Source: Clostridium phage slur17. Taken from it: DNA of 41,318 bases. Location of the stretch: sequence record LN881738.1. One strand, given 5' to 3'. Of the stretch, positions 1 through 41,318 are shown piece after piece. How positions within the stretch are numbered: the stretch's first letter is position 1; each line of letters opens with the position of its first letter. Under the pieces are notes generated by a model. That model saw nothing but the letters and a program-made list of their open reading frames with translations, was not told the origin of the DNA and searched no databases. Both the position numbers and the translations under genes were made by a program.

Positions 1-595
1 TGTCTGTAACTTCTTTAGTTAGAGTATCTTTAGTAGTATTAACATCACTAATCATGCTGTTTTTAGCGTCTGTAACTTCTGTAACTTTAGAGTCGAAAGT
101 TTCTTTTATACTATTAAATTCTTCGACTCTTTTAATTTCTGCTTCTTTTCTTGCTTCTTCTGTTTCTTTTATTTCTTCTATGCCTTCGACGACTTCTTTT
201 ACTTGATTTATTGTAACGCTGATATAATCCCATTTCGGTTCTTCTGTAATACTGTTTTTATCTATACTTTTCTCTATATTAATCTTTAAAGAAAAAGTAG
301 TAACAACTAAATCATCTTTGTAGAAAGTAAACTCTACTATTACATCCCCCGCAACTTCTGTTATGTTATTTTCTATTATAGTTGTTGCAATAGAATTTTC
401 TATAGTACAGCTCTGATAAACTATTTTCCCGTCTGGTCTTTGAAAATTTGCTATAGCTGTATATCCTGTCAAATCTTTTTCTATATTATTTTCTAATAAA
501 TTAATCTTAAATTCTATTGCATTATCATATTGCTTATATTTTGCAACTTGGTAACTTTTAGTGTTAATATCTACTGTATAAATTCTATCTCTCAA
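1..595 (-). CDS. Tail fibre / baseplate upper protein-like, N-terminal part; 3' end runs off the window start
   Basis: Hand translation of the minus strand: SD AAAGGAG (604-610), TTG start at 593-595, open frame to position 1 (LRDRIYTVDINTKSYQVAKYKQYDNAIEFKINLLENN...EEARKEAEIKRVEEFNSIKETFDSKVTEVTDAKNSMISDVNTTKDTLTKEVTD). Globular N-terminus then a coiled-coil-like repeat region. Not in the ORF track, which does not report window-truncated ORFs. Sits directly downstream of Tal in the tail operon. Confidence 0.5.
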   Translation of the reverse strand, partial: MRDRIYTVDINTKSYQVAKYKQYDNAIEFKINLLENNIEKDLTGYTAIANFQRPDGKIVYQSCTIENSIATTIIENNITEVAGDVIVEFTFYKDDLVVTTFSLKINIEKSIDKNSITEEPKWDYISVTINQVKEVVEGIEEIKETEEARKEAEIKRVEEFNSIKETFDSKVTEVTDAKNSMISDVNTTKDTLTKEVTD

Positions 596-609
596 ATTTA
601 TCACTCCTT

Positions 610-852
610 TTACTCTACCATTTTTGGAGTAAATTCTTTTATTATTTCTTTTTCCTTTAATACAAATTTTCCGTTTTCAATTTTATAATCACGAGGATTT
701 AAAATTTCTGGAATATCCTCGACAACTATTTTATCTAATATTTGCCTATAATCCTCTTCCCTATCTGCAAAGCAGGTATAATCCTGCTCCATCTCTGATT
801 TTATGCAATTATATATTTCTCCAGTTCTCTTGCTGTAAAAAATAGTAACCAT
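610..852 (-). CDS. Hypothetical small tail-module protein
   Basis: 80-aa ORF tightly packed between Tal and the fibre gene on the same strand; no recognisable motif. Confidence 0.45.
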   Translation of the reverse strand: MVTIFYSKRTGEIYNCIKSEMEQDYTCFADREEDYRQILDKIVVEDIPEILNPRDYKIENGKFVLKEKEIIKEFTPKMVE

Positions 853-878
853 ACTTCTTCTCCTTTTTTTTGAAAATT

Positions 879-2678
879 TTAAGCATAAACATAGTATTGT
901 ACTGTAATAAATCCTTCTGAAAAAAAATTCATTCCGAGCCAGTAGCCTATTGTTTGGCTTCCTGACATTTCGTAAGACACACCTCGCACAGATGCAGAAA
1001 GTTCCAATTGTGGATTTGTATCACTTTTTTTTGCTGTCGCTGATGTGCTGAAATAACTTAAACAGCTACCATTTGTTGATGTAGACCTTATTGCACAAGT
1101 TGCTTTAAAATTTTTACCTGCAAATTTTTTTGGTAAGTCTATTATGATTTTTGAATCTTTATAATCAAAGTATGTGTATCCACTTTCTTGAAGATAATAT
1201 GACTCTGTTACATCTGAACCGGTGTAGAATTTTGTATATAGCCCCGAGTCGGTCATTTTTGTAAATCCCTTCCCGCTTATAAGTTTCAATCCTTCATCAT
1301 CAATAAGAACATAAGGACTTACACTATTAAAAGCAATTTTAAAAGTATTTGGGTTAAAATGAACATCTCCAAAACTATCAATTTCCATTGTTTTGACTCC
1401 ATTATCATTTACGACTACCATTTCTCTAGCATTTATATACATGCCTTTTAGCTGTCCAAACCAACCTCTATCTAGCTTCAACTCCCCAATTAATGCATCT
1501 GCTATTGCTCCTTTTTCTATCCACATAGTTCCATCGTCGATTTTTGTAGTCTGTGCTTCTACTTGATTAGAGAACTCTGTAACATTTCCATGCGAGTTTA
1601 CTGCTCTTACTCTGAAATACCAAGTTTGAAAAGGTTCAGCTTGATGAACGTAAGCACTTGCTTGCCCTACAAAAATTCGATTTGTAAAATTAATTGTATC
1701 TGGTACAAAGTCTTTAATTTGAGACGCATAAACTTCATATTTGTAATAAGACTTATTTGTAAATGTCCATGTTAGATTGATAAAAGCGAATAACCCCTCT
1801 GCTGTCAAAGCTGGTGTATTCGGTAAAGTGTCTGGAAACTCTGAATCATCTACTTTGACATTATCAATAGCTTTTTTTACTGTTTCTATTTTATTTTCTA
1901 TATTATTAAACTTGTTATTTAAAAAGTCTAAATGATTTATTAAATCGCCAACTTCAATACTATAGTATTTTCGATTTATTGGGCTATAGTCTGTTTTAAC
2001 TACTCTAGCAGTTGCGTTAATGTTTAAATTAAAATCTCGTATTATCACTTCATCACCTAGATTGACTGTTTCTAGCATTTTGTAATCTTTATAATTTATA
2101 GTTGTAGATAAATCTACGAAGTTGACTTTGTATAAAACTTTTGGTAAATCAACTTGATTGTATTTAAAATAGTCTTTGCATTTTTCTCTTAATTCTTCTT
2201 CAACACTGACCTCATCAGAACTAAAATCTATAGCAACAATCTTTTGGGTAGCATATTTATTCATATTAGGACTAACAATGTATTTTTCTGTCAATGTAAT
2301 CATTTCATCTTCGTAGACCGCATAAGGATATATTTTTGTTACAATATCTTGTGTATCATACTCCGCTTCAAGCCCTGTTATATTTTTTTTATATGCAAGT
2401 AGCACATTTTTACTCTCACCTCTTTGATAATTTAAGAAAACATTAAAATTATCAAAGAAAAGTTTCGCAGTTGGTTCAAATTTTTGAATTAGAGAATTTT
2501 CGCCCTCGCAGATTGCGCTGTAAGGGCTTTGCATTTCAATATTAATAGTATTCCTTGCCTTGATGTCTGAATGTCCTCTAAATCTGTTCTGTTCCTCACA
2601 AGCACGAAAGACTCTTTCTAAAGCTTCTTCGCAAGTAATATCGTTCAATTCCAAACTTTCTATGAAATTATTAAGCAA
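879..2678 (-). CDS. Tail tip protein (Tal-like, tail-associated endopeptidase-type) with FN3-like segment
   Basis: 599-aa ORF immediately after Dit and the tape measure; C-terminal stretch YFRVRAVNSHGNVTEFSNQV resembles a fibronectin type III strand pattern. The frame stays open for about 98 codons upstream of the annotated TTG (to 2999), so the true start is probably further upstream (see findings). Confidence 0.6.
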   Translation of the reverse strand: MLNNFIESLELNDITCEEALERVFRACEEQNRFRGHSDIKARNTINIEMQSPYSAICEGENSLIQKFEPTAKLFFDNFNVFLNYQRGESKNVLLAYKKNITGLEAEYDTQDIVTKIYPYAVYEDEMITLTEKYIVSPNMNKYATQKIVAIDFSSDEVSVEEELREKCKDYFKYNQVDLPKVLYKVNFVDLSTTINYKDYKMLETVNLGDEVIIRDFNLNINATARVVKTDYSPINRKYYSIEVGDLINHLDFLNNKFNNIENKIETVKKAIDNVKVDDSEFPDTLPNTPALTAEGLFAFINLTWTFTNKSYYKYEVYASQIKDFVPDTINFTNRIFVGQASAYVHQAEPFQTWYFRVRAVNSHGNVTEFSNQVEAQTTKIDDGTMWIEKGAIADALIGELKLDRGWFGQLKGMYINAREMVVVNDNGVKTMEIDSFGDVHFNPNTFKIAFNSVSPYVLIDDEGLKLISGKGFTKMTDSGLYTKFYTGSDVTESYYLQESGYTYFDYKDSKIIIDLPKKFAGKNFKATCAIRSTSTNGSCLSYFSTSATAKKSDTNPQLELSASVRGVSYEMSGSQTIGYWLGMNFFSEGFITVQYYVYA

Positions 2679-3007
2679 ATCATACTTAATGTGTTGCGCT
2701 TTTACATTAATATACCCACCTAGATTTTTTGATATATAATAAATTCTAAAAAGCTGGTCTTTGTAGTCGGGCGAAGTATCAGCTTTAATTAATCTATCTA
2801 CTTTTATTTCTTTAAATAAAAAAGAGTCTTCGTAGATAGTAAATTCTAACTCGAAAACTCCGCTTTCTTCCTCTCTAACATGGTCATTTATTACATTCGT
2901 AAGAACACCTAAACCTAAATGCCTAAAATCTGTTTCTTTTTCTTCATATAAAACTAATTTTCCTTTTTGAATAATTAATCCCTCCCTCCAAATTTTAATT
3001 TAAAACT

Positions 3008-3763
3008 TTATAAAATATTCCATCTAGGATTTATTTTTATGCTTTTTATATCCCCTTCCCAGCTAATCTGATTTTCTCCTTCTTCAAGTATGGGAAAGTC
3101 ACTAAAAAGCTTATTATTTTCATTTACAATAATGTTATTTTCTTTGTTTATTCTATATACATTCATCTGTTCGCTATCTATTATTAAGTCGCTTAAAATT
3201 CCATTTTCTGCCACCCCTCTTAGCACTATGCTTTGAGTATTTATTTTTATACTTATGTCCCCTGCTCCTTCTATATAGAGAACAGGTTTTGACTCTCTAT
3301 AGAAATTTGTTATAGTAGCACTCTTTAGATTTAATACATTTAAACTTATAATTTCTTCTTCTGCGTATCTAAAAGGGTAGCAGTCGAATGTTAAAAGACA
3401 TGATGCAAAGTTTTTAAAATTTCTAGTTATATCTAGTTTATTGTTACAGCTTGCTAGATAATAAAAGTCACTATTACTTAAAAAAAGTTTTTTATATGAT
3501 ATATCGCCCTGTAGCCATTTTTTTATTTCTGTTGCAACTTCTTCTATATTACTTTGTCTTGCATCTATATCGCATTCTATTGTAAGCGTAAAATTTTCAA
3601 AACCTTTTTTTAGTAGTAAATCTCCATCTTTGCCTGGCACACTCACTCTTTCAACTTCCATCTGTGGAGCTGATAAGTCGTTTATATTGTATATTTTTAA
3701 ACCAAATTCTCTGCTGTCTCGACCGTTATAAACGAAAAACATAGCTTTATGCCCTCCTCTCAT
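3008..3763 (-). CDS. Distal tail protein (Dit-like)
   Basis: 251-aa ORF directly downstream of the tape measure gene, the canonical Dit position in siphovirus tail modules; call by synteny only. Confidence 0.55.
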   Translation of the reverse strand: MRGGHKAMFFVYNGRDSREFGLKIYNINDLSAPQMEVERVSVPGKDGDLLLKKGFENFTLTIECDIDARQSNIEEVATEIKKWLQGDISYKKLFLSNSDFYYLASCNNKLDITRNFKNFASCLLTFDCYPFRYAEEEIISLNVLNLKSATITNFYRESKPVLYIEGAGDISIKINTQSIVLRGVAENGILSDLIIDSEQMNVYRINKENNIIVNENNKLFSDFPILEEGENQISWEGDIKSIKINPRWNIL

Positions 3764-3862
3764 TTATTATTTTTTAGACATAACTCCGTTTTTGTAGTTA
3801 TATTTTTTACTATAGTCTTTTCAAAAAAGATAAAAGGAAATATAAAAAAGAAAAGGAACATT

Positions 3863-6800
3863 TTATAAAGCTCCTTTTCTTTTTGCTAAGAACAATATTT
3901 CATCAAAAAGATTTTCTATATCTTGTTGTCTATTATTTACAAAGTTTTCTATATTAAGTTTAATACCTGCTTGATTTTCATTAGCTTCATCAGCCTTATT
4001 ATTACTCATTATAGCTGTTTCTTTTCCAGCTTTAAAATCTGTACTTGCAACTATATTAGCTTGTATTTTAGACGTTTCAAAATTAACTGTAGCTTTTAAT
4101 TTACCTGTAAGTTCAGATATATTTTTCTCTATTTTTTCTTTCAAGCCTGGCGTTTCTACATCTATTCCAACGCCGACCCCTTTTACAAGATTTCTACCAA
4201 TTAAATCTCGCATGATTATGGAAGGTGAATGCACTCCAAAGCCGTCTCTAAATCCATCTATAACATTACTAGCAAAATCAAGGACTTGGTCTTTTAACCA
4301 GCCACCCATGCCCGTTATACCTTCCCATAAGCCTCTTACAACATCTTTCCCGATACTCATAATTTTACTAGGCAAATCTTTCAAAGCATCCTTAACAGCA
4401 TTTGCCATATTTTTTCCAGCTTCTCCAGCTTGTTTGACTAAGTTAGTCCCCCAGCTTATGACATTTGAAATGATATTGTCTAGCCATTCTCTAAATTTTC
4501 CTGGAAGCTGGCTAACAGTATTGTATATATTGTTAAAAAAGTTTTTCGCTGTTTCTAAAGCTTTTTTAGATAAATTAACTTCCCACTCCATGACTTTTTG
4601 CATTATATTAGTTAATTTTTCCCATATTTTGCCCGGAAGTTCTGAAAAGAATTTCATTATATTTTCTAAGAATTTGCTTCCTGTTTCTAATGCTTTTTGA
4701 ATTAGATTAGAACCCCATTCCGAAACTTTTCCCATGATATCTGTAAACTTTTCCCATAATTTTCCCGGAAGCTCCGAAATTGGAATTAATACATTGTCAA
4801 CAAATTGATTAAAAATATCTGTTGCCAATTGCTTTAAATTTTCGCCCCAGCCACTTATTGTTTCTACTACTGTATTAAACCATTCCGAAATTCTTTCGGG
4901 TAGCTCTGTAAAAAACTGTGTTATATTTTCCCAAATTGCACCAAAAAACTCTGAAACAGAAACCTTGAAATTTTCGCCCCAAGTTTGAATATTTTGCAAT
5001 ATGATACTAAAAAATTCCGAAATTTTTTCCGGAAGGCTTACAAACCATTCGACAATGCTATTTATTATTTCTGGTAATGTTTCTGTTGCCCAGGCGTACA
5101 GATTAGCTCCTAAATCAACGAAAAAACCAGCAATAGACCCGATTACAAAACCAATATTATATGGAATTTGTTTAAACCATTCGACAATATTATTTATTAT
5201 AGCTGGCATTGTCTCATTAAAGAAACTTGATATTTTTTCTCCTATTTTCCCACATTCTTCTTTTATCTTGTCGCCAATACCCGCAAACCATTTTGGTACT
5301 GTGCTAGTAAAAAAGTCTAAACCACTTTTTAATCCGCTTCCAATTGCATCTCCAATTTTTGACCCAGTCTCTTTGAACCAATTGCTAAGACCGCCGAAAA
5401 TCTCTACAGCTTTATCTTTTATACTTGAAAAACCTTGCTGTGCCTTATCTCCAAACTCTGTAAAAAAGTCTCCAGCTCCTGCAAATCCTTCACTTATTTT
5501 ATTTCCAAGACCACCAAAAAATCCACCTATATTTTCAATTCCTTCTTTGAATTTATCTTTTACTTTAGAGAAGAAATCACCAATAGAATTTTTTGCACTA
5601 GCTAGCCACTCATTTATATTTTTGTCTGTATCTCTTAGCCATTTTTCTATTCCACCAAAAAAACCACCAATGCCATTGAACCCTTTTTTTATACTTTCAG
5701 ATAATTTACTAGCTGAATCCCCAACTTTAGGGACTGTTCCTGTTACGAGTTCATCACTGACAAGTTCTAAGCCTTCAACAGAAGTTTTAACATCATCTAT
5801 GCCATCAGCATATTCTTCTAGTTCTCCAGCGTCCAGTTTGGCAGAACCAGAATCCAAAGAGGAACTTTTAGCAGATGAGTCTACATCCCCTCCACTTGCG
5901 CTAGAAGTATTAGCTTTTTCTTTTAGTTTCTCATATTCTTCTAACTTTTTCTTCAATCTATCAAGCTCTTTTTCTTGTGCTGGTATAATCTCTTTTAAGT
6001 TAATAGCTTCCTTTACAGCTTCCTGGATAGATTGCTTTTTAGAGTTAACTCCATTTAACAAACTATCTGCTAAACTCTGCCCTGCATCCTGCCAATGCGG
6101 GTTATATTCACTTAAAAGTTTTATAATTTCTTCTGAATTTTTTTGTAAAAGTAGCCTTCTCGCTTCATTTTGAATATTTGTCTCTTCTAAAAGTTCACTA
6201 AAATATTTTTCAATTTCTTCTTTTTGACTAGCATTAGACTCTTTTATCAATTCAAGTTTTTTACTTTCTGCTTCTTTTTGATTGTCGTACTCTTCTTTGT
6301 ACTGCTCTTTTTTGTTACTAGCTTCTGTTTTTATATTTTCAATCTGTTCTTTTAATCTGTTTTTTTCTTGTTGCCTTTGTTCATCTAATAATTTCTTCTG
6401 TCTATCTGATTGTGCTTCTGATATTTCTTTTTGTATTTTTTCTCGTTCTTTTTGATTTTTAGCTGTTGCTAGTTTCCTGTCAAGGTCGCTTATTTTTTCA
6501 TTGTACGCTTTCTCTTCTTCTGCTTTTTGTTCTTCTTCAATTTGCTTGTCTATGGCGTCAATTTGTTCTTGTATAGCATTAGTTTTCTCATTTGTTTCTG
6601 TATCTAAATACTTTAATTTCTCATTGTATTCTTTTTCATAGACCTTTAATCTATCATTTGATGCCTTTTCCTCAACTTTTAGTCTTTCATCAAGCGCTTT
6701 TATTTGTATATCTTTTTGACTTTCATATTGATTTTTTAATGCTGTAGTTATAGCCTCGCAAATTTTTTCAAATTTACTCTTGTTGGTCTCAAGATTTTTT

Positions 6801-9166
6801 TCCATAGCACTTATTAATTCTTTTGTTGCCTCTACTACATCTTTGCTTGTATTTTTTATACCATTAGCAAATCCAATGCCTGCAAATTCTCCAAGTTCTG
6901 TTGTAACTTTAGACGGTGAATGTATTCTTAGTACTTTTTTAAATGTATTAACTACAGTTAAACCGATATTTTTTACAGTATCTACAACCAAACCGATACC
7001 GCTCGAAAGCCCATTTATTATCCCAGCTATTATGTTTTTTCCAAAGGTAACAAAGCCTTTTACAACACTAGAAAAGAAACTAAAAACCTTATTTTTAAAA
7101 CTTACACAACTATTATAAATAGCTTTAAATCCATTTACAAAAGGGCTTAATAACATACTTCCTATACTTTTCCAGTTATTTTTAATAAAACTTAAAACAT
7201 TTTTAAAGATGCCTACAATTTTGTTAAATATAGAATTTACAGTGTTTCTAAAACCTTCACAATTATCGTAAATTAATTTAAATGCTCCAATGAACGGATT
7301 TACTAAAATTAATAATAAGCCTTGCCAGTTACTCTTAATAAAAGACATTGTTTTGCTTAAAGCATCTTTAATGCTGTTAAATAATTTATTTATAGTATTT
7401 CTAAAACCTTCGCAATTATCATAGATTAATTTAAAACCACCAATGAAGGGATTAACAAGTAATAGAGCCAATCCTTGCCAATTTTCTTTTGCAAAGTCTA
7501 TAAATTTACTCATAGCTTGCGGTATTGTTTCAGTAAAGAATTTAGCAATTTGACCGAATATTTTCTCCCCAACTTCTTTAATATTATTCCAAATATTTAT
7601 AACGGCATCTCTGAAACCCTCATTGTTTTTCCAGAGCGATACGAATCCCGCAATCAAAGCCCCTACTGCTACTATAGTTAAACCAATCGGACCACCAAGC
7701 GCCGTTAATGCACCCTTCCACAAATTAGTTGCTACTTGCGCTAAACTTATTTTTTTTGTAACTAATCCAACTATAGTTTCATACAGCGTTAACGTAGTTC
7801 CTGATTCTGCCATCCCTGTGACGAACAGCCTTACAGCAAGTTGCGCATCTGTAAAGCTTTTTTGTATACCCCTTACAATTCCAGCAATTTTTAATCCAGC
7901 GAAAGCAACTCCAATCCCTGTTATCAAAGGAGCTACAAGGCTACCATGCTGAATCAAGAAGGTTATAACATTGATTAAAGGGGTTAATGCTAAAGATATT
8001 AACTTTACAACTGTTCCAATTAACGCACCAATGCTTTCTGCTGTACTTCTTATAGCATTTTTTGTATTTTCGTTTTGAAAAGCCTTAGCAAATTTATTTG
8101 CCAAATCATTTAAAACAGGAAGCAATCCCTCTGCAATTGGAAGAAGTAAATTAACCTGCATTTGCCTTCCAATTCCTGTTATCGCTTCTCCGAAACTATT
8201 GTATTTTATCTTATTAATTTCTTCTAATTTATCTTTTGAACTGCTTATACTTCCTTCGATATTTGTTAGCGCTGTTACTGCATCCGCTTCCAAATCCTCA
8301 AACTTAGTACCAAAGAGTTGTACACCTATCTGATTTTTTAATACATTATCATCTAAATTATTTAAAGCCGTTGTAACCTCAACAAAAGCCTCTTTTGCAC
8401 TACTTCCACCATTTGCAAATTTCTTAGTTAGTTCGTCAGCATTAAAACCGAGCGCCTCAAAAGCTTCCTTAGTTCCATTCGAACCGTCTTTAGCCCTAAT
8501 ATTAAATTCTTTCAAAGCGTCATTTAGATAGTCTATTTGATAGACTCCACTCTCTGCCCCGTTTTTCATCATATTAAACATTTCTTCTGCTGAAAAACCC
8601 ATCTGTGCGTAATATGTCGAATATTCTGCTAACTGGTCTCCGAGGTCATCATTCTGATTTAATCCTTGTTGTGCTCCCTGTGCAATCAAGTTGTACGACT
8701 CTTTTGCGCTAATACCAAATTGGCGCATCATGGAGTTTACGCCATTTAAACTTTCCCCAACATCCATGTCGAAAGTATCCCGCATCATAATCGCACTTTC
8801 AGTAACTTCTTGAATATTGCTAGCGTCTATCCCATCAAGCTTTTGAGATATTAAACTCATAACTTCGCTTATATCGCCCATGTCCTCGCCAAAATTATTT
8901 GCATAGACCTGCTGTAGCGCTTCTCCAAAGCCTTTTGCCTTAGCTTCCGCATTTCCCGTTGCTGACTCGAAACCATTCATTGCCTTTTGGTATTCATCCC
9001 CAAAGTCAATAGCCTGTTTTCCTATAGCTCCCAGACTTGCGCCAATTCCAGCTATCGCAAGAGCGCTTTTTGCTTTCTTCTTCATAGTATCAGCTAAGTT
9101 ATTAAGTTGTTTCTCTGCATCTTCGGTATTTAAAAGGGTATCTATAATAATAGAACCATCTGCCAT
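3863..9166 (-). CDS. Tail tape measure protein
   Basis: 1767-aa protein with N-terminal helical region, long Glu/Lys-rich coiled coil, several hydrophobic segments and multiple internal tandem repeats (IYDNCEGFRNT units; W..E....LPGK units); lies between tail chaperones and Dit. Confidence 0.9.
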   Translation of the reverse strand: MADGSIIIDTLLNTEDAEKQLNNLADTMKKKAKSALAIAGIGASLGAIGKQAIDFGDEYQKAMNGFESATGNAEAKAKGFGEALQQVYANNFGEDMGDISEVMSLISQKLDGIDASNIQEVTESAIMMRDTFDMDVGESLNGVNSMMRQFGISAKESYNLIAQGAQQGLNQNDDLGDQLAEYSTYYAQMGFSAEEMFNMMKNGAESGVYQIDYLNDALKEFNIRAKDGSNGTKEAFEALGFNADELTKKFANGGSSAKEAFVEVTTALNNLDDNVLKNQIGVQLFGTKFEDLEADAVTALTNIEGSISSSKDKLEEINKIKYNSFGEAITGIGRQMQVNLLLPIAEGLLPVLNDLANKFAKAFQNENTKNAIRSTAESIGALIGTVVKLISLALTPLINVITFLIQHGSLVAPLITGIGVAFAGLKIAGIVRGIQKSFTDAQLAVRLFVTGMAESGTTLTLYETIVGLVTKKISLAQVATNLWKGALTALGGPIGLTIVAVGALIAGFVSLWKNNEGFRDAVINIWNNIKEVGEKIFGQIAKFFTETIPQAMSKFIDFAKENWQGLALLLVNPFIGGFKLIYDNCEGFRNTINKLFNSIKDALSKTMSFIKSNWQGLLLILVNPFIGAFKLIYDNCEGFRNTVNSIFNKIVGIFKNVLSFIKNNWKSIGSMLLSPFVNGFKAIYNSCVSFKNKVFSFFSSVVKGFVTFGKNIIAGIINGLSSGIGLVVDTVKNIGLTVVNTFKKVLRIHSPSKVTTELGEFAGIGFANGIKNTSKDVVEATKELISAMEKNLETNKSKFEKICEAITTALKNQYESQKDIQIKALDERLKVEEKASNDRLKVYEKEYNEKLKYLDTETNEKTNAIQEQIDAIDKQIEEEQKAEEEKAYNEKISDLDRKLATAKNQKEREKIQKEISEAQSDRQKKLLDEQRQQEKNRLKEQIENIKTEASNKKEQYKEEYDNQKEAESKKLELIKESNASQKEEIEKYFSELLEETNIQNEARRLLLQKNSEEIIKLLSEYNPHWQDAGQSLADSLLNGVNSKKQSIQEAVKEAINLKEIIPAQEKELDRLKKKLEEYEKLKEKANTSSASGGDVDSSAKSSSLDSGSAKLDAGELEEYADGIDDVKTSVEGLELVSDELVTGTVPKVGDSASKLSESIKKGFNGIGGFFGGIEKWLRDTDKNINEWLASAKNSIGDFFSKVKDKFKEGIENIGGFFGGLGNKISEGFAGAGDFFTEFGDKAQQGFSSIKDKAVEIFGGLSNWFKETGSKIGDAIGSGLKSGLDFFTSTVPKWFAGIGDKIKEECGKIGEKISSFFNETMPAIINNIVEWFKQIPYNIGFVIGSIAGFFVDLGANLYAWATETLPEIINSIVEWFVSLPEKISEFFSIILQNIQTWGENFKVSVSEFFGAIWENITQFFTELPERISEWFNTVVETISGWGENLKQLATDIFNQFVDNVLIPISELPGKLWEKFTDIMGKVSEWGSNLIQKALETGSKFLENIMKFFSELPGKIWEKLTNIMQKVMEWEVNLSKKALETAKNFFNNIYNTVSQLPGKFREWLDNIISNVISWGTNLVKQAGEAGKNMANAVKDALKDLPSKIMSIGKDVVRGLWEGITGMGGWLKDQVLDFASNVIDGFRDGFGVHSPSIIMRDLIGRNLVKGVGVGIDVETPGLKEKIEKNISELTGKLKATVNFETSKIQANIVASTDFKAGKETAIMSNNKADEANENQAGIKLNIENFVNNRQQDIENLFDEILFLAKRKGAL

Positions 9167-9196
9167 TTATTCACCCCCTTTTTATAAATTTGCATT

Positions 9197-9235
9197 AAAA
9201 AAGCACCTACTTTTTAAAAAAGTAAGTGCTTTTTA
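9197..9235 (-). terminator. Intrinsic terminator-like hairpin between DUF4236-like gene and tape measure gene
   Basis: 10-bp stem (9202-9211 / 9221-9230, one C-A mismatch), 9-nt loop, A-run 9197-9201 and T-run 9231-9235, so it could act in either direction. Confidence 0.45.
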
Positions 9236-9271
9236 TTTAAATCTTCTACTATATTTTTCTCTTTACAAATA

Positions 9272-9913
9272 TTAATCTTGTTTTTTAACATCATTTAATA
9301 GTTGTTTATATAGCCTATTAAGCTTAGTTTTATTATCATTATTTAAATGCTCTTTATAATCTATTGCTAAACTAGAGAATTTATAAGCATTGTTCATGCG
9401 AGCCTTTTCAGTTTTTAGTTCTTTCAATTTACTAGACATTTCATTGTAGTATCTAGTCAAAAAGTCATTTATAGTATCAGTCTTTTTTGCTATTATGCTG
9501 TCTAGCATCTGGCTAGGAGATTGACCAGAAAAGTTTAAGTTATCCTCTATGGCAACTAAGGCATATGATTTATCTAACAACATATTATATCTATAAAAAA
9601 ATGTTTTAGGGTCTTTTGTAGTATTAACTATATTAGCACAATCGTTTATTATTTTTAATAGCTGTTGAGCCTGCCTACTACTCTCCGAGCCTCCTGCACT
9701 CTTACCATTTTTCTTTTTACCTCCACCTAGTTGAGTTGTTTCTTGATAATATAAGCCACTTCCAGGAACTCCCAAAGTCGTCGTAGCTTTCCCTTTAGAA
9801 TTAACTGAAACTCTAGCACCTTTAACGCCACCGCTAACACTAACACTATTTTTATTAATATTTAACTTCAATCCACCGCCTAGATTTATGCTTTTTCTAA
9901 ATTTAAATCCCAT
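9272..9913 (-). CDS. DUF4236-like protein, probable moron inserted in the tail module
   Basis: N-terminus MGFKFRKSINLGGGLKLNINKNSVSVSGGVKGARVSVNSKG matches the Gly-rich repeat pattern I recall for DUF4236; followed by Gly/Lys-rich linker and helical C-terminus; has its own downstream hairpin. Confidence 0.5.
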   Translation of the reverse strand: MGFKFRKSINLGGGLKLNINKNSVSVSGGVKGARVSVNSKGKATTTLGVPGSGLYYQETTQLGGGKKKNGKSAGGSESSRQAQQLLKIINDCANIVNTTKDPKTFFYRYNMLLDKSYALVAIEDNLNFSGQSPSQMLDSIIAKKTDTINDFLTRYYNEMSSKLKELKTEKARMNNAYKFSSLAIDYKEHLNNDNKTKLNRLYKQLLNDVKKQD

Positions 9914-9984
9914 AACAATCCCCCCAAATTAAAATATTTATATAATAATTATATATTAATTCGGAAGGTGTAGAGTATATTATT

Positions 9985-10593
9985 TTATAATAAATTACTA
10001 ATATCTCCACCATTTAGCAAAGCTCTTTCAATTTCATTTATTTTCTCAACCTCATTTTTAGGAAGTGGTATAGCATGTATTTTTTTCATTTTCCTATAAA
10101 AATCTTTTTGCGCTTTTGGCATATCTCCACTTATATCCATTGCCCTGTAACCCATAATTTTAACTATCTCAGTATCTTCTTTCAAGGATTTAAATAGCGC
10201 TTTAAATTTCCACCAGTGTAATTTTTCTATGTCTTGCAAGTCAATCCCATATTGCCCTAGAAAAGCGGAATATATATACTCGTCGTCATGGTCATACGAA
10301 TATATTTGCCCCTTACTAGAACCACCCGCACCACTTTGACAACTATCATTAATATCATTTTCTTTTTTCCCGCACGAATAAAACCATATAATTTTATCTA
10401 TAGCCACCGTAGTATTTATAGGTATTACAGGGTAATATAAAGAAAGTGCATTTTTCCCTTTTTCCTCGTCACTTATAGAATCATCTTGTATCAACATTTC
10501 AAACAGAATTGATATTCTAAAATCTGTATTAATTTTATATTCTTCCCCATCAATTTCAACGTTTTCGGGAAGTACATCTATTAACATATTCAT
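9985..10593 (-). CDS. Tail assembly chaperone (Gp15-like)
   Basis: 202-aa acidic protein between major tail protein and tape measure; overlaps the upstream chaperone gene by 1 nt, as usual for the chaperone pair. Confidence 0.5.
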   Translation of the reverse strand: MNMLIDVLPENVEIDGEEYKINTDFRISILFEMLIQDDSISDEEKGKNALSLYYPVIPINTTVAIDKIIWFYSCGKKENDINDSCQSGAGGSSKGQIYSYDHDDEYIYSAFLGQYGIDLQDIEKLHWWKFKALFKSLKEDTEIVKIMGYRAMDISGDMPKAQKDFYRKMKKIHAIPLPKNEVEKINEIERALLNGGDISNLL

Positions 10594-10955
10594 TATTTTT
10601 TAGCTCTACGTTGCGCTCGGTTTGGCGTATACTTTGATACAGCTGAGGCGAAAAATTCTTCCCCCTCTTGTTTCTGTCTATTAACTTCTTCTATTAATTC
10701 AAAAAAAGCATTTGAGCATACCTTTAAATTTCTCTTATCTCCAAACATTTTATTTGATGTGCCTTCCCCGAAAATATCGTCAAAGCATTTAAAAATTAAA
10801 TTACATATATCTCTAATCATTTCATAACCTTTGGTTGCCTCTTTCTCAACTTTTCCCGTTTCAGTAATAGTCAAGCCTATTGTTTTTTCAATGTTTTCAT
10901 ATTCATCAGCATCATATATATCAAAATCTTTTAATTCTATATTATTAATTAACAT
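10593..10955 (-). CDS. Tail assembly chaperone
   Basis: 120-aa acidic protein immediately downstream of the major tail protein gene; synteny. Confidence 0.5.
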   Translation of the reverse strand: MLINNIELKDFDIYDADEYENIEKTIGLTITETGKVEKEATKGYEMIRDICNLIFKCFDDIFGEGTSNKMFGDKRNLKVCSNAFFELIEEVNRQKQEGEEFFASAVSKYTPNRAQRRAKK

Positions 10956-11012
10956 CTTTTGAATCTCCTTATTTTTAATTATTTATATAAATATTTTAAT
11001 TCAATTATATAG

Positions 11013-11813
11013 CTACTCTTTTACTGTAACAGTAGCTATTCCTGCCTTTTTCGCTTTATTGCCCGAATTAACCTCTACTATCAATATTTTATCCCCTTCA
11101 TTTGCTGTTATATCCTCAGTACCATCCCAAGTAGTATATCCAACTGAACAATCAGCATCTAATGCTGGAACTGAAACACTTGCCCCAGTCTTATATTTAT
11201 AACTATTTCCACTTTCAAGACCTGGAGTAACGGTTACTTTTGTATCCCCTGTGTTAGTACCCGCAATTGAATTTACAGTTAAAATCTTTAAACTTTCAGC
11301 TGGTGGTGCTTCTTCCCCAACCTCCGTGAAAATCTTTGTCTGAGTGTTAAATTCTCCATCTACAAAATTACCAACGCTATTTAAGTTCCCGCTGACAATA
11401 ATTGTTTCTCCTCCTGCTCCTGCAAGCCCAGAGACTTCAACTGACACTCTAAATTTTCTAGCCTTAAAAGTATTATCTTTTCCTTCAACTGGTAAAAATA
11501 ATTCTACTCTTAAATAATCTCTTTCAGCATCTGCGCCAGTTGCCTGGTCTCTACCTATCTTATAAAGTTCCATTATAGCCTTTTCGCTTTTAATTAAATC
11601 CGACTCAAACGGGAATTGTGTTTGGTAAGATTTTATAGCACTAGTACTGTTTCTATCGTTTATATATGTTTTAGAGTCACTTTGCGCGGATGGGTTCTCG
11701 TCTAATGTATTAAATCCTGCCCCCATCAACTCCCAAGAATTTTGTCCATCGTCTCCTAAAATTCCTAAATAATCCGCAATTTTATATCTTTGTATCGTTT
11801 CTATTCCTGCCAT
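11013..11813 (-). CDS. Major tail protein
   Basis: 266-aa protein between the head-tail joining genes and the chaperones; Thr/Gly/Val-rich C-terminal part consistent with an Ig-like decoration domain. Confidence 0.6.
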   Translation of the reverse strand: MAGIETIQRYKIADYLGILGDDGQNSWELMGAGFNTLDENPSAQSDSKTYINDRNSTSAIKSYQTQFPFESDLIKSEKAIMELYKIGRDQATGADAERDYLRVELFLPVEGKDNTFKARKFRVSVEVSGLAGAGGETIIVSGNLNSVGNFVDGEFNTQTKIFTEVGEEAPPAESLKILTVNSIAGTNTGDTKVTVTPGLESGNSYKYKTGASVSVPALDADCSVGYTTWDGTEDITANEGDKILIVEVNSGNKAKKAGIATVTVKE

Positions 11814-11815
11814 TT

Positions 11816-12247
11816 TTATATTTCTCCTTTTTCAAAATATTTTAGTTTTAATTGTATTTGATATTGTGCTGTGTCTATACTTGTTTGAACTGGATAACCT
11901 GTAGTACTTACCTCTAGTGACATAGACTCTTTATTTCCATCTAAAACAGGTAAATTGCCATTTAAATTTTCTCTATATATCCAGTCCGCAAATTGTTCGT
12001 AAAACTGGCTATTTTCTATATTCTGCATAACATCAGACCCATAAGACTCTCTACTTGCAAATATAAAAACAAATTGTTTTATAGAGTCGCCATTTACAAA
12101 TTTTTTTACAATCGTTTCAGCTGGAACAGTCTCAATTGTATAAGAAGTAAATTCCTCCGCTAAAAATTCAACATTTATACTTTTTGCAAATTCATCTAAG
12201 TAGGGGCATTTTTTTATAAACTCTCTAACGCTTTCAACTATAGTCAC
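11816..12247 (-). CDS. Head-tail joining / tail completion protein
   Basis: 143 aa; one of four small overlapping ORFs between capsid and major tail genes. Confidence 0.45.
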   Translation of the reverse strand: MTIVESVREFIKKCPYLDEFAKSINVEFLAEEFTSYTIETVPAETIVKKFVNGDSIKQFVFIFASRESYGSDVMQNIENSQFYEQFADWIYRENLNGNLPVLDGNKESMSLEVSTTGYPVQTSIDTAQYQIQLKLKYFEKGEI

Positions 12248-12591
12248 TCTCTACTACCTCCAATAAACCTAGCAACAGACCCTATCAGCTCATCTTTATT
12301 GTCTGCTAACATTCTTTTATCCCAATACTTGCCTCTTTTGCCTCCTGCCCCCATACCTTCTGAACCACGCCCAGAATTATTATAGTAATGTATTTTAGCG
12401 TAAGGCTGTATATACTTTATCTTGTCAACTTCTTCTCTAGCTGTATTTTTCAACGTTCCACTTTGTTTAGGGACATAAGAGTCTGAAAGCCTTCTAACTT
12501 CATGGGTAAAAAATTTTTGTGCCTTCCCGCCTCTTTCAAGACCCCGCTCTCTCATTATTCTAGCAACGTCAATATCTACGTGTACATTCAT
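12244..12591 (-). CDS. Head-tail joining protein
   Basis: 115 aa; 4-nt overlap with downstream gene; synteny. Confidence 0.45.
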   Translation of the reverse strand: MNVHVDIDVARIMRERGLERGGKAQKFFTHEVRRLSDSYVPKQSGTLKNTAREEVDKIKYIQPYAKIHYYNNSGRGSEGMGAGGKRGKYWDKRMLADNKDELIGSVARFIGGSRE

Positions 12592-12597
12592 CCCATA

Positions 12598-13041
12598 TCA
12601 TTCTGCCTCCAACTCTATATGTCGCATTCTTATGCTCCCAAAATCACATTTAATGACTGATTTTATAATACTGACATCATCAAATTTACTTTGTAATTCT
12701 CTTAATGTATAAGGCTTAACGCTAGTTATTTCAAAGTCTACGACCTCTTTTACAATAATATCGCCAACCTTGAAAGTATAAAATTTTTCCTTTTCGATTT
12801 CATCTAATTCATAATATTTGAAAGGGTCTATATATTTCTTCCCTCTTGCATTTGCAGAAAAGGGAACTATAACCTTAACACTATCAGCACTTAACAACCC
12901 CTTATCTGTAACAGCTATATTTTTAGAACCTTGATAATCTACTCCAATTAAATAAGCCCTCTTGTATAAAGTTTTGTCAGAGTACTTATCATAATATTTA
13001 TTATATAAAGTTATATTATCTTTAAAAAACACGCTAAACAC
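12598..13041 (-). CDS. Head closure / head-tail adaptor protein
   Basis: 147 aa; synteny. Confidence 0.45.
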   Translation of the reverse strand: MFSVFFKDNITLYNKYYDKYSDKTLYKRAYLIGVDYQGSKNIAVTDKGLLSADSVKVIVPFSANARGKKYIDPFKYYELDEIEKEKFYTFKVGDIIVKEVVDFEITSVKPYTLRELQSKFDDVSIIKSVIKCDFGSIRMRHIELEAE

Positions 13042-13366
13042 CTCGATACAACAAATCTGAATCTAAATACATTTTTAAAATATCATATGCCTTTTGCTCT
13101 ATCGTTTTATTGTTAGCTGAATAAGTCACTGAATGACTTCCAATACTTTCAGACTGAATTTCTTTGTCGCCTTCCAGGTTACTTTTATATATGAGGTCAG
13201 CAATCTCACAAGTGGCTATTTTTATTTCTTCTGTAACTTCTTCTATTCTATTAAAAGTATTATAATCTATATACTTAGTTGCTCTTATTGCATATTTATT
13301 AAATTTGTCCTGTGGGATTTCTCCCCCAAGAGTGCTATAAAATTCATAGTCTATATACATATTCAT
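13034..13366 (-). CDS. Head-tail connector protein
   Basis: 110 aa; immediately downstream of the major capsid gene. Confidence 0.45.
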   Translation of the reverse strand: MNMYIDYEFYSTLGGEIPQDKFNKYAIRATKYIDYNTFNRIEEVTEEIKIATCEIADLIYKSNLEGDKEIQSESIGSHSVTYSANNKTIEQKAYDILKMYLDSDLLYRGV

Positions 13367-13369
13367 AGC

Positions 13370-14443
13370 CTACCCTCTCGAAATAATTCTAGCGATAGGT
13401 ATAGCCTTATGGTTTATATAAGTTTTAGACCCATTCGAACTATCATTCACAAGCTCCCAATTTGCTCCGTTTTTCAGTTCTGCATCAGTTGGAGATGCTG
13501 TTGCAACTGCTTTTTTAGTAAAGCTAATACCATATGGCGCAAATACTTTTCTTTGTCTACTATATAAGTAATCTTCTCCACCATTTTTACCTGGAGCCCT
13601 ATCCATTTCATATGGGACTTTTGCACCAACATCCTCGAAGTCAATAGAATTTTCCCCAAGCACATATGTTGTATACTCTGTGTATCCATCATTTGAACCC
13701 TCTGAACTTTCAGCGACCTCTCTAGTTGGCATATTGTCATCAATTAAGACTAATTTGCCACCCCAAGTTCCTAACTTCATCTCCCTTTGAATACCTTGTG
13801 GGTCAGTATATTTTAACCTAGCAACAAGATTTAAATTTTCTAAGTTAGTTGATATAACACTGTGCATTATAACAAGTGCAAATTTTTCTTTATTATCTCC
13901 ACAAGCTTTTTGAGTTGCACTATTAAGAGTTTCGGCTTTAACCTTTTGATTTTCTGTTTCTGCTTCTTTCGTTATATCAAAAGTATGATTGTCAACAAAT
14001 TCTAAATTTTTCGCCCCTGTCATTGCGAAAATACCTTCCAGAACAGCTAACAAAGTTTTTTGGTCTATATTATCCCAATATTTAGCAACTTGATTTCCTA
14101 CATTCTCCATAAAAGGAACTCCGCCGGTTACGTCCTGGCTAAAGTCTTTTTCCACCCACGATTTAGCTCTACCAACAACAATTACAGACTGCGAAAAGGT
14201 CTTTGTTGTAGTTGCTACTATATCCGTTTGTCCGTCGTAATTGACTGGGTCGCCATCAATCAAGCCAAGCATTGGAATAGTTGCATAATTTGCTCCCGAT
14301 TGGGCTGAAAACATAGCCTTTAAATCGTCCCTTCTTCTTATTGCTCCAGACTTTATTAATTCGTCCCTATTTAGATTAGGTACAGTCTCAACGTATTTTC
14401 CAAACACTTCTCCATTAAAAATTTTTGAATCAAATAAACTCAT
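13370..14443 (-). CDS. Major capsid protein
   Basis: 357 aa; follows the coiled-coil scaffold gene and precedes the connector genes. Confidence 0.7.
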   Translation of the reverse strand: MSLFDSKIFNGEVFGKYVETVPNLNRDELIKSGAIRRRDDLKAMFSAQSGANYATIPMLGLIDGDPVNYDGQTDIVATTTKTFSQSVIVVGRAKSWVEKDFSQDVTGGVPFMENVGNQVAKYWDNIDQKTLLAVLEGIFAMTGAKNLEFVDNHTFDITKEAETENQKVKAETLNSATQKACGDNKEKFALVIMHSVISTNLENLNLVARLKYTDPQGIQREMKLGTWGGKLVLIDDNMPTREVAESSEGSNDGYTEYTTYVLGENSIDFEDVGAKVPYEMDRAPGKNGGEDYLYSRQRKVFAPYGISFTKKAVATASPTDAELKNGANWELVNDSSNGSKTYINHKAIPIARIISRG

Positions 14444-14453
14444 TTTCTACCTC

Positions 14454-15026
14454 CTATATGTTCAACATTTCTCTATTTTTTGCTATCATTTGTTCCATTA
14501 AACTTACTTTAGACTCTCCAGCATCTCCACCGCTAGAACTAACAACCTTTGGAACACTATTGCCATTTATAAAAGCCCCTGGGTCATTTGCCTGCAATTC
14601 TTTTATATAATCATCTGCTCCCTCAAAAGCCCCGTTCTTATATTCAAGTCCCTTCTCTTTCATTTTTATTTTTACAGCCTCTTTTGAGAGATTGCTAGAA
14701 AACTTAAAATTACTTAAATAATTATCTAAATTTAAGTTATAAGTTTGCTCTGACATTTGATTTTCAATCAATTCCTTATCTTTTTGAGCCTGTTCGGCTT
14801 TACTCTTCCAGTCATCAACCTCTTTTTTTATACTCTCAACATCTATTTTTTCTAAGTCTTTAATTTTATTATTAGCTGTTTCGAGTTCAGTATTTTTACT
14901 TTCCAATTCTTCTTTTTTCTTTTCTACTTCTTTTTTATACTTTTCTATATCCCTCCCATTTTCGGACATGATTTTTTCTATAACCTCATCCTCTAAATTT
15001 AAATCTTTCAAAAACTCTCTTTTCAT
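14454..15026 (-). CDS. Scaffolding protein
   Basis: 190-aa strongly Glu/Lys-rich coiled-coil protein directly upstream of the capsid gene. Confidence 0.6.
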   Translation of the reverse strand: MKREFLKDLNLEDEVIEKIMSENGRDIEKYKKEVEKKKEELESKNTELETANNKIKDLEKIDVESIKKEVDDWKSKAEQAQKDKELIENQMSEQTYNLNLDNYLSNFKFSSNLSKEAVKIKMKEKGLEYKNGAFEGADDYIKELQANDPGAFINGNSVPKVVSSSGGDAGESKVSLMEQMIAKNREMLNI

Positions 15027-15157
15027 AAAAACCTCCTGTTTTCATTTACAATTACGCTTTTTTACGTGGTAGCATCACATATTGTCTAACTTTTTACGTC
15101 GCTTAGTAGACATCTATATAAATGAATTAAGTATTTTAAGCATAAAAATAAGTCTTA

Positions 15158-15439
15158 TTAATATAAGACTTCCTCATATGTTTCTCTAAATATATCAGCC
15201 TTGCATGGATATAGTTCTCCTTTTATCCCTTGAATAATGTAATCACCTACATTAGCCTCGTGTATACCTTCAAGCGTCTTTATATACATGCGTGGAGATA
15301 ATTCCCCTAGACTCTGTTCAATCCAAACATTGCCACTCTCAATAGCCTTAACTATCCATATTGGTTCTTCCTTTTGTTCTATACTTCCTAGCCATTTAAA
15401 AGCTTCAACAGTAACTGGCTTCTTTCTATATTTCCCCAT
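15158..15439 (-). CDS. Hypothetical protein (moron in head module)
   Basis: 93-aa ORF (MGKYRKKPVTVEAFKW...) between minor head protein and scaffold genes; a 9-bp-stem hairpin (about 15141-15165) overlaps its stop codon. Confidence 0.45.
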   Translation of the reverse strand: MGKYRKKPVTVEAFKWLGSIEQKEEPIWIVKAIESGNVWIEQSLGELSPRMYIKTLEGIHEANVGDYIIQGIKGELYPCKADIFRETYEEVLY

Positions 15440-15454
15440 TTAAAGCACTCCTTT

Positions 15455-15805
15455 TTATAAAGCATCTAATTCCATAAATACTTTTAGCATTTTAGGAAAC
15501 TGTATCGCAAAATAGTCAACCATTTCCTCGTTTCTAGCCCAATCGCTATTACTCTTTAACCCGCTTTCAGATAAAAAAGCATGTATAACTTCATGTCTAA
15601 GAACTTGTTTTTCATAAAAGTTCAAATCCTCTAAACTTTCATCTGAATGCTCCATTTTAGCGATTATAATCTTGTTTACAGTATCATCCATAAAACCATC
15701 AAATTTAACCATTAAAGGCTCTTTTTCTTTGGTACAATTTTTCAATATAGTATATTTAGTCCCTAATATTTCAACATCCATTTTATTTCTCCTTTTTGCC
15801 AGCAT
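15455..15805 (-). CDS. Small HExxH-motif protein (putative Zn metallopeptidase-like)
   Basis: 116 aa containing RHEVIHAF, a HExxH zinc-binding signature; overlaps the 3' end of the minor head protein gene. Confidence 0.45.
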   Translation of the reverse strand: MLAKRRNKMDVEILGTKYTILKNCTKEKEPLMVKFDGFMDDTVNKIIIAKMEHSDESLEDLNFYEKQVLRHEVIHAFLSESGLKSNSDWARNEEMVDYFAIQFPKMLKVFMELDAL

Positions 15806-17006
15806 AAACAGCCTTTTGGCTGATGCTCTTATTATATCCTAACACCTGGTGTCTATCATTCTGCAACCTCAATTTAGCAACCTTACTAAACTCTCTATAT
15901 TCTTGCTTCTGTCTTTGCAACTTTATACTTGCATTTGTAAACTCATCTTTAAGACCAGCAGACTCATAAGCAATTAGTTGTCTCTTAGTCTGCCTCATAG
16001 CTGTTTCAATTTTGCGCTGATACTGCAACGCTTGATAATGCGTATAAGTTCGCCCCTTATATCCAATATCGGGAGGGTCTATATTTTTTAATTGCTCTTT
16101 AGTGTAAGCAGGAACAGAGATACCAGGTACAACTGCATGAAATTGATGCGAACAGTTCCAACCTCCTAATCCATCACCCTGTCCCCAGCCTGTAACAGCC
16201 CTTAAAGAAGGGTATTTCGTACTTTTACCACTTAAACTATACCATTTGCCCTGCCATTTCTTATGATTTTTAATGCCTGCACCCTCGCACCTTGCCCCCG
16301 AGTGAGCTGTAACTTCTACTATATCAGTATCCAAATCCTCTATAACTTTATTATTAATATTCTGTGACATCTGATTAACACCAGTAAGCACAGCCCTTCT
16401 AGTTGCAACATCTATCCTATTAGCCCAGCCAGTTTCATAATCTATAAACCTTAAACCACTATCTGCAAGCCTCTTGACTGCTTTTTTAACTGCTGTCTTA
16501 TAATCCAAGACTCCTGTACTGACTTGAAATTGCGCTAAGTCTAAAGACTCTATATATATGTCTGTAAGTTTCTTACTAATAACTTTACCTTTTTTAATAG
16601 TACAAAATCCTAATGTACCTGTCATATTCTTCAGTTTACCCTTAGTTTGCTCTTTAGCTGAAGAAACATAGTTCTTAAGTTCTTCAGAACTATTCAAGTG
16701 TATTGGTGTTAATTTAGCATGTTCATATAAAGCACTATCACTTTCAATAGATTTTATAGCACTTTCTTCAAATAACTTGTCAACTGCCTCAAAAGAGATA
16801 CCAAGTATTTCAGCAATTTTCATTTTAATTACTTTATCAGCCATCCCAATCTCTTCTGCTCTTATTAACTGCCATTCTGCCATATCTGTAATATTCCCAG
16901 CCTTTGCAATACGTCTTGCAATATCTGCTATTACAAAGTCCTCTAAAGTTTGAAATAAGCCAATAAAATACTTAGGAATTTCTTGTAACTCATTAGGTGT
17001 TAACAT
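15783..17006 (-). CDS. Minor head protein (phage Mu F-like / SPP1 gp7-like)
   Basis: 407 aa immediately after portal; contains GWNCSHQF, consistent with the conserved Cys-containing motif of the Mu F head morphogenesis domain. Confidence 0.65.
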   Translation of the reverse strand: MLTPNELQEIPKYFIGLFQTLEDFVIADIARRIAKAGNITDMAEWQLIRAEEIGMADKVIKMKIAEILGISFEAVDKLFEESAIKSIESDSALYEHAKLTPIHLNSSEELKNYVSSAKEQTKGKLKNMTGTLGFCTIKKGKVISKKLTDIYIESLDLAQFQVSTGVLDYKTAVKKAVKRLADSGLRFIDYETGWANRIDVATRRAVLTGVNQMSQNINNKVIEDLDTDIVEVTAHSGARCEGAGIKNHKKWQGKWYSLSGKSTKYPSLRAVTGWGQGDGLGGWNCSHQFHAVVPGISVPAYTKEQLKNIDPPDIGYKGRTYTHYQALQYQRKIETAMRQTKRQLIAYESAGLKDEFTNASIKLQRQKQEYREFSKVAKLRLQNDRHQVLGYNKSISQKAVYAGKKEK

Positions 17007-18419
17007 CTATATACCATCCTTGTCAAAAGGATTATCCTCTACTAATTCCCCCGTGTCGGGCATCATTTTCAAAGCCTCTTCCTCTGTGACTCCATATTTT
17101 TTCATAATATACAATTCGGGTCTAATTAATCCAGATGCGACATCCTGTTGCATTGCTAAGAGTTCAGAATCTTTGTCTATTATTACGCTATCGTCCCAAT
17201 TAAAAGTCGTTTCATACTTCAAACTAGGAGTAAATCCTGCCAAAATAGACCACTTATCTATAGAATAAATTAATCCCTCTAGGGCATCCTCTAAAGACTT
17301 TTGTATATCCTTAACAGTAGAGTATAAACGTTGCTTACTAGTTTTTATTTCTGTTGCTGTTTTTTCAATCTCTTGTGCATCTGATATAATCCCGTATGAC
17401 AATCCACAATTGAACTCTATTTTTCTTAGTAATTGATTAAGCCCAGCGTAAAGACTCGAATCCCTTATGGCTGGTGAAAACACATTCCATTTATTGTCTC
17501 CATCCTCCATTTCTAACATCCTGTACAGTCGTTTCTTGCCATGCGGAACTTCATATTCTCCATTTGCGTTTCTTCTGAACATACTAGAATCTGCATCAAT
17601 TGCTATCTCTGTAGCCTCATACTCCCACAAAATCCTCGAATATTGTTTATCAGCCTCTTTTATTAAGTCAACTGCTCTTGAAAAAACAGAAACGCCCAGA
17701 GCTGATGAGTTTTCTAAACTATTAGCCTGCGGGATTTTAAAGTATGCAAATAAAGGTCTTTCAATTCCTTCTAATACTAACTCTTCTGAAAGCTCTGCCC
17801 ATTCGGGAACATCACTTAATCTAATTCTCTTCCCTAAGTCATTTGAATAACCAATTAATCTTGCTGTATTACTCTTATATGCGTAATTAGAGATAGTATA
17901 AGAAGTAGAAGTCCAATTATGATATTCTAATCTGGTATATTTAATATCACCTTTAACTTTTATTTCAGAAAAAATAGCTGATGTAATATCACCTGTAGAA
18001 CTATATTCAACAGGGAAAAAATTACTTGCCTGGACATAATCAACTTCTATTTTATTCCTGCCTATATACGGTTTAAATACTAATCCACCAGCCACACACG
18101 CATATTCACAATACTTTCTTATGTCTTTCAATACCTCTTGATATTGTTCATTTAAAAAGTCATTTCCAACTATTTCACTTTCAAGTTCTAGTGTAACAAG
18201 GCGTGCAACTTCACTTGATATTGCACTTGGCAAATTCAAACTCTTAGTTGTTTCATTTAACCACGGGGCTTTGTTTTTGTACATAGCCATCCACGAGTCA
18301 ATTGCTCTTGACATCTTATCACTAACAGCTATATCTACCTTTAATTCATTTTGTATAGAACTCTTATTAAACAACTTGTTAATCACCCCCCTTATAGCAT
18401 TTTTCAATCCTTCAAACAT
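17007..18419 (-). CDS. Portal protein
   Basis: 470 aa; abuts the large terminase stop codon with no gap. Confidence 0.75.
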   Translation of the reverse strand: MFEGLKNAIRGVINKLFNKSSIQNELKVDIAVSDKMSRAIDSWMAMYKNKAPWLNETTKSLNLPSAISSEVARLVTLELESEIVGNDFLNEQYQEVLKDIRKYCEYACVAGGLVFKPYIGRNKIEVDYVQASNFFPVEYSSTGDITSAIFSEIKVKGDIKYTRLEYHNWTSTSYTISNYAYKSNTARLIGYSNDLGKRIRLSDVPEWAELSEELVLEGIERPLFAYFKIPQANSLENSSALGVSVFSRAVDLIKEADKQYSRILWEYEATEIAIDADSSMFRRNANGEYEVPHGKKRLYRMLEMEDGDNKWNVFSPAIRDSSLYAGLNQLLRKIEFNCGLSYGIISDAQEIEKTATEIKTSKQRLYSTVKDIQKSLEDALEGLIYSIDKWSILAGFTPSLKYETTFNWDDSVIIDKDSELLAMQQDVASGLIRPELYIMKKYGVTEEEALKMMPDTGELVEDNPFDKDGI

Positions 18420-19742
18420 TTAGTCACCTCTTATAAATCTTTTTAAATATCTCTCTATTGTATATTCAAAAGCATCTAAACTATCTATATCACTTGACCC
18501 ATCATCAAGTCTTACATCCTCATTAGTTTCTTTACTATCCCAAACAGCACTACATAAAGCATTAACAAGAGTTTCACTATGCTTTGTATACTCAAACCTA
18601 CCTTGACTAATTAATAAGTCTGTAAGTCTTATCCTATCGTTAATAGCACTCTTCAAAGCATTTCTAACACTAACATTTAATTTTTCTTTTTCTACTGCAT
18701 TTTTAATGCCTCGTATTAATACCTGTTCAGCACTATCGCAATAAACATAATCAACTTTACCATACAGATTTATTACCCTTTTTATAAAGTTTATAAGTAA
18801 AGCATTCAACTCGTCTGGACTGGTATCTGCACTAGGTCTTTCACTTGCAAGAGCTATTACTTTTTTATAGTTATAAGTAATTCCAGTTGCGACAAAGGCA
18901 TGATATGATTTGTTACCCCCAAAATCCACTCCAATAATAACGTCCATAAGTGGGTCAACTGTTTCAGTCTTAAATTGCTCTTTATTATTAGCAAAGTATT
19001 CATATATAAGCCCCTCGGCTACACAGCGCTGACCTAGTATATCTCTCTTGTACCAAATACTGCCCTCGTCATATTGAGATATAATTGCCCGTTTTCTCTC
19101 GTCCGAGACTGTTATATTGTCGTGGATGGTAAAGTGCTGATAGTTATACCCACCTAGTAAAGTGCCTTCCCTATCTTTTTTCATATAAGCATCAATATAT
19201 TCTTTGTAAATTGACGAGTTGGGATTATCGGGGTTTAAATCCCAAAAAATTTTACGATTAGTTGATGCTATAATTCTATTAAAAGCCTCTTTGATAGTAT
19301 TGTCATGGTGCAGATTTATCTCTGTTGCTATCCACATGCCATATGAGTTACCCCTTATTTTCTTATAACTATCAGCCTTAGCCCCTCCGGCAAAAATAAC
19401 AATCTTTTGCTTATGCTTAGTTGAAATACCTTTTACATACAAACATTCATTGCCCTTAAATTTACCCCAATGACATTGCCCTCTGAAAATATATTCAAGT
19501 CCAAAACCATTAGCATCTCCAATGTTCAATTTTGCATTTGCACTTGTAGACCCTGTTGCTAGATGTATCTTATCTTTAGATGTCTTTATCTCATGCGCAA
19601 AGGCAAATACATTGTCAACCGTCTTACCCGCTCTTACAGCGCCTTCGGCTATATTGTATGTATTGATAGCGCACTTTTTAATATATTCTTTGTGCTTATC
19701 TCCAAATCGAAAAGGTATAGTTTTCTTCTTAGTTACTGCCAT
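18420..19742 (-). CDS. terL: Terminase large subunit
   Basis: 440 aa; N-terminal P-loop GAVRAGKT, C-terminal nuclease-like acidic region; terminase-portal order. Confidence 0.85.
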   Translation of the reverse strand: MAVTKKKTIPFRFGDKHKEYIKKCAINTYNIAEGAVRAGKTVDNVFAFAHEIKTSKDKIHLATGSTSANAKLNIGDANGFGLEYIFRGQCHWGKFKGNECLYVKGISTKHKQKIVIFAGGAKADSYKKIRGNSYGMWIATEINLHHDNTIKEAFNRIIASTNRKIFWDLNPDNPNSSIYKEYIDAYMKKDREGTLLGGYNYQHFTIHDNITVSDERKRAIISQYDEGSIWYKRDILGQRCVAEGLIYEYFANNKEQFKTETVDPLMDVIIGVDFGGNKSYHAFVATGITYNYKKVIALASERPSADTSPDELNALLINFIKRVINLYGKVDYVYCDSAEQVLIRGIKNAVEKEKLNVSVRNALKSAINDRIRLTDLLISQGRFEYTKHSETLVNALCSAVWDSKETNEDVRLDDGSSDIDSLDAFEYTIERYLKRFIRGD

Positions 19743-20436
19743 AGATTTCTGCCTCTATCTCTTCTATATCCTCTATTTCTAAGTCATTACCAGTCAACTT
19801 ATTTGTTCTCGCTTTTATGTTTTCTATTCTGCTTTTTTGTTCTTCTGTTGCTAAATCCCAATTTTTATGAAGTAGTTCCTCATAGTCTTTTATCATTTTG
19901 GACAAAGCTTTAAATGCTGTCGCCTCTGCCTTCATAGCATTTGTAACTTTATCCCAAGAGTGTTGAATTTCATACTCTTTAATTTTATTACCATTTTTCT
20001 TAATGTCAGTTGTATGGTCTTTTTTATTTTTGACATGGGTAATCTTAAAAGAATCTAATATTTTCGCATACTGAACTACTATACTGTTCCAAAGAATGTC
20101 TAAAGAATTGCCACCATCCTTCTCGATATATTTAACAATCTCGTAAGTTCTAGCAGGCAAAAGCTTAGAGAAAAATCCATGAGTTCTAGCATTTTGATTA
20201 TTCGCTGGTGCGCCTCCTTCATGCCCTAAAGCATTTTGGTTGCCGGCTGGTGCGCCAACTTTCTTATTTATTCCAAGTCTATAATCCCATCTATCAATTT
20301 TTTTCCAACGACTAATATTGCAACTTTTTTCTTCTAACATTTTAGAGATATCAATTAATTTTATTCTCCCATTTTTCTCCTTGTAAATCTCAAACGCTTT
20401 TTCTCGATTGGAATTTTTTATTGAAATACAAATCAA
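19729..20436 (-). CDS. terS: Terminase small subunit
   Basis: 235 aa; N-terminal HTH-like region then GAPAGNQNALGHEGGAPANNQNA repeats; overlaps terL start by 14 nt. Confidence 0.7.
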   Translation of the reverse strand: MICISIKNSNREKAFEIYKEKNGRIKLIDISKMLEEKSCNISRWKKIDRWDYRLGINKKVGAPAGNQNALGHEGGAPANNQNARTHGFFSKLLPARTYEIVKYIEKDGGNSLDILWNSIVVQYAKILDSFKITHVKNKKDHTTDIKKNGNKIKEYEIQHSWDKVTNAMKAEATAFKALSKMIKDYEELLHKNWDLATEEQKSRIENIKARTNKLTGNDLEIEDIEEIEAEIYGSN

Positions 20437-20464
20437 CTCCTTTCAATAAAAAAAGACTAAGTAC

Positions 20465-21061
20465 CTAGTCTTCTTGTTTTCGCTTTGCTCTTTGTAATGT
20501 ACTCTTACTAATCCCTGTCATTCTCTCTACTTGCGTATAAGAATTAGTTTTTAATAACTCTAAAGCATGTTCCATTTGCATCTTAGTATATTTTTTAGGT
20601 CTACCTTCCCGGAAATTAGGATTTTGCTTTGCTATCTCCTTACCTGCAAAAGTTCGTTCTAAAATTAGATTCCTTTCCATTTCTGCAACTGCAAGCAAGG
20701 TTGTTATAAAAAACTTGCCAAGAGTAGTATTTTCTAAAAGCCCAACATTAAGCACATGAACAGAAATACCACTATCAAATAAATTTTGTATAAGATTAAT
20801 ACCTTCTGTTGCATTTCTTGCAAGTCTATCCAATTTAGTTACAACTAATTTATCACCATCACGCATTTGCTTAACCATTTCCTCAAAAATAGGTCTGTGC
20901 GTGGTTGACCCTGTATGTTGTTCCCTAAATATTTTAGCATCACTATAATGTCTTTTTATTTCCTGCTCCTGCTGTTCTAAACTATTATTATCAATTTGTA
21001 CTTTACTACTTACCCGACAATACCCAAATATCATAAAAATACACCCCTTACTTTTGACCAT
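20465..21061 (-). CDS. Serine recombinase (resolvase/invertase family)
   Basis: Motifs IFGYCRVSS (catalytic Ser), [29 protein letters not shown]-terminal HTH. The probable true start is the second Met at about 21034, which has SD AAGGGG nine nt upstream. Confidence 0.85.
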
Positions 21062-21087
21062 TAGTTATGACTACCTTCTATATGTTC

Positions 21088-21116
21088 ATTTTACTACATA
21101 ATCAAATCGTAGTCAA
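21088..21116 (-). promoter_or_regulatory. Sigma-A-type promoter upstream of the serine recombinase gene
   Basis: On the minus strand: -35 TTGACT (21111-21116), 17-nt spacer, -10 TAAAAT (21088-21093). Confidence 0.4.
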
Positions 21117-21498
21117 TACCGTACAGTTATGAATACGAGTGAATTTTTTTAAATGAATCAAAAGTACTTATAAGTATTGTCATTACTCTTGCAAAAGGGC
21201 GTAATTGAATTGTTTGCCTGTGAATTTTGTAGTTTTTATTGCATCAAACTCATTCTCTATTTTTCCATGTCCTTTAAGTTTTGTCCGTATGTCCTTAAGC
21301 TTCGTCATGGCCATTTTAATGTTAAATAGCTTCTATCCCAGTATTTATAATGGCTAACGCCTATTTTAACGAATATGGGGTTTTCTTAGAGAATCAGACA
21401 TTCACTTTTTACTTTTCCTACTTTATATATAGCGAAAAAAATACATTGAATATATAAGCCTTTATTTTTCCCACATTCAAAAAGACAAAATAAAAAAA

Positions 21499-22107
21499 TC
21501 ACCCTATTAGGTCATTTAAAAACATGCTATATTCTTGATATTGTTCTTCATTAAGACCTAGATATACCTTAGTTTCTTCTATACTAGAATGTCCAAGCAT
21601 TTCCTTAACTCTTATAATATCAAATCCACTTTCTTCGTATATGGTGTAAGCGTATGTTTTACGCATGCTATGCGCTGTTATATGCTTAAGTCCAAAGTAT
21701 CTACCTGCTTCTTTCAGTATCACTGTTACTCTCTCAACGCCTATATGCGGAGTAACAGATTTTTGCCTGGATGGGAACATATATTCATAGTCCTTTTTAT
21801 CTCGTATGTAGCTTTTGAGTACTCTTTCTAAATTAGGAACTATTGGAGCTTTTCTAGGCTTTTTATTTTTCTTTCTTATGTTCTTAGTCTTTTCTTTTTT
21901 ACTCTCCATTATTAAGAAATAACCTTCGTCTATTGCATTTCTAACGTCCCTTACCTGTAGTTTAACTAAATCCCCTGCCCTGTAGCCCGTAGCCACCCCT
22001 AAGACAAATAAAACATAATTTCTAACACTCTTTTCTTTTAAGTATTCTTGTATATTTAAGACCATACGTTTGTCTTTGACTGGGTTAGCTGGTTTCTTAC
22101 TACCCAC
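21499..22107 (-). CDS. Tyrosine recombinase, catalytic domain only (integrase remnant or Xer-like)
   Basis: 202 aa with catalytic-domain signatures ATGYRAGDL (Arg), HITAHSMRKTYA (H-x-x-R), LGHSSIEETKVYLGL (His and Tyr); the N-terminal core-binding domain is absent and the 177 bp upstream is non-coding. Confidence 0.75.
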   Translation of the reverse strand: MGSKKPANPVKDKRMVLNIQEYLKEKSVRNYVLFVLGVATGYRAGDLVKLQVRDVRNAIDEGYFLIMESKKEKTKNIRKKNKKPRKAPIVPNLERVLKSYIRDKKDYEYMFPSRQKSVTPHIGVERVTVILKEAGRYFGLKHITAHSMRKTYAYTIYEESGFDIIRVKEMLGHSSIEETKVYLGLNEEQYQEYSMFLNDLIG

Positions 22108-22284
22108 TTCTATTCACCTTCTCAACCCCCTTAAAATATTAATTTGCATTATAAAAAGCCCAACATTCCTGCCAGGCTTCAAATCTATATCTATTTAATT
22201 TTAAACTTCTTGATATTAATATTATACACTATATAAACGTAAAAGAGTGTTCTAACTTTGTCTTAAAAACCGTCTTTTTTTGTT

Positions 22285-22857
22285 CTATAAAAGACTTCCA
22301 CTTTCAAAAAGCATTTCGGCAAGTTCTTTCAATGCTTCCTTGTGTTTATAATGAACATTACTGCGACTACATTTAATCTTTGAGGCAATTTCTTCATTAG
22401 AAAGTTTACTTGCGCCATCATAAAAATACATAAATTTTATAATTTGTTGCTTCTCTTCTGTAAGTTCACTTATGTAAATATCCATTAGTCTCAATCTATA
22501 TTCTATAAAATCAATTTCACTTTCTTTAAATGATATTTTATCCTCATTATTCATAATCATTTCATCTATGCCCTTCGGGCTAGAATGTATTTTAAACCCT
22601 AGTTCATTGAAATTTATCTCTCTATAAAATTCTTTATCTTTTAAAAAATCTATCTCTTTTCTTAGAATATCTACTCTTCTTTTCTTATTTCCAAGTTCAA
22701 TTAAATATTCTTTGGTTTCTTCAACTAAGCAAGAACTTACGTTTTTTTCTTTGTCTTTTTTATACTTTCTTTCGCATGATTTACAGCAAAATCCGTTTTT
22801 TGACTCTGTAAAAAATGACTTACCGCACCATGAACAAATCCTTTTCTTTTTTGCCAT
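22285..22857 (-). CDS. Putative transcriptional regulator with zinc ribbon and sigma-70 region-4-like HTH
   Basis: N-terminal CSWCGK...CCKSCERK zinc ribbon; C-terminal SNEEIASKIKCSRSNVHYKHKEALKEL resembles a sigma region 4 HTH. Confidence 0.5.
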   Translation of the reverse strand: MAKKKRICSWCGKSFFTESKNGFCCKSCERKYKKDKEKNVSSCLVEETKEYLIELGNKKRRVDILRKEIDFLKDKEFYREINFNELGFKIHSSPKGIDEMIMNNEDKISFKESEIDFIEYRLRLMDIYISELTEEKQQIIKFMYFYDGASKLSNEEIASKIKCSRSNVHYKHKEALKELAEMLFESGSLL

Positions 22858-22868
22858 AAATTCACTTC

Positions 22869-23051
22869 CTATACCATCAATTTTTCTATAATTGTCTTTT
22901 TAATAATTTCAACATTTTCATATTCTTTTATCTTTTCATTTTTGCAAACTCTAGCATCTATTAAAGTGCTAAAACTTTCTTTATCCATTCTTAAAGTTCT
23001 TGAATTAAAATATATAACATTGTATTTAATATCTTTCTTCATTGCTAACAT
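22869..23051 (-). CDS. Hypothetical small protein
   Basis: 60-aa ORF co-oriented in the early operon; overlaps the upstream gene by 26 nt. Confidence 0.3.
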   Translation of the reverse strand: MLAMKKDIKYNVIYFNSRTLRMDKESFSTLIDARVCKNEKIKEYENVEIIKKTIIEKLMV

Positions 23052-23391
23052 CCTTTACATACCAGCCAGTTCTTGTAGGTCTTCCTCTCCGAATTACAGG
23101 GTACAAATCTTTAACATTTAAAAAATTTTCTGCTTCATCTATAGCCATTTCTTTTATTTCACCTGTTTTTGCATTTACAAGTCTTACCTTTTTACGTTCT
23201 TTTTTCTGATGCTCTCTAATTTTCAATGCACTACATGCCTTAGTAGAACTAGCCAAAACCTTTTTATTTCCATGAACTTTAACCGGTTTTATGCAACAAT
23301 ATAACGCTAAATAATTTTTAAAAGTTAGGTCATCTTCCATAAAATTCAGATTAACTGAACCACTAAAAATTTTTTCTACTTTTTTAATCAT
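23026..23391 (-). CDS. Hypothetical protein with AT-hook-like RRGRPTR motif
   Basis: 121-aa basic protein; GRP core near the C-terminus. Confidence 0.4.
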   Translation of the reverse strand: MIKKVEKIFSGSVNLNFMEDDLTFKNYLALYCCIKPVKVHGNKKVLASSTKACSALKIREHQKKERKKVRLVNAKTGEIKEMAIDEAENFLNVKDLYPVIRRGRPTRTGWYVKDVSNEERY

Positions 23392-23482
23392 TTAATCACC
23401 TACTTAAAAAGGTATATCGTCGTCTATAGCCTGGAAACCTTGCGGGTCTAAGCCTCCCGGCTCGAACTTACATTCTTTTTCA

Positions 23483-23815
23483 TTATCCTCTTTTTTTATA
23501 ATCTAAAAATTTAATTTTATTAGTATGAACTTTTGTATAAGTTCTTTTCTCGCCATCTTTTTCATAAAGATTAACCCTTATAGACCCTTCAACCGCTACT
23601 AACCTACCTTTATCTAAATTATTAGCACATACTTCTGCTAACTTCCCCATCACCTCAATAGGTATGAAATCAGTTTCCTTAGTTCCATCTTTTTTAACAT
23701 AATCTCTATCTACTGCTATTGTAAAAGTAGATACAGCTGTTCCAGAACCTGGTATATATTTCAATTCGGGGTCTCTTGTTAGTCTACCAATTAGTGTAGT
23801 GTTATTCATTTCCAA
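23483..23815 (-). CDS. ssb: Single-stranded DNA-binding protein
   Basis: 110 aa; N-terminal TLIGRLTRDPELKYIPGSGTAVSTFTIAV is the classic SSB OB-fold signature. Confidence 0.8.
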   Translation of the reverse strand: MEMNNTTLIGRLTRDPELKYIPGSGTAVSTFTIAVDRDYVKKDGTKETDFIPIEVMGKLAEVCANNLDKGRLVAVEGSIRVNLYEKDGEKRTYTKVHTNKIKFLDYKKRG

Positions 23816-24320
23816 CCTCCCCCCTTACAATTCTCACATTCTCTTAAATTAACTCTATATTCATATATACGACCAATAAAAAATGCAAATATAATCAAAA
23901 TTATCATTCCTAAAAAAATCATTATATTTCGTCATTCCTTTCATCTACTATAATGTCAAATCCACATTTACACTTTCTATGAAATGTATACTCATCAACG
24001 ATTAAACTTCCTTCACCTTCTCCAAGTTCATCACTTCCACATTTTGGACAAAAGCAATACATTGCCGATAGTTTTAAAACATTTTTCATTTTCATATTTA
24101 TATACCTCCATTCGTCATTTAAAAATTATTCCATTTCGCTTAATTCATCTACGCAATTTAAGCAGAAATACAGTGTAAAAACTAAACCTAGAGCCTCTTT
24201 TTCATACTGTACATGGTTATTTTCTTCTATATTTATTGTTCTTTCACAGCAACAACACTGCACAAATTCACTCATATTTAAGCACCTCATTTATTCCTAC
24301 AAGGAAATTATTCATTCAAC

Positions 24321-24632
24321 TTAACCCTTTTTTATAGGTATAGAATTAAGACATTTTTGCTTAATTCTAATGCTTTTAGTTCTGTTATAAATCGCTATCG
24401 CTTTCCTTGTTTCTTTATTTAAAATACAATCTATAAACAAGCTATATACATCTAATTCACTTTTATACTCTTTCAACTGTTCTTCTAAAATTTGAATCAA
24501 TTCTTCATTGTTACTCATAATACGCTCATAATACCTTATCTTATCGTCCCTTACTTTGTTTTCTTCTTTCAAACATTCAATATTTCTATCCACCTGCTCC
24601 TGGGAAACGATTAAGTATTTACCTATTTTCAT
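24321..24632 (-). CDS. Hypothetical protein
   Basis: 103-aa coiled-coil-rich ORF in the early operon. Confidence 0.4.
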   Translation of the reverse strand: MKIGKYLIVSQEQVDRNIECLKEENKVRDDKIRYYERIMSNNEELIQILEEQLKEYKSELDVYSLFIDCILNKETRKAIAIYNRTKSIRIKQKCLNSIPIKKG

Positions 24633-24848
24633 TGCCCAGCCTCCTGTTCCTTTTCCTCTCTTATTTTCTTAAGAGCTAACTCAATTAAATCTATTTTACT
24701 AAGATGAGGATTTTCTTCTTTTAATTCAAGAGCAACATTACCAACATATTCCCCACGTTCAATTGCTCCCATTTTCGTTATATCTTTATACAAAATAAAC
24801 ACTCCTTTTTAAAAGAGGCTGGTTATTTAGTCCAGCCTCTTCAATTTT

Positions 24849-25571
24849 TTATGCTATTATATCTATATTTTTAATACCTTCTAATTTCTTCTCTAAGTAC
24901 TCTTTTATATTTTTTATTGCTTCAAGTCTCCATGCTCCACCATCTGCTTCGATTAACTTAAATGCAATGCCCTCTTTTACTCTAAAGATAAATTCACTTT
25001 CGGGCTGGTCTACTTCCGCAAAAGTTCTGTAAGGTTTTAACTTAACTCTGTTAGGCAGGATTACATCCTCTACACTTGCTACACCTGTAGACATTGTGAC
25101 TACTTGTGATACTCCATCATCTTGCACAGTTTTTACACTTGTTTCTTTTACATTTCCGCTTACTTTTAAAAGCAGTTTCTTATCTTCTGTATCTACGAAA
25201 GAGGATTGCAACATAACGTTAAATTGCTCTGCATCAAGCGAACAATCGAAATTAACATGAGGTAATAAAGCTCTACTTTCAATGTAAATATCCCTCTTGC
25301 CACTTTCAAGTAGTTCAGAACACAATATAACACTTTTAGGGCTTTCAACTTGAACCATAAGTTTTCCACTTTTAAGCTTACTATCAATACTTGATTTTAT
25401 ATATCCTATTAAACCATCTAAAGTGCTTAGCCTAACTATTTCAGCTGGTCTAGGATGAACCTCAATCAAGGGGTCAGTCGTATACGTAACCCCATTGATT
25501 TCTCTTGTTTCTATTTTTCTTGCTCCAACTTCCATTACCCTGTTAAATAAATCTGTTAACATATTAAACAC
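24849..25571 (-). CDS. Hypothetical protein (possible replication/recombination function)
   Basis: 240 aa; same operon as SSB; no motif recognised. Confidence 0.45.
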   Translation of the reverse strand: MFNMLTDLFNRVMEVGARKIETREINGVTYTTDPLIEVHPRPAEIVRLSTLDGLIGYIKSSIDSKLKSGKLMVQVESPKSVILCSELLESGKRDIYIESRALLPHVNFDCSLDAEQFNVMLQSSFVDTEDKKLLLKVSGNVKETSVKTVQDDGVSQVVTMSTGVASVEDVILPNRVKLKPYRTFAEVDQPESEFIFRVKEGIAFKLIEADGGAWRLEAIKNIKEYLEKKLEGIKNIDIIA

Positions 25572-25584
25572 TCCTTTTTAGTTT

Positions 25585-25989
25585 TTATAAGTCTTTTAAA
25601 CTCTTAAATTTACGAACATTATCTTCTTCACTTTCTTTTACTTCTGTTTCTTCTGTTACACTTGTTTCTTTACTCTCCAAGTCGCCTAATTTTACTTGCC
25701 CCGGCAACTGGTTTCCATACTCATTTGCATTAACTTCTCCAGTTCTAAAATCCTTTTCAACTATAATGTCCGTTTCAGATGGTAAGACACTTGCGAGTTT
25801 TGGAATAACTTGTATTTGCGTATTAACATGAGAACGATTTTTACCTGGCTTTAGTGTAACCTTTACAGTCAAAGACCTTGTAGATGTCGCTGGTGTATTA
25901 GGGTCTTGTATGTTTTTAAATATCTCCATGAATCCATTTTCAATCTTTTCTTTTGTTTCTCCATTACACAATGTTTCTAAATTAATCAT
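25585..25989 (-). CDS. Hypothetical protein
   Basis: 134 aa with acidic C-terminus; early operon. Confidence 0.45.
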   Translation of the reverse strand: MINLETLCNGETKEKIENGFMEIFKNIQDPNTPATSTRSLTVKVTLKPGKNRSHVNTQIQVIPKLASVLPSETDIIVEKDFRTGEVNANEYGNQLPGQVKLGDLESKETSVTEETEVKESEEDNVRKFKSLKDL

Positions 25990-26063
25990 CTTTTTAAACC
26001 CCCCTTCTTTTTATTGACGGCTTACGCTGTTACTTTTTGTTTCTTTTCAACTAAAACAGGGAA

Positions 26064-26489
26064 TTACAGTAAGTCTGTTATTTCTAGCAAACAATTTGGG
26101 CATACATCTATACTTCCTAGTTGGTCAGAAACGGATTGATTGTTGTTATAATTTTCTAAAACTGGCATTGAGGTCAATTCTTCCGAACTGTCTACGATTG
26201 CCCCGCAATTATCACAATGTATCCTCCTTTTTAGTTTTGAACCCTCTTTTGTACCTTGTTCTATCGCCTTTGAAATTTGATTACCAATACCAAATTTTAA
26301 ACAAGTTTTTTCTGCTTCTGATACAATTCTCGCTTTACTATTTTTTAAAATTTCTAAAGTTTCTATAGCATCAATTTCTGAACATTCGCCACCTATGATA
26401 ACATCCATTAAATAGCTGTCTTTTGCTCCTATTACATCTTCATATTCAATGTACTCGTCGATAGTACTACATAAAATAACTTTTATCAT
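26064..26489 (-). CDS. Hypothetical protein with C-terminal zinc ribbon
   Basis: 141 aa; HCDNCG...CPNC motif. Confidence 0.45.
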   Translation of the reverse strand: MIKVILCSTIDEYIEYEDVIGAKDSYLMDVIIGGECSEIDAIETLEILKNSKARIVSEAEKTCLKFGIGNQISKAIEQGTKEGSKLKRRIHCDNCGAIVDSSEELTSMPVLENYNNNQSVSDQLGSIDVCPNCLLEITDLL

Positions 26490-26555
26490 TTTCCAGCCTC
26501 CTTATTTATTTTTTACTTTTTTTAATTGGTTTAGCGTAGCCGTCAAAGTACGCTT

Positions 26556-26738
26556 TTAACAAATAATTTGTTCTATTTCTTTTACTGCTTCATTTAGTTT
26601 ATTAACATCTAAAATATCATTCTCAACAATGTTTTCTATTGTCTTTGCATTTAAAATACAGTCAACTATTCTTTGCTTTTCCTCACTCATATCTAAGTAC
26701 AAAATTGCATTTCTTAAAATTCTTTCTTCTCTAGTCAT
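26556..26738 (-). CDS. Small early protein divergent from the XRE repressor (possible Cro-like or antirepressor role)
   Basis: 60-aa first ORF of the minus-strand early operon, back-to-back with the plus-strand XRE gene; no clear HTH. Confidence 0.35.
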   Translation of the reverse strand: MTREERILRNAILYLDMSEEKQRIVDCILNAKTIENIVENDILDVNKLNEAVKEIEQIIC

Positions 26739-26910
26739 AGAAACAACCTCCTGACTCCTATTGCGAATATATTTATATTATAGTGCGTAATAAGGGGCAA
26801 GTCAATAACTTTTACTAATTTATTTTCGCAAGACTACGCCCCAATGCGTTTTTTTGCGTTGACTTACGGGCAACTTTACTGTAAAATTAAGCTATGAAAG
26901 GAGTTTTAAA
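26739..26910. promoter_or_regulatory. Divergent promoter/operator region of the lysogeny switch
   Basis: 172-bp gap between divergent genes; GCAAGTCAA (around 26787) and its inverted counterpart TTGACTTAC (around 26863) are candidate operator half-sites; SD AAAGGAG precedes the XRE ATG. Confidence 0.4.
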
Positions 26911-27264
26911 ATGAATACTAGAATTAGAGACTTGCGAATTGCAGAGGGGCTATCTCAAATCGAATTTGGGAACAAGCTAGGAATGACTAGACACGAAATT
27001 TACAATCTTGAAAGTGGAAGAACACGAATAAAAGAAAGTGATTTAAAATTAATAACTTCAACATTTAAGGTAAACGAAAAATGGCTAAAAACAGGCGAAG
27101 GCGATATGTATACTTTTTCAAACAATAACTTAATAACAGCAGAAGTCTTATGCGCAATAGATAAGAATGAACGTCTTGCTAAAGCAATGTTAAAATTTAG
27201 CAAGTTAAATGACAAAGAATTAGAGGCAATGGAAAAGCTACTAGAATTATTTCAAAAAGAATAA
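26911..27264 (+). CDS. XRE-family HTH transcriptional regulator (CI-like repressor candidate)
   Basis: 117 aa; LRIAEGLSQIEFGNKLGMTRHEIYNLESGRT is a typical Cro/C1 HTH; the only plus-strand gene in this region. Confidence 0.85.
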   Translation: MNTRIRDLRIAEGLSQIEFGNKLGMTRHEIYNLESGRTRIKESDLKLITSTFKVNEKWLKTGEGDMYTFSNNNLITAEVLCAIDKNERLAKAMLKFSKLNDKELEAMEKLLELFQKE

Positions 27265-27266
27265 AA

Positions 27267-27296
27267 GGCTATCATCTTAAATTTGATAGTCTTTTC
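27267..27296 (+). terminator. Intrinsic terminator after the XRE gene
   Basis: 8-bp stem (27267-27274 / 27284-27291), 9-nt loop, then TTTT. Confidence 0.5.
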
Positions 27297-27694
27297 ATAT
27301 GTACATATTTATTTTTTAGTTTTTTGCTTTAAATACAGATAAATAATCTCTAATATATCCTTATCCCCTACTTTGTCCAACATTTCTTTTATTTCTTCTT
27401 TCAACCAAATCATCCCCCTATATGCAAGTAGAATAATACATTCTTAAAATTTGTAAAAAAATAACTTACAATTTTAATTATACCCCCTTTTGTTCGATAT
27501 TACAAGAGCACATGTACGATTTTTTGTCGCAATTAAACATTTATACTACAATAATAGTACCTTTTATCAAATTTTGCTAGTGGAAAATAATTCCAATTCA
27601 AAATACATTGAATTTTCTTACATTAGGAAAGTTCAGGGTCAATTTTTTTAACCTTGCGATTTTCCATTTGGTATAAGTTTTATATTTTCACATC

Positions 27695-27760
27695 AAAAAG
27701 TCACGCAAGTAGGAATATATATATATATATATATATTAAATCCTACTTGCGTGACTTTTT
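27695..27760. terminator. Bidirectional hairpin with (AT)n loop, copy 1
   Basis: 15-bp perfect stem GTCACGCAAGTAGGA (27700-27714) / TCCTACTTGCGTGAC (27741-27755) around a 26-nt AT-repeat loop; A5 before and T5 after. Confidence 0.55.
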
Positions 27761-27947
27761 GTTCTTAGATGCAAATTTCTAGTTGCTCTACTAACTCTAT
27801 TTCTTTTTCAATTTTAAATCCTATGTCAAATTCATTGTTTAAAAATGCCTTTTCAATTTCATCTAATTTACTCAATAACCTCTGTTTTCTAGTTTTTATA
27901 GCATTTCTTTAAATATTGTATGCTAATTATGTTTATTTTAATTGATG

Positions 27948-28005
27948 ACTCATTATCAAAAAGTCAGTCGACCTGGAATATATATATATATATATTCCAG
28001 GTCGA
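27948..28005. terminator. Bidirectional hairpin with (AT)n loop, copy 2
   Basis: 15-bp perfect stem GTCAGTCGACCTGGA (27953-27967) / TCCAGGTCGACTGAC (27986-28000) around an 18-nt (AT)9 loop; A5 before and T5 after; 70 bp downstream of the helicase operon's last gene. Confidence 0.55.
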
Positions 28006-28077
28006 CTGACTTTTTGTTTTTAGATGCAAATTTCTAATTGTTCTTTTGATTCTGTTTCTTTTTGATTAAATACAATT

Positions 28078-28425
28078 TTAATCAACTACAATTAATTCTG
28101 CCCCAGCTGGTAAATTAATTTTTATAAGTTCTAGTAAAAGTTGTTTTGAAAGCTCCTCCCTTAAATCCTGTTCTTGATATTGAAGTTCAAAAAAGTACTT
28201 ATCAACTTCTTCATCATAATAAAAATTATACTCATGATATGCCGAATTTTCTTCTAACAATTCTCTGTATCCAAGATTAATGCCTATAGGTATAAATTTA
28301 TCTTTATTTTTTATATCTTTTATGAAATTATCATAGTCATTAAAAGCTCGTATTAAAAGCTCTGAAAACTCATAACTCACACTCACTATATATTTATTTT
28401 TAACTTTAATATCTAATTCAAACAT
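28078..28425 (-). CDS. Hypothetical protein, second gene of the helicase operon
   Basis: 115-aa acidic protein 46 bp downstream of the helicase gene on the same strand. Confidence 0.5.
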   Translation of the reverse strand: MFELDIKVKNKYIVSVSYEFSELLIRAFNDYDNFIKDIKNKDKFIPIGINLGYRELLEENSAYHEYNFYYDEEVDKYFFELQYQEQDLREELSKQLLLELIKINLPAGAELIVVD

Positions 28426-28471
28426 CCTTTTTATCTCCTTATGTAAATATTTTTGAAATTTATTTTTGTCT

Positions 28472-30658
28472 CTACATAAAACCTTTTAATAACAATAGTT
28501 TTTCATCTTCATCTAAAGAGTTCAACATCCTGTCTTTTGTATATTTTATAGCATTTTCTAAACTCTTATCTTTTTCGTCTAATTCTAAATCTTTTTTTAT
28601 GTCATCTACAGTTATATATCTTTTTATATTATTAAGTTGTATTCGTTTTTTTTCAAACTGGCATGATATAGGATTTATATTTTTATAAAAAAACATAGTT
28701 TCTATATCATGCCAGTTACTATATTTTTTCTTTTCTATAATAAAAATTCCATTCAGTGTAACGCTTAGCTTTTTAGTTGTTAAATCCCAGTTTTCCCCTA
28801 AAATTGTTCTTAAGTCGTTACTTAACTCTTGTAAATGCAATTCTTTATAAGATGTTCCAATTCCAAACAATTTATCTATATAATTAAATACTGTAACTTG
28901 AATAAGTTCATCATTTAAAAACTCTGGATATTCCTCTTTTAATTCTCTATATATTAAAGTATTTATTTTATTAAATATTACCCCACGTCTTTTGTTTGCT
29001 GTATTCGCTAGTTTCCAAGCAAGGTCTAAGTCGAACTTATTATCTAGTACATAATTAGAATATAGTTCTAACATGCTATTACTTTTACTTTTCTTTACCA
29101 AATTATGTATGTCATACGCTCTGTAAGCCTCTAAGCACCCTTTTGAACTTAGTTTCATATCATTATGATACTGCATTAGTGAAAAGCTCTTAGAATCGCT
29201 TTTAATCTGTCTATAACCTACTAGAATTTCTTTATGTTCTTTTAAAATTTCTCTTGTTGCATCTTTAATTTCTTTTACAACTTTCTTGTACTCTTTTAAC
29301 TCTTTTTCATTTGTGCCAACTTCTTTAGCATCAGTTATATTAACATTTTCAAAATATTCTTCTAATAACACTTTAAAACTTTGAATTGTTCTTGTATTGT
29401 AATAGTTGCTGTAAACTTGACTTTTTATATATAATTTATCTACTTTATAGCAATTATCTTTTGTACAGTAGTACACATTTGAGTCTATGCGAATTGGCGT
29501 TGCATTTATTCCAACTGTTTCAAACTGTAACATGTGTTTAGATACTTTGTTATAAGCATCTTTTAAGATAGTTGCTTTTTCTATATTTTTGTTAACTAGC
29601 CATTCAATTTTGTATACATTGCACTCTTCTTCATATTTATTGAATATGTGTACATTTACTTTTTTTAAGTTTCTAAACCTTGCAACATACTGTTTTATAG
29701 CTCCAACATCTTTTATATTAACAATAATTATATCTGTGATATCTTTGTTGTTTATATTTACACCAGCTAGGATTGTTGTTGTATTTAAAAGCGTTTCATA
29801 GTCTTTCATGTCTGAATTTTTAACTATTCTATTGTACAATTCATTCTCTTCTTTTCCATCTGCATATACAACTCCAACTTTTTTGTTCACTGAATCTCTT
29901 ATAAATTCTAATGTTGATATATCATTCATCAACATGGCGCTGTTTTTAGATTTATTTATTATGTTAATCATTTCAGTAAAATTTTTATTGTCAAAGTCGT
30001 TGTACAATTTAACTTTATATTCTGTTTTTTGCTTTTGAGTGTACTCTATTATGTAGTCATATATTTCAAATTCAAGTTTTGTTGGTGTTGCTGTAATGTC
30101 TATTCTTCCTTTGCACTTAGACATTATATTATTTAGATTTTTTATTGCTTTTCCTCGATATGCATCTGTATAAGTTTGATGTATTTCATCAACTACAATT
30201 ATGTATTCACTTAAGTCTGTGTTTATAAGTTTTTCAGTTTTATCCCAAGTCATTACAACTAAGTTACCATTTTTAAATGCTTCGCTAACAGGTATTTTGT
30301 CATATGCTCCTGGTATATCATACTCGTGCATTGCCTGCTCCACATTTGAAGCATTTGGAAGTATGAATAACGCTTTTGTTTTTAATTTTTTTAATGTATT
30401 TATAAAGCTATAACTTTTTCCTGCTCCTGTCGGTGCAATAAACAGGGTTTTCCCGCCATTTATCGCGTTGGCTATAGCCGTTTTAATTCCTAGTTTTTTT
30501 TCGTTTATATATTTTTTTATTTCATATGTTTCATGTCTATTGAAATTTGAATAATTTTCTTTTTCATGCTCTGCTCTTTCAGCGCTACATTCTTCTAAAA
30601 ACATCTTATCTATATTATTTTTATTAACATTCTTCATCTTTATCCCTCCAATTTCCAC
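28472..30658 (-). CDS. SF2 (DEAH-type) helicase with uncharacterised C-terminal extension of about 350 aa
   Basis: Walker A FIAPTGAGKSYSF, Walker B/motif II VVDEIH, motif III ITATPT, motif VI-like QYVARFRN in the first ~380 aa; C-terminal half has no motif I recognise. Confidence 0.8.
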   Translation of the reverse strand: MEIGGIKMKNVNKNNIDKMFLEECSAERAEHEKENYSNFNRHETYEIKKYINEKKLGIKTAIANAINGGKTLFIAPTGAGKSYSFINTLKKLKTKALFILPNASNVEQAMHEYDIPGAYDKIPVSEAFKNGNLVVMTWDKTEKLINTDLSEYIIVVDEIHQTYTDAYRGKAIKNLNNIMSKCKGRIDITATPTKLEFEIYDYIIEYTQKQKTEYKVKLYNDFDNKNFTEMINIINKSKNSAMLMNDISTLEFIRDSVNKKVGVVYADGKEENELYNRIVKNSDMKDYETLLNTTTILAGVNINNKDITDIIIVNIKDVGAIKQYVARFRNLKKVNVHIFNKYEEECNVYKIEWLVNKNIEKATILKDAYNKVSKHMLQFETVGINATPIRIDSNVYYCTKDNCYKVDKLYIKSQVYSNYYNTRTIQSFKVLLEEYFENVNITDAKEVGTNEKELKEYKKVVKEIKDATREILKEHKEILVGYRQIKSDSKSFSLMQYHNDMKLSSKGCLEAYRAYDIHNLVKKSKSNSMLELYSNYVLDNKFDLDLAWKLANTANKRRGVIFNKINTLIYRELKEEYPEFLNDELIQVTVFNYIDKLFGIGTSYKELHLQELSNDLRTILGENWDLTTKKLSVTLNGIFIIEKKKYSNWHDIETMFFYKNINPISCQFEKKRIQLNNIKRYITVDDIKKDLELDEKDKSLENAIKYTKDRMLNSLDEDEKLLLLKGFM

Positions 30659-30724
30659 CTGGAGGCTGACGCTCTTTTTTTGATTTTTTGTAATAATTTT
30701 ACTATTAAAATTACCTTAAAACCA

Positions 30725-30753
30725 TTGTGTTTTTCTACACTTTGTCTTATAAT
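30725..30753 (+). promoter_or_regulatory. Sigma-A-type promoter (orphan; upstream of a structured non-coding region)
   Basis: -35 TTGTGT (30725-30730), 17-nt spacer, -10 TATAAT (30748-30753). Confidence 0.4.
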
Positions 30754-30759
30754 ATAAAT

Positions 30760-30866
30760 ATAAGTATAGAAAAACAAGGATATATTATCCTTAAGAGAGG
30801 TCTAACCTCCGGTGTAAGGAACATGGTTTGTTTGACGGCAAGTACATGTTCCTTGTTTATTTTTTT
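30760..30866 (+). ncRNA. Candidate small RNA of about 100 nt
   Basis: Downstream of the promoter above: short hairpins, then a 10-bp stem AAGGAACATG (30816-30825) / CATGTTCCTT (30845-30854) followed by a T-run to 30866; no ORF with a usable SD. Confidence 0.3.
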
Positions 30867-31006
30867 GTAGATTTTTTTAAACCAATTAAAAAAAAGTTTT
30901 CTGTTCGTTGTGATTATAATTATAGCACATTTAAATTATAAAAAAATATACTCTTTTTGAAAATAAATTATATTTTAAAAATATATTTTCTAAAATACTG
31001 CATTTT

Positions 31007-31039
31007 AAAAGACTTAGTATATAAACTAAGTCTTTTTTT
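31007..31039. terminator. Intrinsic terminator-like hairpin
   Basis: Perfect 10-bp stem AAGACTTAGT / ACTAAGTCTT with 6-nt loop, followed by T7; no protein-coding gene upstream on either strand. Confidence 0.45.
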
Positions 31040-31156
31040 ATGTAAATATATGTTATAATAATTTTAGCAAGAGAAAGCAATCTATATTCTAAAAAAAGAG
31101 TGGAGTCTATACACAAAAGATTATCCTCCCAACGCTACAAAGGGAGGTGATGAAGT

Positions 31157-31309
31157 ATGGATAATTTTTTACTTAATGTATTAGCTGGTGTTATAGCTAG
31201 TTTAATATTCTATATAATTAGCAAATTATTTAGACAAGTAAAAAACCACTCTGCGCAAAAGAGTGGTTGGGAATTTGATTTGAGAATCAAATTCAAAAAG
31301 TTTAAATAA
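31157..31309 (+). CDS. Small membrane peptide, type I toxin-like (50 aa)
   Basis: Hand-verified ORF MDNFLLNVLAGVIASLIFYIISKLFRQVKNHSAQKSGWEFDLRIKFKKFK with strong SD AGGGAGGTG 6 nt upstream; one hydrophobic helix then a Lys-rich tail; two hairpins in its 3' part. Absent from the ORF track (shorter than 60 aa). Confidence 0.5.
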   Translation: MDNFLLNVLAGVIASLIFYIISKLFRQVKNHSAQKSGWEFDLRIKFKKFK

Positions 31310-31361
31310 TTTTTTATTTTAGACTAAAACTCTACTCTTATGACTAGAATACAGTTCTCTT
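31238..31361 (-). ncRNA. Candidate antisense sRNA convergent with the toxin-like peptide gene
   Basis: Minus-strand promoter: -35 TTGTAT (plus 31392-31397), 18-nt spacer, extended -10 TGTGATATAAT (plus 31368-31378). Minus-strand terminator: stem 31244-31252 / 31260-31268 followed by T-run (plus A-run 31240-31245). Overlaps the 3' 70 nt of the peptide gene. Confidence 0.4.
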
Positions 31362-31454
31362 GCTTTTATTATATCACATTTTCTTTAAAAGATACAACTT
31401 TACATCATTTTCAGTATTCTATTTTTTTTATTTTTATCAAAGTTTATTTTAAGA

Positions 31455-31566
31455 ACGATAAAATTAAAAAACCACTCAAACGCCAATAAGAGTGGTTTAA
31501 GAAAATAAGTTATTTTTCAAAACATTGGAAATAGCTACTCTTGTGTAAAGTAAATCATTATTTCCT
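31455..31566 (-). ncRNA. Second, paralogous sRNA candidate with no intact partner ORF
   Basis: Near-identical promoter copy (-35 at plus 31599-31604, -10 at plus 31574-31579) and homologous terminator hairpin AACCACTC (31460-31467) / GAGTGGTT (31480-31487) with T-run on the minus strand; no peptide ORF on the plus strand opposite. Confidence 0.35.
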
Positions 31567-31761
31567 TGCTTTTATTATATCACATTTTTTAAAAAAAGAT
31601 ACAATTTTACATCATTTCTAATATACTAAAATCTTTACTTTTTACCAAAATTTGTTTAAAAAATAGGAGAAAACTATTGTTTTTGACGACCCGTCATGGT
31701 ATAATATATTTATAGAGAAGGAGGTGAGAAAGCAAAAAAATAAAAGAAAGGAGGAACGGGA

Positions 31762-31890
31762 ATGGGGAGATTAGAAAGAAGTAAAAAGAAAAGAGAAAAC
31801 AAATTTAACATAGTTAAAAAAGTTTTCTCCTTCATCCTATTATTACTTAACATAATCCTCGCAGTTCTAAGAATTTTGAAAGAACTGTAA
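31762..31890 (+). CDS. Small membrane peptide (42 aa)
   Basis: MGRLERSKKKRENKFNIVKKVFSFILLLLNIILAVLRILKEL; SD AAAGGAGGA 6 nt upstream; promoter-like TTGTTT-17-TATAAT at about 31676-31705; imperfect hairpin after the stop. Confidence 0.4.
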   Translation: MGRLERSKKKRENKFNIVKKVFSFILLLLNIILAVLRILKEL

Positions 31891-31964
31891 GGATAAGCCT
31901 AGAGGGAATAGCCCTTCTCTCTAGGTGACTTCTTTCTAATATTATAACACATTTCTAAAAAAAC

Positions 31965-32126
31965 ATGAGTGATAAATTTTATAAGATTTGCATTGTTTTA
32001 GTTTTGATAACTATAGTCTTAAATATAGTATCTATAGTATTAAACTCTAGTACAAGCAACATGCTCGGTTTAGTTTTTAGTGTTGTATTATTGCTTTTCT
32101 TTGTAATACAGCAAAAAAGGAGCTAA
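31965..32126 (+). CDS. Small two-helix membrane peptide (53 aa)
   Basis: MSDKFYKICIVLVLITIVLNIVSIVLNSSTSNMLGLVFSVVLLLFFVIQQKRS; no clear SD; its stop sits 3 nt before the AbrB-like gene start. Confidence 0.3.
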   Translation: MSDKFYKICIVLVLITIVLNIVSIVLNSSTSNMLGLVFSVVLLLFFVIQQKRS

Positions 32127-32129
32127 TGA

Positions 32130-32312
32130 ATGGAAAAAGAAAAAAGAGATTTAAAGTTTAACTTTCACAAAGGTGGGAGTGGGTCGTTTACTCCTAGAAT
32201 GAGTGTTCCTAAAAAATGGGCTGATGAAATGGGCATAACAAGAGAAAACCCTAATGTTACGGCAACATTCGAGGGCGACAGGATAATAATTGAAAAGGCT
32301 AAGAATGAATGA
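32130..32312 (+). CDS. AbrB/MazE/SpoVT-type DNA-binding domain protein
   Basis: 60 aa; TPRMSVPKKWADEMGITRENPNVTATFEGDRIIIEKA fits the looped-hinge-helix swapped-hairpin fold pattern; good SD AAGGAG. Confidence 0.6.
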   Translation: MEKEKRDLKFNFHKGGSGSFTPRMSVPKKWADEMGITRENPNVTATFEGDRIIIEKAKNE

Positions 32313-32399
32313 CTTTTTCTATAAAAGAAGGTTGCTTTTTTTCTTAGCCTTCTTTTTTTTAAATTTTACTATAATATAAAAATATTACTGTAATATTAT

Positions 32400-32585
32400 A
32401 AAAATATTATTTTAGTATTGTATATACAATATTTTAGTATTTTTAATATAATATATTGGTATTGTAAAAGCAATATGTAAATATTGTATTTATATTATTT
32501 GAATATTGTAATTAACAATATTAATATATTGTTGCAATATTATAAAAACAATACTACAATATTATTATAATATTATAAATATAAT
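32400..32585. repeat. AATATTGT-type repeat array upstream of parA (centromere/operator-like)
   Basis: Many direct and inverted copies of AATATTGTA / TACAATATT, e.g. AGTATTGTATATACAATATT, GAATATTGTAATTAACAATATT. Confidence 0.55.
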
Positions 32586-32591
32586 AATGAG

Positions 32592-33410
32592 GTGGAGAAA
32601 ATGGCTAATACAAAGCTACTTACGTACTTTAACATAAAAGGAGGTATCTATAAGACAACAACGTCTATAATGACAGCGTATGAACTTGCGAAAGATAAAG
32701 ATAAAAAAATACTCTTATGGGACTTAGATGTGCAAGCAAATCTAACACAATATGTTTATGAAATAAATCATAATGATAATACTACATTAGATATTTTAAA
32801 AGGGATTAGTGCTAATGATGCAATAGTCAAGTCACCTAATGAAAATTACATTAATGTAGACTTAATTCCTTCTGACATACAAATGGCTAGATTTGAACAA
32901 GAGCTATCACCTTTACCAGCCAGAGAAAAATTTTTAGCTCGCTGGTACATGCAAAACTTTAATACTTTGAGTGAGTATGATTATATTATCTGTGATTTAT
33001 CTCCACGCTACGATTTGACAGCTAAAAATGTGCTTTTCTTAGCAGATAGTATAATTATTCCAATTCAAGATAAAAACATTTCTTCTTTAAGAGGAGCAGA
33101 ATTATTTAAACAACTCTGGGATGTTGATAGAACCTATTTTGATAAGGAGGATAATATAAAAAGTACTATTTTAGTTGGATTTGAGAAGAAGAAAACTCAA
33201 ATTAGCGATACTTTCGATTCTTATCTGGAAGGGTTTAACGATATGAGAGATATTATGTTAGATACATACATTAGAAAAAATGAGTTTATAGAGAAGGCAC
33301 TATTAAAAAAACTATCTCTAACAGATTATACAAAAATAACTAAAGAGCATTTCAGCAGACAGGAATTTACTAATATGTTAGAAGAATTGAAAAGAAAAGG
33401 AGTGTTATAG
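32592..33410 (+). CDS. parA: ParA/Soj-family partition ATPase
   Basis: 272 aa; deviant Walker A KGGIYKTTT, A' motif LLWDLDVQAN, Walker B YIICDLSP. Confidence 0.85.
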   Translation: MEKMANTKLLTYFNIKGGIYKTTTSIMTAYELAKDKDKKILLWDLDVQANLTQYVYEINHNDNTTLDILKGISANDAIVKSPNENYINVDLIPSDIQMARFEQELSPLPAREKFLARWYMQNFNTLSEYDYIICDLSPRYDLTAKNVLFLADSIIIPIQDKNISSLRGAELFKQLWDVDRTYFDKEDNIKSTILVGFEKKKTQISDTFDSYLEGFNDMRDIMLDTYIRKNEFIEKALLKKLSLTDYTKITKEHFSRQEFTNMLEELKRKGVL

Positions 33411-33743
33411 ATGCCAAGTTTCAACAGAGACCTTTTAGTTGATAAAGAAAAACCGATTTTGAAAAATGGAACAATCGTACAAAATGATTCTACAACTACA
33501 GACAATAAGACATTAAACATATATAATCTAGTTAATAAGAAAAGTAAAAAAGTGACTATGAGTGCAACGCTTGATGAGGAGCTTGTAAACAAATTAAAAT
33601 CTTTTTCTATTGATATGAACAGCGACGTTAGTAAATTATTAAGTGATATACTAACTCAAATTTTATCTGATGTCACTATAAAAGAAGAGAATTTAAATAT
33701 ATACAATGAGAGAAATAGAAGAAATAAGACTAAGAAAAAGTAA
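33411..33743 (+). CDS. Putative centromere-binding partition protein (ribbon-helix-helix-like)
   Basis: 110 aa; start codon directly follows the parA stop; VTMSATLDEELVNKLKSFSIDMNSDVSKLLSDIL is consistent with a beta-strand plus two helices; basic C-terminal tail. Confidence 0.45.
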   Translation: MPSFNRDLLVDKEKPILKNGTIVQNDSTTTDNKTLNIYNLVNKKSKKVTMSATLDEELVNKLKSFSIDMNSDVSKLLSDILTQILSDVTIKEENLNIYNERNRRNKTKKK

Positions 33744-33749
33744 ATAATA

Positions 33750-33860
33750 TTATATTTATATTGTTTAGATATTACTTAAATATTGTATATATAATATTTA
33801 AGTAATATTTTAATATTATTATTACAATATATTAATATTGTTTAAATAATATGTTTTAAC
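33750..33860. repeat. Second AATATTGT-type repeat array, downstream of the partition genes
   Basis: AAATATTGTATATATAATATTT and TACAATATATTAATATTGTTTAAA; same motif family as the array upstream of parA. Confidence 0.5.
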
Positions 33861-33877
33861 TATAATCTAAAAAGGGG

Positions 33878-34168
33878 TTGGAAAAGATGAACGTTTATCT
33901 GCAAATTGGAAAAGAGTTATCTGAAAAAATGACTAAATCGGAGTTGAATAAGTTTTCGCAAGAAGTAACGAATTATCTACGATTCGCTGGACATGATAAT
34001 GATATGAAAATTAAACTATTTCAAACAATTATAGAAGCAATTGCTAGAAAAAGAGTAACATTGCCAGCTGACAATGAATTTACACAAGGAATAATGTTAA
34101 GTAACGAATTAGAGATGACAACGAATGTAGGATTTATAATCGAAGGATTAAGTTATCATAATAACTAA
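33878..34168 (+). CDS. Hypothetical protein
   Basis: 96-aa ORF; the likely true start is the ATG at 33887 (MNVYLQIGKE...); followed by a strong terminator. Confidence 0.45.
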   Translation: MEKMNVYLQIGKELSEKMTKSELNKFSQEVTNYLRFAGHDNDMKIKLFQTIIEAIARKRVTLPADNEFTQGIMLSNELEMTTNVGFIIEGLSYHNN

Positions 34169-34177
34169 ACATTAAAA

Positions 34178-34210
34178 AACAGTGTATTTATTGAATACAC
34201 TGTTTTTATT
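34178..34210 (+). terminator. Intrinsic terminator
   Basis: ACAGTGTATTTATTGAATACACTGT hairpin followed by TTTTTATTT. Confidence 0.55.
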
Positions 34211-34400
34211 TCCGCATAGTTAATCTAAAATTGGATATTATATTATTTCTATATAAATTAAATTGACATTTAAATCCCTCATAGTTAATCTTAAAATTCT
34301 TATTACAATATTATTTCTAAATAAATTAAAAAATATTTTAAATCCCTCGTAGTTAATCTTAAAAGCGATACTATATACATTAATAATAATACTCTTCTAC
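34205..34400. repeat. Three tandem imperfect direct repeats of about 66 bp
   Basis: Core TTTAAATCCCTC(A/G)TAGTTAATCTTAAAA recurs at about 34215, 34280 and 34348 with similar intervening sequence (ATTATTTCTA.ATAAATTAAA). Confidence 0.6.
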
Positions 34401-34871
34401 TTAATTTTCAATTACATTTTGCAATTCTTGTTTACAACTTTCAATGCCTTTTTGTAATTCTTCTAAAAAAACTGATGTGCTATCGTCTATATTTCTTTCA
34501 GCAATTTCTTCGAAATTTTCTTTATTGAATTTTTTATAACTATCCCAATCCAAATTTTCCCACTCATTTTCACACCAATTTTCAAATTCTTCATAATCGT
34601 TTACGTAACAAATTTCTCCAAGCATATCGTTTAAATGAGTTGGCGCTTGATTTAATGTGAAAATATTAATTTCTTTGTCATCACCTAAAAGTTTAGCCCA
34701 AGTTTGAACTGCTATCGCTTCAACTTTTCCTTGTATATCGATATAAATTTTTATATTATTAGTCTCTTTGATTAAACAACTTTCTTTAAAAGCTTTTATA
34801 GCTTCTTCCTCTATTTTATCTATATTCATATCTATAACTCTTAAAAATCTTCTAGCTTTTTGTTTATTCAT
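34401..34871 (-). CDS. Hypothetical acidic protein (third gene of uncharacterised operon)
   Basis: 156 aa, Trp/Glu-rich (ENWCENEWENLDWDSY); no motif recognised. Confidence 0.5.
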   Translation of the reverse strand: MNKQKARRFLRVIDMNIDKIEEEAIKAFKESCLIKETNNIKIYIDIQGKVEAIAVQTWAKLLGDDKEINIFTLNQAPTHLNDMLGEICYVNDYEEFENWCENEWENLDWDSYKKFNKENFEEIAERNIDDSTSVFLEELQKGIESCKQELQNVIEN

Positions 34872-34890
34872 TTTTTATATCCTCCATTTT

Positions 34891-35397
34891 TTAGTTGTTT
34901 TTATACATAACAGTTCTTTCGCTCTTTTCAATTTCTGTAAGATACTCTAAAAATTCTTTAATTTCTTGTTTGTTTATGCCTGTAAATTCGTGTCTAATTT
35001 CGCATTTTTCAACGCGTGTAGAATATTTCTCTTCTAATTTATAAAATCCAGGTCTTACACTAGCTATAAGGTCACTTTCTACATTTTTGCTGCATAAGCT
35101 ATTTACATATATTAAAATGTTTTCTATATTTTCTATGTCTACTTTGTCGCCTTTTGAATAATAAAAATTAAATCTCAATCTTATTCCTATGCTACTGTTA
35201 ATTTCACCATGCCCCCACGTTTCAATGTTTAAACTTTTTCCAACTGTTTCTTTAACGATTCCCACGTGACTGTTTGCACAATCTTTAAGACTTATATCAA
35301 ATATATCATTGTTGATTTTATTAATCTCTTTTTCTATCATTTCAACATTCTCTTTATTAACTTTTAAATTTAATATTGTACTAAAATCTATATTCAT
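34891..35397 (-). CDS. Hypothetical protein (second gene of uncharacterised operon)
   Basis: 168 aa; no motif recognised. Confidence 0.5.
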   Translation of the reverse strand: MNIDFSTILNLKVNKENVEMIEKEINKINNDIFDISLKDCANSHVGIVKETVGKSLNIETWGHGEINSSIGIRLRFNFYYSKGDKVDIENIENILIYVNSLCSKNVESDLIASVRPGFYKLEEKYSTRVEKCEIRHEFTGINKQEIKEFLEYLTEIEKSERTVMYKNN

Positions 35398-35475
35398 ACT
35401 TCAATCCTCCATTTATTTTATATATTAAAATTATAGCATTCGACGGTGAACTATATTTGTACCAATCCAAAATTT

Positions 35476-36306
35476 TTAACACTCTACACCATCTCTAAAT
35501 ATTTGGTATGCAATTTCTATTTTTCTTTCAGCACTTTCTATTTTTCTATAGTTTTCAATCTGCTTCTTTTTAATGTCTGCAAATCCATTTTTATAAAATT
35601 GTGCATTTTTTTGTATTAATGTTTCTATTATGTATTTTTTAGCTTTCTCTATATATTCTGTGCTAGTAGCTTGTTTTACTGCGTCGTCAAATATTTCAAC
35701 TATTTCAAGTACATTTTCTTTTATTTCATTAGACCAATTATCATTAAAATTTATTTCTTTAGCTATTTTTTTAGCTTCTTCATAGCTTATACTACCTTCA
35801 ACTTTTCTAAGTTTATGAGACGCTTGAGTTTCTCCTTTTAAAAATTTTAAATTTCCAATTTCTTCTGTAAATTGAGACTCTCGAAAAATCTGGTTTATTT
35901 GAAACGCTTTTTGATTTAAAGAATTATATTTTAAAACATTTCTAAAATTATCTATAAAGAACTTAGCATCCTCTATGTTGCTTATTGCTTCTCTTATTCT
36001 TTCAAATTTTCTTTTACATCTTTCTGTCATTTCTTCTATACTCATATCTTTGATTTTGTAGTCTTCATTTTTTATTCTTTCTATTTTACTTTTTTCTAGT
36101 TCGTTAGTTAAATTTAAAATGTCTGTTCTTATATCATTAGCCCAAATAATTTGTTTTTCTGACCCTTTTAATTCTTTCATTTTTATATCCCCCTTTTTAT
36201 TTAAGAAGGATAAGCAAAGACTAAATTGTACTTTATAATCTACATCATTATATTTTTCTTTAATTTCTCTTGCTATTTTATGTGCTTCTTTAAATAAAGT
36301 TTTCAT
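35476..36306 (-). CDS. Hypothetical protein (first gene of uncharacterised operon)
   Basis: 276 aa, largely helical and Lys/Glu-rich; N-terminus MKTLFKEAHKIAREIKEKYNDVDYKVQFSLCLSFL; no catalytic motif recognised. Confidence 0.5.
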   Translation of the reverse strand: MKTLFKEAHKIAREIKEKYNDVDYKVQFSLCLSFLNKKGDIKMKELKGSEKQIIWANDIRTDILNLTNELEKSKIERIKNEDYKIKDMSIEEMTERCKRKFERIREAISNIEDAKFFIDNFRNVLKYNSLNQKAFQINQIFRESQFTEEIGNLKFLKGETQASHKLRKVEGSISYEEAKKIAKEINFNDNWSNEIKENVLEIVEIFDDAVKQATSTEYIEKAKKYIIETLIQKNAQFYKNGFADIKKKQIENYRKIESAERKIEIAYQIFRDGVEC

Positions 36307-36484
36307 TCTTTGCTTACCCCCTTGTTTTATTTGTTAATTATATTATAATCTATATGAATATCTAAGTCAACACTTTTTCAAAGTTTTTTCTTTGATTTCC
36401 AAAAATATAACTTTGATTAACATAGATTATTCTTTTACTTTTAATTTTTTTATGTTATTATATAAATAAGAGAGGTGTGAAAAA

Positions 36485-36697
36485 ATGACATGGAAAAATG
36501 AAATCAAAAGTATTCTTGTGAAAGAAAATATCAGCATGAATGAGTTAAATAATTTAATGAATGAATATAATAATAAGAATAATACAGTAGAGAATTTAAG
36601 ACAAAAAATAAATAATGAGACTATGAAGTATAGTGAAATCTTGACTATTGCTAATCTGATAGGATACGAAGTTGTTTGGAAGAAGAAAGAAAAGTAG
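36485..36697 (+). CDS. Small XRE-like HTH regulator divergent from the uncharacterised operon
   Basis: 70 aa; SD GAGAGGTG; ISMNELNNLMN ... YSEILTIANLIGYEV resembles an XRE HTH. The overlapping minus-strand ORF 36427-36720 is rejected. Confidence 0.45.
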   Translation: MTWKNEIKSILVKENISMNELNNLMNEYNNKNNTVENLRQKINNETMKYSEILTIANLIGYEVVWKKKEK

Positions 36698-36699
36698 AC

Positions 36700-36745
36700 A
36701 TAAAAAAAAGAAGGTAACAACTAACTCTAGTTGCTACCTTCTAAT
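36700..36745. terminator. Bidirectional terminator between the HTH gene and the endolysin gene
   Basis: About 15-bp stem AGAAGGTAACAACTA / TAGTTGCTACCTTCT with one mismatch; T-run on the minus strand (plus A8 at 36704-36711). Confidence 0.5.
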
Positions 36746-37552
36746 CTATCTATCAATAAAATCTAGTGCCTTGTAAAGTGTATCAAACCTATCATTACCC
36801 TTTATCATAGTAAATTTTTCTTTAGTCATAGAACCAATCTTTTCACATGCTCCACCCCCAACAACATAAAGATTTTGTGTCTGACCTGGTACATAATCTT
36901 TTATATCACATATTAATATTTTACCATCATTATAGCCCCAGCCAACTACAGTTGCGGGGATTTTGTCAACTTCTCCATCATAAACGATTGTATGTTTATA
37001 CATTTTCTTATCCTCACTATTTTCTTTATTATCTATTGTCTTATTTAAAATACCTTCTGCTATTAACTTAGCGACTATGTCTTTATGTCTAATATAATAG
37101 TCTGTATCTGCTTTACTATCTACGAAACACACTTCTATTAATATCGCTGGAGCTTTTGTATGACTAAGCCAGTAAAGACCTCTTGCGTCCGATTTTGCGC
37201 CTCTATTTTTAAATATTGTTGCTAGTTTCTCGTTGACTCTTTCGGCATATACCTTACCATTATTAGTTTTATATATCGTCTCTGTACCCATGACATTTAA
37301 TGTCGTATGGTCAGCGTTAAAATGTATTTGTACAGCTACATCTACATTTTGCTTATTGGCTATTTGACATTGCTCTGCTAAGTAGTTATTAGACTTATCT
37401 ACCTTACCACTATACACAGTAGCCCCACCCTTTTTAAGCCATTTAACAACCAAATCCATCAATATCCTATTTTCTGTTCCTTCATTTATATACCCTGTTG
37501 CTCCTGTTCCTTTTCCTGTTAGCGTATGCCCTGCTGTTAGTGCTACTCTCAT
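36746..37552 (-). CDS. Endolysin, N-acetylmuramoyl-L-alanine amidase (Amidase_3 type) with C-terminal domain
   Basis: 268 aa; MRVALTAGHTLTGKGTGA...ILIEVCFVDSKADTDYY matches the zinc amidase pattern; directly follows the holin-like gene. Confidence 0.85.
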   Translation of the reverse strand: MRVALTAGHTLTGKGTGATGYINEGTENRILMDLVVKWLKKGGATVYSGKVDKSNNYLAEQCQIANKQNVDVAVQIHFNADHTTLNVMGTETIYKTNNGKVYAERVNEKLATIFKNRGAKSDARGLYWLSHTKAPAILIEVCFVDSKADTDYYIRHKDIVAKLIAEGILNKTIDNKENSEDKKMYKHTIVYDGEVDKIPATVVGWGYNDGKILICDIKDYVPGQTQNLYVVGGGACEKIGSMTKEKFTMIKGNDRFDTLYKALDFIDR

Positions 37553-37816
37553 TTAAAGACCTTCTTTCTGTAACATGTCTTTTATGTCTGTTACATCTTC
37601 TTTGATTTCTTCTACGTCCGTTTTCATTGCTCCCATTTCAACAAGTATATTCTTATTTATCTCTTGTTGCTGTGTAGATAGTTCTATGAAATTTTCTACT
37701 GTTTTTTTATACATATCTCTATCTTCTTTTTTCTCCTGCATAGTGTTTTTGAACAGCAAAGCGCATAATATCCCTACTGCTCCTAGTCCACTTAGTTGTG
37801 TTATTAATTCTTCCAT
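37553..37816 (-). CDS. xhlA: XhlA-like holin/hemolysin-family small membrane protein
   Basis: 87 aa; one N-terminal transmembrane helix (LSGLGAVGILCALLF) followed by a charged coiled coil; abuts the endolysin start. Confidence 0.55.
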   Translation of the reverse strand: MEELITQLSGLGAVGILCALLFKNTMQEKKEDRDMYKKTVENFIELSTQQQEINKNILVEMGAMKTDVEEIKEDVTDIKDMLQKEGL

Positions 37817-37901
37817 AACTTTCCTCCTAATTTTGATTATTTATTTTTTATATAAAAAAAGATTAGACTATTAATCTAATCTTTTAGATGACTTATAAAC
37901 A

Positions 37902-39752
37902 TTAAATTGCTTGATACATTGCGTAAGTAAAATAACCGTCTCCGCTTTGGTCATATCTAGCCCCGCCTAATGTTATAAACTTTTTGGTTTCATCTTTATA
38001 GCCATTTCCTCTGCCTGCTTCTATACTTGTATTGTAGCCATGATACACAATTCCATAATAACTATTACCTTTATATCCATAACAATAAGTTATGCCTACA
38101 TAAGTACTATTAATAGTTTGCGGTGGGTTATCATCAGCATCCGCAAAGCCTGTGATAGTTCTAAAATAAGCAGTACTTCCTTGTATTGTGTTCTGTATAT
38201 TATTTTTGTAAGTTTGTAAAGTTGAATTTTTGCTAATTAATATGCTTTTAGCTGTATTACTTTTAACCATTCTGTTAAGTGCAAGTCCTGTAAGTGTTAT
38301 TTTGGTCATAGCCGTTGAGCTATTTGCAATTATGCCCATTGCTGTTGTATTATTTACAAAAACACTTATAGACGTATCGTTATTTGCAACTGTCGACATA
38401 GCTTGTGCGTTATTTGCAATTATGCCCATTGCTGTTGTATTATTTGCAATAGTAACGTTATTTTCTGAAATAGTGAGCATAGCATTGAAAGCAGTAGAGT
38501 TATTTGCTATCTTAGTAAAAGCAGTAGTTTTATTTACTAAAATATTTATAGCTGTTGTACTTTTCATAAAAGCATTTAATGACACTGTTTTACTGAAAAT
38601 ACTTTCTATAATTCCCACTCGGTCACCAACTTTATTTACTATAATAGAATTATTTGCAAAAGTTGCCATTGCGATTGAACTTTCTAAAATTGCATCCGAA
38701 ATTTTTATTTTTTCCTCAATATCTCGTTGTGATATATTACGTGTGGTTTCCATACCATCATAATTTTTTACTGCATTTTTTAAAATCGGGAATATTTCTT
38801 CATTATAAGTTATTGCCATAATTTGACCTTTACCAGAAGCAATATTTGATTTTATTGTATTTATATAATTTAAAGAAGTTTGTAAATTATACTTCATTTC
38901 TAATAAATTAGGGATTATTTTTTCAACAGTAACATTATTAGTTAATATTTTATTTATGCTATTTTGGTTTTGCACTAATACTTTTGTAGCTTCTAAGTCA
39001 TTAAATATTTCCATTACGGAGTTTTCGTTACTTGAAATTTGTGTCATAGCTTCATCACTATTTATAATCGCATCCCTAATCACATTATTTTTTAAAATTG
39101 CTCTAATGACTGGTGACTCTGTTGTAACTCTTAAAATATATTGACCTAATAAATCCATAGCATTTGAACTTGCTACAACTGCGTCCATGCTTGATTTACA
39201 CATAGTTAAAGCTACTATTGCATTACTATTATTAAGTATTGCATTAGTAGCTTCCACATTTGCTAATATTTCTTCTATAGTTGTAAGATTTTCTAAATCA
39301 GTATTATCTAAGCTAAAAGTAGAATTAAACCATGCTCCTATAGTTGACTTTTCTTGTTCTCTTGTAACATATCTATCATACCCTGCTTTAAATTTTTCCT
39401 CTAATGAATTATAATGCTCTATAGTCATTTCTTTTACTACATTATCAGCATTTCCTAAGCTAAATATATCTGTTCTATAAAAGGCATTTAATTGTTCCCC
39501 TAGCTTAGTGCTTTTATTAAATAAATTATCAATATCAGTTTCTGAAAAAGCTGTGTAAACTGTTTCTCTTATTCCTCTATCAGAAAATAAATATAAACTA
39601 TTTAAATATAATTCTTCCCATATCCTAGCATTTCCAATAAACAGCACATAACTATCTAATCCATTTAGTTTTATGTCTTGCAAATAACTTAAAAAATTTA
39701 GTGGCTCGCCTTGCAAGTCACTATTCACTTTGTATGTCTCCGCCCAACTCAT
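37902..39752 (-). CDS. Tail fibre / receptor-binding protein with tandem 19-20 aa Asn/Thr/Ala repeats
   Basis: 616 aa; repeats such as NNTTAMGIIANNAQAMSTVANNDTSISVF; Gly/Tyr-rich C-terminal globular region; start overlaps the upstream fibre stop by 1 nt. Confidence 0.6.
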   Translation of the reverse strand: MSWAETYKVNSDLQGEPLNFLSYLQDIKLNGLDSYVLFIGNARIWEELYLNSLYLFSDRGIRETVYTAFSETDIDNLFNKSTKLGEQLNAFYRTDIFSLGNADNVVKEMTIEHYNSLEEKFKAGYDRYVTREQEKSTIGAWFNSTFSLDNTDLENLTTIEEILANVEATNAILNNSNAIVALTMCKSSMDAVVASSNAMDLLGQYILRVTTESPVIRAILKNNVIRDAIINSDEAMTQISSNENSVMEIFNDLEATKVLVQNQNSINKILTNNVTVEKIIPNLLEMKYNLQTSLNYINTIKSNIASGKGQIMAITYNEEIFPILKNAVKNYDGMETTRNISQRDIEEKIKISDAILESSIAMATFANNSIIVNKVGDRVGIIESIFSKTVSLNAFMKSTTAINILVNKTTAFTKIANNSTAFNAMLTISENNVTIANNTTAMGIIANNAQAMSTVANNDTSISVFVNNTTAMGIIANSSTAMTKITLTGLALNRMVKSNTAKSILISKNSTLQTYKNNIQNTIQGSTAYFRTITGFADADDNPPQTINSTYVGITYCYGYKGNSYYGIVYHGYNTSIEAGRGNGYKDETKKFITLGGARYDQSGDGYFTYAMYQAI

Positions 39753-41318
39753 TAACTCACCTCTTCTTTTATTTCTTCTATTTGATTACCTTTAAAAGTC
39801 GTTTTTACTTTACTTACTAATACATTATCTATATATTTTTCGTCTACTATAGTCCCATCTGCATTAAATTTAGTTATAGTTTTACTAACCGAGTCTAAAA
39901 TATCTGTTATAGAGCCGTCTGAATTAAAAGTCGTGCTTTTTTTAATGTAATCTAACTCTTTCGGTTTTTCTAATAACTCATTCCATGTAACTTTTCCTTT
40001 TGACGCTTTCCCCGTGTCTTCTCCATTTATAAACCAATTACCGTTTTCGCCGATTGCTGGAGTATAACCTTGTTCCCCTCTAAGCTCTGTATATATATAT
40101 TCCGTTTGTCCTTCTTCTCTAATACCTAGCTGACTTCCATTCCAATTAAATTCTAATTTATTTCCTGTCGCTCCTTTTAGATTTGTATAGCTATAGTCCT
40201 CTTGACCTTCTATTCTAACGCCTAGCTCCGTACCATCCCAACTAAATTCAATGCTATCGCCTTTTTGACCTTTCAAATCTGTATAAGTATAATTCTCCTG
40301 TCCTTCTATCCTTACACCTAGTCGTGTGCCATCCCATGCAAATTCGATATTGTCACCTTTGAGGTCTATATACTTATAATCTAATTCGTATTGTTGCCTA
40401 ACGCCTAACTGTGTGCCATCCCAATTAAATTCTAGGTTCTTGCCGTCCACGCCCGCTAGAGAACCTAAGTCTTCCCATTTAGTTTGATATATATAAATAT
40501 TTCTCCCTATAATCCAGCAATCTCCGATAGTAGGGTCTAATGGTAAGTTATCTATAGAATCTAATTTTCCTAAAATCCTCAAAGATGCCCCTCTAGCTGG
40601 TTTTTGGGTATCTATATTATTAATCCACCAGTTTCCATTTTCTCCTATTGTTGGAGTATAACCCTGCTCCCCTTTCAATTCTGTATAACTATAATTTTCT
40701 TGACCTTCTATCTTTATACCTAATCGTGTGCCATTCCAATTAAATTCAATACTATCACCTTTATCGCCTTTTTGACCTTTTAAATCTGTATAAGTATAAT
40801 TCTCCTGTCCTTCTATCCTTATACCTAGTCGCGTGCCATCCCAATTAAATTCTAAGCCATCTCCATTTTCACCCTTTATTTTTATGTCAGGAACTTTGAC
40901 CCAATTAGTGTTGTCCCAAACATATAAATCAATTTGGTTTTCTATTGTTGCGCTTTTTACAAAGTAAGCATCACTTAAAGTTGGATTGACTGGAAGTGCT
41001 GATATATTATCTAAACTTCCTTTTATTTCTATTCCTACCCCTTTTAACTCTTCTTTTGTGGGGATTGCATTAATAGCGTCTGTAACTTCTGTCTGCATAG
41101 TTTCTTTAGCTGTAGTTACTTCGCTAATCATAGTATTTTTAGCTGTTGTAACTTCCGCTTTAACTGTGTTAACTTCGTCTATTAATGTTGTTTTAGTAGT
41201 ATTAACATCACTAATCATGCTGTTTTTAGCGTCTGTAACTTCTGTAACTTTAGAGTCGAAAGTTTCTTTTATACTATTAAATTCTTCGACCCTTTTACCT
41301 TCTGCGATTTCTAATTCT
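39752..41318 (-). CDS. Tail fibre protein with six ~30-aa tandem repeats; N-terminus lies beyond the window end
   Basis: The frame is open from 41318 down to the stop at 39752; the ORF track starts it at an internal Met (41218). Contains coiled-coil heptad-like units (EVTDAKNSMISDVNTTK) and six copies of (L/I)EFNWDGTRLGIRIEGQENYTYTDLKG. Confidence 0.6.
   Translation of the reverse strand, partial: ELEIAEGKRVEEFNSIKETFDSKVTEVTDAKNSMISDVNTTKTTLIDEVNTVKAEVTTAKNTMISEVTTAKETMQTEVTDAINAIPTKEELKGVGIEIKGSLDNISALPVNPTLSDAYFVKSATIENQIDLYVWDNTNWVKVPDIKIKGENGDGLEFNWDGTRLGIRIEGQENYTYTDLKGQKGDKGDSIEFNWNGTRLGIKIEGQENYSYTELKGEQGYTPTIGENGNWWINNIDTQKPARGASLRILGKLDSIDNLPLDPTIGDCWIIGRNIYIYQTKWEDLGSLAGVDGKNLEFNWDGTQLGVRQQYELDYKYIDLKGDNIEFAWDGTRLGVRIEGQENYTYTDLKGQKGDSIEFSWDGTELGVRIEGQEDYSYTNLKGATGNKLEFNWNGSQLGIREEGQTEYIYTELRGEQGYTPAIGENGNWFINGEDTGKASKGKVTWNELLEKPKELDYIKKSTTFNSDGSITDILDSVSKTITKFNADGTIVDEKYIDNVLVSKVKTTFKGNQIEEIKEEVS

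Follow-up and report, generated by a model that had tools for sequence, protein, structure and literature searches.

A conserved small RNA gene in the replication region of C. difficile phage-plasmids and its possible role as a countertranscript

The intergenic region upstream of the replication operon of the C. difficile phage-plasmid phiCD38-2/pCd23_2 contains a first promoter-to-terminator unit that proves to be a genuine, conserved gene for a structured non-coding RNA. Judged by its sequence, this small RNA (sRNA) is coupled to the ribosome-binding site of a helicase gene, the first gene of the operon, and we hold with about even confidence that it may be a countertranscript, which would block an SD-opening helix in the helicase leader and so repress the first replication gene, in the manner of copy-number control. 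The features established computationally, by sequence comparison, are the anatomy and covariation of the sRNA, a covarying hairpin at the helicase SD, a long-range complementarity that has co-evolved with it, and a conserved promoter motif on the minus strand.

The small RNA gene and its carriers

The window, i.e. the whole 41,318-nt stretch analysed here (Clostridium phage slur17, LN881738.1), is the C. difficile phage-plasmid phiCD38-2/pCd23_2; positions 30400–31400 are 100% identical to Clostridium phage phiCD38-2 (NC_015568), phage CDSH1 and the circular plasmid pCd23_2 (41,319 bp). The sRNA region is flanked on the left by gp35 (28472..30637, minus strand), annotated as the first gene of the leftward replication operon and encoding an SF2 (ResIII/DEAD) helicase (Pfam ResIII, 4.8e-10; DEAD, 2.1e-8), and on the right by the toxin gene gp33 (31157–31309, plus strand). 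The helicase gene and the intergenic region up to 31039 share about 75–94% identity with the corresponding loci of the Leicestervirus relatives phiCD111 and phiCD146 and the Sherbrookevirus relatives phiMMP04, phiCD506, phiCD481-1, phiCDHM11/13/14, JD032, JD033 and CD2301 and of 22 circular C. difficile plasmids, and 19 distinct versions of the unit were gathered for comparison.

The sRNA promoter (30725..30753, plus strand) consists of a -35 element TTGTGT (30725–30730), a 17-nt spacer and a -10 element TATAAT (30748–30753), placing the predicted start near A30760. The first-pass annotation had given these elements at the same coordinates and called the promoter near-consensus, which holds for the perfect -10 but not for the -35, as the latter agrees with TTGACA at only 3 of 6 positions; even so, TTG-17-TATAAT is unchanged in all 19 distinct relatives. 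The promoter was absent from the output of a generic promoter scan of the window, and the scan did call TTGATT-17-TATAAT, with a score of 10/12, in phiCD506 and phiCD6356.

The product is a non-coding RNA of ~107 nt (30760..30866, plus strand) with its own promoter and intrinsic terminator and a predicted fold of three hairpins: HP1 (30776–30792), HP2 (30797–30809), which carries a C-rich CCUCC motif resembling an anti-SD, and HP3 (30815–30855), which has an 11-bp outer stem and a 6-bp inner hairpin (30827–30842) with the apical loop UGAC, is directly followed by a U-tract (30856–30866) and thus constitutes terminator T1. The earlier description of hairpins followed by a strong terminator was therefore confirmed. 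The fold of 30760–30870 has a free energy of -31.9 kcal/mol (z = -4.3), and none of 200 shuffled sequences was equally stable; terminator-like sites numbered three in 3 kb, against 0.8 expected. At the level of sequence, the HP3 apex contains a YUNR-like motif, U-U-G-A (30832–30835), which is UUGG in phiCD6356.

The structure-aware covariation search proposed in the first-pass annotation was carried out, and the sRNA covaries. In an alignment of 14 distinct sequences that was fitted to the model structure, 100% of the cells are paired and 12 of the 24 pairs show compensatory changes, although these sequences fall into only some three deep lineages, with minor variants besides, and hence represent few independent events. 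None of 500 shuffles matched the covariation score, slid registers scored far lower as well, and an independent MAFFT/RNAalifold run agreed on the structure. A covariance model built from eight versions of the sRNA scored 104–124 bits in the relatives and 53.9 bits in the divergent phiCD6356 homologue, which has the same three-hairpin architecture as the window sRNA. The outer stem of HP3 occurs in four sequence versions among the relatives; HP2 is formed by GAGG/CCUC, AGGG/CCCU or GAGC/GCUC depending on the lineage; and in HP1 a G-C pair is replaced by A-U in phiCD6356 and back again in AR1074-1. The inner hairpin of HP3 contains G-U pairs, for which reason the plus-strand form of HP3 is the more stable one in 10 of 10 variants. 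Given this conservation and covariation, a chance origin of the unit is excluded.

The HP3 apex, UUGUUUGACGGCAA, is invariant across the Leicestervirus and Sherbrookevirus relatives. We found that in AR1074-1, pCd18_3 and an FDAARGOS_1528 plasmid it is inverted relative to phiCD6356 (alignment scores of 21 for the reverse complement and 5 for the same orientation), with the stem and the plus-strand U-tract retained; the two plasmid records are independent of each other. Such an inversion would be neutral if function depended on complementarity between sense and antisense strands, and it gives a hint that this may be the case.

No protein-coding alternative was found. The ORFs in the region, encoding 47 and 37 aa on the plus strand and 61 aa on the minus strand (the phiCD38-2 "gp34"), are conserved in no relative, PGAP makes no gp34 call, and in two relatives the sRNA region lacks any ORF of at least 25 aa. 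The coding reading, gp34 included, was dropped for this lack of conservation, in agreement with the earlier statement that the region holds no credible ORF. Searches of 30725–31039 against Rfam 15 returned no match at gathering thresholds and only chance-level matches up to E = 10, and a tRNA/tmRNA search of the region returned none; the sRNA adds a new RNA family, missing from Rfam. The region is annotated in none of the at least 50 deposited annotations inspected, and the papers that were read, among them PMC7699646 and PMC7205517, make no mention of the sRNA; the latter, on JD032, did not deal with non-coding RNA.

Many carriers of the unit have been deposited as circular plasmids, others as phage genomes, and ParA adjoins the unit in the records inspected. 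An autonomous plasmid state is supported by the circularity of pCd23_2, by the presence of the unit on 22 circular C. difficile plasmids in PLSDB and by the literature, in which phiCD38-2 is an episomal prophage (PMC7699646). The left neighbour is an SF2 helicase in most cases and a winged-HTH protein with a weak DnaD_N match, not a helicase, in phiCD6356, so that the unit accompanies whichever gene comes first in replication, and the right-hand gene varies among lineages. A scan of viral contigs with a 14-mer of the HP3 apex was abandoned, since none of the 120 loci it returned contained the sRNA; a gapped pattern used in its place gave 13 true sRNA loci. A scan of genome contigs yielded only C. 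difficile CD160 and two chance matches, and a helicase-based locus search gave the same contigs, with no relatives found beyond C. difficile phages.

The position beside gp33 raises the question of a link with the toxin. The 1.9-kb region of parA and gp33, the latter a type I toxin gene, derives from a pCD630-type plasmid (Peltier et al. 2020, PMC7699646), and a recombination junction at 31039/31043 divides the sRNA module from the toxin module. The sRNA ends ~200 nt upstream of the predicted start of the gp33 mRNA and does not overlap it, and its complementarity to the toxin mRNAs is no better than that of shuffled sequences; nor did the analysis reveal any connection with the toxin peptides nearby. 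These results speak against a role as a type I antitoxin. The sRNA is similar to the RCd antitoxins (PMC7699646) in being a small, probably antisense RNA of a C. difficile phage located beside the gp33 type I toxin gene, but differs from them in having neither overlap with nor complementarity to the toxin mRNA and in belonging to a different recombination module.

The helicase leader and its ribosome-binding site

Between T1 and T2, the second terminator of the region, lies a nearly invariant AT block (30909..30955), the most conserved stretch of the entire intergenic region, in which no conserved RNA structure was found and which carries the candidate promoter of the helicase operon on the minus strand. 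It contains an extended -10 element, TGTGCTATAAT (30929..30919), of the T(R)TGnTATAAT type, and in tandem a second TATAAT (30918..30913) with TTTATA 18 nt upstream. The promoter scan listed minus-strand matches at 30942..30913 and 30963..30935, and TTTATA-18-TATAAT is present likewise in phiCD506. The T(R)TGnTATAAT motif is kept in all relatives, as TATGCTATAAT in phiCD6356, although the lineages differ by ~25% elsewhere; its -35 element is poor. In the interval from the sRNA promoter to the start of the helicase gene the scan listed no promoter; the only good minus-strand promoters for the helicase are to the right of the sRNA gene. An iteron search returned only a weak 13-bp repeat, present 2.5 times.

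Given these promoter positions and the place of the helicase as first gene of the operon, its mRNA is predicted to start near 30912 and to carry the complement of the sRNA. The predicted 5' leader of ~275 nt (30638..30912, minus strand), deduced from the promoter position and from minus-strand-specific structures, would contain the complete complement of the sRNA at its positions ~46–152. One of these structures is the hairpin PH (30730..30774, minus strand), formed by UUUUUCUAUACUU and AAGUGUAGAAAAA, which was identified by the repeat search and spans the promoter and 5' end of the sRNA gene. Each lineage preserves PH with a sequence of its own, and in 10 of 11 variants the minus-strand form is the more stable (-12.3 vs -8.5 kcal/mol), as pairs that are G-U there would become C-A on the plus strand; by these predicted stabilities PH gives independent support for a minus-strand RNA that crosses the sRNA region. 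From these sequence features we infer that both strands are transcribed as described, and the sRNA most likely arises in cis-antisense orientation within the leader of the helicase mRNA. The first-pass annotation had regarded the promoter as an orphan and the sRNA gene as divergent from the helicase operon, both of which are probably wrong, since the helicase promoters lie to the right of the sRNA gene and the sRNA is coupled to the helicase ribosome-binding site.

The helicase SD, 6 nt upstream of the ATG (30637), is predicted to be sequestered in a hairpin (30644..30666, minus strand) in which the anti-SD CCUCCA (30665..30660) pairs with UGGAGG(G) (30650..30644). The hairpin appears in the RNAalifold consensus of the leader, 98% of its cells are paired with 3 compensatory pairs (the covariants being CCUCCA/UGGAGG, CCCU/AGGG and CCCC/GGGG), and in 13 of 13 variants the minus-strand RNA forms it more stably.

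The segment of ~20 nt that contains the anti-SD is approximately an inverted copy of HP2 and its flanks (AGAGCGUCAGCCUCCAGGUG vs AGAGAGGUCUAACCUCCGGUG). Copy A, AGAGAGGTCTAACCTCCGGTG (30794..30814, plus strand), comprises HP2 with its flanks, and its minus-strand complement, HP2', is the proposed activator arm; copy B (RNA AGAGCGUCAGCCUCCAGGUG; 30656..30675, minus strand) lies in the helicase leader and includes CCUCCA. The repeat search listed this inverted repeat at one locus, and the same relationship is also found, in unrelated sequences, in the phiCD506 and phiCD6356 lineages, giving long-range helices of the GGAGG, AGGG and GAGC types. Owing to this relationship, HP2' in the leader can form a helix of 14–18 bp with the anti-SD segment. 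In the window, an 18-bp helix between HP2' and copy B is part of the minimum free energy (MFE) structure of the leader, and the isolated duplex has -27.1 kcal/mol against a shuffle mean of -9.7. Cognate duplexes in general have energies of -18 to -27 kcal/mol; their shuffled counterparts average -5 to -10, and 0–3 in 300 match the cognate stability. Pairing holds in 88% of the helix core, compensatory changes occur in 13 cells, and one base pair is found as C-G, U-G, A-U and U-A.

The local hairpin and the long-range helix compete for the same anti-SD. Across the 19 distinct leaders, the helix is present in the MFE structure of 9 and the local SD hairpin in that of the others, a split that would be expected of two competing states, although MFE predictions for AT-rich RNA of 300 nt are unreliable. 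When the sRNA target was masked, the predicted unpaired probability of the SD fell from 0.29 to 0.10, and a change in the predicted direction was obtained in 17 of 19 variants; the switch is modest, and in 2 of 19 variants it runs in the opposite direction.

Predicted control of replication and competing readings

The direction of regulation and the physiological role of the sRNA, which we infer from these modelled structures, would be as follows. The region may be the control hub of the phage-plasmid replication operon, with a probably constitutive plus-strand promoter giving rise to the ~107-nt three-hairpin sRNA that ends at T1, and with the helicase operon read from the opposite strand from the extended -10 promoter in the AT block between the terminators. 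In a free leader, HP2' would pair with the anti-SD segment in the long-range helix, freeing the SD and turning helicase translation on; once the sRNA is bound, HP2' would be sequestered, the anti-SD would fold onto the SD, and translation would be off. Pairing between sRNA and leader probably begins by loop-loop contact at the conserved HP3 apex with its YUNR-like UUGA, and convergent transcription may contribute transcriptional interference. As the dose of the sRNA tracks the copy number of its gene, the outcome would be negative feedback on replication, i.e. copy-number or incompatibility control.

A further step, to which we give a low chance, is that the sRNA is a copy-number/incompatibility determinant of C. 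difficile phage-plasmids and at the same time an RNA-based barrier to superinfection. Since the HP3 apex is invariant across the Leicestervirus and Sherbrookevirus relatives, the element already present in a cell would shut off helicase translation in related newcomers, with specificity determined by the HP2/anti-SD pairing peculiar to each lineage; the inverted apex of AR1074-1 would swap the kissing loops between strands and so allow escape from cross-repression. According to a plasmid survey of 2017, an incompatibility system had not yet been described for C. difficile. Elements like phiCD38-2 and the Sherbrookeviruses are common extrachromosomal prophages of this species, and some of them modulate toxin and surface-protein expression. 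The model could account for which phage-plasmids coexist and could serve in curing or engineering them, and it turns an unannotated RNA candidate into base-level predictions, namely two promoters, an sRNA, an SD switch and specific compensatory mutations. The logic of the model is that of the countertranscript systems known from plasmids.

Countertranscripts of plasmid rep genes, such as R1 CopA/CopT, pMV158 RNA II, pT181 RNA I and pIP501 RNA III, are structured antisense RNAs of ~50–150 nt with their own promoter and intrinsic terminator, a YUNR-like loop and dose-dependent repression. The window sRNA is likewise small and structured, has its own promoter and terminator and a YUNR-like loop, and is predicted to lie inside the leader of the first replication gene of an extrachromosomal replicon, where repression according to dose would be expected. 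It differs from them in that i) it shares no sequence or covariance-model similarity with Rfam families, ii) its target would be an SF2 helicase (a winged-HTH protein in phiCD6356) of a phage-plasmid rather than a classical Rep, and iii) the leader has neither a clear attenuator terminator (a weak HP1' plus U-run was all that was found) nor a conserved leader peptide. In most relatives the 45-aa ORF found in the leader of the window is missing or carries a frameshift, and a leader peptide with translational coupling was dropped as a candidate because this ORF is not conserved.

The closest arrangement is that of ColIb-P9 and the IncB plasmid pMU720, in which the rep ribosome-binding site lies in a local hairpin, a distal leader element activates by pairing near it, and Inc RNA blocks this activator pseudoknot contact for repZ/repA. 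In silico, the antisense target described here also pairs over a long range beside a sequestered ribosome-binding site, but the contact is an anti-SD-titrating helix of ~14–18 bp rather than a short loop pseudoknot, a repY-like leader ORF is absent, and the context is that of an AT-rich phage of a Gram-positive host. Short phage antisense RNAs that repress a neighbouring gene are also known, i.e. P1/P7 c4, P22 sar and lambda OOP, but their targets are the antirepressor or cII and not replication genes, and the Rfam C4 model did not match the sRNA region.

ColE1 RNA I is an antisense RNA of ~108 nt with three stem-loops. Plasmid prophages of mycobacteriophages have RNA-based origins (Wetzel et al. 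2020, PMC7157519). The window sRNA resembles these systems in its size of ~108 nt, its three stem-loops, its complementarity to the 5' part of a longer predicted transcript from the opposite strand and its location near parA of a plasmid prophage. It is nevertheless improbable, in our estimation, that the region acts as DNA, with the inverted copies of ~20 bp and the AT block serving as protein-binding sites, either operators or initiator sites, and an unwinding region of the plasmid origin, and with the transcripts serving origin activation or priming, as ColE1 RNA II/RNA I do. This reading draws on the resemblance to RNA I, on the precedent of the RNA-based prophage origins (PMC7157519), on the GC content of 14–17% at 30850–31050, where a 13-bp repeat occurs 2.5 times, and on the AT block, which is conserved in primary sequence without RNA structure; yet in the AR1074-1/pCd18_3 lineage, which is viable, a deletion has removed a portion of the AT region that takes in the 13-bp repeats. 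The inverted copies change together with the lineage of the replication protein encoded beside them, and the strand-asymmetry test of the long-range helix leaves room for a DNA role of the repeat; however, the copies differ by three indels in ~21 nt, which would be tolerable as bulges in RNA but would put DNA sites out of register, and copy B holds the anti-SD of a covarying RNA hairpin. Moreover, unlike at Rep-independent ColE1-type origins, a replication protein gene with a regulated SD directly follows, into which the long transcript is predicted to run.

Conservation of the promoter, structure and terminator would also be expected of an independent trans-acting sRNA, which would act on mRNAs of the host or on other mRNAs of the phage by short, imperfect duplexes, the CCUCC anti-SD-like motif or the invariant HP3 apex being possible contact sites, and with a helicase promoter close to the gene. 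The C-rich motif in HP2 and the invariance of UUGUUUGACGGCAA across the Leicestervirus and Sherbrookevirus relatives are in keeping with such a function, but we consider it quite unlikely. A complement of the HP3 apex was not found elsewhere in the phage, predicted duplexes with the toxin, parA and repressor mRNAs and with the helicase TIR were no better than those with shuffled sequences, and the inversion of the apex in a maintained lineage speaks against a fixed seed for a trans target. It would also leave unexplained both the co-evolution of HP2 with the helicase anti-SD and the minus-strand-specific hairpin over the sRNA promoter.

Terminator T2 and the right boundary of the module

The second terminator noted in the first-pass annotation, with its run of seven T residues, is present. 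T2 (31007..31039, plus strand) consists of a 12-bp stem (31007–31036) with the loop ATATAA, and its T-run extends to 31039. Among the relatives the loop is variable, and the stem is either unchanged or has acquired G-U wobbles, which can form in plus-strand RNA only, which suggests that T2 acts on plus-strand transcripts.

It had been suggested that the region contains one or two small RNA genes. One of them stands, with promoter, structure and covariation, but a second is not supported: between T1 and T2 no convincing plus-strand promoter was found, the T2 hairpin is the sole conserved RNA structure, and 31 nt of the stretch are deleted in the AR1074-1/pCd18_3 lineage. A second sRNA between T1 and T2 was rejected on account of the missing conserved structure and this partial deletion.

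Two tandem strong terminators after one promoter, directly upstream of plus-strand genes, recall the lambda PR'-6S RNA-tR' arrangement, in which transcription from a constitutive promoter would stop at T1/T2 unless a phage antiterminator allowed it to proceed into the exonuclease/ParA genes, the sRNA being a by-product or a cis-acting antitermination RNA; helicase, exonuclease and ParA of JD032 are indeed co-expressed as middle genes (PMC7205517). We regard this as very unlikely, since the downstream genes have their own promoters within or after T2, the unit accompanies the left-hand replication gene and has interchangeable genes on its right, the co-evolution of HP2 and the anti-SD is left unexplained, and no Q-like gene was identified, albeit without a systematic search. 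Alongside the countertranscript model, T2 looks, from its sequence context, like a fail-safe terminator or insulator that closes the replication-control module at a mosaic junction. Sequence similarity changes partner exactly after T2, at 31039/31043, where the toxin-parA module starts. In the Sherbrookeviruses the promoter of the 3'-5' exonuclease gene (TATACA-17-TATAAT) is embedded in T2, and in the window the toxin promoter TGnTATAAT (31051–31059) follows it.

Terminator 2 and the adjoining mosaic junction

A recombination (mosaic) junction lies at 31039/31043, exactly 3' of terminator 2 (31007–31039, plus strand), which forms the right edge of the proposed replication-control module. The sequence to its left is common to Sherbrookevirus helicase modules, and that to its right is common to phiCD6356 and pCD630-type toxin-parA modules. 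In Sherbrookeviruses (phiCD506, L009 1852–1880, and homologues), the loop and T-run of terminator 2 contain the promoter of the 3'-5' exonuclease gene (TATACA-17-TATAAT), so that this terminator overlaps the promoter that follows it.

Two variations were found in AR1074-1, pCd18_3 and the FDAARGOS_1528 plasmid (L163, L164 and L165): the apical ~20 nt of HP3, the terminator hairpin of the sRNA (30815–30855), are inverted compared with phiCD6356 (~1040–1085 in L163), and 31 nt upstream of terminator 2 are missing. The region 30850–31050 is the GC minimum (14–17%) of the profiled interval 29800–32000, and 2.5 copies of a 13-bp repeat, TAAAATATATTTT, are present at 30964–30997. The region is origin-like, but AR1074-1 does without part of it.

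Reading frames and a candidate attenuator on the minus strand

The phiCD38-2 gene gp34 (30931–31116, minus strand; 61 aa, TTG start), annotated as encoding a putative secreted protein, was conserved in none of the relatives and has no PGAP call; the annotation is probably spurious. Within the helicase leader, a 45-aa ORF (30640–30777, minus strand) stops 2 nt ahead of the helicase ATG and thus looks translationally coupled to the helicase gene, a reading that was rejected since the ORF is absent or frame-shifted in most relatives.

On the same strand, the complement of HP1, the first hairpin of the sRNA (30776–30792), is followed by a run of 5–7 U residues (30775..30770) that is present in all lineages. 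These features resemble a weak terminator and could serve the helicase leader as an attenuator. One arm of the hairpin that spans the sRNA promoter is likewise formed by the U-run.

The gp33 toxin gene and an Rfam match elsewhere

Within the coding region of the type I toxin gene gp33 (31157–31309, plus strand), a terminator-like hairpin, AACCACTC...GAGTGGTT, followed by a T-run was identified on the minus strand (31268..31244), probably representing the 3' end of the gp33 antitoxin RNA. A similar hairpin, AAACCACTC...GAGTGGTTT, occurs again ~200 nt downstream (~31468–31500). The sole match to a curated RNA family in the window (Rfam) was the GP20-b RNA motif at 15053–15112 on the minus strand, which scored 55 bits against a gathering threshold of 36.2.

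Follow-up and report, generated by a model that had tools for sequence, protein, structure and literature searches.

[quoted passage not shown] Their toxin mRNAs are 298-306 nt long with a 5'UTR of 83-88 nt, their antitoxins are 130-134 nt long, the 3' end of the toxin transcript is the 5' end of the antitoxin, and the ribosome-binding site (RBS) is sequestered. Four such modules stabilise plasmids and a prophage (Peltier 2020, PMC7699646), and toxicity and antisense control have been demonstrated for homologues of the toxin described below (PMC7699646, PMC5961336). The mRNA of CD0977.1, described as 'tightly folded', has a half-life of 89 min as against 8 min for RCd11. In PMC7699646 a pCD630-derived 1.9-kb phiCD38-2 region, parA included, carries a TA in which gp33 is named as the toxin. 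The core of the locus analysed here is already known: it is the published type I TA 'addiction' module of phiCD38-2.

The window, that is, the whole stretch of 41,318 nt that was analysed, contains this module together with a second antitoxin unit. We read the locus as a canonical C. difficile type I TA module with an adjoining orphan antitoxin of a second, short-toxin (S) type and a probable 5'-3' lock in the toxin mRNA, and we put the probability of this whole account at about 85%.

The gp33 module beside parA

The locus is that of a C. difficile phage-plasmid of the phiCD38-2/CDSH1 type, with 99.8-100% identity to phiCD38-2, CDSH1 and AR1075-1 across the locus. The parA gene adjoins the module and the same element type is known as a plasmid, in agreement with the initial annotation, which placed the module beside the partition cassette of a probably episomal phage. 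Dozens of C. difficile phage and plasmid records keep the whole arrangement. The published RNA-seq of CDHS-1 gave no information on the gp33 locus.

The gp33 gene (31157..31309, + strand) encodes a product of 50 aa, MDNFLLNVLAGVIASLIFYIISKLFRQVKNHSAQKSGWEFDLRIKFKKFK. This is the reading frame that had been annotated with a Shine-Dalgarno (SD) sequence, and the SD, GGGAGG, lies at 31142-31147. A search against known clostridial type I toxins, proposed at that time as a check, gave a match to the NCBIfam profile NF047374 'CD_typeI_toxin' with 94.3 bits (cutoff 60; E = 4.2e-27), which extends over the full length, residues 1-50 falling on profile positions 1-51 of 51. Residues 4-25 are hydrophobic (N-terminal helix) and the C-terminal 25 aa form a basic tail with 8 K/R and 2 D/E, in line with the traits of the family (30-56 aa, a hydrophobic N-terminal helix and a lysine-rich, positive C-terminus). 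Homologues of gp33 are present in 59 C. difficile phage records. By its sequence, gp33 is a toxin of the C. difficile type I family, and it is expected to be toxic.

Transcription of gp33 is predicted to start from a promoter with the extended -10 TATGTTATAAT at 31049..31059 (+), which is the sole TRTGnTATAAT on the + strand of the window and is kept in all related modules. It has no good -35, the T-run of the upstream terminator occupying that position. With the start site placed 7 nt past the -10, the predicted 5'UTR is 91 nt long (31066..31156, +) and contains leader block A (AGCAAGAGAA, 31066-31075), leader block B with the core GAGTGG (31098-31103), an anti-SD CCTCCC (31125-31130) and the SD. 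In homologous modules encoding 53-aa toxins, the predicted leader of 83 nt equals the mapped 83 nt of CD0956.2/CD2907.1. In the predicted fold, the upstream CCUCCC pairs with GGGAGG, and both the SD and the AUG are sequestered, as reported for the family. The antitoxin would span the whole 3'UTR of ~52-55 nt (31310..31364, +), which shows complementarity to leader blocks A and B. The toxin mRNA is predicted to be ~296-299 nt long (31066 to ~31361/31364); a terminator scan found no clear + strand terminator at its expected 3' end.

On the - strand, a promoter at 31368..31397 is directed towards gp33. It had been called near-consensus, which holds for the 18-nt spacer behind TTGTAT (31397..31392) and for the perfect extended -10 TGTGATATAAT (TATAAT at 31373..31368), but the -35 has only three of the six bases of TTGACA. 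Because of this -35 the promoter was not listed by the consensus scan, and its strength rests on the extended -10. It would give rise to an antitoxin of ~123 nt (sRNA-L, for the long-toxin type; 31361 to ~31239, - strand) with four predicted hairpins. The last of them is the intrinsic terminator, which the scan places at 31268..31244 followed by a T-run (U6 in the RNA), within toxin codons 30-38, and which corresponds to the minus-strand terminator noticed earlier inside the toxin gene. The fold of sRNA-L has an energy of -30.6 kcal/mol (z = -4.43 vs shuffles), and the L-type relatives keep sRNA-L together with its promoter. The complementarity of sRNA-L is perfect over the final 72 nt of the gp33 coding region and over the entire 3'UTR, and the predicted overlap is ~123-126 nt, provided that the toxin mRNA stops where the antitoxin begins, as it does in the mapped homologues. 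The antisense RNA of ~120 nt proposed in the initial annotation is therefore close to the length predicted here, whereas the proposed overlap of ~70 nt was too short and should be ~125 nt (72 nt of coding region plus the 3'UTR). RNA-RNA interaction prediction, also suggested there, gave -198 kcal/mol for the duplex of sRNA-L with the cognate gp33 (L-toxin) mRNA. An Rfam search of 30500-32600 with a permissive E-value assigned no family to either of the two sRNAs of the locus, and no match came near any gathering score. A convergent antisense gene with its own apparent promoter and Rho-independent terminator is what characterises an RCd-type antitoxin, and the predicted sizes of leader (91 nt), mRNA (~296-299 nt) and antitoxin (~123 nt) fit the mapped RCd8 and RCd10 modules, so that the type I architecture recognised initially is upheld.

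Could gp33 be an ordinary small phage membrane protein, for example a holin-like one, with an antisense promoter and terminator that are chance matches in AT-rich DNA? GenBank labels it 'putative membrane protein', it belongs to PHROG 738, a family without assigned function, and the count of promoter-like sequences in the region (14) exceeds that in shuffles (10±2.8) by little. This reading is barely credible. It is effectively refuted by the equivalog-level match to NF047374, a family whose members have demonstrated toxicity and antisense control; the convergent promoter and terminator are kept across divergent phages; and the TRTGnTATAAT motifs are clustered, all five that occur on both strands of the window lying inside 30929-31951. 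Terminator-like sites in the 1.8-kb region number 3, vs 0.6 expected. A promoter-like copy at 31941-31951 (- strand) was considered as the start of an antitoxin to gp32 as 'toxin' and was rejected: it has no recognisable -35, a downstream terminator on the same strand is absent, and the 5'-3' complementarity is only weak. For gp33, the result mainly confirms that a type I TA module is recognisable from raw sequence.

Predicted pairing between the toxin leader and its 3'UTR

Ten modules, representing four or more sequence types, show complementarity between the toxin leader and the 3'UTR of the same mRNA, with compensatory changes. The minimum free energy structure of the full-length mRNA was a panhandle in five of the five types folded. 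Duplexes between leader and 3'UTR were predicted at -31 to -49 kcal/mol vs -15±3 kcal/mol for shuffles (0/300), with z-scores of -5 to -10 in 11 modules; across types (L vs S), they reached only ~-20 to -26 kcal/mol. In the pair counting, 96.8% of the cells were paired vs 43-53% in slide controls, and 10 of the 22 pairs were changed on both sides. These counts were made on ungapped blocks from related sequences in an alignment anchored by hand, and they are less independent because the blocks are motif-anchored. Automatic alignment of leader and 3'UTR (MAFFT/RNAalifold), which misaligned the ends and recovered helix B in part, was replaced by this procedure. In the gp33 mRNA, helix A would join 31066-31075 to 31355-31364, and helix B would join 31096-31107 to ~31328-31339. 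Helix A is sharply bounded, 99% being paired at positions 1-10 and 1/10 at position 11; should the predicted antitoxin +1 (31361) be the exact end of the toxin mRNA, it would comprise 7 bp only. In phiC2, the terminal block is absent and the inner block is kept.

The complementarity together with the compensatory changes suggests a 5'-3' lock like those of hok and AapA1, and the folding models indicate that the gp33 mRNA probably closes on itself by pairing of its leader with its 3'UTR. The SD hairpin is predicted to form locally, whatever the state of the 3' end, and the 5'-3' lock would not itself sequester the SD. The 5' half of the antitoxin may be a paralogue of the toxin leader, and would compete, as its mimic, for the 3'UTR. 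Leader-3'UTR pairing could explain the very long half-life and the 'tightly folded' behaviour of these toxin mRNAs, and a lock would bear on the design of CD2517.1-based counter-selection vectors, which come from the same toxin family. A literature search on long-distance interaction in C. difficile TA systems, incomplete in coverage, found only the precedent of H. pylori AapA1.

It is possible, though rather unlikely in our estimation, that the complementarity is a by-product of an inverted-repeat origin, in which the duplicated promoters and initial transcribed regions have stayed similar through gene conversion or because both promoters face the same requirements. The two promoters are indeed similar (TGTTATAAT..AGCAAGAGAA vs TGATATAAT..AGCAAGAGAA), gene conversion could even out the arms, which are inverted repeats, and related rows in a hand-anchored alignment may inflate the covariation counts. 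However, the similarity of the arms is confined to sharply bounded blocks, between which both sequence and length differ, the differences within blocks are mostly G·U-compatible, and the pattern is seen in four or more sequence types and also in phiC2.

The second antitoxin unit and its toxin remnant

The segment 31359-31455, which holds the antitoxin promoter and ~60 nt of AT-rich DNA upstream of it, is repeated in tandem at 31565-31663 (families D1/D2; 80.8% identity over 99 nt, E = 5e-19). Behind the second copy of the promoter (31574..31604, - strand; -35 TTGTAT at 31604..31599, a 19-nt spacer, TGTGATATAAT with the -10 at 31579..31574) lies a predicted antitoxin of ~104 nt, sRNA-S (31464..31567, - strand), which ends in a terminator hairpin at 31497..31470 followed by a U-run. 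In one lineage (L028/L029/L031), the spacer of this promoter is 18 nt. The fold of sRNA-S has z = -2.6. Opposite to it, a remnant of a short toxin gene of the S type (31456..31508, + strand) retains only the last 15 codons, KLKNHSNANKSGLRK, with the stop codon (31461-31508); homology to the intact gene begins at ~31456, and the remnant has no promoter, SD or start codon. No toxin ORF initiated by ATG, GTG or TTG was found at the second copy. A frame beginning with KIQLYIIFSILFFLFLSKFILRTIKLKNHS was considered as a near-complete pseudo-toxin and discarded, as homology to S toxins starts at ~31456 only; its 'hydrophobic helix' is translated T-rich intergenic DNA, and the 39-aa string has no match to NF047374.

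The intact S toxin, MVINFLLSILAGVISAFIYDKIKNHSNANKSGLRK, occurs in phiCD146 and phiCD506, and an intact short toxin with the same 28-nt hairpin is found in these two phages and in IMG/VR contigs. In phiCD146 it has 35 aa; the short toxin matches NF047374 with E = 1e-12. Within the RNA, sRNA-S has the same sequence as the cognate phiCD146 antitoxin and is ~1 base from the phiCD506 one; over the 107 nt compared, there were 1 and 2 differences, respectively, including an indel at the 3' edge. The predicted duplex of sRNA-S is -164 kcal/mol with the S-toxin mRNA vs -53 kcal/mol with the mRNA of the resident L toxin. sRNA-L and sRNA-S share 85 identical positions in 143 alignment columns (59%), and common to both are the 5' AAGCAAG, the AAGAGTAG block and an 8-bp terminator stem. 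The initial annotation had described the second copy as a degenerate duplicate. The repeated promoter and terminator and the lack of an intact ORF were found as described, but at 59% identity and with another specificity the unit is not a degenerate duplicate. It is apparently a complete antitoxin transcription unit of a second specificity, the toxin of which has been deleted to 15 codons. An antitoxin gene without a functional toxin, matching a toxin on a competing element, is by its sequence an orphan antitoxin.

In phiCD146 the arrangement is mirrored: the S module is intact, and the orphan behind it is an 'L' antitoxin. This reciprocal orphan differs from known L antitoxins at 5-13 of 127 positions, some of which are in a 6-nt flank outside the RNA; its divergence exceeds the 3 mismatches that were tolerated experimentally (PMC7699646). 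The N-terminal 184 aa of ParA are 100% identical to those of phiCD506, and the gp32-parA region of S-only plasmids is 97% identical. sRNA-S may neutralise the short toxin of competing phage-plasmids with the same ParA, which would be an anti-addiction role. Elements of the phiCD38-2/phiCD111 type would combine a long-toxin TA with an orphan antitoxin against the short toxin of the phiCD146/phiCD506 type, and phiCD146-type elements would carry the reverse combination. If this is true, either phage-plasmid could oust or outlast the other without setting off the post-segregational killing encoded by its rival. The joint proposal, in which such reciprocal 'antitoxin piracy' among same-ParA phage-plasmids goes together with a family-wide 5'UTR-3'UTR lock and an antitoxin 5' half mimicking the leader, is a tentative one, and we consider it somewhat doubtful as a whole.

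An anti-addiction role of the orphan is about as probable as its being a functionless scar, left when recombination between phage-plasmids made TA modules tandem and the 5' part of the second toxin was deleted, with the antitoxin not yet decayed. The region is mosaic, the shared promoter and hairpin sequences favour recombination, and elements with only L or only S exist and apparently do well. Because phiCD6356 has lost the hairpin, its S remnant being reduced to the first few bases, and because the L028/L029/L031 lineage has a 1-nt deletion in the orphan terminator stem, the orphan is not kept everywhere and may be a scar. Against a scar, sRNA-S retains its promoter, transcribed body and terminator intact and the RNA is identical to a functional-looking cognate antitoxin elsewhere; moreover, a sister lineage has the reciprocal arrangement (S intact plus orphan L), and in both arrangements the survivor is essentially an entire antitoxin transcription unit. 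It is very unlikely that sRNA-S serves as a back-up or auxiliary antitoxin to gp33, acting in trans by means of the AAGAGUAG motif and the terminator stem that both sRNAs have. The elements common to both sRNAs and the duplex predicted for sRNA-S with the L-toxin mRNA speak for it, but that duplex is far weaker than the cognate one, the two sRNAs agree at only 59% of the alignment columns, and sRNA-S is an essentially perfect match to another toxin's antitoxin. In published tests, only cognate or near-identical (3-mismatch) antitoxins neutralised these toxins (PMC7699646).

In literature searches of incomplete coverage, neither an 'orphan antitoxin' or 'anti-addiction' report for C. difficile type I toxins nor a phage-plasmid with an orphan type I antisense RNA directed against a rival that has the same partition system was found, so that novelty is unproven. 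An intact TA with an orphan antitoxin of another specificity, mirrored in a sister phage, could provide a simple testable system for conflicts of anti-addiction and incompatibility among the phage-plasmids of an important pathogen.

Proposed mechanism and comparison with known systems

The proposed mechanism is as follows: The promoter relying on its extended -10 would produce the mRNA for the 50-aa membrane toxin gp33, the translation of which would be held off by the local anti-SD/SD hairpin. The convergent promoter would produce the ~123-nt antisense RNA, and by analogy with characterised family members the duplex of antitoxin and toxin mRNA would be subject to RNase III-dependent decay. 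Since in those family members the antitoxin decays quickly while the toxin mRNA persists, cells that have lost the episome would be poisoned, and this post-segregational killing would complement ParA. The addiction-module reading offered initially is the same as that proposed for phiCD38-2 gp33 in PMC7699646.

In hok/Sok of plasmid R1 and aapA1/IsoA1 of H. pylori, the toxin mRNA is closed between its 5' and 3' regions, stable and inert, and the gp33 mRNA is predicted to resemble them in these respects, which is consistent with the 89-min half-life and tight folding of the CD0977.1 mRNA. In hok and aapA1 the antitoxin is directed at the 5' region and the mRNA becomes active on 3' processing, whereas the gp33 antitoxin would be antisense to the 3' arm of the putative lock and resembles the leader in its 5' half, with no 3' processing known. 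The prophage modules txpA/RatA and bsrG/SR4 of B. subtilis consist of a small membrane toxin and a convergent antisense RNA on the mRNA 3' end; RNase III is needed for toxin decay, and folding of the mRNA sequesters the RBS. The gp33 module shares with them the membrane toxin and the 3'-overlapping antisense RNA, without sequence homology. In bsrG/SR4, binding at the 3' end remodels the RBS region, whereas for gp33 a local SD lock is predicted that needs no contribution from the 3' end. As precedents of anti-addiction, chromosomal ccd acts against F-plasmid ccd, and the pseudo-ToxI RNA of phage ΦTE and T4 Dmd are known. They are type II or type III systems, unlike the orphan sRNA-S, and share with it, as a resemblance only, that a toxin-less antitoxin could neutralise the toxin of another element.

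The closest relatives are CD0956.2-RCd10, CD2907.1-RCd9, CD2517.1-RCd8, CD0977.1-RCd11 and CD0904.1-RCd13, the toxins of which belong to the same NF047374 family and among which gp33 is listed (PMC7699646). The gp33 module has in common with them the convergent layout, overlapping 3' ends, transcript sizes, the long leader and the sequestered RBS, as well as a prophage or plasmid location and a proposed role in maintenance. It differs from them in that the gp33 pair adjoins parA on an episomal phage, not a CRISPR array or a c-di-GMP riboswitch, and has a short-toxin-type orphan antitoxin behind it.

Identity and architecture of the gp33 module

The 50-aa peptide gp33 (its phiCD38-2 name), encoded at 31157-31309 on the plus strand behind a GGGAGG Shine-Dalgarno (SD) sequence at 31142-31147, matches the NCBIfam equivalog model NF047374 'CD_typeI_toxin' over its full length (94.3 bits against a cutoff of 60; E = 4e-27), and by tblastn 59 C. 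difficile phage records contain a homologue. This match to the known clostridial type I toxins supports the initial annotation, which had read the locus as a type I toxin-antitoxin (TA) and possible addiction module. According to the sections available to us of Peltier et al. 2020 (PMC7699646), who re-scanned all C. difficile phages for type I toxins, both the assignment as a toxin and the proposed addiction role are already published for phiCD38-2 gp33; no description of the antitoxin of this module was found in those sections. The observation is thus confirmed and its interpretation supported, the module itself being already known. Of specialist value are an orphan antitoxin with a mirror-image partner and a covarying pairing between toxin leader and 3'UTR.

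From the toxin promoter, an extended -10 at 31049-31059 (+), transcription is predicted to begin at A31066, which gives a 91-nt leader and an mRNA of 296-299 nt if it extends to the antitoxin start. For the homologous 53-aa modules of phiMMP01 and phiCDKH02, the same rule gives a leader of 83 nt, equal to the value measured in mapped family members. In the predicted leader fold, the SD is held by CCUCCC (31125-31130) and the AUG region by GUCUAUAC. The ORF, its SD and the minus-strand promoter and terminator each lie where they had been placed. The antitoxin promoter consists of the -35 TTGTAT (31397..31392), an 18-nt spacer and TGTGATATAAT with its hexamer at 31373..31368. Its description as near-consensus holds for the -10, which is perfect and directly preceded by TRTG, but not for the -35, which matches TTGACA at 3/6 positions only; because of this, both antisense promoters are absent from the list of the consensus promoter scan. 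The terminator scan placed a minus-strand terminator with a following U-run at 31268..31244. The predicted cognate antitoxin of the long-toxin (L) type, sRNA-L (31239..31361, minus strand), has about 123 nt; folded as a 126-nt RNA, it forms four hairpins (-30.6 kcal/mol, z = -4.4). In RACE-mapped family members (PMC5961336), toxin mRNAs measure 298-306 nt, including leaders of 83-88 nt, and end where the antitoxins, 130-134 nt long, begin; their RBS is sequestered. The transcript ends that we infer for gp33 fit this geometry.

Across 31000-31950, identity is 100% with Clostridium phage CDSH1 and with AR1075-1, and 99.8% with phiCD38-2; related sequence is present in 57 C. difficile phage records. 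In phiCD38-2, gp33, labelled 'putative membrane protein' (50 aa), lies between the helicase gene and gp32, gp31 and parA. Records of circular C. difficile plasmids, 41.3-41.6 kb in size, contain the same DNA as the window. Profile matches place a partition cassette at 32592-33743 (+), composed of ParA (272 aa; AAA_31, E = 4.5e-33) and a 110-aa protein that has an Arc-like/RHH segment and is a likely centromere-binding partner.

We read the module as serving post-segregational killing, in support of ParA, on a prophage that is kept as an episome. The toxin mRNA, stable and self-locked, would be restrained by a constitutive, unstable antisense RNA, which would pair with its 3' 125 nt and lead to its decay; when the element is lost, the antitoxin would disappear first and gp33 would damage the membrane. 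This scheme builds on the family membership, motifs, conservation and complementarity shown here for the module, and borrows toxicity, RNase III involvement, half-lives and the plasmid-stabilising effect from homologues.

An orphan antitoxin of the short-toxin type

The second antisense unit, sRNA-S (31464..31567, minus strand; S for the short-toxin type), has a promoter with its -10 at 31579..31574, a 19-nt spacer and its -35 at 31604..31599, and a hairpin at 31497..31470. The reported second copy is borne out, and 31359-31455, the promoter and its upstream segment, recurs at 31565-31663 (80.8% identity, E = 5e-19). In the gp33-equivalent frame, this copy reads ...KLKNHSNANKSGLRK followed by a stop (31461-31508). 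phiCD146 and phiCD506 carry its 28-nt hairpin (loop CAAACGCCAATAA) inside a short toxin gene that is intact and has an SD before it; the product of this gene (MVINFLLSILAGVISAFIYDKIKNHSNANKSGLRK; 35 and 32 aa, respectively) matches NF047374 with E = 1e-12. This toxin corresponds to the 'short variant' class, whose 35-aa member CD0904.1 was demonstrated to be functional. Homology to the S-toxin gene starts in the window at about 31456, just past the sRNA-S terminator. From terminator through promoter, the sRNA-S sequence and that of the cognate phiCD146 S antitoxin are identical; over 107 compared nt, 1 position differs in phiCD146 and 2 differ in phiCD506, one of them an indel at the RNA 3' edge. 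It shares 85 identical positions with sRNA-L in 143 alignment columns, and its predicted duplex reaches -164 kcal/mol with the S toxin mRNA versus -53 with the resident L toxin mRNA. In published tests (PMC7699646), these antitoxins proved highly specific, three mismatches being tolerated. Judged from its sequence, this unit is an orphan antitoxin of another specificity and not the degenerate sRNA copy proposed initially.

Scanning IMG/VR with the S and L hairpins gave 24 further contigs. Pooled with the GenBank phages, they show four layouts: L only (phiMMP04), S only (phiCD506), intact L followed by truncated S (the window and phiCD111), and intact S followed by truncated L (phiCD146 and four contigs). 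The gp32-parA region of S-only plasmids is 97% identical to the window, and ParA residues 1-184 are 100% identical between the window and phiCD506; therefore, phiCD506-type (S-only) elements and the window probably compete for one partition system. If the orphan works against the toxin of such a rival, one element could replace the other while the host survives, and the mirror-image layout of phiCD146 would be the expected product of this conflict. Evidence against such a function is that phiCD6356 has lost the orphan hairpin, that one lineage carries a 1-nt deletion in the stem, and that between orphan L copies and the known L antitoxins 5-13 of 127 compared positions differ. The chance that the orphan has this function rather than being a functionless scar is roughly even.

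In phiCD6356 (L003, 1240-1560), some 300 bp of unrelated DNA, containing a direct repeat of AACTTTGCAGGACCTGCAACATTTCTTAAA, follow GATAAAATTAAAAAAC in place of the orphan S unit, which shows the junction to be a recombination hot spot. The exact 28-nt S hairpin, AACCACTCAAACGCCAATAAGAGTGGTT, is also found in further IMG/VR contexts (the large contigs L009, L012, L015 and L017, and L008, L010 and L020). One has a toxin-like frame without ATG, DELKYFINLNIATSLI[VA]CYIYDKAKNHSNANKSGFKR, and others have very short remnants (TAKNHSNANKSGFNEKN; QKNHSNANKSGSDDK), suggesting that C. difficile mobile elements hold numerous further copies of this module, decayed or orphan.

Neighbouring genes and extended -10 motifs

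All five TRTGnTATAAT sites on both strands of the 41-kb window fall within 30929-31951, and 6 of the 13 TGnTATAAT sites lie in 30927-31951; promoters dependent on an extended -10 seem to be densely clustered here. The minus-strand TRTGnTATAAT at 30919-30929 probably drives the helicase operon. The plus-strand gene gp32 (promoter 31697-31705, ORF 31762-31890, terminator 31897-31926) always follows the TA region, whether the layout is L-only, S-only or tandem. An extended -10 promoter of its own (TGGTATAAT), two SD-like leader sequences and a strong terminator accompany the gene, whose 42-aa product is basic at the N-terminus and ends in a hydrophobic helix at the C-terminal side (MGRLERSKKKRENKFNIVKKVFSFILLLLNIILAVLRILKEL). 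It belongs to PHROG 5134, where function is unassigned, and could be a further toxin-like small membrane protein. A third TGTGTTATAAT extended -10 (31941-31951, minus strand), just past the gp32 terminator, is directed back into gp32, convergent as in a TA layout, and is kept in all relatives. Neither a recognisable -35 nor a minus-strand terminator accompanies it, and its conservation may have another cause because it lies directly upstream of the ATG of a 53-aa ORF (31965-32126, +). This two-helix hydrophobic ORF has no obvious SD; it is annotated as a membrane protein in some relatives, falls in PHROG 11497 ('moron/host takeover') and is unannotated in phiCD38-2. Just upstream of parA, 32130-32312 (+) encodes a 60-aa AbrB/MazE/SpoVT-like protein with weak Pfam MazE_antitoxin and TIGR01439 matches, named PemI or AbrB/MazE in some plasmid records. 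It is not followed by a toxin gene and may therefore be a regulator or a type II-like antitoxin that stands alone.

Pairing of the toxin leader with its own 3'UTR

In each module, the first ~10 nt after the toxin promoter equal the first ~10 nt after the antitoxin promoter. This block varies by module type (AGCAAGAGAA in L, AGCAAGGAAA in S, AGTAAGGAAT in a third type and AGCAAGAAGA in the phiCD24-1/phiMMP01 type), and a second shared block, AAGAGTGG plus 6-10 type-specific nt, behaves likewise. As the antitoxin is the antisense of the toxin 3'UTR, these shared blocks make leader and 3'UTR of the toxin mRNA complementary to each other, and we infer a lock formed by an outer helix A and an inner helix B. 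The MFE fold of the full-length toxin mRNA is a panhandle closed by leader-3'UTR helices in all five types folded. Leader-3'UTR duplexes of 11 modules reach -31 to -49 kcal/mol versus -15±3 for dinucleotide shuffles (0/300); L × S combinations reach only about -20 to -26, and some other types cross-pair more strongly. In a motif-anchored, ungapped alignment of ten modules with anchors set by hand, 96.8% of cells are paired, compared with 85% in shuffles (0/500) and 43-53% with slid partners, and both sides change in 10 of 22 pairs, in sequences that are related to one another and in arms that, as inverted repeats, are open to homogenisation at the DNA level. Positions 1-10 of helix A are 99% paired and position 11 is paired in 1/10; helix A would shrink to 7 bp if the predicted antitoxin +1 (31361) were also the exact end of the toxin mRNA.

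The key C. difficile type I TA papers describe the toxin mRNAs only as 'highly structured' with a sequestered RBS, and mention neither long-distance or fold-back pairing nor an orphan. Peltier et al. (PMC7699646) report that only a fraction of CD0977.1 mRNA binds its antitoxin in vitro, being 'tightly folded', and that this mRNA has a half-life of 89 min versus 8 min for the antitoxin. A 5'-3' lock, if true, would account for both the partial binding and the 89-min half-life. Precedents for toxin mRNAs locked in this way are hok mRNA and H. pylori aapA1.

Follow-up and report, generated by a model that had tools for sequence, protein, structure and literature searches.

A conserved three-gene cassette of two small peptides and an AbrB-like protein in C. 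difficile phages and plasmids, likely a variant of toxin-antitoxin modules

In the DNA of Clostridium phage slur17 (LN881738.1), two short open reading frames (ORFs) for peptides of 42 and 53 amino acids are followed by a gene for a protein of 60 amino acids which resembles AbrB and MazE. This raises the question whether these genes form a unit, and which role such a unit would have for the phage. In an initial annotation, the 53-aa peptide and the AbrB-like protein were proposed to be a toxin-antitoxin-like (TA-like) or superinfection-exclusion pair. The window, which is the whole stretch of 41,318 nucleotides that was analysed, was identified as a C. difficile phage-plasmid similar to phiCD38-2, a siphophage with an extrachromosomal plasmid as its persistent state. 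The identity is 98% to phiCD38-2, and 100% to C. difficile phage CDSH1 and plasmid pCd23_2 over the 2.8 kb of the window that were tested. The locus is bounded by a helicase gene on one side and by the parA partition locus on the other. The TA-like appearance of the set was borne out, and its genes are genuine; the unit, however, is not the proposed pair, but the trio of genes together with a convergent promoter.

Genes of the cassette and their distribution

The following genes are referred to throughout this paper:

31157..31309: gp33, 50 aa, type I toxin family NF047374 (94.3 bits in NCBIfam), located about 600 bp upstream of the cassette
31762..31890, plus strand: pep1 (phiCD38-2 gp32, phrog_5134), 42 aa
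31965..32126, plus strand: pep2 (phrog_11497), 53 aa, with two hydrophobic helices and without a Shine-Dalgarno sequence (SD)
32130..32312, plus strand: AbrB/MazE-fold protein (phiCD38-2 gp31, phrog_2329), 60 aa, DNA-binding domain only

The three frames of the cassette were found exactly where the initial annotation had placed them, including the gap of 3 nt between the stop codon of the 53-aa frame (TAA, 32124-32126) and the ATG of the 60-aa frame. It had also counted three membrane peptides in about 1 kb, and these are gp33, pep1 and pep2. Of the phiCD38-2 proteins, Peltier et al. 2020 (PMC7699646) have already described gp33 as homologous to type I toxins, while gp32 and gp31 go unmentioned there.

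All three frames are open, with similar lengths, in the corresponding region of Hain-Saunders-2022a (L005), which has 65% nucleotide identity to the window. The differences at codon positions 1, 2 and 3 amount to 19/10/21 for pep1, 25/12/27 for pep2 and 23/16/30 for the AbrB gene. Since the second codon positions are the most conserved, the ORFs are coding and not chance products of AT-rich DNA, and by this pattern of substitutions all three are genuine genes. An ORF opposite to pep1, which is annotated in phiCD111, fits the pattern more poorly. The pep2 gene is missing from most annotations: it has been annotated in few records (phiCD111 and Hain-Saunders-2022a), and it is unannotated in phiCD38-2, in the RefSeq plasmid and in most other records.

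Judged by their conserved arrangement, the two peptides and the AbrB-like protein constitute one conserved, previously uncharacterised three-gene cassette, with the order of a peptide of about 40 aa, a transmembrane peptide of 25-58 aa and an AbrB-like protein of 57-63 aa. The cassette was identified in C. difficile phage-plasmids, including the window and Hain-Saunders-2022a, and in the integrative phages phiCDKH01 and phiCD24-1, which carry two tandem cassettes each between integrase and endolysin. A phi027-like prophage carries one or two cassettes at its end, beside the Mn-catalase gene of the host; what appeared to be a chromosomal cassette locus is actually this prophage end. Outside of C. 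difficile, two cassettes are present on the Terrisporobacter mayombei plasmid pTM2 and one on the C. perfringens plasmid pCPC645_4, the latter beside parMR and repA, and further cassettes were identified in a Peptostreptococcaceae genome and on viral or metagenomic contigs. The AbrB gene is also present in all of the 15 distinct phages in which pep1 was detected.

The neighbourhood of the window suggests one simple role, since the AbrB gene is located directly upstream of the iterons and of parA. The AbrB-like protein could be a regulator or centromere-binding protein of this partition operon, and in pCS1 plasmids of P. sordellii a member of the family follows parA-parB. However, the cassette occurs in integrative phages and prophages without any par genes, and phiCDHM14 has kept parA, the iterons and the gp33-type toxins while the cassette is absent. 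Thus, the phages can do without the cassette, which is an optional module rather than a part of the partition system. In addition, the palindrome described below is absent from the iterons (repeats at 32362-32608). A role in partition is already contradicted by this distribution, and we consider it extremely improbable. The record of pCD630 contains neither parA nor the cassette, though this region is called shared in the literature.

No function for the cassette was found to be assigned in databases or in the papers identified. In PHROGs, all three proteins are families of unknown function, and none of them has a significant match among the PADLOC-DB models of defence systems. The names in databases are only 'hypothetical', 'putative membrane protein', 'PemI' or 'AbrB/MazE/SpoVT family'. 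The genome paper of phiCDKH01 lists these proteins merely as PemI or regulators (PMC8270841), and the papers on JD032 and PtrX contain nothing specific on the cassette genes.

The AbrB-like protein and its candidate operator

The assignment of the 60-aa protein to the AbrB/MazE type in the initial annotation holds at the level of the fold. An AF2 model of the monomer (pLDDT 87.9) has a beta-beta-alpha-beta-beta topology of about 50 residues, with strands at residues 10-14, 20-24, 43-48 and 51-56 and a helix at residues 28-34. With this model, the best Foldseek matches were MazE (2mrn), AbrB (1yfb and 9a4b), VapB and SpoVT, with TM scores of 0.58-0.63. In a profile search of the PDB, for which the profile was built from seven relatives of the protein, the best seven sequence matches were all MazE, AbrB or PemI-like, at marginal E-values of 0.011-0.1. 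By itself, the 60-aa sequence scored 17.0 bits with Pfam MazE_antitoxin (cutoff 24.7) and 14.1 bits with the NCBIfam AbrB domain (cutoff 28.3), and two relatives, P0010 and P0031, exceed the Pfam cutoff with 26.3 and 25.2 bits. At E<=1e-3 the family comprises 960 representatives, the distant ones being located on contig fragments of less than 1.3 kb with little context. Word-index searches with the single AbrB-like protein or with pep1 returned close C. difficile relatives only, with uninformative names. A reading as a peptide-pheromone system was dropped, as the protein is a 60-aa AbrB domain without a receptor module.

For the DNA bound by such a protein, the promoter of pep1 contains a candidate:

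31677..31705, plus strand: P1, the pep1 promoter, with the -35 element TTGTTT (31677-31682), a 17-nt spacer and the extended -10 element TGGTATAAT (31697-31705)
31684..31696, no strand assigned: candidate operator, the GC-rich palindrome TGACGaccCGTCA with arms TGACG/CGTCA, within the P1 spacer

P1 is the promoter-like element which had been noticed before the 42-aa ORF in the initial annotation. At the same position in distant cassettes, a near-consensus promoter of the sigma-A type is found (TTGACT-17-TATAAT). The palindrome TGACGaccCGTCA is the sole such site in the 41-kb window, and among the 15 promoter-like sites of the window a palindrome in the spacer is present only in P1. It had been considered that the AbrB-like protein might act only on distant genes, which would have spoken against a common unit; the sole TGACGnnnCGTCA site in the 41-kb window is, however, located in the promoter of the cassette itself, so that the protein is more than a regulator of distant genes. 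Every cassette was found to have one GC-containing palindrome in the P1 spacer, in which arms of 4-9 bp enclose 1-3 central nucleotides, and within 300 nt of the cassettes no second palindrome was identified. Counted over distinct cassette types, the spacer palindrome is present in 12 out of 13, compared to a background of 3.25%, which is the share of the 21-nt windows of the whole stretch containing a palindrome of equal quality.

The sequence of the palindrome differs between cassettes, and these differences follow the AbrB-like protein. Two viral contigs, L049 and L058, encode identical pep1 proteins with five synonymous differences, while their operators differ at 6 of 15 positions and their AbrB-like proteins at 18 residues, 15 of these in the N-terminal 35. 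Cassette B of phiCD24-1 has a pep1 of the A type, yet an AbrB-like protein of the B type together with a B-type palindrome. Conversely, cassettes with unrelated pep1 peptides can share both elements: cassette b of pTM2 (L007b) and L079 have similar AbrB-like proteins and common arms TATTGCA/TGCAATA, and the window and the Peptostreptococcaceae cassette (L096) have in common the arms TGACG/CGTCA and the AbrB loop GSGS[FY]TPR. In the same way, the C. difficile B type and cassette a of pTM2 have common arms TTACG/CGTAA and near-identical N-terminal halves of the AbrB-like protein. The palindrome thus tracks the AbrB type and not pep1, so that, on this covariation, the AbrB-like protein is very probably the cognate repressor of the pep1 promoter. 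The regulatory link which can be supported thus connects the AbrB-like protein with the promoter of pep1.

The type A site is TCACGTcACGTGA and the type B site is TACGyccCGTA. Within a type the arms are constant and the centre is variable, as expected for the site of a dimer. Natural relatives with tandem AbrB domains (114-131 aa) are known in the family, and together with a two-fold symmetric operator which co-varies with the protein they give indirect support for a DNA-binding homodimer. Where a genome has tandem cassettes, these never have the same operator and AbrB type, and the simplest reading of the sequences would be that the pairs of repressor and operator specificity diversify to stay orthogonal. 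For pep1 of type A (P0159) and for the AbrB-like protein paired with it, about 3,000-4,000 assembly blocks each are indexed.

The operator is also relevant for the proposal that the AbrB-like protein is a type II antitoxin which neutralises pep2, as a membrane toxin or exclusion protein, by direct binding, with pep1 as a separate gene. Proteins with the AbrB/MazE fold are often type II antitoxins, several records use the name PemI, and the genes for pep2 and the AbrB-like protein are adjacent, abut or overlap in the C. difficile-type cassettes and diverge jointly while pep1 stays constant. However, the members of the family are bare DNA-binding domains of 57-63 aa. The 60-aa protein ends just past the fourth strand, and the C-terminal toxin-binding tail of MazE, PemI and VapB antitoxins is absent, which makes a protein-protein neutralisation of pep2 unlikely. 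Further, the matching operator is located in the pep1 promoter, with pep1 and pep2 lying between the operator and the AbrB gene. The pep1 gene always accompanies the other two, and in the natural variant L055 the pep2 frame is broken while pep1 and the AbrB gene are retained. A type II pair is therefore regarded as unlikely.

The pep1 peptide and elements of its control

The N-terminal half of pep1 has a net charge of +7, and a hydrophobic C-terminal helix comprises residues 21-39, with a value of 2.72 for the best 19-residue hydropathy window. Because of this basic N-terminal half and the hydrophobic helix, pep1 is predicted to be a tail-anchored cationic membrane peptide. As in type I systems, the peptide is small and hydrophobic and has its own promoter and SDs, and the gene is kept in every cassette. 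In the NCBIfam search that identified gp33, no match to NF047374 was obtained for pep1 or pep2, and no Pfam toxin domains were found in either. Two other readings of the peptides were dropped: a bacteriocin with immunity, because no transporter is present and the hydrophobicity of the C-terminal half of pep1 is too high for secretion, and a holin, because these phages encode their own.

Around pep1 and at the end of the cassette, the following elements were identified:

31717..31757, plus strand: 5' UTR with two SDs, GAAGGAGGTGA (31717-31727) and AAAGGAGGAAC (31747-31757)
31897..31926, no strand assigned: GC-rich hairpin directly past the pep1 stop, identified in the terminator scan as a plus-strand terminator, its tail being GACTTCTTTCT (31927-31937)
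31941..31949, minus strand: convergent promoter TGTTATAAT, aimed back into pep1, in the third copy of the 32-nt repeat D3
31700..31934, minus strand: predicted antisense transcript against pep1 from this promoter, with an inferred 5' end at about 31934
32325..32360, plus strand: terminator-like hairpin with T-run closing the cassette, predicted from the sequence and kept in L005

The tandem SDs before the 42-aa ORF had been seen correctly in the initial annotation; the second one sits in an insertion which is present in some cassettes only. The hairpin after pep1 was found in all 11 independent cassettes compared, only a few bases past the stop codon, and among seven C. difficile-type sequences compensatory changes were identified at 3 of its 12 pairs. 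Beyond the hairpin, at a distance of 10-25 nt and pointing into pep1, a minus-strand -10 hexamer likewise recurs in each of the 11 cassettes (TATAAT in ten, TATTAT in one), with a TGn extension in ten. Among the C. difficile cassettes, the block at 31927-31956 is near-invariant even where the coding sequence has diverged by a third or more.

The first copy of the repeat D3 is located behind the type I toxin gp33. From there, transcription up to a minus-strand terminator located within gp33 would give an RNA with a length of about 120 nt, and this predicted gp33 antisense RNA resembles the published RCd antitoxins in length and geometry (PMC7699646). The resemblance of the convergent promoter of the cassette to the one behind gp33 suggests that an antisense RNA is also made against pep1. 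In the terminator scan, no terminator for this RNA was found, the hairpin being without a T-run on the minus strand, and the region contains no Rfam families. The locus CD1663.2/n00610, a 'divergent' small protein with an antisense RNA (Maikova 2018, Soutourina 2019), might be related to the cassette.

A further element of control could be the folding of the pep1 mRNA, for which a z-score of -4.55 was predicted relative to shuffled controls. In the predicted fold, the first SD pairs with the pyrimidine tail past the terminator, and a stretch within the ORF pairs in part with the second SD and the start codon. The helix closing the 5' and 3' ends is predicted in 9 of 11 cassettes. These models are suggestive only of a regulation by mRNA folding, and the helix may just reflect the purine-rich 5' end and the U-rich tail of the terminator.

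The convergent promoter, the hairpin and the mRNA fold could be accounted for by pep1 and its antisense RNA alone, as an ordinary type I TA pair with the AbrB-like protein and pep2 as unrelated neighbours; the promoter motif is shared with the adjoining gp33, a type I module already known. Under this explanation, it would not be expected that the operator in the pep1 promoter tracks the AbrB type across recombinants and genera, nor that the four elements are co-inherited in several genera. It is judged to be quite unlikely.

The other explanation to be weighed is that the cassette contains no toxin and is a heteroimmune transcription switch, with pep1 and pep2 as benign membrane proteins of lysogenic conversion which, for example, block the DNA injection of other phages. 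The diversification of the specificities of repressor and operator resembles that of phage immunity regions, in integrative phages the cassette is located in the moron region, with the lysis genes on one side and the integrase or attachment end on the other, and pep2 has been filed under 'moron' by PHROGs. However, the cassette is also found on small non-phage plasmids beside replication and partition genes, and a benign product would not usually be silenced tightly at several levels, by an operator in a strong promoter together with a convergent promoter. The strong promoter, the dedicated repressor and the convergent promoter rather suggest that the product of pep1 is harmful. Moreover, the sequence of the cargo varies. 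Two distant relatives contain a different cargo, a non-hydrophobic peptide of 27 aa in one case and a mini-GNAT of 96 aa before an AbrB-domain fusion in the other, and in both a promoter with a spacer palindrome is located upstream. This arrangement fits an 'operator-cargo-repressor' design with exchangeable cargo. Taken as a whole, a benign switch appears rather improbable.

Proposed mechanism and comparison to known systems

The preferred explanation is that of a self-contained cassette with an AbrB-repressed P1, a predicted toxin pep1, an antisense RNA and pep2 as a partner; with the sequence evidence at hand, the balance tilts slightly in its favour in its entirety. It is likely that the cassette is a new variant of TA module. 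The AbrB-fold protein, probably as a dimer, would bind to the palindrome in the P1 spacer and repress the pep1 promoter. The pep2 and AbrB genes are assumed to be read through a leaky or moderate pep1 terminator, so that the repressor would control its own synthesis by negative autoregulation; this read-through is proposed because there is a single operator and because no conserved plus-strand promoter for the two genes was found among the cassettes. The pep1 peptide would be a membrane toxin, harmful when made without control. As an antitoxin in the style of type I systems, an antisense RNA from the convergent promoter would cover the pep1 terminator and the 3' coding region, and the folding of the pep1 mRNA, with the 5' SD paired to the 3' tail, would aid the silencing.

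The position of pep2 is always occupied by a transmembrane peptide, and the SD of the AbrB gene is carried within the 3' end of pep2. The peptide would be a membrane partner inherited and diversifying together with the AbrB-like protein, and is a candidate for an immunity protein, an anti-repressor, an exclusion factor or a second toxin. The cassette as a whole might serve in the stabilisation of phages and plasmids or in the competition between elements, and the diversification of operator and repressor types would prevent a cross-regulation between co-resident cassettes.

Several observations count against this self-contained toxin cassette. A repressor by itself cannot give post-segregational killing. 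The peptide at the pep1 position is not hydrophobic in the distant cassette L107, and pep1 is a short ORF of 16 aa in L015. In C. difficile, pep2 is without an SD, and many members of the wider AbrB family occur without accompanying peptides. In addition, validated C. difficile type I toxins have a hydrophobic N-terminus and a lysine-rich C-terminal tail, while the polarity of pep1 is reversed.

Compared to known systems, the cassette resembles type I TA modules in its layout and type II antitoxins in the fold of its regulator, and it falls outside the C. difficile type I toxin family NF047374. With the type I modules of C. difficile (CD0956.2/RCd10 and CD0977.1/RCd11; NF047374), it has in common that a strong SD precedes the gene of a small membrane peptide, that a convergent promoter with the 32-nt motif also present at gp33 directly follows this gene, and the location on prophages and plasmids, for which a stabilisation of the element has been proposed (PMC7699646). 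It differs in that the peptide has no sequence similarity to these toxins and that a second membrane peptide and a dedicated repressor, whose candidate operator is located in the promoter of the presumed toxin, are present, neither being described for the type I modules, and no terminator was found for the predicted antisense RNA.

The AbrB, MazE, PemI and VapB antitoxins of type II systems are likewise small proteins with a swapped-hairpin-type fold and a palindromic operator in the promoter of their own locus on mobile elements. In contrast, the protein of the cassette has neither the C-terminal toxin-binding segment nor a MazF, PemK or PIN partner, and its gene is the last one. The presumed toxin would be a membrane peptide controlled via its expression and not by protein binding. 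E. coli SymE/SymR, with an AbrB-fold type I toxin, shares the AbrB-like fold and an antisense-RNA locus, the latter predicted here, and some relatives in Fusobacterium phages have been annotated as 'toxin SymE'. Unlike in SymE/SymR, there is no Pfam SymE_toxin match and the predicted antisense RNA faces pep1 and not the AbrB gene. The covariation with the promoter palindrome also argues for DNA binding.

The closest logic is found in the kil/kor circuits, like RK2 kilA/korA and kil/kor of the Streptomyces plasmid pIJ101, and in repressor-controlled phage kil genes, in which a potentially host-lethal gene is silenced by a cognate repressor that is encoded on the same element and acts on the promoter of this gene. 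This is no homology, and the proteins are unrelated. The cassette is distinguished by its compact size of about 700 bp, the AbrB-fold repressor, the peptide cargo, the convergent promoter and the many orthogonal specificities. A three-part logic of membrane-active peptide, membrane protein and small repressor is also known from sdpABC/sdpRI of Bacillus subtilis, which comprises a toxic peptide, a membrane immunity protein and an autorepressor. Its proteins are unrelated to those of the cassette: the toxin is exported, the repressor SdpR is of the ArsR type and controls the immunity operon, and SdpI is a large multi-pass protein. By this analogy, it is possible that pep2 is a membrane partner which modulates the repressor.

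A more far-reaching proposal, which we regard as possible though doubtful, is that of an unrecognised TA-like class in which a fast-diversifying AbrB-fold repressor guards the promoter of a membrane-peptide toxin, together with an antisense RNA and a co-evolving second membrane peptide. Its many orthogonal specificities would serve as private addiction or competition devices for phages, plasmids and prophages which reside together, among them phi027 of epidemic C. difficile. If the cassette acts as proposed, a large share of the sequenced C. difficile strains would contain an unrecognised maintenance or competition module, and most of the C. difficile phages under consideration for therapy carry the cassette. 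The matched sets of repressor and operator would also represent a natural library of orthogonal tiny switches, consisting of a 60-aa protein and a 13-bp site, which would work in a low-GC Gram-positive organism without such tools.

For strain R20291, no TA system was predicted according to a recent paper (PMC11222575). The cassette copies at the prophage end sit in a phi027-like prophage, the type of prophage carried by this strain.

Architecture of the cassette and its relatives

The cassette, consisting of a promoter with a palindrome in its spacer, the 42-aa peptide pep1, a hairpin, a convergent minus-strand promoter, the 53-aa transmembrane peptide pep2 and an AbrB-like gene, has counterparts with altered content. 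In the Clostridia MAG contig JAFRFO010000102 (620-1380 of the locus), the promoter with the spacer palindrome AGTCGgtaCGACT lies upstream of a gene for a 96-aa mini-GNAT acetyltransferase, followed by one for a 122-aa protein, of which the C-terminal half is an AbrB-like domain as in the cassette. The architecture is kept here and the cargo differs. In Firmicutes bacterium ZOR0006 (830-1400 of the locus), the palindrome AATGACtGTCATT in the promoter spacer, the hairpin, the transmembrane peptide and the AbrB-like gene are laid out as in the cassette, and the first peptide is a non-hydrophobic one of 27 aa, MSKLKTLSVKFEISLTGFKFEFKIKLK.

Three C. difficile chromosomes contain one or two cassettes (~9300-10190 of each locus) at the extreme end of a phi027-like prophage, adjoining the host Mn-catalase. 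They are preceded by genes for an endolysin, Abi_2 (abiF) where present, and an LRR/CW_binding_2 protein. The type-A AbrB protein was counted in the index in 4147 assembly blocks.

For strain 630, a 'divergent' pair near CRISPR 9, consisting of the 59-aa small protein CD1663.2 and the antisense RNA n00610, was put aside by its discoverers as being without type I features (PMC5961336, PMC6563280). Since the size of CD1663.2 matches that of the AbrB-like proteins, this pair may belong to the same family as the cassette.

Reading frames of the two peptides

A natural variant was identified in a viral contig (1251-1490 of the locus), in which the pep2 frame is broken, while pep1, the candidate operator and the AbrB gene are intact. 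In the phiCD111 record (1509-1652 of the locus), an ORF antisense to pep1 is annotated as 'putative membrane protein'. This is probably a wrong-strand call, because the codon-position pattern and the Shine-Dalgarno sequence favour pep1.

Flanking modules in the window

Upstream of the cassette, the small membrane peptide gp33 (31157..31309) is matched by the NCBIfam model for C. difficile type I toxins with 94 bits. The following elements were located in and around it:

31268..31244, minus strand: terminator of the predicted gp33 antitoxin
within 31359-31390, minus strand: predicted gp33 antitoxin promoter, TGATATAAT
31469-31498: terminator-like hairpin accompanying the second promoter copy
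31565-31596: second copy of the antitoxin promoter, 91% identical to the first

The predicted antitoxin RNA would extend over ~120 nt from its promoter to its terminator. Beside the second promoter, an intact toxin ORF is absent from 31462-31662, a region with the appearance of an orphan antitoxin or of what is left of a duplicated module.

Downstream of the AbrB gene, three features follow:

32362-32608: AT-rich repeat array, spacings of 11 and 22 nt, separating the AbrB gene from parA
32601..33410: parA
33411..33743: gene for a 110-aa protein, directly after parA

The repeat array is probably the partition site.

Follow-up and report, generated by a model that had tools for sequence, protein, structure and literature searches.

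A putative type Ib partition cassette flanked by two phased repeat arrays in a phiCD38-2-like phage-plasmid of Clostridioides difficile

Results and Discussion

Organization of the par region

The window analysed in this work, a stretch of 41,318 nucleotides of Clostridium phage slur17 (LN881738.1), carries a gene encoding a ParA-like ATPase followed by a gene encoding a 110-aa protein, and an array of short AT-rich boxes is located on each flank of this gene pair (Table 1). The ATG of the small gene directly follows the TAG stop codon of parA, in agreement with the initial annotation, in which the two genes were described as abutting. An alternative GTG start for parA is present at position 32592.

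Table 1. Features of the par region. Positions refer to the whole window.
Feature	Position	Strand	Description
Terminator-like hairpin	32323..32361	+	12-bp stem and U-run; ends the upstream AbrB/MazE-like gene
Upstream array (parC1-like)	32371..32590		About 20 units of 11 bp, AATATTRT boxes; proposed operator and centromere
Putative parA promoter	32532..32560	+	TTGCAA-17 nt-TACAAT, overlapped by boxes; predicted function
parA	32601..33410	+	269-aa type Ib Walker-type partition ATPase, deviant Walker A KGGIYKT
Adaptor gene	33411..33743	+	110-aa predicted centromere-binding protein
Downstream array (parC2-like)	33744..33856		About 10 units of 11 bp, same AATATTRT boxes; proposed second centromere
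93-aa ORF (phrog_4021)	33887..34168	+	Hypothetical protein
Bidirectional terminator-like hairpin	34175-34207		Located after the 93-aa ORF

The hairpin at the left side of the region, with an RNA folding energy of -11.3 kcal/mol (z = -2.4) and a AGCCTTCTTTTT element that is kept in the relatives, marks the left edge of the par transcription unit. The promoter scan was non-specific in this AT-rich DNA (36 matches versus about 20 expected), and only the site backed by conservation was retained. This putative parA promoter is a 9/12 match to the consensus, and its hexamers and spacing are kept in four of the five relatives aligned (phiCD38-2, L002, L011 and L013), with the first hexamer altered in L012. 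The 93-aa ORF may be co-transcribed with the cassette but does not invariably accompany it, being absent 3' of the cassette in L002, L011, L012 and L013.

The ParA ATPase and the RHH adaptor

The ParA protein matched Pfam AAA_31 (4.4e-33, alignment from residue 5) and the PHROG 'ParA-like partition protein' family (1.6e-58). Its best solved relatives were Borrelia PF-32 (3e-15) and Soj, and a match to the delta ATPase of pSM19035 (structure 2oze, 1.7e-5) was also obtained. The deviant Walker A motif, KGGIYKT at residues 13-19 (KGGIYKTT at residues 13-20), follows the KGGxxK[S/T] pattern of type Ib ParA proteins and is unchanged across six clade members. These family matches and the motif itself confirm the initial identification of a ParA ATPase with a deviant Walker A motif. 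The protein is a small ParA lacking both an N-terminal extension and an N-terminal HTH DNA-binding domain, as is found in type Ib, and its 269 residues fall within the 192-308 aa of type Ib ParA proteins (PMC3235114). According to the published definition of the deviant Walker A motif, SopA of the F plasmid carries KGGVYKT, with the same Tyr (PMC9178275).

Searches of the PDB and Pfam with the single adaptor sequence yielded nothing useful, and only the family profile was successful. This profile matched SvtR (2kel, 4.4e-6), E73 (4aai, 1e-4), a CopG-family protein (9kkd, 3.4e-3) and ParG (1p94, 0.014) in the PDB; in addition, members of the family matched Pfam RHH_1 and RHH_3, and the adaptor matched the PHROG 'Arc-like repressor' family (6e-5). 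An AF2 monomer model of the whole protein was poor (pLDDT 62, no beta-strand) and was dropped; the RHH region was modelled instead as a linker-fused dimer with a matched alignment, which gave pLDDT >90 over 104 residues and a pTM of 0.72. The predicted topology is beta-alpha-alpha (order E-H-H(-H) in each half), in line with the RHH fold, in which an intertwined dimer with a two-stranded antiparallel sheet would be expected. The best Foldseek matches of this model, with weak E-values (0.026 or worse), were TraY, single-chain Arc, AvtR and VirC2, which are tandem or single-chain RHH folds. By sequence profile and predicted fold, the adaptor is a ribbon-helix-helix (RHH) protein, and the earlier proposal of a small protein of this class is borne out by the PDB profile matches, the Pfam families and the fused-dimer model.

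The adaptor comprises an N-terminal tail, the RHH domain (residues 46-85 approximately), a further helix on the C-terminal side of this domain and a basic tail. For residues 1-45, which include a conserved MPxF..LL..E.P motif, the prediction was of low confidence and showed no regular structure. Pfam PF09274 (ParG family) gave no match with the adaptor of the window and only one among 27 family members (E = 0.033); the adaptor probably shares the fold and role of ParG but, by sequence, it is outside the ParG family. Its length and its position immediately 3' of parA correspond to those of type Ib adaptors (46-131 aa), and members of this adaptor family adjoin a ParA gene wherever the upstream gene could be both recovered and typed.

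The flanking repeat arrays

The repeat unit of both arrays is a degenerate box with the consensus wAATATT(G/A)Tw, arranged in an 11-bp register, with a stronger 22-bp super-period in the upstream array. Boxes are found in both orientations, and each array constitutes a long imperfect palindrome, visible as an overall dyad symmetry in the upstream array and as an 84-bp imperfect palindrome (33747-33830) in the downstream one. Periods of 11, 22 and 33 bp were detected by TRF, and the two arrays are similar to each other (E = 4e-12). Adaptor-type arrays are located on both sides of the par genes, as in dual-centromere par loci. The initial annotation had correctly recognized the two arrays of the same motif, although the upstream one starts near 32371 and not at 32400, and the period is 11 bp rather than 8-9 bp.

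With both strands counted, 24 copies of the core TATT[GA][TC] are present in 32360-32592 and 13 in 33744-33860, versus 0.6 per 100 bp elsewhere, which corresponds to a box density about 17-fold over the background. No further cluster of at least six boxes was found in the 41-kb window beyond these two. The exact 8-mer AATATTGT is present in 14 copies in the window, seven of them in the two flanks, versus 5.8 +/- 2.3 copies expected, and 14 copies were not reached in any of 100 shuffles. When the arrays themselves, with 9.5% GC, were shuffled preserving dinucleotides, none of 2000 shuffles matched the observed box count, the lag-22 autocorrelation or the 11-bp phase concentration, and therefore the signal is not a mere consequence of AT-richness. 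Individual box calls are soft because the boxes are short, contain only A and T and lie in 9.5% GC DNA. The arrays are unannotated in the database records examined, and a description of them was not found in the accessible literature.

Conservation of the cassette and its flanks

The two-sided layout is kept in seven relatives, across two box types. The upstream box array is present in L001, L002, L005, L011, L012 and L013. In all the relatives of the C. difficile clade the downstream array lies directly 3' of the adaptor stop codon, whatever gene comes next: this gene is convergent in L002, L011 and L013, and in L012 about 300 bp precede a different gene. Relatives with a 65-72% identical adaptor carry boxes on both sides despite diverged inter-box DNA and different downstream genes. 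In the relatives from Paraclostridium plasmids and a metagenome, with adaptors 39-41% identical, the beta-strand is EQVGVT versus VTMSAT in the protein studied here, and the boxes, still located on both sides, are AACTnAGTT / TAGTTAT; among them, an 11-bp register is readable at the upstream site of L003. The box sequence appears to covary with the predicted DNA-reading beta-strand of the adaptor. The upstream array of phiCDHM13 retains only the promoter-proximal 95 bp (approximately), half of the array being missing, so that array length is not critical. The two-sided layout is less clear in the distant family members L017 and L019. Judging from these sequence comparisons, the cassette with both arrays behaves as a portable module common to different C. 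difficile phage genera and plasmids.

Identity of the element

The window is identified by sequence similarity as a complete phiCD38-2-like phage-plasmid (Leicestervirus). A 2.5-kb segment containing the par region is 100% identical to CDSH1 and to the circular C. difficile plasmid NZ_CP021446.1, and 97.8-99% identical to phiCD38-2, phiCD111 and phiCD146; the element is the same as these C. difficile phage-plasmids, with no difference in kind. The first 25 kb of the window show 98.3% identity to NZ_CP021446.1, and the two window ends map to one tail gene of this plasmid with 73 nt between them, so that there are no host flanks. The tail gene also has an internal length difference, and no single continuous frame across the window ends was found in an ORF test of the circular junction.

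Persistence as an extrachromosomal replicon, as initially proposed, holds for this phage family, in which identical DNA has been deposited as circular plasmids and phiCD38-2 provided the first demonstration of a C. difficile prophage maintained extrachromosomally as a plasmid (PMC6127314). Integration with host flanks would have contradicted the proposal, and the window ends were found close together within a circular plasmid. The proposal had also invoked a truncated tyrosine recombinase; this was overstated, the gene being annotated as intact in RefSeq. The recombinase (21499-22107, 202 aa) is short, consists of the catalytic domain only and has a serine resolvase alongside. It has been described as Xer-like, and phiCD38-2 has been tabulated with ParA-Ib and ParB-III (RHH adaptor) (PMC8026635). 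A 1.9-kb region carrying parA was reported to derive from plasmid pCD630 (PMC7699646); a pCD630-like donor was not confirmed by the search of the plasmid collection.

Interpretation of the locus

The cassette is likely a type Ib plasmid-partition locus, composed of ParA and an RHH adaptor, by which the phiCD38-2-like phage is maintained as a circular prophage plasmid of low copy number. The earlier designation as a plasmid-type partition cassette is accordingly refined to type Ib, on the basis of the ParA protein and the small adaptor. Protein binding and plasmid stabilization are predicted functions, and both sequence statistics and conservation point to a cis-acting role of the arrays. By analogy with pB171 par2 (parC1/parC2) and pMF1 (ItA/ItB), the upstream array is best read as operator plus putative centromere and the downstream array as a second centromere. 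A combination of operator and centromere had been suggested initially, and it fits a promoter-like site inside the upstream array and a downstream array that persists next to a convergent or different gene.

In the proposed mechanism, the paired beta-strands of RHH adaptor dimers would enter consecutive major grooves of the DNA at the AATATTRT boxes, and the 11-bp spacing would place neighbouring dimers on one face of the DNA. Through cooperative binding, some 220 bp on the upstream side of the genes and some 110 bp on the downstream side would become coated. The complex formed on the upstream array would cover the parA promoter, leading to autorepression of the operon, and the complexes at both arrays would form the partition complex, possibly bridged to each other or to those of sister copies. 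The flexible N-terminal tail of the adaptor would then contact nucleoid-bound ParA-ATP dimers and stimulate ATP hydrolysis, so that the plasmid would track the receding ParA gradient and the copies would be spaced apart before division.

Other explanations of the arrays have been considered. They could be transcriptional operators only, from which the RHH protein represses parA and the 93-aa ORF, with the true centromere, if any, located elsewhere. RHH proteins are commonly repressors, as the match of the adaptor to Arc-like repressors recalls, a promoter-like site is present inside the upstream array, and where the downstream array ends, a TTGTTT-17-TATAAT-like element and an RBS lie ahead of the ORF 33887-34168. 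In the window and in its closest relatives, this array is followed by an ORF that is on the same strand and has a TATAAT-like element, and there an operator role of the downstream array is possible. However, 10-20 phased boxes far exceed the needs of an operator, and no other box cluster in the 41-kb element could act as centromere. In L002, L011, L013 and L012, where the downstream array is kept with a convergent or different next gene, it cannot be the operator of a downstream gene. Operator and centromere are moreover the same sites in type Ib systems (PMC3235114), and a role restricted to transcription is unlikely.

The phased short repeats in 9.5% GC DNA might also suggest iterons or an AT-rich unwinding element of an origin used in plasmid-mode replication, rather than partition sites; no other block of genes in the window lies on the plus strand, and the GC skew changes sign locally in this region. 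This explanation is very improbable, given that no replication initiator gene adjoins the arrays, that they sit precisely at the two ends of the parA-RHH gene pair and accompany it in unrelated phage backbones and in Paraclostridium plasmids, and that the box sequence changes along with the RHH beta-strand. Intergenic DNA of C. difficile phages is AT-rich and AATATT-like words are common in it, but chance low-complexity or intrinsically curved DNA without a sequence-specific role can hardly be sustained when neither the box count nor the 11-bp phasing is reached by the array shuffles, the only two clusters of the window exceed the background about 17-fold, and the boxes are kept even though the intervening DNA has diverged.

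Within the partition reading, a more elaborate architecture can be conceived, in which the adaptor would assemble on both arrays into superhelical filaments of the ParR/parC type and connect the two, so that parA and the adaptor gene would lie in a loop, a hybrid of a type II-style centromere and a type I (Walker) motor. This possibility is speculative and rather doubtful. If it were true, a single structure would link the repression of the operon to the pairing of sister plasmids and the stimulation of ParA, and a self-contained module would convert integrating phages into plasmids upon recombining in.

Comparison with known partition systems

The initial annotation considered centromere-like arrays on both sides of a cassette to be unusual; this was overstated, with precedents in pB171 par2 (parC1/parC2) and pMF1 (ItA/ItB). 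The par2 locus of pB171, an E. coli virulence plasmid, resembles the cassette in its small Walker-type ParA, the small adaptor directly downstream and the repeat arrays that flank the genes, parC1 on the upstream side and parC2 on the downstream side. In work by Ringgaard and co-workers in 2007, the par2 ParB was reportedly an RHH protein that pairs both sites, each of them centromere-active, and parC1 is said to hold the promoter. The repeats of pB171 are 6-bp units, unlike the 8-bp boxes in an 11-bp register described here. No shared family was detectable beyond the ParA superfamily and the RHH fold, and the cassette differs in its host, a Gram-positive anaerobe, and in its carrier, a phage. 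Constructs of the pB171 locus have been written parC1+ parA+ parB parC2+ (PMC4270457). Imperfect iterons are also found in parCAB of the Myxococcus plasmid pMF1, with ItA preceding the par genes and ItB following them; this locus differs in having three genes, unrelated adaptor sequences and extra dispersed sites; ParB of pMF1 binds both ItA and ItB in EMSA (PMC3235114).

The ParF-ParG-parH system of TP228 shares the type Ib organization, and its RHH protein ParG forms a dimer in which the N-terminal tail is flexible. It differs from the cassette in the size of ParF (about 200 aa versus 269 aa) and in the family of the adaptor, and its parH site is upstream only. The delta-omega system of the Firmicutes plasmid pSM19035 also combines a Walker ATPase (delta) and an RHH protein (omega). 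The repeats of omega are 7-bp heptads that follow one another without gaps at three promoter regions, whereas the spacing in the cassette is 11 bp and two sites bracket the genes. Omega binds arrays of short repeats, direct and inverted, at several sites, has a second function in global repression and winds the DNA into a left-handed helix (PMC9178275). The 11-bp period, the operator-within-centromere logic and the RHH adaptor are shared with parMRC of R1. The RHH protein ParR of R1 binds ten 11-bp iterons located on both sides of the operon promoter. R1 parMRC has a single parC, upstream, and as a type II system its motor is the actin-like ParM; such a motor is not found in the cassette, where it is a Walker-type ParA.

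The partition cassette is real and neatly built, yet it is an ordinary representative of a known class, and the current understanding of partition systems is unchanged by it. Phage-plasmids of the phiCD38-2 type occur frequently in epidemic C. difficile and change the expression of toxins and surface proteins (PMC6127314; PMC6807378). The approximately 1.5 kb of DNA predicted to keep the phage in the cell would constitute a defined target for curing lysogens and a ready-made module with which the unstable plasmids employed in C. difficile genetics could be stabilized. As a compact Gram-positive type Ib system in which a small adaptor and two arrays are complemented by naturally occurring variants of the box, it could also be useful for studying how RHH proteins build centromeres.

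Repeats downstream of the cassette

Three repeats at 34204-34380, which resemble the C. difficile type I-B CRISPR repeat, were considered as a degenerate CRISPR mini-array. This candidate was rejected: the putative spacers are 86% identical to each other, no CRISPR family was found for these repeats in Rfam, and the repeat string was not found in a literature text search. The segment was resolved by TRF as a 68-bp tandem repeat.

Organization of the partition cassette

The features on the + strand of region 31800-34400 are listed in the table, with other elements of the window. The initial annotation had proposed, from the sequence, a ParA ATPase followed by a putative ribbon-helix-helix (RHH) protein whose start abuts the ParA stop, with repeat arrays on both sides, in a phage that persists as an extrachromosomal replicon; the observation has been confirmed, including the abutting start and stop, and its interpretation is supported.

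Features of the partition cassette, its neighbours and other elements of the window
Feature	Position	Strand	Remarks
GP20-b RNA motif (Rfam)	15053-15112	-	55 bits, E = 1.3e-9; inside phage head-gene block
Serine resolvase, 198 aa	20465-21061	-	Resolvase 1.7e-31 plus HTH; near tyrosine recombinase
Tyrosine recombinase, 202 aa	21499-22107	-	Catalytic domain only; Phage_integrase 3.8e-21
Hydrophobic ORF, 50 aa	31157-31309	+	Equivalent of phiCD38-2 gp33
Unannotated segment	31457-31624
AbrB/MazE-like ORF, 60 aa	32130-32312	+	Directly 5' of par cassette in C. difficile clade
Terminator-like hairpin	32323-32361		Ends AbrB/MazE-like ORF; -11.3 kcal/mol, z = -2.4
Upstream array	32371-32590		AT-only stretch, 220 bp, between hairpin and parA
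Putative promoter	32532-32560		TTGCAA-17-TACAAT
parA, 269 aa	32601-33410	+	Alternative GTG start at 32592
Adaptor gene, 110 aa	33411-33743	+	ATG immediately after parA TAG
Downstream array	33744-33856		AT-only stretch, 113 bp, after adaptor gene
ORF, 93 aa	33887-34168	+
Terminator-like hairpin, bidirectional	34175-34207		3' of 93-aa ORF
Three direct repeats	34204-34380		65- and 68-bp spacing, core TTTAAATCCCTCATAGTTAATCTTAAAA
Gene	34401-34871	-

The ParA ATPase

The 269-aa protein matches AAA_31 (Pfam, 4.4e-33, from residue 5), other CbiA/ParA-type domains and the PHROG family 'ParA-like partition protein' (1.6e-58), and its nearest solved relatives are the Borrelia plasmid protein PF-32 (3e-15), Soj proteins, pSM19035 delta and P1 ParA. 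Its Walker A motif, KGGIYKT, conforms to the deviant form KGGxxK[S/T], so that the proposed ATPase holds on all these grounds. The Tyr found where Gly is usual is unchanged in six members of this ParA clade and is also present in F-plasmid SopA (KGGVYKT; PMC9178275). [quoted passage not shown] The phiCD38-2 homolog gp30 ('putative para', L001; GenBank HM568888.1, 6769-7509) is annotated with 741 nt, and by coordinate arithmetic its GenBank start lies about 23 codons downstream of that in RefSeq and other records; its N-terminus is probably mis-annotated, because this start would drop the Walker A motif.

The RHH adaptor protein

As a single query the 110-aa protein gave nothing in Pfam or PDB, and a weak match to the PHROG 'Arc-like repressor' family (6e-5, residues 45-77). 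An exhaustive profile search gathered a small family (26 clusters at 50% identity) whose alignment has the classic RHH pattern and whose members with a named source come from Clostridioides and Paraclostridium. The family profile matched the solved RHH proteins SvtR (2kel, 4.4e-6), E73 (4aai, 1e-4) and a CopG-family protein (3.4e-3), and also the partition protein ParG (1p94, 0.014), ORF56, AvtR, PutA and CdbA, and single members matched Pfam RHH_1, RHH_3, RHH_5 and DUF6364. By sequence, the adaptor is not a ParG-family member.

The AlphaFold monomer model was poor, as expected because the RHH fold forms only as an intertwined dimer. A second model, in which two copies of residues 42-100 were joined by a linker and the alignment was matched to them, was confident (104 residues with pLDDT >90, pTM 0.72), and its secondary-structure string reads in each half as strand-helix-helix plus a third helix. 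The best Foldseek matches of this model in PDB, with weak E-values, were F-plasmid relaxosome chains, probably those of TraY, followed by permuted single-chain Arc, AvtR and VirC2; these are RHH folds, three of them single-chain or tandem. The profile, the Pfam matches and the fused-dimer model together bear out a small RHH protein. Residues 1-45, of low confidence in the monomer model, carry a conserved MPxF..LL..E.P motif.

Repeat arrays and their conservation

With all boxes oriented the consensus is wAATATT(G/A)Tw, of which the 8-mer reported initially is the right core. In an 11-bp register the upstream array contains about 20 units, with a +1 phase slip near 32516, and the downstream array about 10. 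Autocorrelation maxima were found at lags 11, 22 and 33, Tandem Repeats Finder independently gave these periods at both arrays, and in a genome-wide scan the downstream array was the strongest 11-bp-periodic segment in the whole window, with the upstream array near the top. The six-base core occurs 24 times in the upstream flank and 13 in the downstream flank, versus 0.6 per 100 bp elsewhere, and there is no further cluster of at least six boxes in the 41 kb. Because the arrays have a GC content of only 9.5%, dinucleotide-preserving shuffles were used, and in none of 2000 did the box number, the lag-22 autocorrelation or the Rayleigh phase statistic come up to the observed value; the same motif is therefore arrayed on both sides, as first proposed. 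Boxes are present in both orientations, the arrays are long imperfect palindromes (199 bp at 69% upstream, 84 bp at 81% downstream), and one array is similar to the other in either orientation (E as low as 4e-12).

The 2.5-kb par region is 100% identical in phage CDSH1 and a circular C. difficile plasmid, and 94-99% identical in phiCD111, phiCD146, phiCD38-2, JD032, phiCD506 and phiCDHM11/13/14, phages that belong to at least two genera (Leicestervirus and Sherbrookevirus), as well as in many C. difficile plasmids of 32-42 kb. In phiCDHM13 the downstream array is full and the upstream array is reduced to the promoter-proximal ~95 bp, so unit number is flexible. In four diverged loci (L002, L011, L012, L013) the adaptor is only 65-72% identical, inter-box DNA has diverged and array lengths differ; TATTGT/TATTAT-type boxes still occupy both flanks, and the downstream array begins within a few bases of the adaptor stop codon. 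The gene that follows is convergent in three of these lineages, and the fourth has a different gene there, at a distance of about 300 bp, which argues that the downstream array is part of the par cassette and not of a neighbouring promoter.

Paraclostridium plasmids and one metagenomic relative encode adaptors with 39-41% identity. Their par loci have no AATATTRT boxes and carry AACTnAGTT / TAGTTAT boxes as palindromes, 5' of parA and just 3' of the adaptor gene, with an 11-bp register readable at the upstream site of L003. The adaptor beta-strand is EQVGVT in these relatives versus an invariant VTMSAT in the C. difficile clade, and this joint change of strand and box, in two clades only, would be expected if the protein reads the boxes. 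The gene upstream of the adaptor encodes a ParA-type ATPase in every locus where it was recovered and typable, and the arrangement of boxes on both flanks becomes less distinct in the most distant family members. One distant relative (L019 1193-3766, adaptor P0031) has a ParA-RHH pair, then ~350 bp of TTTATATAAA-type repeats and an actin-like (ALP_N/MreB-like) gene, a possible double partition locus combining types I and II.

Proposed mechanism and known systems

The promoter-like element lies within the upstream array, overlapped by boxes, and four of five aligned relatives (phiCD38-2, L002, L011, L013) retain both of its hexamers and their spacing, the first hexamer being altered in L012. 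It is a putative promoter judged from sequence, as promoter scans are non-specific in this DNA. Its position agrees with type Ib systems, in which, as a rule, the centromere is the site where the small adaptor acts to repress the operon (PMC3235114). Paired beta-strands of RHH dimers would read the boxes, and the 11-bp spacing would place successive dimers on one DNA face, which would let them coat both arrays cooperatively. The upstream complex would occlude the parA promoter and, together with the downstream complex, form the partition complex. The adaptor N-terminal tail would stimulate nucleoid-bound ParA-ATP, the plasmid following the ParA gradient, in line with the model established for type I systems (PMC4270457, PMC9662831).

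Both the cassette type and the episomal lifestyle are already known. TP228 ParG and pSM19035 omega are, like the protein described here, RHH adaptors of Walker ATPases, and R1 ParR/parC shares the 11-bp iteron period but differs in its motor, an actin-like protein. In function the nearest analogue is pB171 par2, whose parC1 and parC2 flank parA-parB (PMC4270457), and pMF1 also has iterons both upstream and downstream, its ParB binding each set (PMC3235114). The flanking arrays carry no annotation in the database records examined, and the literature examined, the original phiCD38-2 papers not among it, gives no description of them.

Lifestyle of the element

The window is a complete element: its first 25 kb and last 2 kb are colinear with the circular plasmid NZ_CP021446.1, where its two ends map 73 nt apart inside a tail-protein gene, without host flanks. 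Relative to this plasmid the window, linearised in that gene (1 and 41318), has a ~230-bp length difference there, which suggests a repeat-length polymorphism in the tail fibre. No C. difficile prophage had been shown to persist as an extrachromosomal plasmid before the related phiCD38-2 (PMC6127314), which genome surveys frequently find among extrachromosomal elements (PMC6807378). A published table lists phiCD38-2 under 'ParA-Ib-type ATPase; ParB-III' and assigns to it two recombinases, a Xer-like tyrosine recombinase and a small serine one (PMC8026635). Extrachromosomal persistence is thus upheld by the phiCD38-2 precedent, the plasmid match and the absence of host flanks. The tyrosine recombinase, initially called truncated, is short rather than evidently truncated, and RefSeq annotates it as intact. 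Multimer resolution is plausible for the recombinase pair, which likely has multimer-resolution or inversion functions rather than being an integrase.

Neighbouring features

The gp33 protein of phiCD38-2 has been identified as the toxin of a type I toxin-antitoxin system and is reported to have arrived with parA on a 1.9-kb segment of plasmid origin (PMC7699646), so its 50-aa equivalent places a post-segregational killing module 1.3 kb 5' of the partition cassette. The unannotated segment, of about 130-170 bp, recurs with 79-96% identity in 130-kb phiCD211-like megaplasmids and in small plasmids of C. difficile (9.5 and 11.7 kb), and may correspond to the antitoxin RNA or to a regulatory region of the type I system. 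The AbrB/MazE/SpoVT-like 60-aa protein matches Pfam MazE_antitoxin (0.0056), is annotated as AbrB/MazE or PemI in plasmid records and has no obvious toxin partner; in the metagenomic relative L006 a 57-aa RHH gene occupies its position.

The direct repeats between the bidirectional terminator and the minus-strand gene (Tandem Repeats Finder: 68-bp unit x 2.3, 83% match) looked CRISPR-like, a reading rejected on inter-repeat segments 86% identical to each other and a search of Rfam that found nothing. They may serve as iterons or as a tandem repeat with a regulatory role, and they accompany the par module into phiCDHM13-type phages, where homology extends to ~34364.

What the first reader, a model, noticed from the sequence alone, without database searches (positions are those of the whole stretch)
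34401..36720. Uncharacterised three-gene operon with its own divergent HTH regulator, between the lysis cassette and the partition region
Three co-oriented ORFs (276, 168 and 156 aa) carry no motif I can assign to any phage structural, replication or lysis function. They are transcribed divergently from a 70-aa XRE-like HTH gene across a 178-bp AT-rich promoter region. The cassette is bracketed by a bidirectional terminator next to the endolysin gene on one side and three tandem 66-bp repeats on the other. This insulated layout at a classic moron position (after lysis genes) is what prophage-encoded defence, superinfection-exclusion or toxin/immunity cassettes look like. If any system here is undescribed, this is my leading candidate, but the call is by context only.
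Basis: inference. Interest (0 to 1): 0.65.

Follow-up and report, generated by a model that had tools for sequence, protein, structure and literature searches.

The report
Published phage anti-CRISPR (AcrIB2) locus
The "uncharacterised operon" is the accessory cassette of a Clostridioides difficile phiCD38-2-type phage whose third gene is the published anti-CRISPR AcrIB2, so it is counter-defence rather than defence, although its two upstream genes, its small divergent gene and a CRISPR-like mini-array behind it have not been studied.

Summary
The geometry is real: three co-oriented minus-strand ORFs of 276, 168 and 156 aa, a divergent 70-aa ORF across a 178-bp gap (20% GC), a terminator beside the endolysin gene, and a 65-68-bp repeat at the far end.

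The window is a C. difficile phiCD38-2-type phage. This stretch is 100% identical to phiCD38-2, phiCD146 and CDSH1.

The 156-aa gene is phiCD38-2 gp27, which is AcrIB2. [quoted passage not shown] 2023). [quoted passage not shown] The cassette is therefore anti-defence, and its core is already known.

New here:
- gp25 carries a segment resembling the N-terminal half of AcrIE7 (hhalign 93%).
- gp25 and gp26 always travel as an adjacent pair.
- gp24 and its promoter region form a portable module that sits in front of different cargo genes.
- The "66-bp repeats" are a CRISPR-derived mini-array with 3 repeats and 2 conserved pseudo-spacers, co-oriented with acrIB2.

No defence or toxin-antitoxin signal was found. 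The functions of gp24, gp25, gp26 and the array remain inferred.

The parts
36709..36742 (-). Intrinsic terminator of the endolysin/late operon. It insulates the cassette from late transcription.
   Evidence: 15-bp stem followed by TTTTTTTT on the minus strand. The plus-strand tail is not T-rich (sequence).
36485..36697 (+). gp24, a 70-aa basic protein (pI 8.9). It is a candidate regulator (Aca-like) of the cassette promoter. An HTH fold is plausible but unproven.
   Evidence: ORF; phiCD38-2 gp24. All 9 homologues hit DUF6471 below Pfam's threshold. hhalign against XRE sequences is collinear but weak. Homologues occur only in Clostridioides. It occurs upstream of two different cargo sets.
36307..36484 (.). 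Divergent control region. The cassette promoter TTGACT-17-TATAAT lies at 36370-36342(-). A gp24 promoter-like site lies at 36434-36461(+). Candidate operators are the inverted repeats TCAAAGTT/AACTTTGA (36378-36416) and ATAATCTAT/ATAGATTAT (36345-36359 and 36416-36430).
   Evidence: The region is almost invariant between phages whose first cargo gene differs. Identity stops a few bases downstream of the -10 box, just before the ribosome-binding site.
35476..36306 (-). gp25, 276 aa, basic (pI 8.8), all-helical. It has an N-terminal helical hairpin (about residues 1-45), an AcrIE7-like segment (residues 47-123, with the motifs GSEKQxxWA and DAKFFIDN) and a Clostridioides-specific C-terminal domain. 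It is a candidate second anti-CRISPR.
34891..35397 (-). gp26, 168 aa, a near-orphan alpha/beta protein with a ferredoxin-like fold. It is always adjacent to gp25. Function unknown.
34401..34871 (-). acrIB2 (phiCD38-2 gp27), 156 aa, acidic (pI 4.5). A validated inhibitor of C. difficile type I-B CRISPR interference.
   Evidence: 100% DNA identity to phiCD38-2; annotated as gp27. It matches the split phiCDHM13 gp28|gp29 genes and the split PHROGs families. D92, E94 and E95 are as described in the paper. Experiments are in PMC10732046.
34383..34411 (-). Promoter-like site (TTGAAA-17-TATTAT) in the 3' end of acrIB2. It would start transcription about 10 nt before the first CRISPR-like repeat.
   Evidence: 10 of 12 positions. 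Both hexamers and the spacing are kept in phiCD211 even though its AcrIB2 is only 50% identical.
34203..34366 (-). CRISPR-derived mini-array. R1 is 34364-34336, spacer A 34335-34297, R2 34296-34268, spacer B 34267-34232, and the degenerate terminal repeat R3 34231-34203.
   Evidence: The repeats match the C. difficile repeat at 21-23 of 29 positions, and natural repeat variants at up to 25 of 29 for mini-array repeats of related phages, 22-24 for this window's. Rfam CRISPR-DR14 scores 23.8 bits, below its threshold of 45. The homologous feature is annotated rpt_family=CRISPR in phiCD211.
34175..34207 (.). Symmetrical (bidirectional) terminator shared by the cassette/array transcript (-) and the convergent gp28 gene (+).
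   Evidence: Fold energy -14.3 kcal/mol, z-score -4.6. Sequence.
33878..34168 (+). gp28, 96 aa, unknown function. This convergent gene is found next to acrIB2 and the array in every locus examined.
   Evidence: Muzyukina et al. also note a conserved gene downstream of acrIB2 homologues.

Best explanation
This is the anti-CRISPR (anti-defence) locus of a phiCD38-2-type C. difficile plasmid-prophage.

Shown:
- The last gene encodes AcrIB2. [quoted passage not shown]
- According to the same paper, the locus is highly transcribed in the lysogen, where the prophage itself reduces CRISPR self-targeting about 10-fold.

Inferred:
1. The cassette gp25-gp26-acrIB2 is driven by the near-consensus promoter in the 178-bp gap. 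That promoter is controlled by the divergently encoded small protein gp24, acting like an anti-CRISPR-associated (Aca) repressor on the inverted repeats there.
2. gp25 is a second inhibitor. Its GSEKQxxWA...DAKFFIDN segment resembles the ssDNA-binding half of AcrIE7, which shields the R-loop non-target strand from Cas3.
3. gp26 is a partner or a further anti-defence protein.
4. The CRISPR-like mini-array behind acrIB2 is transcribed with acrIB2, or from its own promoter, up to the shared terminator. It would yield repeat-containing RNA that engages host Cas proteins as a decoy or crRNA-like RNA.
For: Identity and literature:
- The stretch is 100% identical to phiCD38-2, phiCD146 and CDSH1, and the 156-aa gene is annotated gp27.
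- It is the fused homologue of phiCDHM13 gp28-gp29.
- D92, E94 and E95, pI 4.5 and net charge -15 match the paper's description.
- The paper provides the self-targeting and conjugation assays, the lysogen effect, the Cas3 pull-down, the statement about two unknown upstream genes in the same direction, and the report of high transcription in lysogens.

Operon layout:
- The gaps between the genes are 78 and 19 bp, with no internal terminator.

gp24 module:
- gp24 and the gap are conserved in front of either gp25/gp26 or a phiCDHM13-gp26/AP2 cargo set.
- Inverted repeats lie between the two promoters.

gp25:
- AcrIE7 sequences are the top named PDB hits (E 0.01-0.08).
- hhalign gives 93% probability (E 3e-7) for the short-homologue family and 84% for the gp25 family alignment.
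- In controls, 30 shuffles reached at most 0.7% and the reversed sequence 0.1%.
- AcrIE7's essential ssDNA-binding residues K6 and R49 lie inside the two shared motifs.
- gp25 is basic.

Pairing:
- gp25 and gp26 are adjacent in all 12 sources that carry either one, down to 54-57% identity.

Array:
- The three best matches to the host repeat in the whole 41-kb window are these three sites. They lie on the same strand at the canonical 65-68-nt period.
- The terminal repeat is degenerate, as in genuine arrays.
- A promoter-like site lies upstream and a terminator downstream.
- Array, acrIB2 and gp28 co-occur in all 30+ loci.
Against: - Only AcrIB2 has experimental support. gp24, gp25, gp26 and the array are untested.
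- The gp25-AcrIE7 similarity covers only about 50 residues and rests mostly on the GSEKQxxWA motif. Without it the score falls to 16, E 0.06.
It was checked only against residues 4-27 printed by HMMER and against residue numbers K6, K17, R49 and R95 in the paper.
- gp24 has no significant HTH hit, is divergent rather than co-transcribed like classical aca genes, and is absent from the large-phage versions of the locus.
- The array repeats fall below Rfam's threshold.
- Single-site identity to the host repeat is only marginally above shuffles (23 against a maximum of 22).
- The spacers resemble each other, are conserved between phages, and have no detectable target.
- The primary RNA-seq paper could not be read.
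Confidence: 0.75

Rival explanations
1. One reading: gp25 and gp26 form a prophage-encoded defence or superinfection-exclusion pair that merely shares a hotspot and promoter with acrIB2.
For: Both are expressed from the prophage according to the paper. They form a strictly co-occurring adjacent pair, as two-component systems do. They sit in a variable cargo slot. No known function is assigned.
Against: There are no PADLOC hits. Neither protein has an enzymatic, NTPase, nuclease or membrane domain. They are co-transcribed with a validated anti-defence gene. gp25 carries an AcrIE7-like segment.
Confidence: 0.1
2. gp25 and gp26 are lysogenic-conversion or episome-maintenance factors. They might, for example, underlie the known effects of the phiCD38-2 prophage on toxin production and cwpV expression, or support the plasmid lifestyle. 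Under this view they are unrelated to CRISPR.
For: High expression in the lysogen is reported. The cassette lies next to the ParA partition module. A distant gp25 N-terminal homologue lies at the same lysis/partition junction next to a ParM-like gene in an unrelated element. The effects of phiCD38-2 on host toxin and cwpV are from my own knowledge of Sekulovic et al. 2011 and 2015, which I did not read here.
Against: The gp25/gp26 pair also occurs in the roughly 130-kb phiCD211-type phages, again directly upstream of acrIB2. In phiCD418-type loci without gp29/ParA, and in several ParA-carrying phiCDHM13-type phages, the same slot holds a different cargo set. No DNA-partition or regulator domains were found.
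Confidence: 0.08
3. For the repeat block only: the CRISPR-like mini-array is a decaying relic of a captured array, or a DNA-level protein-binding site, and has no RNA function.
For: The repeats have diverged by 20-25% from the host repeat and fall below Rfam's threshold. The canonical leader is absent. The spacers are related to one another and have no targets. The number of units varies from 2 to 4 through unit loss or gain. The repeats are predicted to be unstructured.
Against: The array is retained next to acrIB2 in all 17 distinct array versions from siphophages, myophages and large phages. A promoter-like site is conserved upstream. Conservation is non-uniform: the 3' 21 nt of the repeat and the first ~17 nt of the spacer are nearly invariant (3-4 variable positions), while 11 of 18 positions in the 3' half of the spacer vary. 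That is not what neutral decay predicts.
Confidence: 0.4

Closest known systems
AcrIB2 anti-CRISPR locus of phage phiCD38-2 (Muzyukina et al. 2023, mSphere, PMC10732046)
   Same: The DNA is identical. The 156-aa gene is AcrIB2 itself. The paper already describes the two unknown upstream genes, the position after the lysis genes, the conserved downstream gene, and the CRISPR array next to the phiCD211 homologue.
   Different: In the sections I read, the paper does not test gp25, gp26 or gp24. It does not report the AcrIE7-like segment of gp25 or mention a CRISPR-like mini-array in phiCD38-2 itself. It also does not describe gp24 plus its promoter as a shared module.
Classical acr-aca operons (for example Pseudomonas acrIF/acrIE-aca1)
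   Same: A strong promoter drives one or more small anti-CRISPR genes. A small DNA-binding regulator is encoded at the locus, with inverted repeats in the promoter. The cargo is variable behind a conserved regulatory part.
   Different: The putative regulator here is transcribed divergently rather than lying downstream in the same operon. Its HTH fold and its DNA binding are unproven. It matches no described Aca family.
AcrIE7 (P. aeruginosa; binds R-loop ssDNA and blocks Cas3 cleavage; PMC12002350)
   Same: gp25 residues 47-123 align with AcrIE7 residues 2-51. The shared motifs GSEKQxxWA and DA(K/R)xxIDN contain AcrIE7's essential residues K6 and R49. Both proteins are helical and basic.
   Different: gp25 is 276 aa with extra N- and C-terminal domains and an insertion of about 25 residues. 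The C-terminal half of AcrIE7 has no counterpart. The similarity is at motif level only. The target system would be I-B rather than I-E or I-C.
RNA anti-CRISPRs (Racrs) and viral crRNA-like regulatory RNAs (PMC10651486; bioRxiv 10.1101/2024.10.29.618823)
   Same: A phage carries CRISPR-repeat-like sequences next to acr genes, with its own promoter-like site and a terminator. The pseudo-spacers have no cleavable targets, and the handle plus seed are conserved.
   Different: Expression, processing and Cas binding are all untested. There are three repeats with two spacers rather than a solitary repeat. No complementary host promoter was found. Neither paper's main text mentions C. difficile.
Cas-homologue anti-CRISPRs (AcrIB3 as a Cas5 mimic, AcrIB4 as a Cas8b C-terminal homologue, AcrIF25 as a Cas7-contact mimic; review PMC13131331)

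Membership tests
AcrIB2 (anti-CRISPR against type I-B) | Sequence identity with the validated phiCD38-2 protein | tested here: met
   100% DNA identity over 2.7 kb. The CDS is gp27. D92, E94 and E95 and the split-gene homologues are as in the paper.
AcrIB2 (anti-CRISPR against type I-B) | Inhibits type I-B CRISPR interference in C. difficile | not testable with these tools
   Shown experimentally for the identical gene in PMC10732046.
acr-aca operon | HTH-type Aca regulator encoded with the acr genes | tested here: inconclusive
   gp24 has only a sub-threshold DUF6471 hit, no PDB sequence hit, and a weak hhalign match to XRE sequences. It is divergent rather than co-transcribed.
acr-aca operon | Inverted-repeat operators in the acr promoter | tested here: inconclusive
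   Inverted repeats lie at 36378-36416 and at 36345-36359/36416-36430. The region is too conserved to give covariation evidence, and binding is untested.
AcrIE7 family (for gp25) | Significant similarity across the whole protein of about 106 aa | tested here: not met
   Only AcrIE7 residues 2-51 align. hmmsearch E-values are 0.01-0.08 over 24 residues.
AcrIE7 family (for gp25) | Conservation of ssDNA-binding residues K6 and R49 | tested here: inconclusive
   The K6 equivalent (K51, within GSEKQ) is invariant in the short-homologue family alignment. R49 aligns with F118, and R119 is adjacent.
AcrIE7 family (for gp25) | Seven-helix bundle fold | tested here: inconclusive
CRISPR array | Regularly spaced direct repeats matching the host repeat family | tested here: inconclusive
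   There are three repeats at 68 and 65 nt spacing, matching the canonical repeat at 21-23 of 29 positions and natural variants at 22-24 (25 for repeats of related phages). Rfam CRISPR-DR14 scores 23.8 bits against a threshold of 45.
CRISPR array | Unique spacers of foreign origin | tested here: not met
   The spacers resemble each other and are conserved in order across phages. They have no match other than the homologous arrays in 1.37 Mb of C. difficile phage DNA.
Racr / viral crRNA-like RNA | Transcribed repeat RNA that binds Cas proteins and lowers interference | not testable with these tools
   Only indirect signs are available: a promoter-like site and terminator, adjacency to an acr gene, and a conserved handle plus seed.
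Racr / viral crRNA-like RNA | For the regulatory type: partial complementarity to a host cas or toxin promoter next to a PAM | tested here: not met
   An exact search for CCW plus 16 nt of spacer B/C gave no Clostridioides hit among the 100,044 species-representative genomes of that collection. Mismatched targets and non-canonical PAMs were not tested.
Cas7/RAMP-like protein (for gp26) | Fold match to Cas7 supported by independent methods | tested here: inconclusive
Known anti-phage defence systems (PADLOC-DB) | Match of any cassette protein to a defence-system model | tested here: not met
   There were 0 families at E up to 0.1 for gp24-gp29.
XRE-family HTH (for gp24) | Match to the Pfam XRE-type HTH families above threshold | tested here: not met
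   No XRE-type HTH family was listed for any of the 9 homologues at E up to 5.

The most novel reading that the evidence does not exclude
The locus may be a multi-layered weapon against type I-B CRISPR:
- gp25 is an AcrIE7-like protein that shields R-loop ssDNA.
- gp26 is an RRM/Cas7-like partner.
- AcrIB2 blocks Cas3.
- A phage-encoded crRNA-like RNA from the mini-array has an invariant 5' handle and seed. It would load into host Cascade as a decoy or, with Cas3 blocked, as a silencing guide.
- gp24 and its promoter form a new, divergently arranged Aca-type control module shared between different cargo sets.
Probability: 0.2. Interest if true: 0.7.

Novelty: already known. Interest (0 to 1): 0.35.

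Why it matters
C. difficile phages are being developed for therapy, and the host's very active type I-B CRISPR system is a main barrier. [quoted passage not shown] If gp25, gp26 or the mini-array RNA also inhibit CRISPR, the locus would supply further tools for engineering therapeutic phages and for controlling I-B-based genome editing. It would also extend RNA-based anti-CRISPRs to Clostridia. As it stands, the finding mainly re-identifies a published locus and marks which parts remain untested.

Tried and rejected
- Defence system: no PADLOC hits.
- Standard annotation: Pfam and NCBIfam found nothing above threshold, and the PHROGs families are all of unknown function.
- Toxin-antitoxin: the phage's type I toxin-antitoxin is gp33, elsewhere in the genome.
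- gp24 as an HTH protein: no PDB profile hit and a weak hhalign match.
- gp24 and gp28 as paralogues: my visual impression was not supported by BLASTP, although a natural gp28-gp24 chimera exists.
- The array as a functional targeting array: the spacers match nothing but homologous arrays in 1.37 Mb of C. difficile phage DNA. There is no PAM-plus-seed hit in Clostridioides representative genomes. The canonical leader is absent.
- Independent support for the AcrIE7 link from PHROGs: AcrIE7 hits no PHROGs family.
- Papers not held: Sekulovic & Fortier 2015 (RNA-seq) and Garneau 2018 (phiCD211).
- The CDHS-1 RNA-seq paper gives no gene-level data for these genes.
- Terminal redundancy of the window: none found.
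Full report
**Observation**

- 35476-36306(-), 276 aa
- 34891-35397(-), 168 aa
- 34401-34871(-), 156 aa
- a divergent 70-aa ORF at 36485-36697(+)

The divergent gap 36307-36484 is 178 bp with 20% GC, and each gene has a strong ribosome-binding site. The best promoter match in the region, TTGACT-17-TATAAT (11 of 12 positions), lies at 36370-36342 on the minus strand and points into the 276-aa gene. A terminator hairpin at 36742-36709 follows the endolysin stop. Tandem Repeats Finder reports 2.3 copies of a 68-bp unit at 34215-34364.

Three details need correcting. The terminator beside the endolysin has a T-tract on the minus strand only. The symmetrical terminator is at 34175-34207, on the other side of the cassette. 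The repeat is not three full 66-bp units.

**Identity**

The 2.7-kb stretch is 100% identical to the C. difficile siphophages phiCD38-2, phiCD146 and CDSH1, and 99.6% identical to phiCD111. In the phiCD38-2 record the genes are gp24 (70 aa), gp25, gp26 and gp27. They lie between endolysin gp23 and gp28/gp29/ParA gp30. Pfam, NCBIfam and PADLOC give nothing above threshold. PHROGs assigns only families of unknown function, and gp27 matches two "split" families.

**What is already published**

Muzyukina et al. 2023 (PMC10732046) searched for anti-CRISPR loci in C. difficile phages. They tested the phiCD38-2 gene that is the fused homologue of phiCDHM13 gp28 and gp29 and named it AcrIB2. Their findings:
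- It restores growth in a CRISPR self-targeting assay and prevents loss of DNA around the targeted site.
- It acts on the interference-proficient "partial" cas operon.
- It co-purifies with Cas3.
- It is proposed to be an acidic DNA mimic with conserved D92, E94 and E95.

The window's 156-aa protein has D92, E94 and E95, pI 4.5 and net charge -15. The BLAST match to phiCDHM13 gp28|gp29 covers exactly this gene. [quoted passage not shown] It reports high transcription in the lysogen and a conserved unknown gene downstream.

The third gene is therefore AcrIB2, and the cassette is the published anti-CRISPR locus. The lysogen itself reduces self-targeting about 10-fold. I could not read the primary RNA-seq paper.

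**Synteny and co-occurrence**

I compared five annotated phages and 29 IMG/VR loci recovered with the repeat pattern.
- acrIB2, the repeat block and the convergent gp28-like gene occur together in every locus where the flank is present.
- The slot upstream of acrIB2 is variable. It holds gp25+gp26 in the phiCD38-2 type, the AR1074-1 type and the roughly 130-kb AR1086-1/LIBA6276 type. In phiCDHM13 and phiCD418 it holds a phiCDHM13-gp26-like gene plus an AP2-domain gene. Other small unknown genes also occur there.
- gp25 and gp26 always occur as an adjacent pair, in 12 of 12 sources. Protein searches also find diverged pairs on the same contigs, down to 57% and 54% identity with adjacent locus tags.
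- gp24 occurs with both cargo types and is absent from the large-phage loci.
- Aligning the gp24-to-cargo intergenic regions shows near-invariance up to the -10 box. Identity is then lost abruptly before the ribosome-binding site when the cargo differs. gp24 and its promoter region therefore behave as a portable control module.
- Inverted repeats lie between the two divergent promoters: TCAAAGTT/AACTTTGA and ATAATCTAT/ATAGATTAT.
- A natural variant fuses the gp28 N-terminus to the gp24 C-terminus and lacks the whole cassette. The cassette is therefore dispensable.

**gp24**

Homologues exist only in Clostridioides. All nine tested members hit Pfam DUF6471 below threshold, with a best E-value of 1.4e-4, and none hits an XRE-type HTH family. 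A profile search of PDB sequences finds nothing. An HTH fold is plausible but not shown.

**gp25**

Profile searches of PDB sequences put AcrIE7 at or near the top. It ranks first with E 0.08. In a second search it scores E 0.01, just behind a release factor 2 match that looks spurious. The aligned text is [24 protein letters not shown].

hhalign of the family alignments against AcrIE7 gives 93% probability (E 3e-7) and 84% probability (E 7.5e-6), aligning gp25 residues 47-123 with AcrIE7 residues 2-51. Both motifs, GSEKQxxWA and DA(K/R)xxIDN, are in register. Thirty shuffles reached at most 0.7% and the reversed sequence 0.1%.

AcrIE7 binds the displaced ssDNA of the R-loop and blocks Cas3 cleavage. 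Its essential residues K6 and R49 lie in those two motifs.

Caveats:
- The AcrIE7 sequence came from my memory. It was checked only against the residues printed and the residue numbers.
- Without the first motif the score is not significant.
- Only half of AcrIE7 aligns.
- R49 aligns one residue off the basic residue in gp25.
- PHROGs gives no independent link.

I read this as a shared nucleic-acid-binding segment. It makes gp25 a reasonable candidate second Acr, not a member of the AcrIE7 family.

**gp26**

gp26 is a near-orphan, with 7 homologues among 5.8 billion clusters and 5 among 1.8 billion representatives. The model (pLDDT 82, pTM 0.81, from 9 sequences) is a ferredoxin-like alpha/beta fold.

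**The repeat block**

Read on the minus strand, the same strand as acrIB2, the block has this order:
1. acrIB2 stop codon
2. a 36-nt stretch
3. R1, TTTTAAGATTAACTACGAGGGATTTAAAA
4. a 39-nt spacer
5. R2, TTTTAAGATTAACTATGAGGGATTTAAAT
6. a 36-nt spacer
7. the degenerate R3, ATTTTAGATTAACTATGCGGAAATAAAAA
8. the terminator hairpin

The genuine C. difficile repeat, recovered from 111 prophage loci, is GTTTTATATTAACTA(T/A)GTGGTATGTAAAT with a 65-67-nt period. The three sites are the three best matches to it in the entire window, at 23, 21 and 21 of 29 positions. They lie on one strand at 68- and 65-nt spacing. Single-site identity is only just above shuffles, which reach 22.

The window's repeats match natural repeat variants at 22-24 of 29 positions, and a repeat of the related phiCD211 array at 25. 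R3 resembles natural terminal degenerate repeats. Rfam's CRISPR-DR14 scores 23.8 bits against a threshold of 45. The homologous block in phiCD211 is annotated as CRISPR, and Muzyukina et al. mention it only for that phage. Hargreaves et al. 2014 found no arrays in propagated phages of the phiC2-like group; the passages I read report none for phiCD38-2.

It is not an ordinary array:
- Across 17 distinct versions with 2 to 4 repeats, the same three related pseudo-spacers recur in order.
- They match only homologous arrays in 1.37 Mb of C. difficile phage DNA.
- An exact search for a PAM plus a 16-nt seed found no Clostridioides site.
- The canonical leader is missing.

Conservation is uneven. 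The 3' 21 nt of the repeat and the first ~17 nt of the spacer are nearly invariant, while 11 of 18 positions in the 3' half of the spacer vary. A promoter-like TTGAAA-17-TATTAT site at 34411-34383 is conserved even in phiCD211.

This pattern fits the handle-plus-seed logic of RNA anti-CRISPRs and viral crRNA-like RNAs, which are known to cluster with acr genes. Expression and Cas binding are untested, and a decaying relic or a DNA-level site remains a serious alternative.

**Conclusion**

The finding is real as a structure, but it is the published AcrIB2 anti-CRISPR locus. It is counter-defence, not a new defence or toxin system. The remaining value is a set of testable leads:
- gp25 as an AcrIE7-like protein
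- the obligate gp25/gp26 pair
- gp24 and its promoter as a shared control module
- the CRISPR-derived mini-array co-oriented with acrIB2

Noticed in passing
window 32371-32588 and 33745-33852: AT-rich tandem repeats (22/33-bp and 33/11-bp units) flank the ParA-gp29 pair. gp29 (33411-33743) has an Arc/ribbon-helix-helix-like PHROGs hit (E 6e-5). These look like the centromere sites and centromere-binding protein of the plasmid-prophage partition system.
   Followed up: no
L154 5001-5207 (GCA_027277065.1 contig); proteins P0126 and P0127: A 68-aa in-frame chimera of the gp28 N-terminus and the gp24 C-terminus replaces gp28, the array, acrIB2, gp26, gp25 and gp24 in a related plasmid-prophage. 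This is a natural deletion of the whole cassette. Two other unknown genes (163 and 188 aa) lie between it and the amidase.
   Followed up: partly
window, about 3 kb to the left of the finding, near parA (phiCD38-2 gp33): Peltier et al. 2020 report a type I toxin-antitoxin (gp33) in the 1.9-kb parA region that phiCD38-2 apparently acquired from a C. difficile plasmid. It is not part of this cassette.
   Followed up: no
L041 (ERZ26858507 contig, 41 kb), gene at 5001-5678: A distant homologue of the gp25 N-terminal module lies just after holin, amidase and a ParM-like (ALP_N) gene in an unrelated element. This is the same lysis/partition junction as here. Another homologue lies among ParB_N, PAPS-reductase-like and SNF2 genes.
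   Followed up: partly
L002 3357-3506 (phiCD211): A 49-aa ORF annotated "helicase" lies next to the gp28 homologue and the mini-array in phiCD211. Muzyukina et al. describe it as a C-terminal Cas3 fragment. This hints that the block was captured from a host CRISPR-cas locus.
   Followed up: no
L043-L153 (IMG/VR C. difficile prophage loci): Many prophages carry genuine multi-spacer CRISPR arrays with the canonical repeat and a conserved leader (CACTGCAAATTT...ATTTATTTTGGG). These are clearly distinct from the mini-array behind acrIB2.
   Followed up: partly
window 40173-40360 and 38307-38450: There is a 96-bp tandem duplication (2 copies, 74% identical). There are also roughly five copies of a degenerate 30-bp repeat inside the 616-aa tail-fibre ORF (37902-39752).
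   Followed up: no

Follow-up and report, generated by a model that had tools for sequence, protein, structure and literature searches.

The window analyzed here is the whole 41,318-nucleotide stretch of Clostridium phage slur17 (LN881738.1). It shares 97-99% nucleotide identity with Leicestervirus phages and represents a phiCD38-2-like siphophage of Clostridioides difficile. The genes are arranged in the order Dit, Tal, a small ORF, the fibre gene studied here, the receptor-binding protein (RBP) gene, holin and endolysin (Table 1). The ORF in the Dit position has a 251-aa homologue in a prophage with a three-unit fibre (L005), and this homologue matches PF05709 (Sipho_tail). Dit and Tal precede the fibre gene and the RBP gene comes immediately after it, a location that fits the placement of BppU-type genes. 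As read from the sequence, the ATG of the RBP gene overlaps the TAA of the fibre gene by one base (TAATG).

The ORF flagged in the sequence-only reading is the C-terminal two thirds of a BppU-family "tail fiber" gene that is already known. It is the ortholog of phiCD38-2 gp20 (AEF56895.1) and CDHS-1 Gp21 (ALY06964.1), and its last 437 aa show no differences from gp20 of phiCD38-2 and phiCD146 and one difference from gp21 of phiCD111. The description of the product as a fibre protein agrees with its assignment to phrog_9525 ("tail fiber protein") in PHROGs and with the same name in GenBank; close relatives at NCBI are listed as "BppU family phage baseplate upper protein." The missing N terminus lies at the other end of the window, where the minus-strand translation of 604..1 matches the N termini of phiCD38-2 and phiCD146 gp20 when the sequences are read side by side. 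In phiCD38-2 gp20, residues 16-134 match PF10651 (BppU_N; E=4.9e-9, 36.5 bits, cut-off 23.1). The published primers for cloning CDHS-1 gp21 gave exact matches at both ends of the gene, the forward primer at window 604..585 and the reverse primer at 39752-39775.

The boundaries of the flagged ORF (39752-41218) stood at one end only: the stop at 39752 is correct, but 41218 is merely the first in-frame ATG. The minus-strand frame is open from 39752 through the end of the window at 41318 (521 codons), and the gene is cut again at the left end of the window. Both window ends fall inside a 228-nt tandem repeat, and the fibre ORF is split across them because the contig broke within this repeat. About 100 nt are identical between the two ends, and at least 75 nt are absent between position 1 and position 41318. 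Direct circular joining of the ends does not restore the frame. The repeat encodes 76 aa of a putative stalk. In phiCD38-2 and AR1075-1 it has a period of 228 nt and is present in 2.5 copies with 99% identity, and relatives in C. difficile carry 0.5, 1.5 or 2.5 copies. The stalk sequence is periodic, and its matches to the Apolipoprotein, V-SNARE and HIP1 families are weak and below threshold. On account of the same repeat, many short-read assemblies of C. difficile stop the phage contig in the fibre gene.

Table 1. Features of the fibre locus and its neighbours in the 41,318-nt window
Feature	Position	Strand	Basis or remark
Tail component protein (phiCD38-2 gp17 counterpart; Dit position)	3008-3763		window ORF
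Tal	879-2678		PF06605
Small ORF	610-852		between Tal and fibre gene
5' part of fibre gene: GTG start at 604, BppU_N Ig-like anchor and start of stalk	1..604	(-)	primer, translation, PF10651
Last part of putative alpha-helical stalk, including end of 228-nt (76-aa) tandem repeat	41066..41318	(-)	open frame, identical ends
Head module 1 (GIEIKGSLDNISALPVNPTLSDAYF...W..W), ends GENGDG	40856..41035	(-)	AF2 model, aligns with head module 2
Unit R1, LEFNWDGTRLGIRIEGQENYTYTDLKG	40775..40855	(-)	repeat analysis, AF2
G-X-Y linker QKGDKGDS after R1	40751-40774	(-)	
Unit R2, IEFNWNGTRLGIKIEGQENYSYTELKG	40670..40750	(-)	repeat analysis, AF2
Tail module 1, EQGYTPTIGENGNWWINNIDTQKPARGA, beta-hairpin module	40586..40669	(-)	AF2
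Head module 2 (SLRILGKLDSIDNLPLDPTIGDCWI...W), ends GVDGKN	40436..40585	(-)	AF2, alignment with head module 1
Unit R3, LEFNWDGTQLGVRQQYELDYKYIDLKG	40355..40435	(-)	most divergent unit
Unit R4, IEFAWDGTRLGVRIEGQENYTYTDLKG	40268..40348	(-)	90% DNA identity to R1
Unit R5, IEFSWDGTELGVRIEGQEDYSYTNLKG	40172..40252	(-)	
Unit R6, LEFNWNGSQLGIREEGQTEYIYTELRG	40076..40156	(-)	
Tail module 2, EQGYTPAIGENGNWFINGEDTGKASKGK	39992..40075	(-)	AF2
Conserved C-terminal beta domain (VTWNELLEKPKELDY...TTFKGNQIEEIKEEVS) and stop codon 39752-39754	39752..39991	(-)	
RBP gene, ortholog of CDHS-1 Gp22 / phiCD38-2 gp21	37902..39752	(-)	PDB 7QLR

Repeat analysis of the flagged region recovered the six repeat units that had been proposed, each a copy of a 27-aa unit with the pattern [LI]EFxW[DN]G[ST]xLG[IV][RK]...Y.Y..L[KR]G. 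A profile of the unit, searched against 1.84 billion proteins, hit the family representative in 6 stretches with an E value of 7.5e-92, far beyond chance. The higher-order duplication also was upheld: an LPxxPTxxD head module is followed by units and then by GYTPxIGENGNWxIN, and the two blocks align with 43% identity (E=2e-46). The units are not divided three and three between the blocks, as had been claimed, but two and four, and the BLASTP alignment of the blocks requires a two-unit gap. Nor are the DNA repeats 85 to 95% identical; the 81-nt cores range from 65 to 90% in pairwise comparison and mostly lie near 70%, with R1/R4 at 90%, R1/R2 at 84%, R2/R4 at 83% and the other 12 pairs at 65-75%. 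At a larger scale, R6 with tail module 2 pairs with R2 with tail module 1 (DNA repeat family D3; 71% over 157 nt). Head module 1 also is present in collagen-like proteins that are otherwise unrelated (P0029, P0039 and P0091), and in other proteins the GxNGNW tail module is itself repeated in tandem.

An AF2 monomer model was used to assess the fold of these modules. Each unit was modelled as three strands with a pLDDT of about 80 to 90, and the linkers were of low confidence. Head module 1 was modelled as four strands and a short helix (pLDDT of about 88 to 93), and the C-terminal domain as five strands (pLDDT, 80 to 86). The unit, lying between short collagen-like G-X-Y triplets, thus is predicted to be a beta element of three strands, one face of which is hydrophobic and invariant. 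Among 118 nonredundant units, W8, L13, L28 and G30 were invariant, hydrophobic positions alternated and G1, G30 and G33 flanked the element. We also ran a pseudo-trimer through AlphaFold, in which R4-R6 was repeated three times with Gly-Ser linkers in between and the alignment had 27 rows, its linkers trimmed; this run was uninformative (pLDDT 41, pTM 0.23), and for this reason we can only infer the trimeric state.

Proteins with the unit make up about 1,100 clusters, and most are collagen-like phage fibres, in which the unit is set within collagen repeats. The domains on either side vary among the homologues, the anchors being BppU_N, Sipho_Gp37, Prophage_tail or Mtd_N and the distal ones S74 chaperone, Collar, GDSL lipase or pectate-lyase-like, a pattern that favors a shaft role. 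Neither Pfam nor NCBIfam holds a curated model for the unit, and PHROGs gives it no functional name; PF22337 (Phage_fiber_rpt) matches in the homologues cover a different C-terminal segment. PDB sequence searches with full-length gp20 and with the profile of the 118 units returned no solved structure resembling it. We found published accounts of gp20/Gp21 to describe the N-terminal BppU-like domain only and found no description of the beta-unit or repeat architecture. Two family assignments of the fibre protein were rejected. It has no match to the collagen family PF01391 at E<=1, its longest G-X-Y run being three triplets, whereas distant homologues with the unit do match PF01391. Membership in CE2_N (PF17996) was rejected because the match is below the cut-off (20.8 versus 27.9 bits) and is limited to some 30 residues (profile positions 19-48 of 108).

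That the fibre is modular, with a module number that changes among relatives, was confirmed. C. difficile relatives carry three, six (2+4) or seven (3+4) units, and the seventh unit arose by a 105-nt duplication in AR1075-1 and two C. difficile contigs. Compared with the window, the fibre of the three-unit prophage L005 is 87% identical in the N-terminal domain and 88% identical in the last 85 aa, and the shaft between them differs. Its downstream RBP is 76-80% identical to that of the window over the first 150 aa, and identity falls to 20-30% toward the C terminus. Across the fibre family, divergence is greatest in units R1, R4 and R5 (63-78% identity), which may point to selection acting on exposed surfaces and not to neutral drift of a spacer. 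The gp20 differences described by Royer et al. for phiCD38-2, phiCD146 and phiCD111 are confined to the stalk and do not involve the beta-repeat region.

Experiments on related phages bear directly on host binding. In the near-identical phage CDHS-1, immunogold TEM located Gp21 at the virion baseplate (Dowah et al., preprint, bioRxiv 10.1101/2021.07.05.451159). In the same study infection was lost under anti-Gp22 serum, Gp22 itself bound to cells and prevented adsorption, and infection was unaffected by anti-Gp21 serum, a result obtained with a single polyclonal serum and available as a preprint. The window RBP aligns with PDB 7QLR chain A over 616/616 residues (E=0) and is one residue off gp21 of phiCD38-2 and phiCD146. 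Gp22 is a dimer in solution, an awkward fit with a trimeric carrier. The SlpA cassette types used by phiCD111 are different ones, and domain D2 is dispensable for this phage (Royer 2023, PMC10100898; PMC12680318). Variation that might track receptor specificity in the C-terminal 437 aa of the fibre amounts to 0 to 1 differences among the window, phiCD38-2, phiCD146 and phiCD111. The finding is therefore largely ordinary, in that the fibre was already known and published experiments place host binding in the gene that follows.

Taken together, the region encodes the distal two thirds of a BppU-family baseplate fibre, which we consider probably to act as a length-variable, probably trimeric shaft or adaptor. 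The N-terminal BppU_N Ig-like domain (window 604..1, minus strand) would anchor the protein to the baseplate and leads into a putative alpha-helical stalk whose length varies in 76-aa steps. The flagged region follows with two head modules, six 27-aa units predicted to be three-stranded and two GENGNW hairpins, neighbouring beta modules being kept apart by two or three collagen-like G-X-Y triplets, and a small conserved C-terminal beta domain completes the fibre. Three chains would run in parallel, with the face of each unit (L, F/Y, W / L, V/I / Y, Y, L) buried around the threefold axis, and the repeats would be the beads of a semirigid shaft that sets the length and reach of the fibre. Unequal recombination between units would change their number, in line with the 105-nt duplication noted above. 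The shaft would carry the conserved C-terminal domain, which possibly docks the N terminus of the true RBP, itself made from the immediately downstream gene and probably translationally coupled to the fibre gene. This domain is a candidate docking site on the basis of co-conservation: it is 88% identical, and the RBP N terminus 76-80% identical, in the relative with three units. The collagen-like stretches of the fibre span just two or three triplets and do not match PF01391, which counts against the shaft reading.

The sequence-only reading held that the fibre is itself a receptor-binding protein whose repeats may determine host range, a view in keeping with the "tail fiber protein" label in GenBank and PHROGs and with modular repeats that vary in copy number. 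We regard it as very unlikely, since the downstream protein is the RBP by neutralization, cell binding, competition and crystal structure, anti-Gp21 serum did not neutralize, and the repeat region is alike in phiCD111 and in phiCD38-2/phiCD146, whose receptor isoforms are different. A compositional or chance artefact of AT-rich or noncoding DNA has practically no probability: only the low G+C content of the window speaks for it, and it is refuted by the long open frame, by identical proteins in characterized phages, by the score of the unit profile and by conservation of the unit across its protein clusters.

These data leave room for an accessory role of the fibre in adsorption. As an accessory adhesin, its beta units or head modules would weakly bind an abundant surface component, for example cell-wall polysaccharide or the S-layer, provide a reversible first contact and modulate adsorption efficiency, with Gp22 remaining decisive. 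The position of the fibre at the periphery of the baseplate, the divergence of R1, R4 and R5 within the family and the local, subthreshold beta-sandwich likeness to CE2_N (which reaches 26.6 bits in P0030) are consistent with this notion, Royer et al. explicitly allow a role for gp20/21, and the BppU_N-anchored FibL and FibU of staphylococcal phage 80alpha likewise are suspected of host interactions. However, infection was unchanged under anti-Gp21 serum, the repeat region is the same or one residue off across phages of differing SlpA cassette specificity, the unit pairs with many distal domains, as a connector would, and carbohydrate-binding families all fell below threshold. We consider an adhesin possible but unlikely, and continue to favor the shaft or adaptor.

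In practical terms, the repeat-rich "tail fiber" of phiCD38-2-like phages is very probably not the host-range determinant, which corrects a tempting misannotation, and RBP engineering in these phages, which are candidates for C. difficile therapy and engineering, should target the downstream Gp22-class gene. [quoted passage not shown] If true, the number of units (3, 6 or 7) in C. difficile phages and the 76-aa stalk repeat would together tune RBP reach through or across the S-layer.

Comparison with known systems places the fibre most closely with CDHS-1 Gp21, phiCD38-2 gp20, phiCD146 gp20 and phiCD111 gp21, which are the same gene with like neighbours and matching published primers and whose lengths (674, 744 and 820 aa) reflect different numbers of the 76-aa stalk repeat, their sole difference. 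Further afield, it resembles BppU of Lactococcus phage TP901-1 (ORF48; PDB 3UH8, 4V96) in having a BppU_N Ig-like domain, and the putative stalk that follows would correspond to the helical stalk of BppU. Both genes lie directly upstream of an RBP gene, and by analogy the fibre may share the role of linking the RBP to the baseplate core. The C-terminal domain of TP901-1 BppU holds trimeric BppL. Unlike the fibre, TP901-1 BppU is only about 300 aa and has neither beta units nor a collagen-like shaft; the shaft of the window fibre adds more than 400 aa, and the RBP encoded next to it belongs to another class, that of a dimeric alpha-superhelix protein.

FibL (gp62) and FibU (gp68) of Staphylococcus phage 80alpha are similar in being fibres at the baseplate periphery whose N-terminal Ig domain is BppU-like. 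After this domain FibL has a coiled coil and FibU a collagen-like segment, both proteins are distinct from the main RBP, and FibL costabilizes the RBP whereas FibU is dispensable (PMC7048315). No sequence similarity between the fibre and FibL or FibU was found past the N-terminal domain. In further contrast to the fibre, FibL ends in tower and beta-sandwich domains, and the 80alpha RBP binds Dit directly.

The beta units themselves are shared with collagen-like phage tail fibres (P0028-P0032 and P0036, among the clusters noted above), which have the common consensus GxxLEFxWxGTxLGVRxEGxxxYxYxDLKGxxG. In these proteins the unit is always flanked by G-X-Y and occurs in 1 to 7 copies, but the units are spaced by 10 to 70 triplets that match PF01391, compared with 2 to 3 triplets per junction in the fibre. 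The 27-aa unit recurs as a building block in collagen-like phage fibres and would be a reasonable target for family definition and for determination of a trimer structure.

The stretch with the repeat-bearing open reading frame (ORF) was 97 to 99% identical in nucleotide sequence to Leicestervirus siphophages that infect Clostridioides difficile (CDSH1 [CDHS-1], phiCD38-2, phiCD146, phiCD111, and AR1075-1), in which two adjacent genes annotated "tail fiber protein" lie under this stretch. PHROGs assigned the ORF to phrog_9525 ("tail fiber protein") over profile positions 208 to 728 of 728; because the alignment begins at position 208, the ORF lacks an N terminus. By domain and gene position, the tests that could be run, the fiber protein belongs to the BppU family. 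It did not qualify as a member of the collagen family, of CE2_N, or of the fiber repeats described to date. The fiber gene and its baseplate role are already known.

The ORF stays open up to the window end, and the 5' part of the gene lies at the opposite end. The two published primers for cloning gp21 of CDHS-1 (Dowah et al., bioRxiv 10.1101/2021.07.05.451159) match both parts exactly. Since a 228-nt (76-amino-acid) tandem repeat of the fiber gene spans each end of the window and the ends share approximately 100 identical nucleotides, the gene is split across them, with at least 25 codons (75 nt) absent. "Partial" versions of the protein form clusters of 79, 91, 61, and 53 members from many public C. 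difficile assemblies, on contigs of approximately 40 to 42 kb, with hundreds of copies at contig ends; such breaks are therefore an artifact that assembly produces repeatedly. Start codon annotation varies, being the GTG (VINLRDR...) for phiCD146 and the CDHS-1 cloning primer and a TTG 9 nt downstream in phiCD38-2, phiCD111, and AR1075-1. All relatives retain an 80-amino-acid ORF between the Tal gene and the fiber gene (gp19 in phiCD38-2), and a 101-amino-acid gene occupies its position in a prophage with a three-unit fiber (L005); the 80-amino-acid ORF had no family match.

Features of the fiber gene and its surroundings in the window and in related loci (RBP, receptor-binding protein; R1 to R6, repeat units)
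Feature	Locus	Position	Remark
Fiber gene, 5' part	Window	604..1, minus strand	GTG at 604
Fiber gene, repeat-bearing ORF	Window	39752..41218, minus strand	
Window ends in 228-nt repeat	Window	1-142; 41170-41318	
gp21 cloning primers	Window	604..585, minus strand; 39752..39775	start primer, 585-604
R1, R2	Window	40775-40855; 40670-40750	block 1
R3, R4	Window	40355-40435; 40268-40348	block 2
R5, R6	Window	40172-40252; 40076-40156	block 2
80-amino-acid ORF	Window	610-852, minus strand	
TAATG junction	Window	39750-39754	in L005 at 6329
RBP gene	Window	37902-39752, minus strand	
30-nt period	Window	38307-38450, minus strand	in RBP gene; 4.8 copies, 61% matches
RBP homolog	L005	6329-8131	
105-nt array	L003 (AR1075-1)	4920-5206	2.7 copies, 94% identity
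Stalk repeat	L001	7441-8010	
Stalk repeat	L003	5546-6115	
Stalk repeat	L002, L004		in fiber genes

The sequence-only reading described six repeats of approximately 30 amino acids, and six 27-amino-acid units were confirmed at that location. It also proposed a duplicated block; a head module (LPxxPTxxD), units, and a tail module (GYTPxIGENGNWxIN) do occur twice (43% identity; E = 2e-46), but the units are divided 2+4 rather than 3+3. The proposed DNA identity of approximately 85 to 95% was too high: unit cores are 65 to 90% identical, with 3 pairs at 83 to 90% and the other 12 at 65 to 75%. R1 is nearest to R4 of the other block (90% DNA identity) in the window lineage, whereas their counterparts in the lineage of homolog P0007 are clearly more different in protein, which suggests that gene conversion may have acted between the two blocks.

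Evolution by repeat gain and loss was borne out among the relatives, in which both the unit count and a stalk repeat vary. Prophage forms (e.g., P0021) of 415 to 442 amino acids carry three units in a single block, the common form (674 to 820 amino acids) carries 2+4, and AR1075-1 (855 amino acids) and two contigs carry 3+4 by a 105-nt duplication. The seventh unit (AR1075-1, P0001, and P0002) arises from the 105-nt array and is a hybrid that begins like R2 and continues with the body of R1; unequal crossing-over between neighboring units would be expected to give such a product. Independently of the units, the 76-amino-acid stalk repeat is present in 0.5 copies in phiCD146, 1.5 in phiCD111 and the 746-amino-acid forms, and 2.5 in phiCD38-2 and AR1075-1 (99% identity over 228 nt in the latter two), giving proteins of 674, 744 to 746, and 820 amino acids. 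Fiber length thus changes in fixed steps, with the distal 437 amino acids remaining constant.

The suggestion that the fiber binds the receptor and sets host range was not supported. Dowah et al. located Gp21, whose N terminus resembles TP901-1 BppU, in the baseplate and found infection unaffected by anti-Gp21 serum; anti-Gp22 serum abolished infection, and Gp22 bound cells and competed with adsorption. The product of the downstream RBP gene corresponds to Gp22 and PDB 7QLR. Royer et al. (PMC10100898) regarded gp21/22 as the RBP and described gp20/21 as a fiber differing between phages; by our comparison, these differences are confined entirely to the stalk. The window shares its C-terminal 437 amino acids unchanged with phiCD38-2 and phiCD146, and phiCD111 departs from them at a single residue. 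Even so, phiCD111 uses SLCT-6 in place of SLCT-11 and can dispense with domain D2 of SlpA (PMC10100898; PMC12680318); the repeat region therefore cannot explain these differences in specificity. Tandem Repeats Finder reported a 30-nt period within the RBP gene, corresponding to a 10-residue periodicity of the NNTTAMGIIAN type where Gp22 forms its alpha-superhelix.

Alignment of 118 nonredundant units gave the consensus GxxLEFxWxGTxLGVRxEGxxxYxYVDLKGxxG, with W8, L13, L28, and G30 invariant and glycines 1, 30, and 33 carrying the G-X-Y register on at both flanks. In an AlphaFold2 monomer model (mean pLDDT, 72; pTM, 0.23), each unit forms three short strands (pLDDT, approximately 80 to 90) joined by low-confidence linkers. 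Because the hydrophobic positions alternate, one sheet face is hydrophobic and conserved. We infer that three chains run in parallel as a trimer and that each unit forms a bead, since so small a sheet cannot bury its hydrophobic face alone and since the flanking collagen-type triplets, BppU-type anchor, and helical stalk agree; a pseudo-trimer AlphaFold run was uninformative. No solved structure matched the unit by sequence or fold, and no Pfam or NCBIfam model covers it.

A unit profile matched approximately 1,100 clusters among 1.84 billion representatives, mostly collagen-like phage fiber proteins with up to 7 units each. Their N-terminal anchors vary (BppU_N, Sipho_Gp37, Prophage_tail, and Mtd_N), as do their distal domains (S74 chaperone, Collar, GDSL lipase, pectate-lyase-like, and LRR), as would be expected for a connector rather than a specificity domain. 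What is modestly new is that the unit is a widespread, uncurated, structurally unsolved fiber module. The head and GENGNW modules each occur independently in other proteins. A GxNGNW(W/F)I.G.DTG hairpin module forms arrays of 4 to 6 copies at the N terminus of lipoprotein-like proteins (P0077 and P0080 to P0120), which also contain BspA-type LRRs together with Listeria-Bacteroides repeats (PF09479); phage fibers and bacterial surface proteins therefore have this module in common.

The three-unit prophage has the gene order of the window, including the TAATG junction, in which the fiber stop and RBP start overlap by one base; this suggests that translation of the two genes may be coupled. Its fiber matches the long form in the N-terminal domain (87% identity) and last 85 amino acids (88% identity). 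Its RBP homolog is 76 to 80% identical to that of the window over the first 150 amino acids and 20 to 30% in the C-terminal third, which in 7QLR contains the Mg2+-binding beta-sandwich, a clear pattern of conserved anchor and variable tip. Gp22 is a dimer in solution (Dowah et al.). The conserved fiber ends, variable middle, and conserved RBP N terminus would fit a carrier with a candidate RBP-meeting C-terminal domain. Its closest functional counterparts are TP901-1 BppU and two BppU_N-anchored fibers of the staphylococcal phage 80alpha, FibL and FibU, all distinct from the main RBP.

Follow-up and report, generated by a model that had tools for sequence, protein, structure and literature searches.

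What do the tandem repeats in the gene at 37902-39752 of Clostridium phage slur17 (LN881738.1) build in the encoded protein, and can their number change its length? The window, i.e. the whole stretch of 41,318 nucleotides, was analysed together with database relatives of this gene. On the evidence set out below, it is very probable that the gene encodes the receptor-binding protein (RBP) of a phiCD38-2/CDHS-1-type siphophage of Clostridioides difficile, that the repeats are the helix units of a superhelix, and that these units are specified by 30-nt modules that are gained and lost in relatives.

By DNA comparison, the window belongs to the genus Leicestervirus and represents a phiCD38-2/CDSH1-like C. 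difficile siphophage. The gene has the same DNA sequence as that of CDSH1 (100% identity) and is 99.9% identical to those of phiCD38-2, phiCD146, and AR1075-1. The product is identical in 616 of 616 residues (1306.8 bits) to chain A of PDB 7QLR, deposited as “CDHS1_22 putative tail fiber protein”; the window protein does not differ at all from Gp22 of CDHS-1, which is the same protein as gp21 of phiCD38-2 and gp21 of phiCD146. It is annotated as “tail fiber protein” in phiCD38-2 and matches PHROG 7809 of the same name, and scans of the 616-aa protein against Pfam and NCBIfam did not match any domain. The gene is the last of the tail module, with the gp20 tail fibre (Gp21 in CDHS-1) upstream and the holin and endolysin downstream, as called from the window ORFs, PHROG/Pfam matches (holin; Amidase_3 endolysin), and the phiCD38-2 annotation. 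This genome position is the same as in the CDHS-1/phiCD38-2 system. The gene encodes an already characterised and crystallised RBP, and in the window itself there is nothing new.

The features of the gene and its 3' end are listed in Table 1. A GC-based terminator scan around the RBP gene gave no call, and the A+T-rich hairpin beyond the stop codon emerged by folding only. Its RNA fold has an energy of -11.2 kcal/mol (z = -3.25) and none of 200 shuffled sequences folded as well; it is likely an intrinsic terminator that separates the tail genes from the lysis genes. Promoter-like matches inside the repeats were not in excess (14, compared with 14.3 in shuffled sequences). We discarded an ORF on the plus strand (38230-38763, 177 aa) as a by-product that the repeats create in antisense.

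Table 1 Features of the RBP gene and its 3' end, in positions of the window.
Feature	Position	Strand	Basis and remarks
RBP gene	37902..39752	minus	ORF list; 616 aa + stop; equals phiCD38-2 gp21 and CDHS-1 Gp22
Superhelix short arm, aa 1-158	39279..39752	minus	Family-conserved N-terminal part; published short arm Gln13-Thr158 (10.1101/2021.07.05.451159)
First part of long arm, aa 159-272	38937..39278	minus	Six 10-aa helix units, aa 213-269 (AF2)
Antiparallel two-helix hairpin, aa 273-356	38685..38936	minus	AF2 helices H273-312 and H322-356; crossbar in crystal
Stalk of 17 consecutive 10-aa units, aa 359-528	38169..38678	minus	AF2, unit table, autocorrelation
C-terminal beta-sandwich head, aa 529-616	37905..38168	minus	AF2 strands 530-615; most variable part of the family
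DNA-detectable array core	38307..38450	minus	TRF period 30 nt, 4.8 copies, 61% matches; repeat family D1
Near-identical copy 1	38410..38445	minus	aa 436-448 (ANNTTAMGIIANN); 36-mer of the earlier note, 0 mismatches
Near-identical copy 2	38320..38355	minus	aa 466-478 (VNNTTAMGIIANS); 1 mismatch to the 36-mer
Candidate intrinsic terminator	37850..37885	minus	A+T-rich hairpin of 13 bp with a U run behind it, just past the stop codon

The function and structure of the identical protein have been published. Serum raised against Gp22 of CDHS-1 neutralises the phage, and recombinant Gp22 binds to C. difficile cells (Dowah et al., 10.1101/2021.07.05.451159). Crystallography and gel filtration established a stable U-shaped homodimer, in which each chain has a right-handed alpha-helical superhelix, L-shaped and 529 residues long, whose 42 helices are arranged three to a turn. 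The long arm consists of 29 helices of 5–14 residues connected by loops of 1–3 residues, and the hairpin alpha24/alpha25 juts from it to form the four-helix-bundle crossbar of the dimer contact. Mg2+ was bound to the C-terminal beta-sandwich in the crystal (10.1101/2021.07.05.451159). In this preprint, “repeat” designates experimental replicates only, and there is no mention of a 10-aa periodicity, 30-nt DNA repeats, or copy-number variation among relatives. As for the receptor, SlpA was identified for phiCD38-2, whose gp21 is the predicted RBP; SLCT-11 restores infection by phiCD38-2 and phiCD146, and SLCT-6 restores infection by phiCD111 (Royer et al., PMC10100898).

An AF2 model based on 21 homologues has pLDDT values above 90 for aa 240-616 and is poor at the N-terminus (below 50 for aa 1-136). 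Its top Foldseek match was 7qlr_A (E 5.5e-63, TM 0.72), and it shows the Gp22-type fold, being all-alpha up to aa 525 with the hairpin at aa 273-356 and strands at aa 530-615. In the first part of the long arm, helices are predicted at 213-220, 223-230, 233-240, 243-250, 253-260, and 263-269. From aa 359 to 525, the model has one helix per 10 aa in exact register (H359-366, 369-377, 379-386 ... 516-525; pLDDT 93–97). According to this model, each sequence repeat is one 8-residue helix plus a 2-residue linker, and the 17 units of the array together form the stalk that separates the head from the dimer crossbar. The segment of aa 1-158, which is 84–100% identical across 20 homologues, is presumed to be the attachment to the tail tip, and the head is presumed to be the SlpA-binding tip. 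A pentapeptide-repeat or beta-helix interpretation of the Asn-rich units was dropped in view of the all-alpha solenoid in both the AF2 model and the crystal description.

The product had been described as a fibre in an earlier note made from the DNA letters. This term survives as a database label, but the protein is an RBP, a homodimeric alpha-helical superhelix with a beta-sandwich head (7QLR) and not a trimer. The model implied by the term is a classical trimeric tail fibre with the repeats as a beta-structured or coiled-coil shaft, for which one can adduce the “tail fiber protein” labels and the location of the gene at the end of the tail module, immediately before the holin and endolysin. 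We regard this as very improbable on account of the homodimer of alpha-helical superhelices found by crystallography and gel filtration, the predicted all-alpha solenoid, and the lack of Pfam tail-fibre or NCBIfam domains. PDB 7QLR already refutes the model, unless the virion-bound form differs from the crystal.

The period of the repeats was determined at both the DNA and protein levels. The earlier note had proposed repeats of 19–20 aa composed of Asn, Thr, and Ala. The repeats are indeed tandem and rich in these residues, but their period is 10 aa (30 nt), as indicated by the TRF result, by the 30-nt spacings between DNA repeats in a repeat search, and by the protein autocorrelation (BLOSUM, aa 381-520), which peaks at lags of 10, 20, 30, and 40. 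The column consensus in the 10-aa register is (S/T)-T-A-M-N-x-I-A-N-N. The near-identical DNA repeats reported at about 38320-38360 and 38408-38450 exist, with a stretch of 36 bp in place of the 40 bp initially given, and 35 of the 36 bases are the same in both. The likeness between the copies extends to 53 nt at 89% in the repeat search. No further match to the 36-mer was found at up to 3 mismatches (0.00 expected from 100 shuffles). The two copies are not adjacent. They are spaced by 90 nt, which is 30 aa or three units, and this corresponds to one superhelical turn because there are three helices per turn. The proposal that the DNA segments reflect tandem peptide repeats was correct as to the tandem arrangement; the unit is 10 aa, however, and the repeat region is far larger than the two segments. 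These are probably the remnant of a duplication or of gene conversion between equivalent positions of successive turns.

That the near-identical segments were created by sequencing or assembly has practically no chance of being right. Several “partial” versions of the protein (430–485 aa) do end within the repeat region on contigs of ~41 kb, a sign that short-read assembly is disturbed there. Against an artefact, the sequence is 99.9–100% identical in five phages that were sequenced independently of one another (CDSH1, phiCD38-2, phiCD146, AR1075-1, and the window), and the crystallised protein has the same sequence.

The window allele has a fixed length. In its 90%-identity cluster, every complete member among those listed has 616 aa, and two sequences of this type were seen on 102 and 28 contigs. 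No copy-number polymorphism was observed among otherwise identical window-type alleles within the complete listed members. The cluster of the phiCD111 type is likewise uniform, with 627 aa in the complete listed members. The perfect head-to-tail DNA units of a VNTR are absent from the window array (61% matches and one 36-nt pair), and slippage in it should be rare because the array is degenerate at the DNA level. Both the diverged array and the uniform length of 616 aa in the complete listed cluster members speak against ongoing change in the window lineage.

Length variation is extensive among the relatives. A search of 5.8 billion proteins yielded 227 homologues, of which 120 were listed, all from Clostridioides. 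Homologue lengths span 596–766 aa and mostly differ by steps of 10 aa; 84 of the 120 listed lengths end in 6. Perfect tandem 10-aa arrays are present in 88 of the 120 listed homologues, mainly as two independent arrays with the units MNAVASSQIA (~1–18 copies) and SSSTAMSAIA (~2.5–10.5 copies). When perfect units were collapsed, the 120 listed proteins were reduced to 57 skeletons, and one skeleton of 596 aa was common to 21 variants of 626–696 aa. Since identical skeletons differ in copy number, copy number changes faster than point substitutions accumulate. In these arrays (5.5–18 copies), the 30-nt units are 100% identical at the DNA level and have the character of a VNTR: phiCD24-1 has 8.0 and 5.5 perfect copies, phiCDKH01 has 10.0 and at least 5.2, and a chromosomal prophage has 18.0. 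An AF2 model of a 766-aa relative with 18 perfect units has one helix per unit (pLDDT 92–98). Individual copy numbers should be read with caution since short-read assemblies break at perfect arrays and may collapse them. Many “partial” proteins of ~405 aa stop at the array start, and the phiCDKH01 record (MiSeq/SPAdes assembly) ends inside the array with the RBP gene left unannotated in GenBank. About 30 variants are nevertheless located on contigs larger than 1 Mb.

Changes by one unit were also found nearer to the window. The proteins P0006 and P0007 (616 and 606 aa) are identical after perfect-unit collapse, as are P0015 and P0020 (618 and 628 aa), and the difference between P0010 and P0011 (606 and 596 aa) is one 10-aa block in their alignment. 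Compared with the window, phiCD111 has one clean 30-nt unit inserted at ~38327, at the end of near-identical copy 2. The suggestion of the earlier note that expansion or contraction of the repeats alters the length of the protein is therefore borne out for the relatives, by the 10-aa steps, the skeleton with 21 variants, and phiCD111, but not for the window allele, whose complete listed cluster members all have one length. The comparison of repeat counts that it recommended revealed varying counts, and the repeats do not lie in a buried domain but form an exposed stalk. In the literature searched, the coverage of which was incomplete, no report of this copy-number polymorphism was found, and it looks unreported.

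The window protein was also compared with C. difficile prophage RBPs of the phiCD24-1/phiCDKH01 type (e.g. CEK40236.1). Their N-terminal 240 aa are homologous to the window protein (84–97% identical), and the architecture is alike, with a superhelix, a hairpin, a stalk of 10-aa units, and a beta-rich head. In contrast to the degenerate and fixed array of the window, the phiCD24-1-type stalk has two perfect 30-nt arrays that vary independently, and its head is of another type with ~20% identity.

In the explanation that we favour, three of the 10-residue helix-turn units make up each turn of the right-handed alpha-helical superhelix. The stalk of 17 units connects the dimerising hairpin with the beta-sandwich head, which would contact the S-layer protein SlpA. 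Each unit is a self-contained, in-frame 30-nt module, and slippage or unequal recombination could therefore add or drop helices while the fold stays intact. Each unit gained or lost would shift the stalk by one third of a turn. We infer that replication slippage is the mechanism, and that adsorption would depend on how long the stalk is or how the head is oriented.

The unit numbers of the relatives fall into the three mod-3 classes as 30:23:23; whole turns are not preferred, which counts against a strong role of head azimuth because a constraint on unit number would then be expected. The extra units show a broad unimodal spread of 1–17 with a peak at 5. Copy-number variation may be selectively neutral, the solenoid stalk tolerating the gain and loss of units and slippage producing perfect arrays that leave host range unaffected. 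The missing mod-3 constraint and the broad unimodal distribution agree with neutrality, as does the single length of the complete listed members in the window and phiCD111 clusters, from which it follows that variation is not needed for success. The perfect 30-nt identity over up to 18 units and the two independently varying arrays are, on the other hand, a pattern known from loci under diversifying pressure. We consider neutrality possible while leaning somewhat against it.

The family is also mosaic. In an alignment of 20 homologues, identity to the window protein is 79–100% over the first 240 aa and decreases to 9–70% in the hairpin, stalk, and head. The heads share 19–69% identity and comprise several unrelated types. 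The Megablast match to phiCD111 covers query positions 440-1851 and stops at ~38341, inside near-identical copy 2. As this DNA match ends inside a repeat, the repeats may also serve as crossover points for head exchange. A further explanation makes this their main role: the repeats would be homologous crossover sites that swap the head and distal stalk between lineages, and length change would be a by-product. In its favour are the conserved N-terminal part combined with heads of several types, and the location of both the end of the phiCD111 similarity and the one-unit indel in the same near-identical copy. A precedent is offered by phiCh1, where 30-nt repeats with the same decapeptide motif lie in two tail-fibre genes flanking Int1 and inversion varies the fibres. 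However, this explanation does not account for identical skeletons with identical heads that differ in copy number only, and the window has neither a second or inverted repeat region nor an adjacent recombinase. We judge it a serious possibility that falls a little short of being probable, and it is compatible with, not exclusive of, the gain and loss of helix modules that we favour.

These results give the repeats a structural explanation, in which a unit corresponds to one helix and a turn to three units. In sister prophages, the stalk is a highly polymorphic in-frame tandem repeat, which bears on the prediction of C. difficile phage host range and on the engineering of RBPs for phage therapy or Avidocin-like agents. 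It bears on annotation as well, because short-read assemblies break at the arrays.

The unit was compared with known repeat families. Scans of the protein and its distant relatives against Pfam and NCBIfam revealed no curated family for it. Armadillo/HEAT alpha-solenoids likewise consist of stacked short helices that form a superhelix, and beta-catenin and importin-alpha were the next PDB matches after 7QLR, although weak ones (E ≥ 0.008, TM ≤ 0.28). The armadillo repeat has ~42 residues in three unequal helices, whereas in the window protein one turn is made from three near-equivalent 10-residue units.

HMMER, run exhaustively against 1.84 billion cluster representatives, identified 148 relatives at E ≤ 1e-3. 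Some share the N-terminal arm, and others, in part very large proteins, share the repeat-plus-head part only. The best internal period was 10, 20, 30, or 40 aa in 118 of the 137 relatives long enough for the test. In 65 of 147 relatives, three or more xA(M/L/I/V/F) motifs followed one another at a spacing of 10 residues; none of the shuffled controls had such a chain. Among viral structures (BFVD), the best fold match (E 1.1e-8) was to a protein of Halobacterium phage phiH described as “repeat-containing”, and metagenomic tail fibres and phiCh1 proteins ranked next; the TM-scores of the phiCh1 and phiH matches are low (0.24–0.28). ORF34 of phiCh1 has 30-nt tandem arrays (7.7 copies at 95%) with the unit SQTAMDAVSD, which has its core motif in common with (S/T)TAMxxIANN of the window, and both are 10-aa units from 30-nt repeats. 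In BLASTP, ORF34 matched the window repeat region with an E value of 5e-12; this similarity comes from the repeats, which may inflate it. In the literature searched, with incomplete coverage, no report of a link to phiCh1 was found.

A more far-reaching interpretation would treat the 10-residue helix unit as a genetic length dial that tunes the RBPs of C. difficile siphophages. The two perfect arrays of phiCD24-1-type prophages (~1–18 copies) would expand and contract rapidly, each step shifting the reach and azimuth of the SlpA-binding head by one third of a superhelical turn, and populations could in this way adapt to various S-layer cassette types or hedge their bets between them. In the window allele, such an array would have diverged and become “frozen”. 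The (S/N)xTAMxA(V/I) decapeptide, homologous to the phiCh1/phiH1 repeats, would be a stalk module of ancient origin, absent from Pfam, that the tailed viruses of bacteria and archaea have in common. We find this combination of proposals rather doubtful.

The comparison with the haloarchaeal myoviruses extends to the arrangement of the proteins. In phiCh1/phiH1 as in the window, an adhesion domain lies C-terminal to the repeats, and the hosts have S-layers. In the haloarchaeal systems (ORF34/ORF36 with Int1 in phiCh1; PhiH1_165/185), two oppositely oriented fibre genes lie on either side of a tyrosine recombinase. Their 3' ends are exchanged by inversion, which gives fibres of variable length and with a variable C-terminus. 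The recombination of phiCh1 is said to occur within the 30-bp repeats, as Rossler et al. in 2004 and Klein et al. in 2012 reportedly described. Blastn and tblastn detected the repeat region only once in the window, without an inverted counterpart, and no recombinase lies beside the RBP gene, whose neighbours are the holin and endolysin. The window is not a member of the phiCh1/phiH1 inversion system, though the building block is the same, and motif and fold connect the “new class” of RBP to which its protein belongs with haloarchaeal tail fibres that contain repeats and are phase-variable.

The repeats of the receptor-binding protein (RBP) gene systematically fragment short-read assemblies. 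'Partial' RBP proteins are numerous in public C. difficile assemblies, as observed in the protein clusters of the RBP homologues P0001, P0071, and P0088. Specifically, partial proteins of 405–470 aa end at the perfect arrays of the phiCD24-1 type, and those of 430–485 aa end within the window-type repeat region. The GenBank 'complete genome' of the prophage phiCDKH01 (MN718463.1, region 1–1722) stops within a perfect 30-nt RBP array, and this end is probably a short-read assembly break. The RBP homologue is left without annotation in this record, and a 220-aa antisense ORF built of repeats (phiCDKH01_66) is annotated in its stead.

The features in the window are summarized in the table. The 177-aa ORF that lies antisense to the RBP repeat array was considered as a gene and rejected, a by-product of the RBP repeats being the best explanation. 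The hairpin next to the RBP gene was not called by the GC-based terminator scan.

Further features in the window.
Feature	Window position	Strand	Remarks
Hairpin, 13 bp, A+T-rich, then U run	37850–37885		Directly 3' of RBP stop codon; z = −3.25
177-aa ORF	38230–38763	+	Hydrophobic periodic sequence (LFAIMPIAVVLF...)
gp20 homologue, RBP neighbour	1–640 and 39752–41318	−	Divided between both window ends
Exact 99-nt repeat	29–127 and 41192–41290
gp20 C-terminal half	39752–41218		Repeats of ~32 aa (LEFNWDGTRLGIRIEGQENYTYTDLKG)
TRF call within ~32-aa repeats	40173–40360		Period 96, 2.0 copies, 74% matches
A+T-rich intergenic tandem repeat clusters	32371–32588, 33745–33859, 34215–34364		Periods of 22 and 33 nt; 68-nt unit in 2.3 copies

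In the neighbouring tail-fibre protein of phiCD38-2, gp20, a tandem repeat of 76 aa (228 nt) occurs in three copies; the motif lies at aa 158, 234, and 310. The gp20 homologue of phiCD111 consists of 744 aa versus 820 aa in phiCD38-2, and the difference of exactly 76 aa indicates that the gp20 fibre also varies by whole repeats. Because the window opens inside the 76-aa repeat and plain end-to-end joining is out of frame, a contig break or collapse at the gp20 repeat is suggested. The ~32-aa repeats of the C-terminal half form a separate set.

The A+T-rich intergenic clusters are located a few kb past the lysis genes, where, by position, the ParA-like partition gene of phiCD38-2 lies. They could be partition or replication sites of the episomal prophage.

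The decapeptide motif of the C. difficile RBP stalk is shared with a haloarchaeal virus. The tail-fibre genes ORF34 and ORF36 of phiCh1 (NC_004084.1, 3247–4617 and 5917–7203) carry 30-nt repeats encoding SQTAMDAVSD, which is the same motif, and among viral fold matches to the window RBP the phiH orthologue ranks first.
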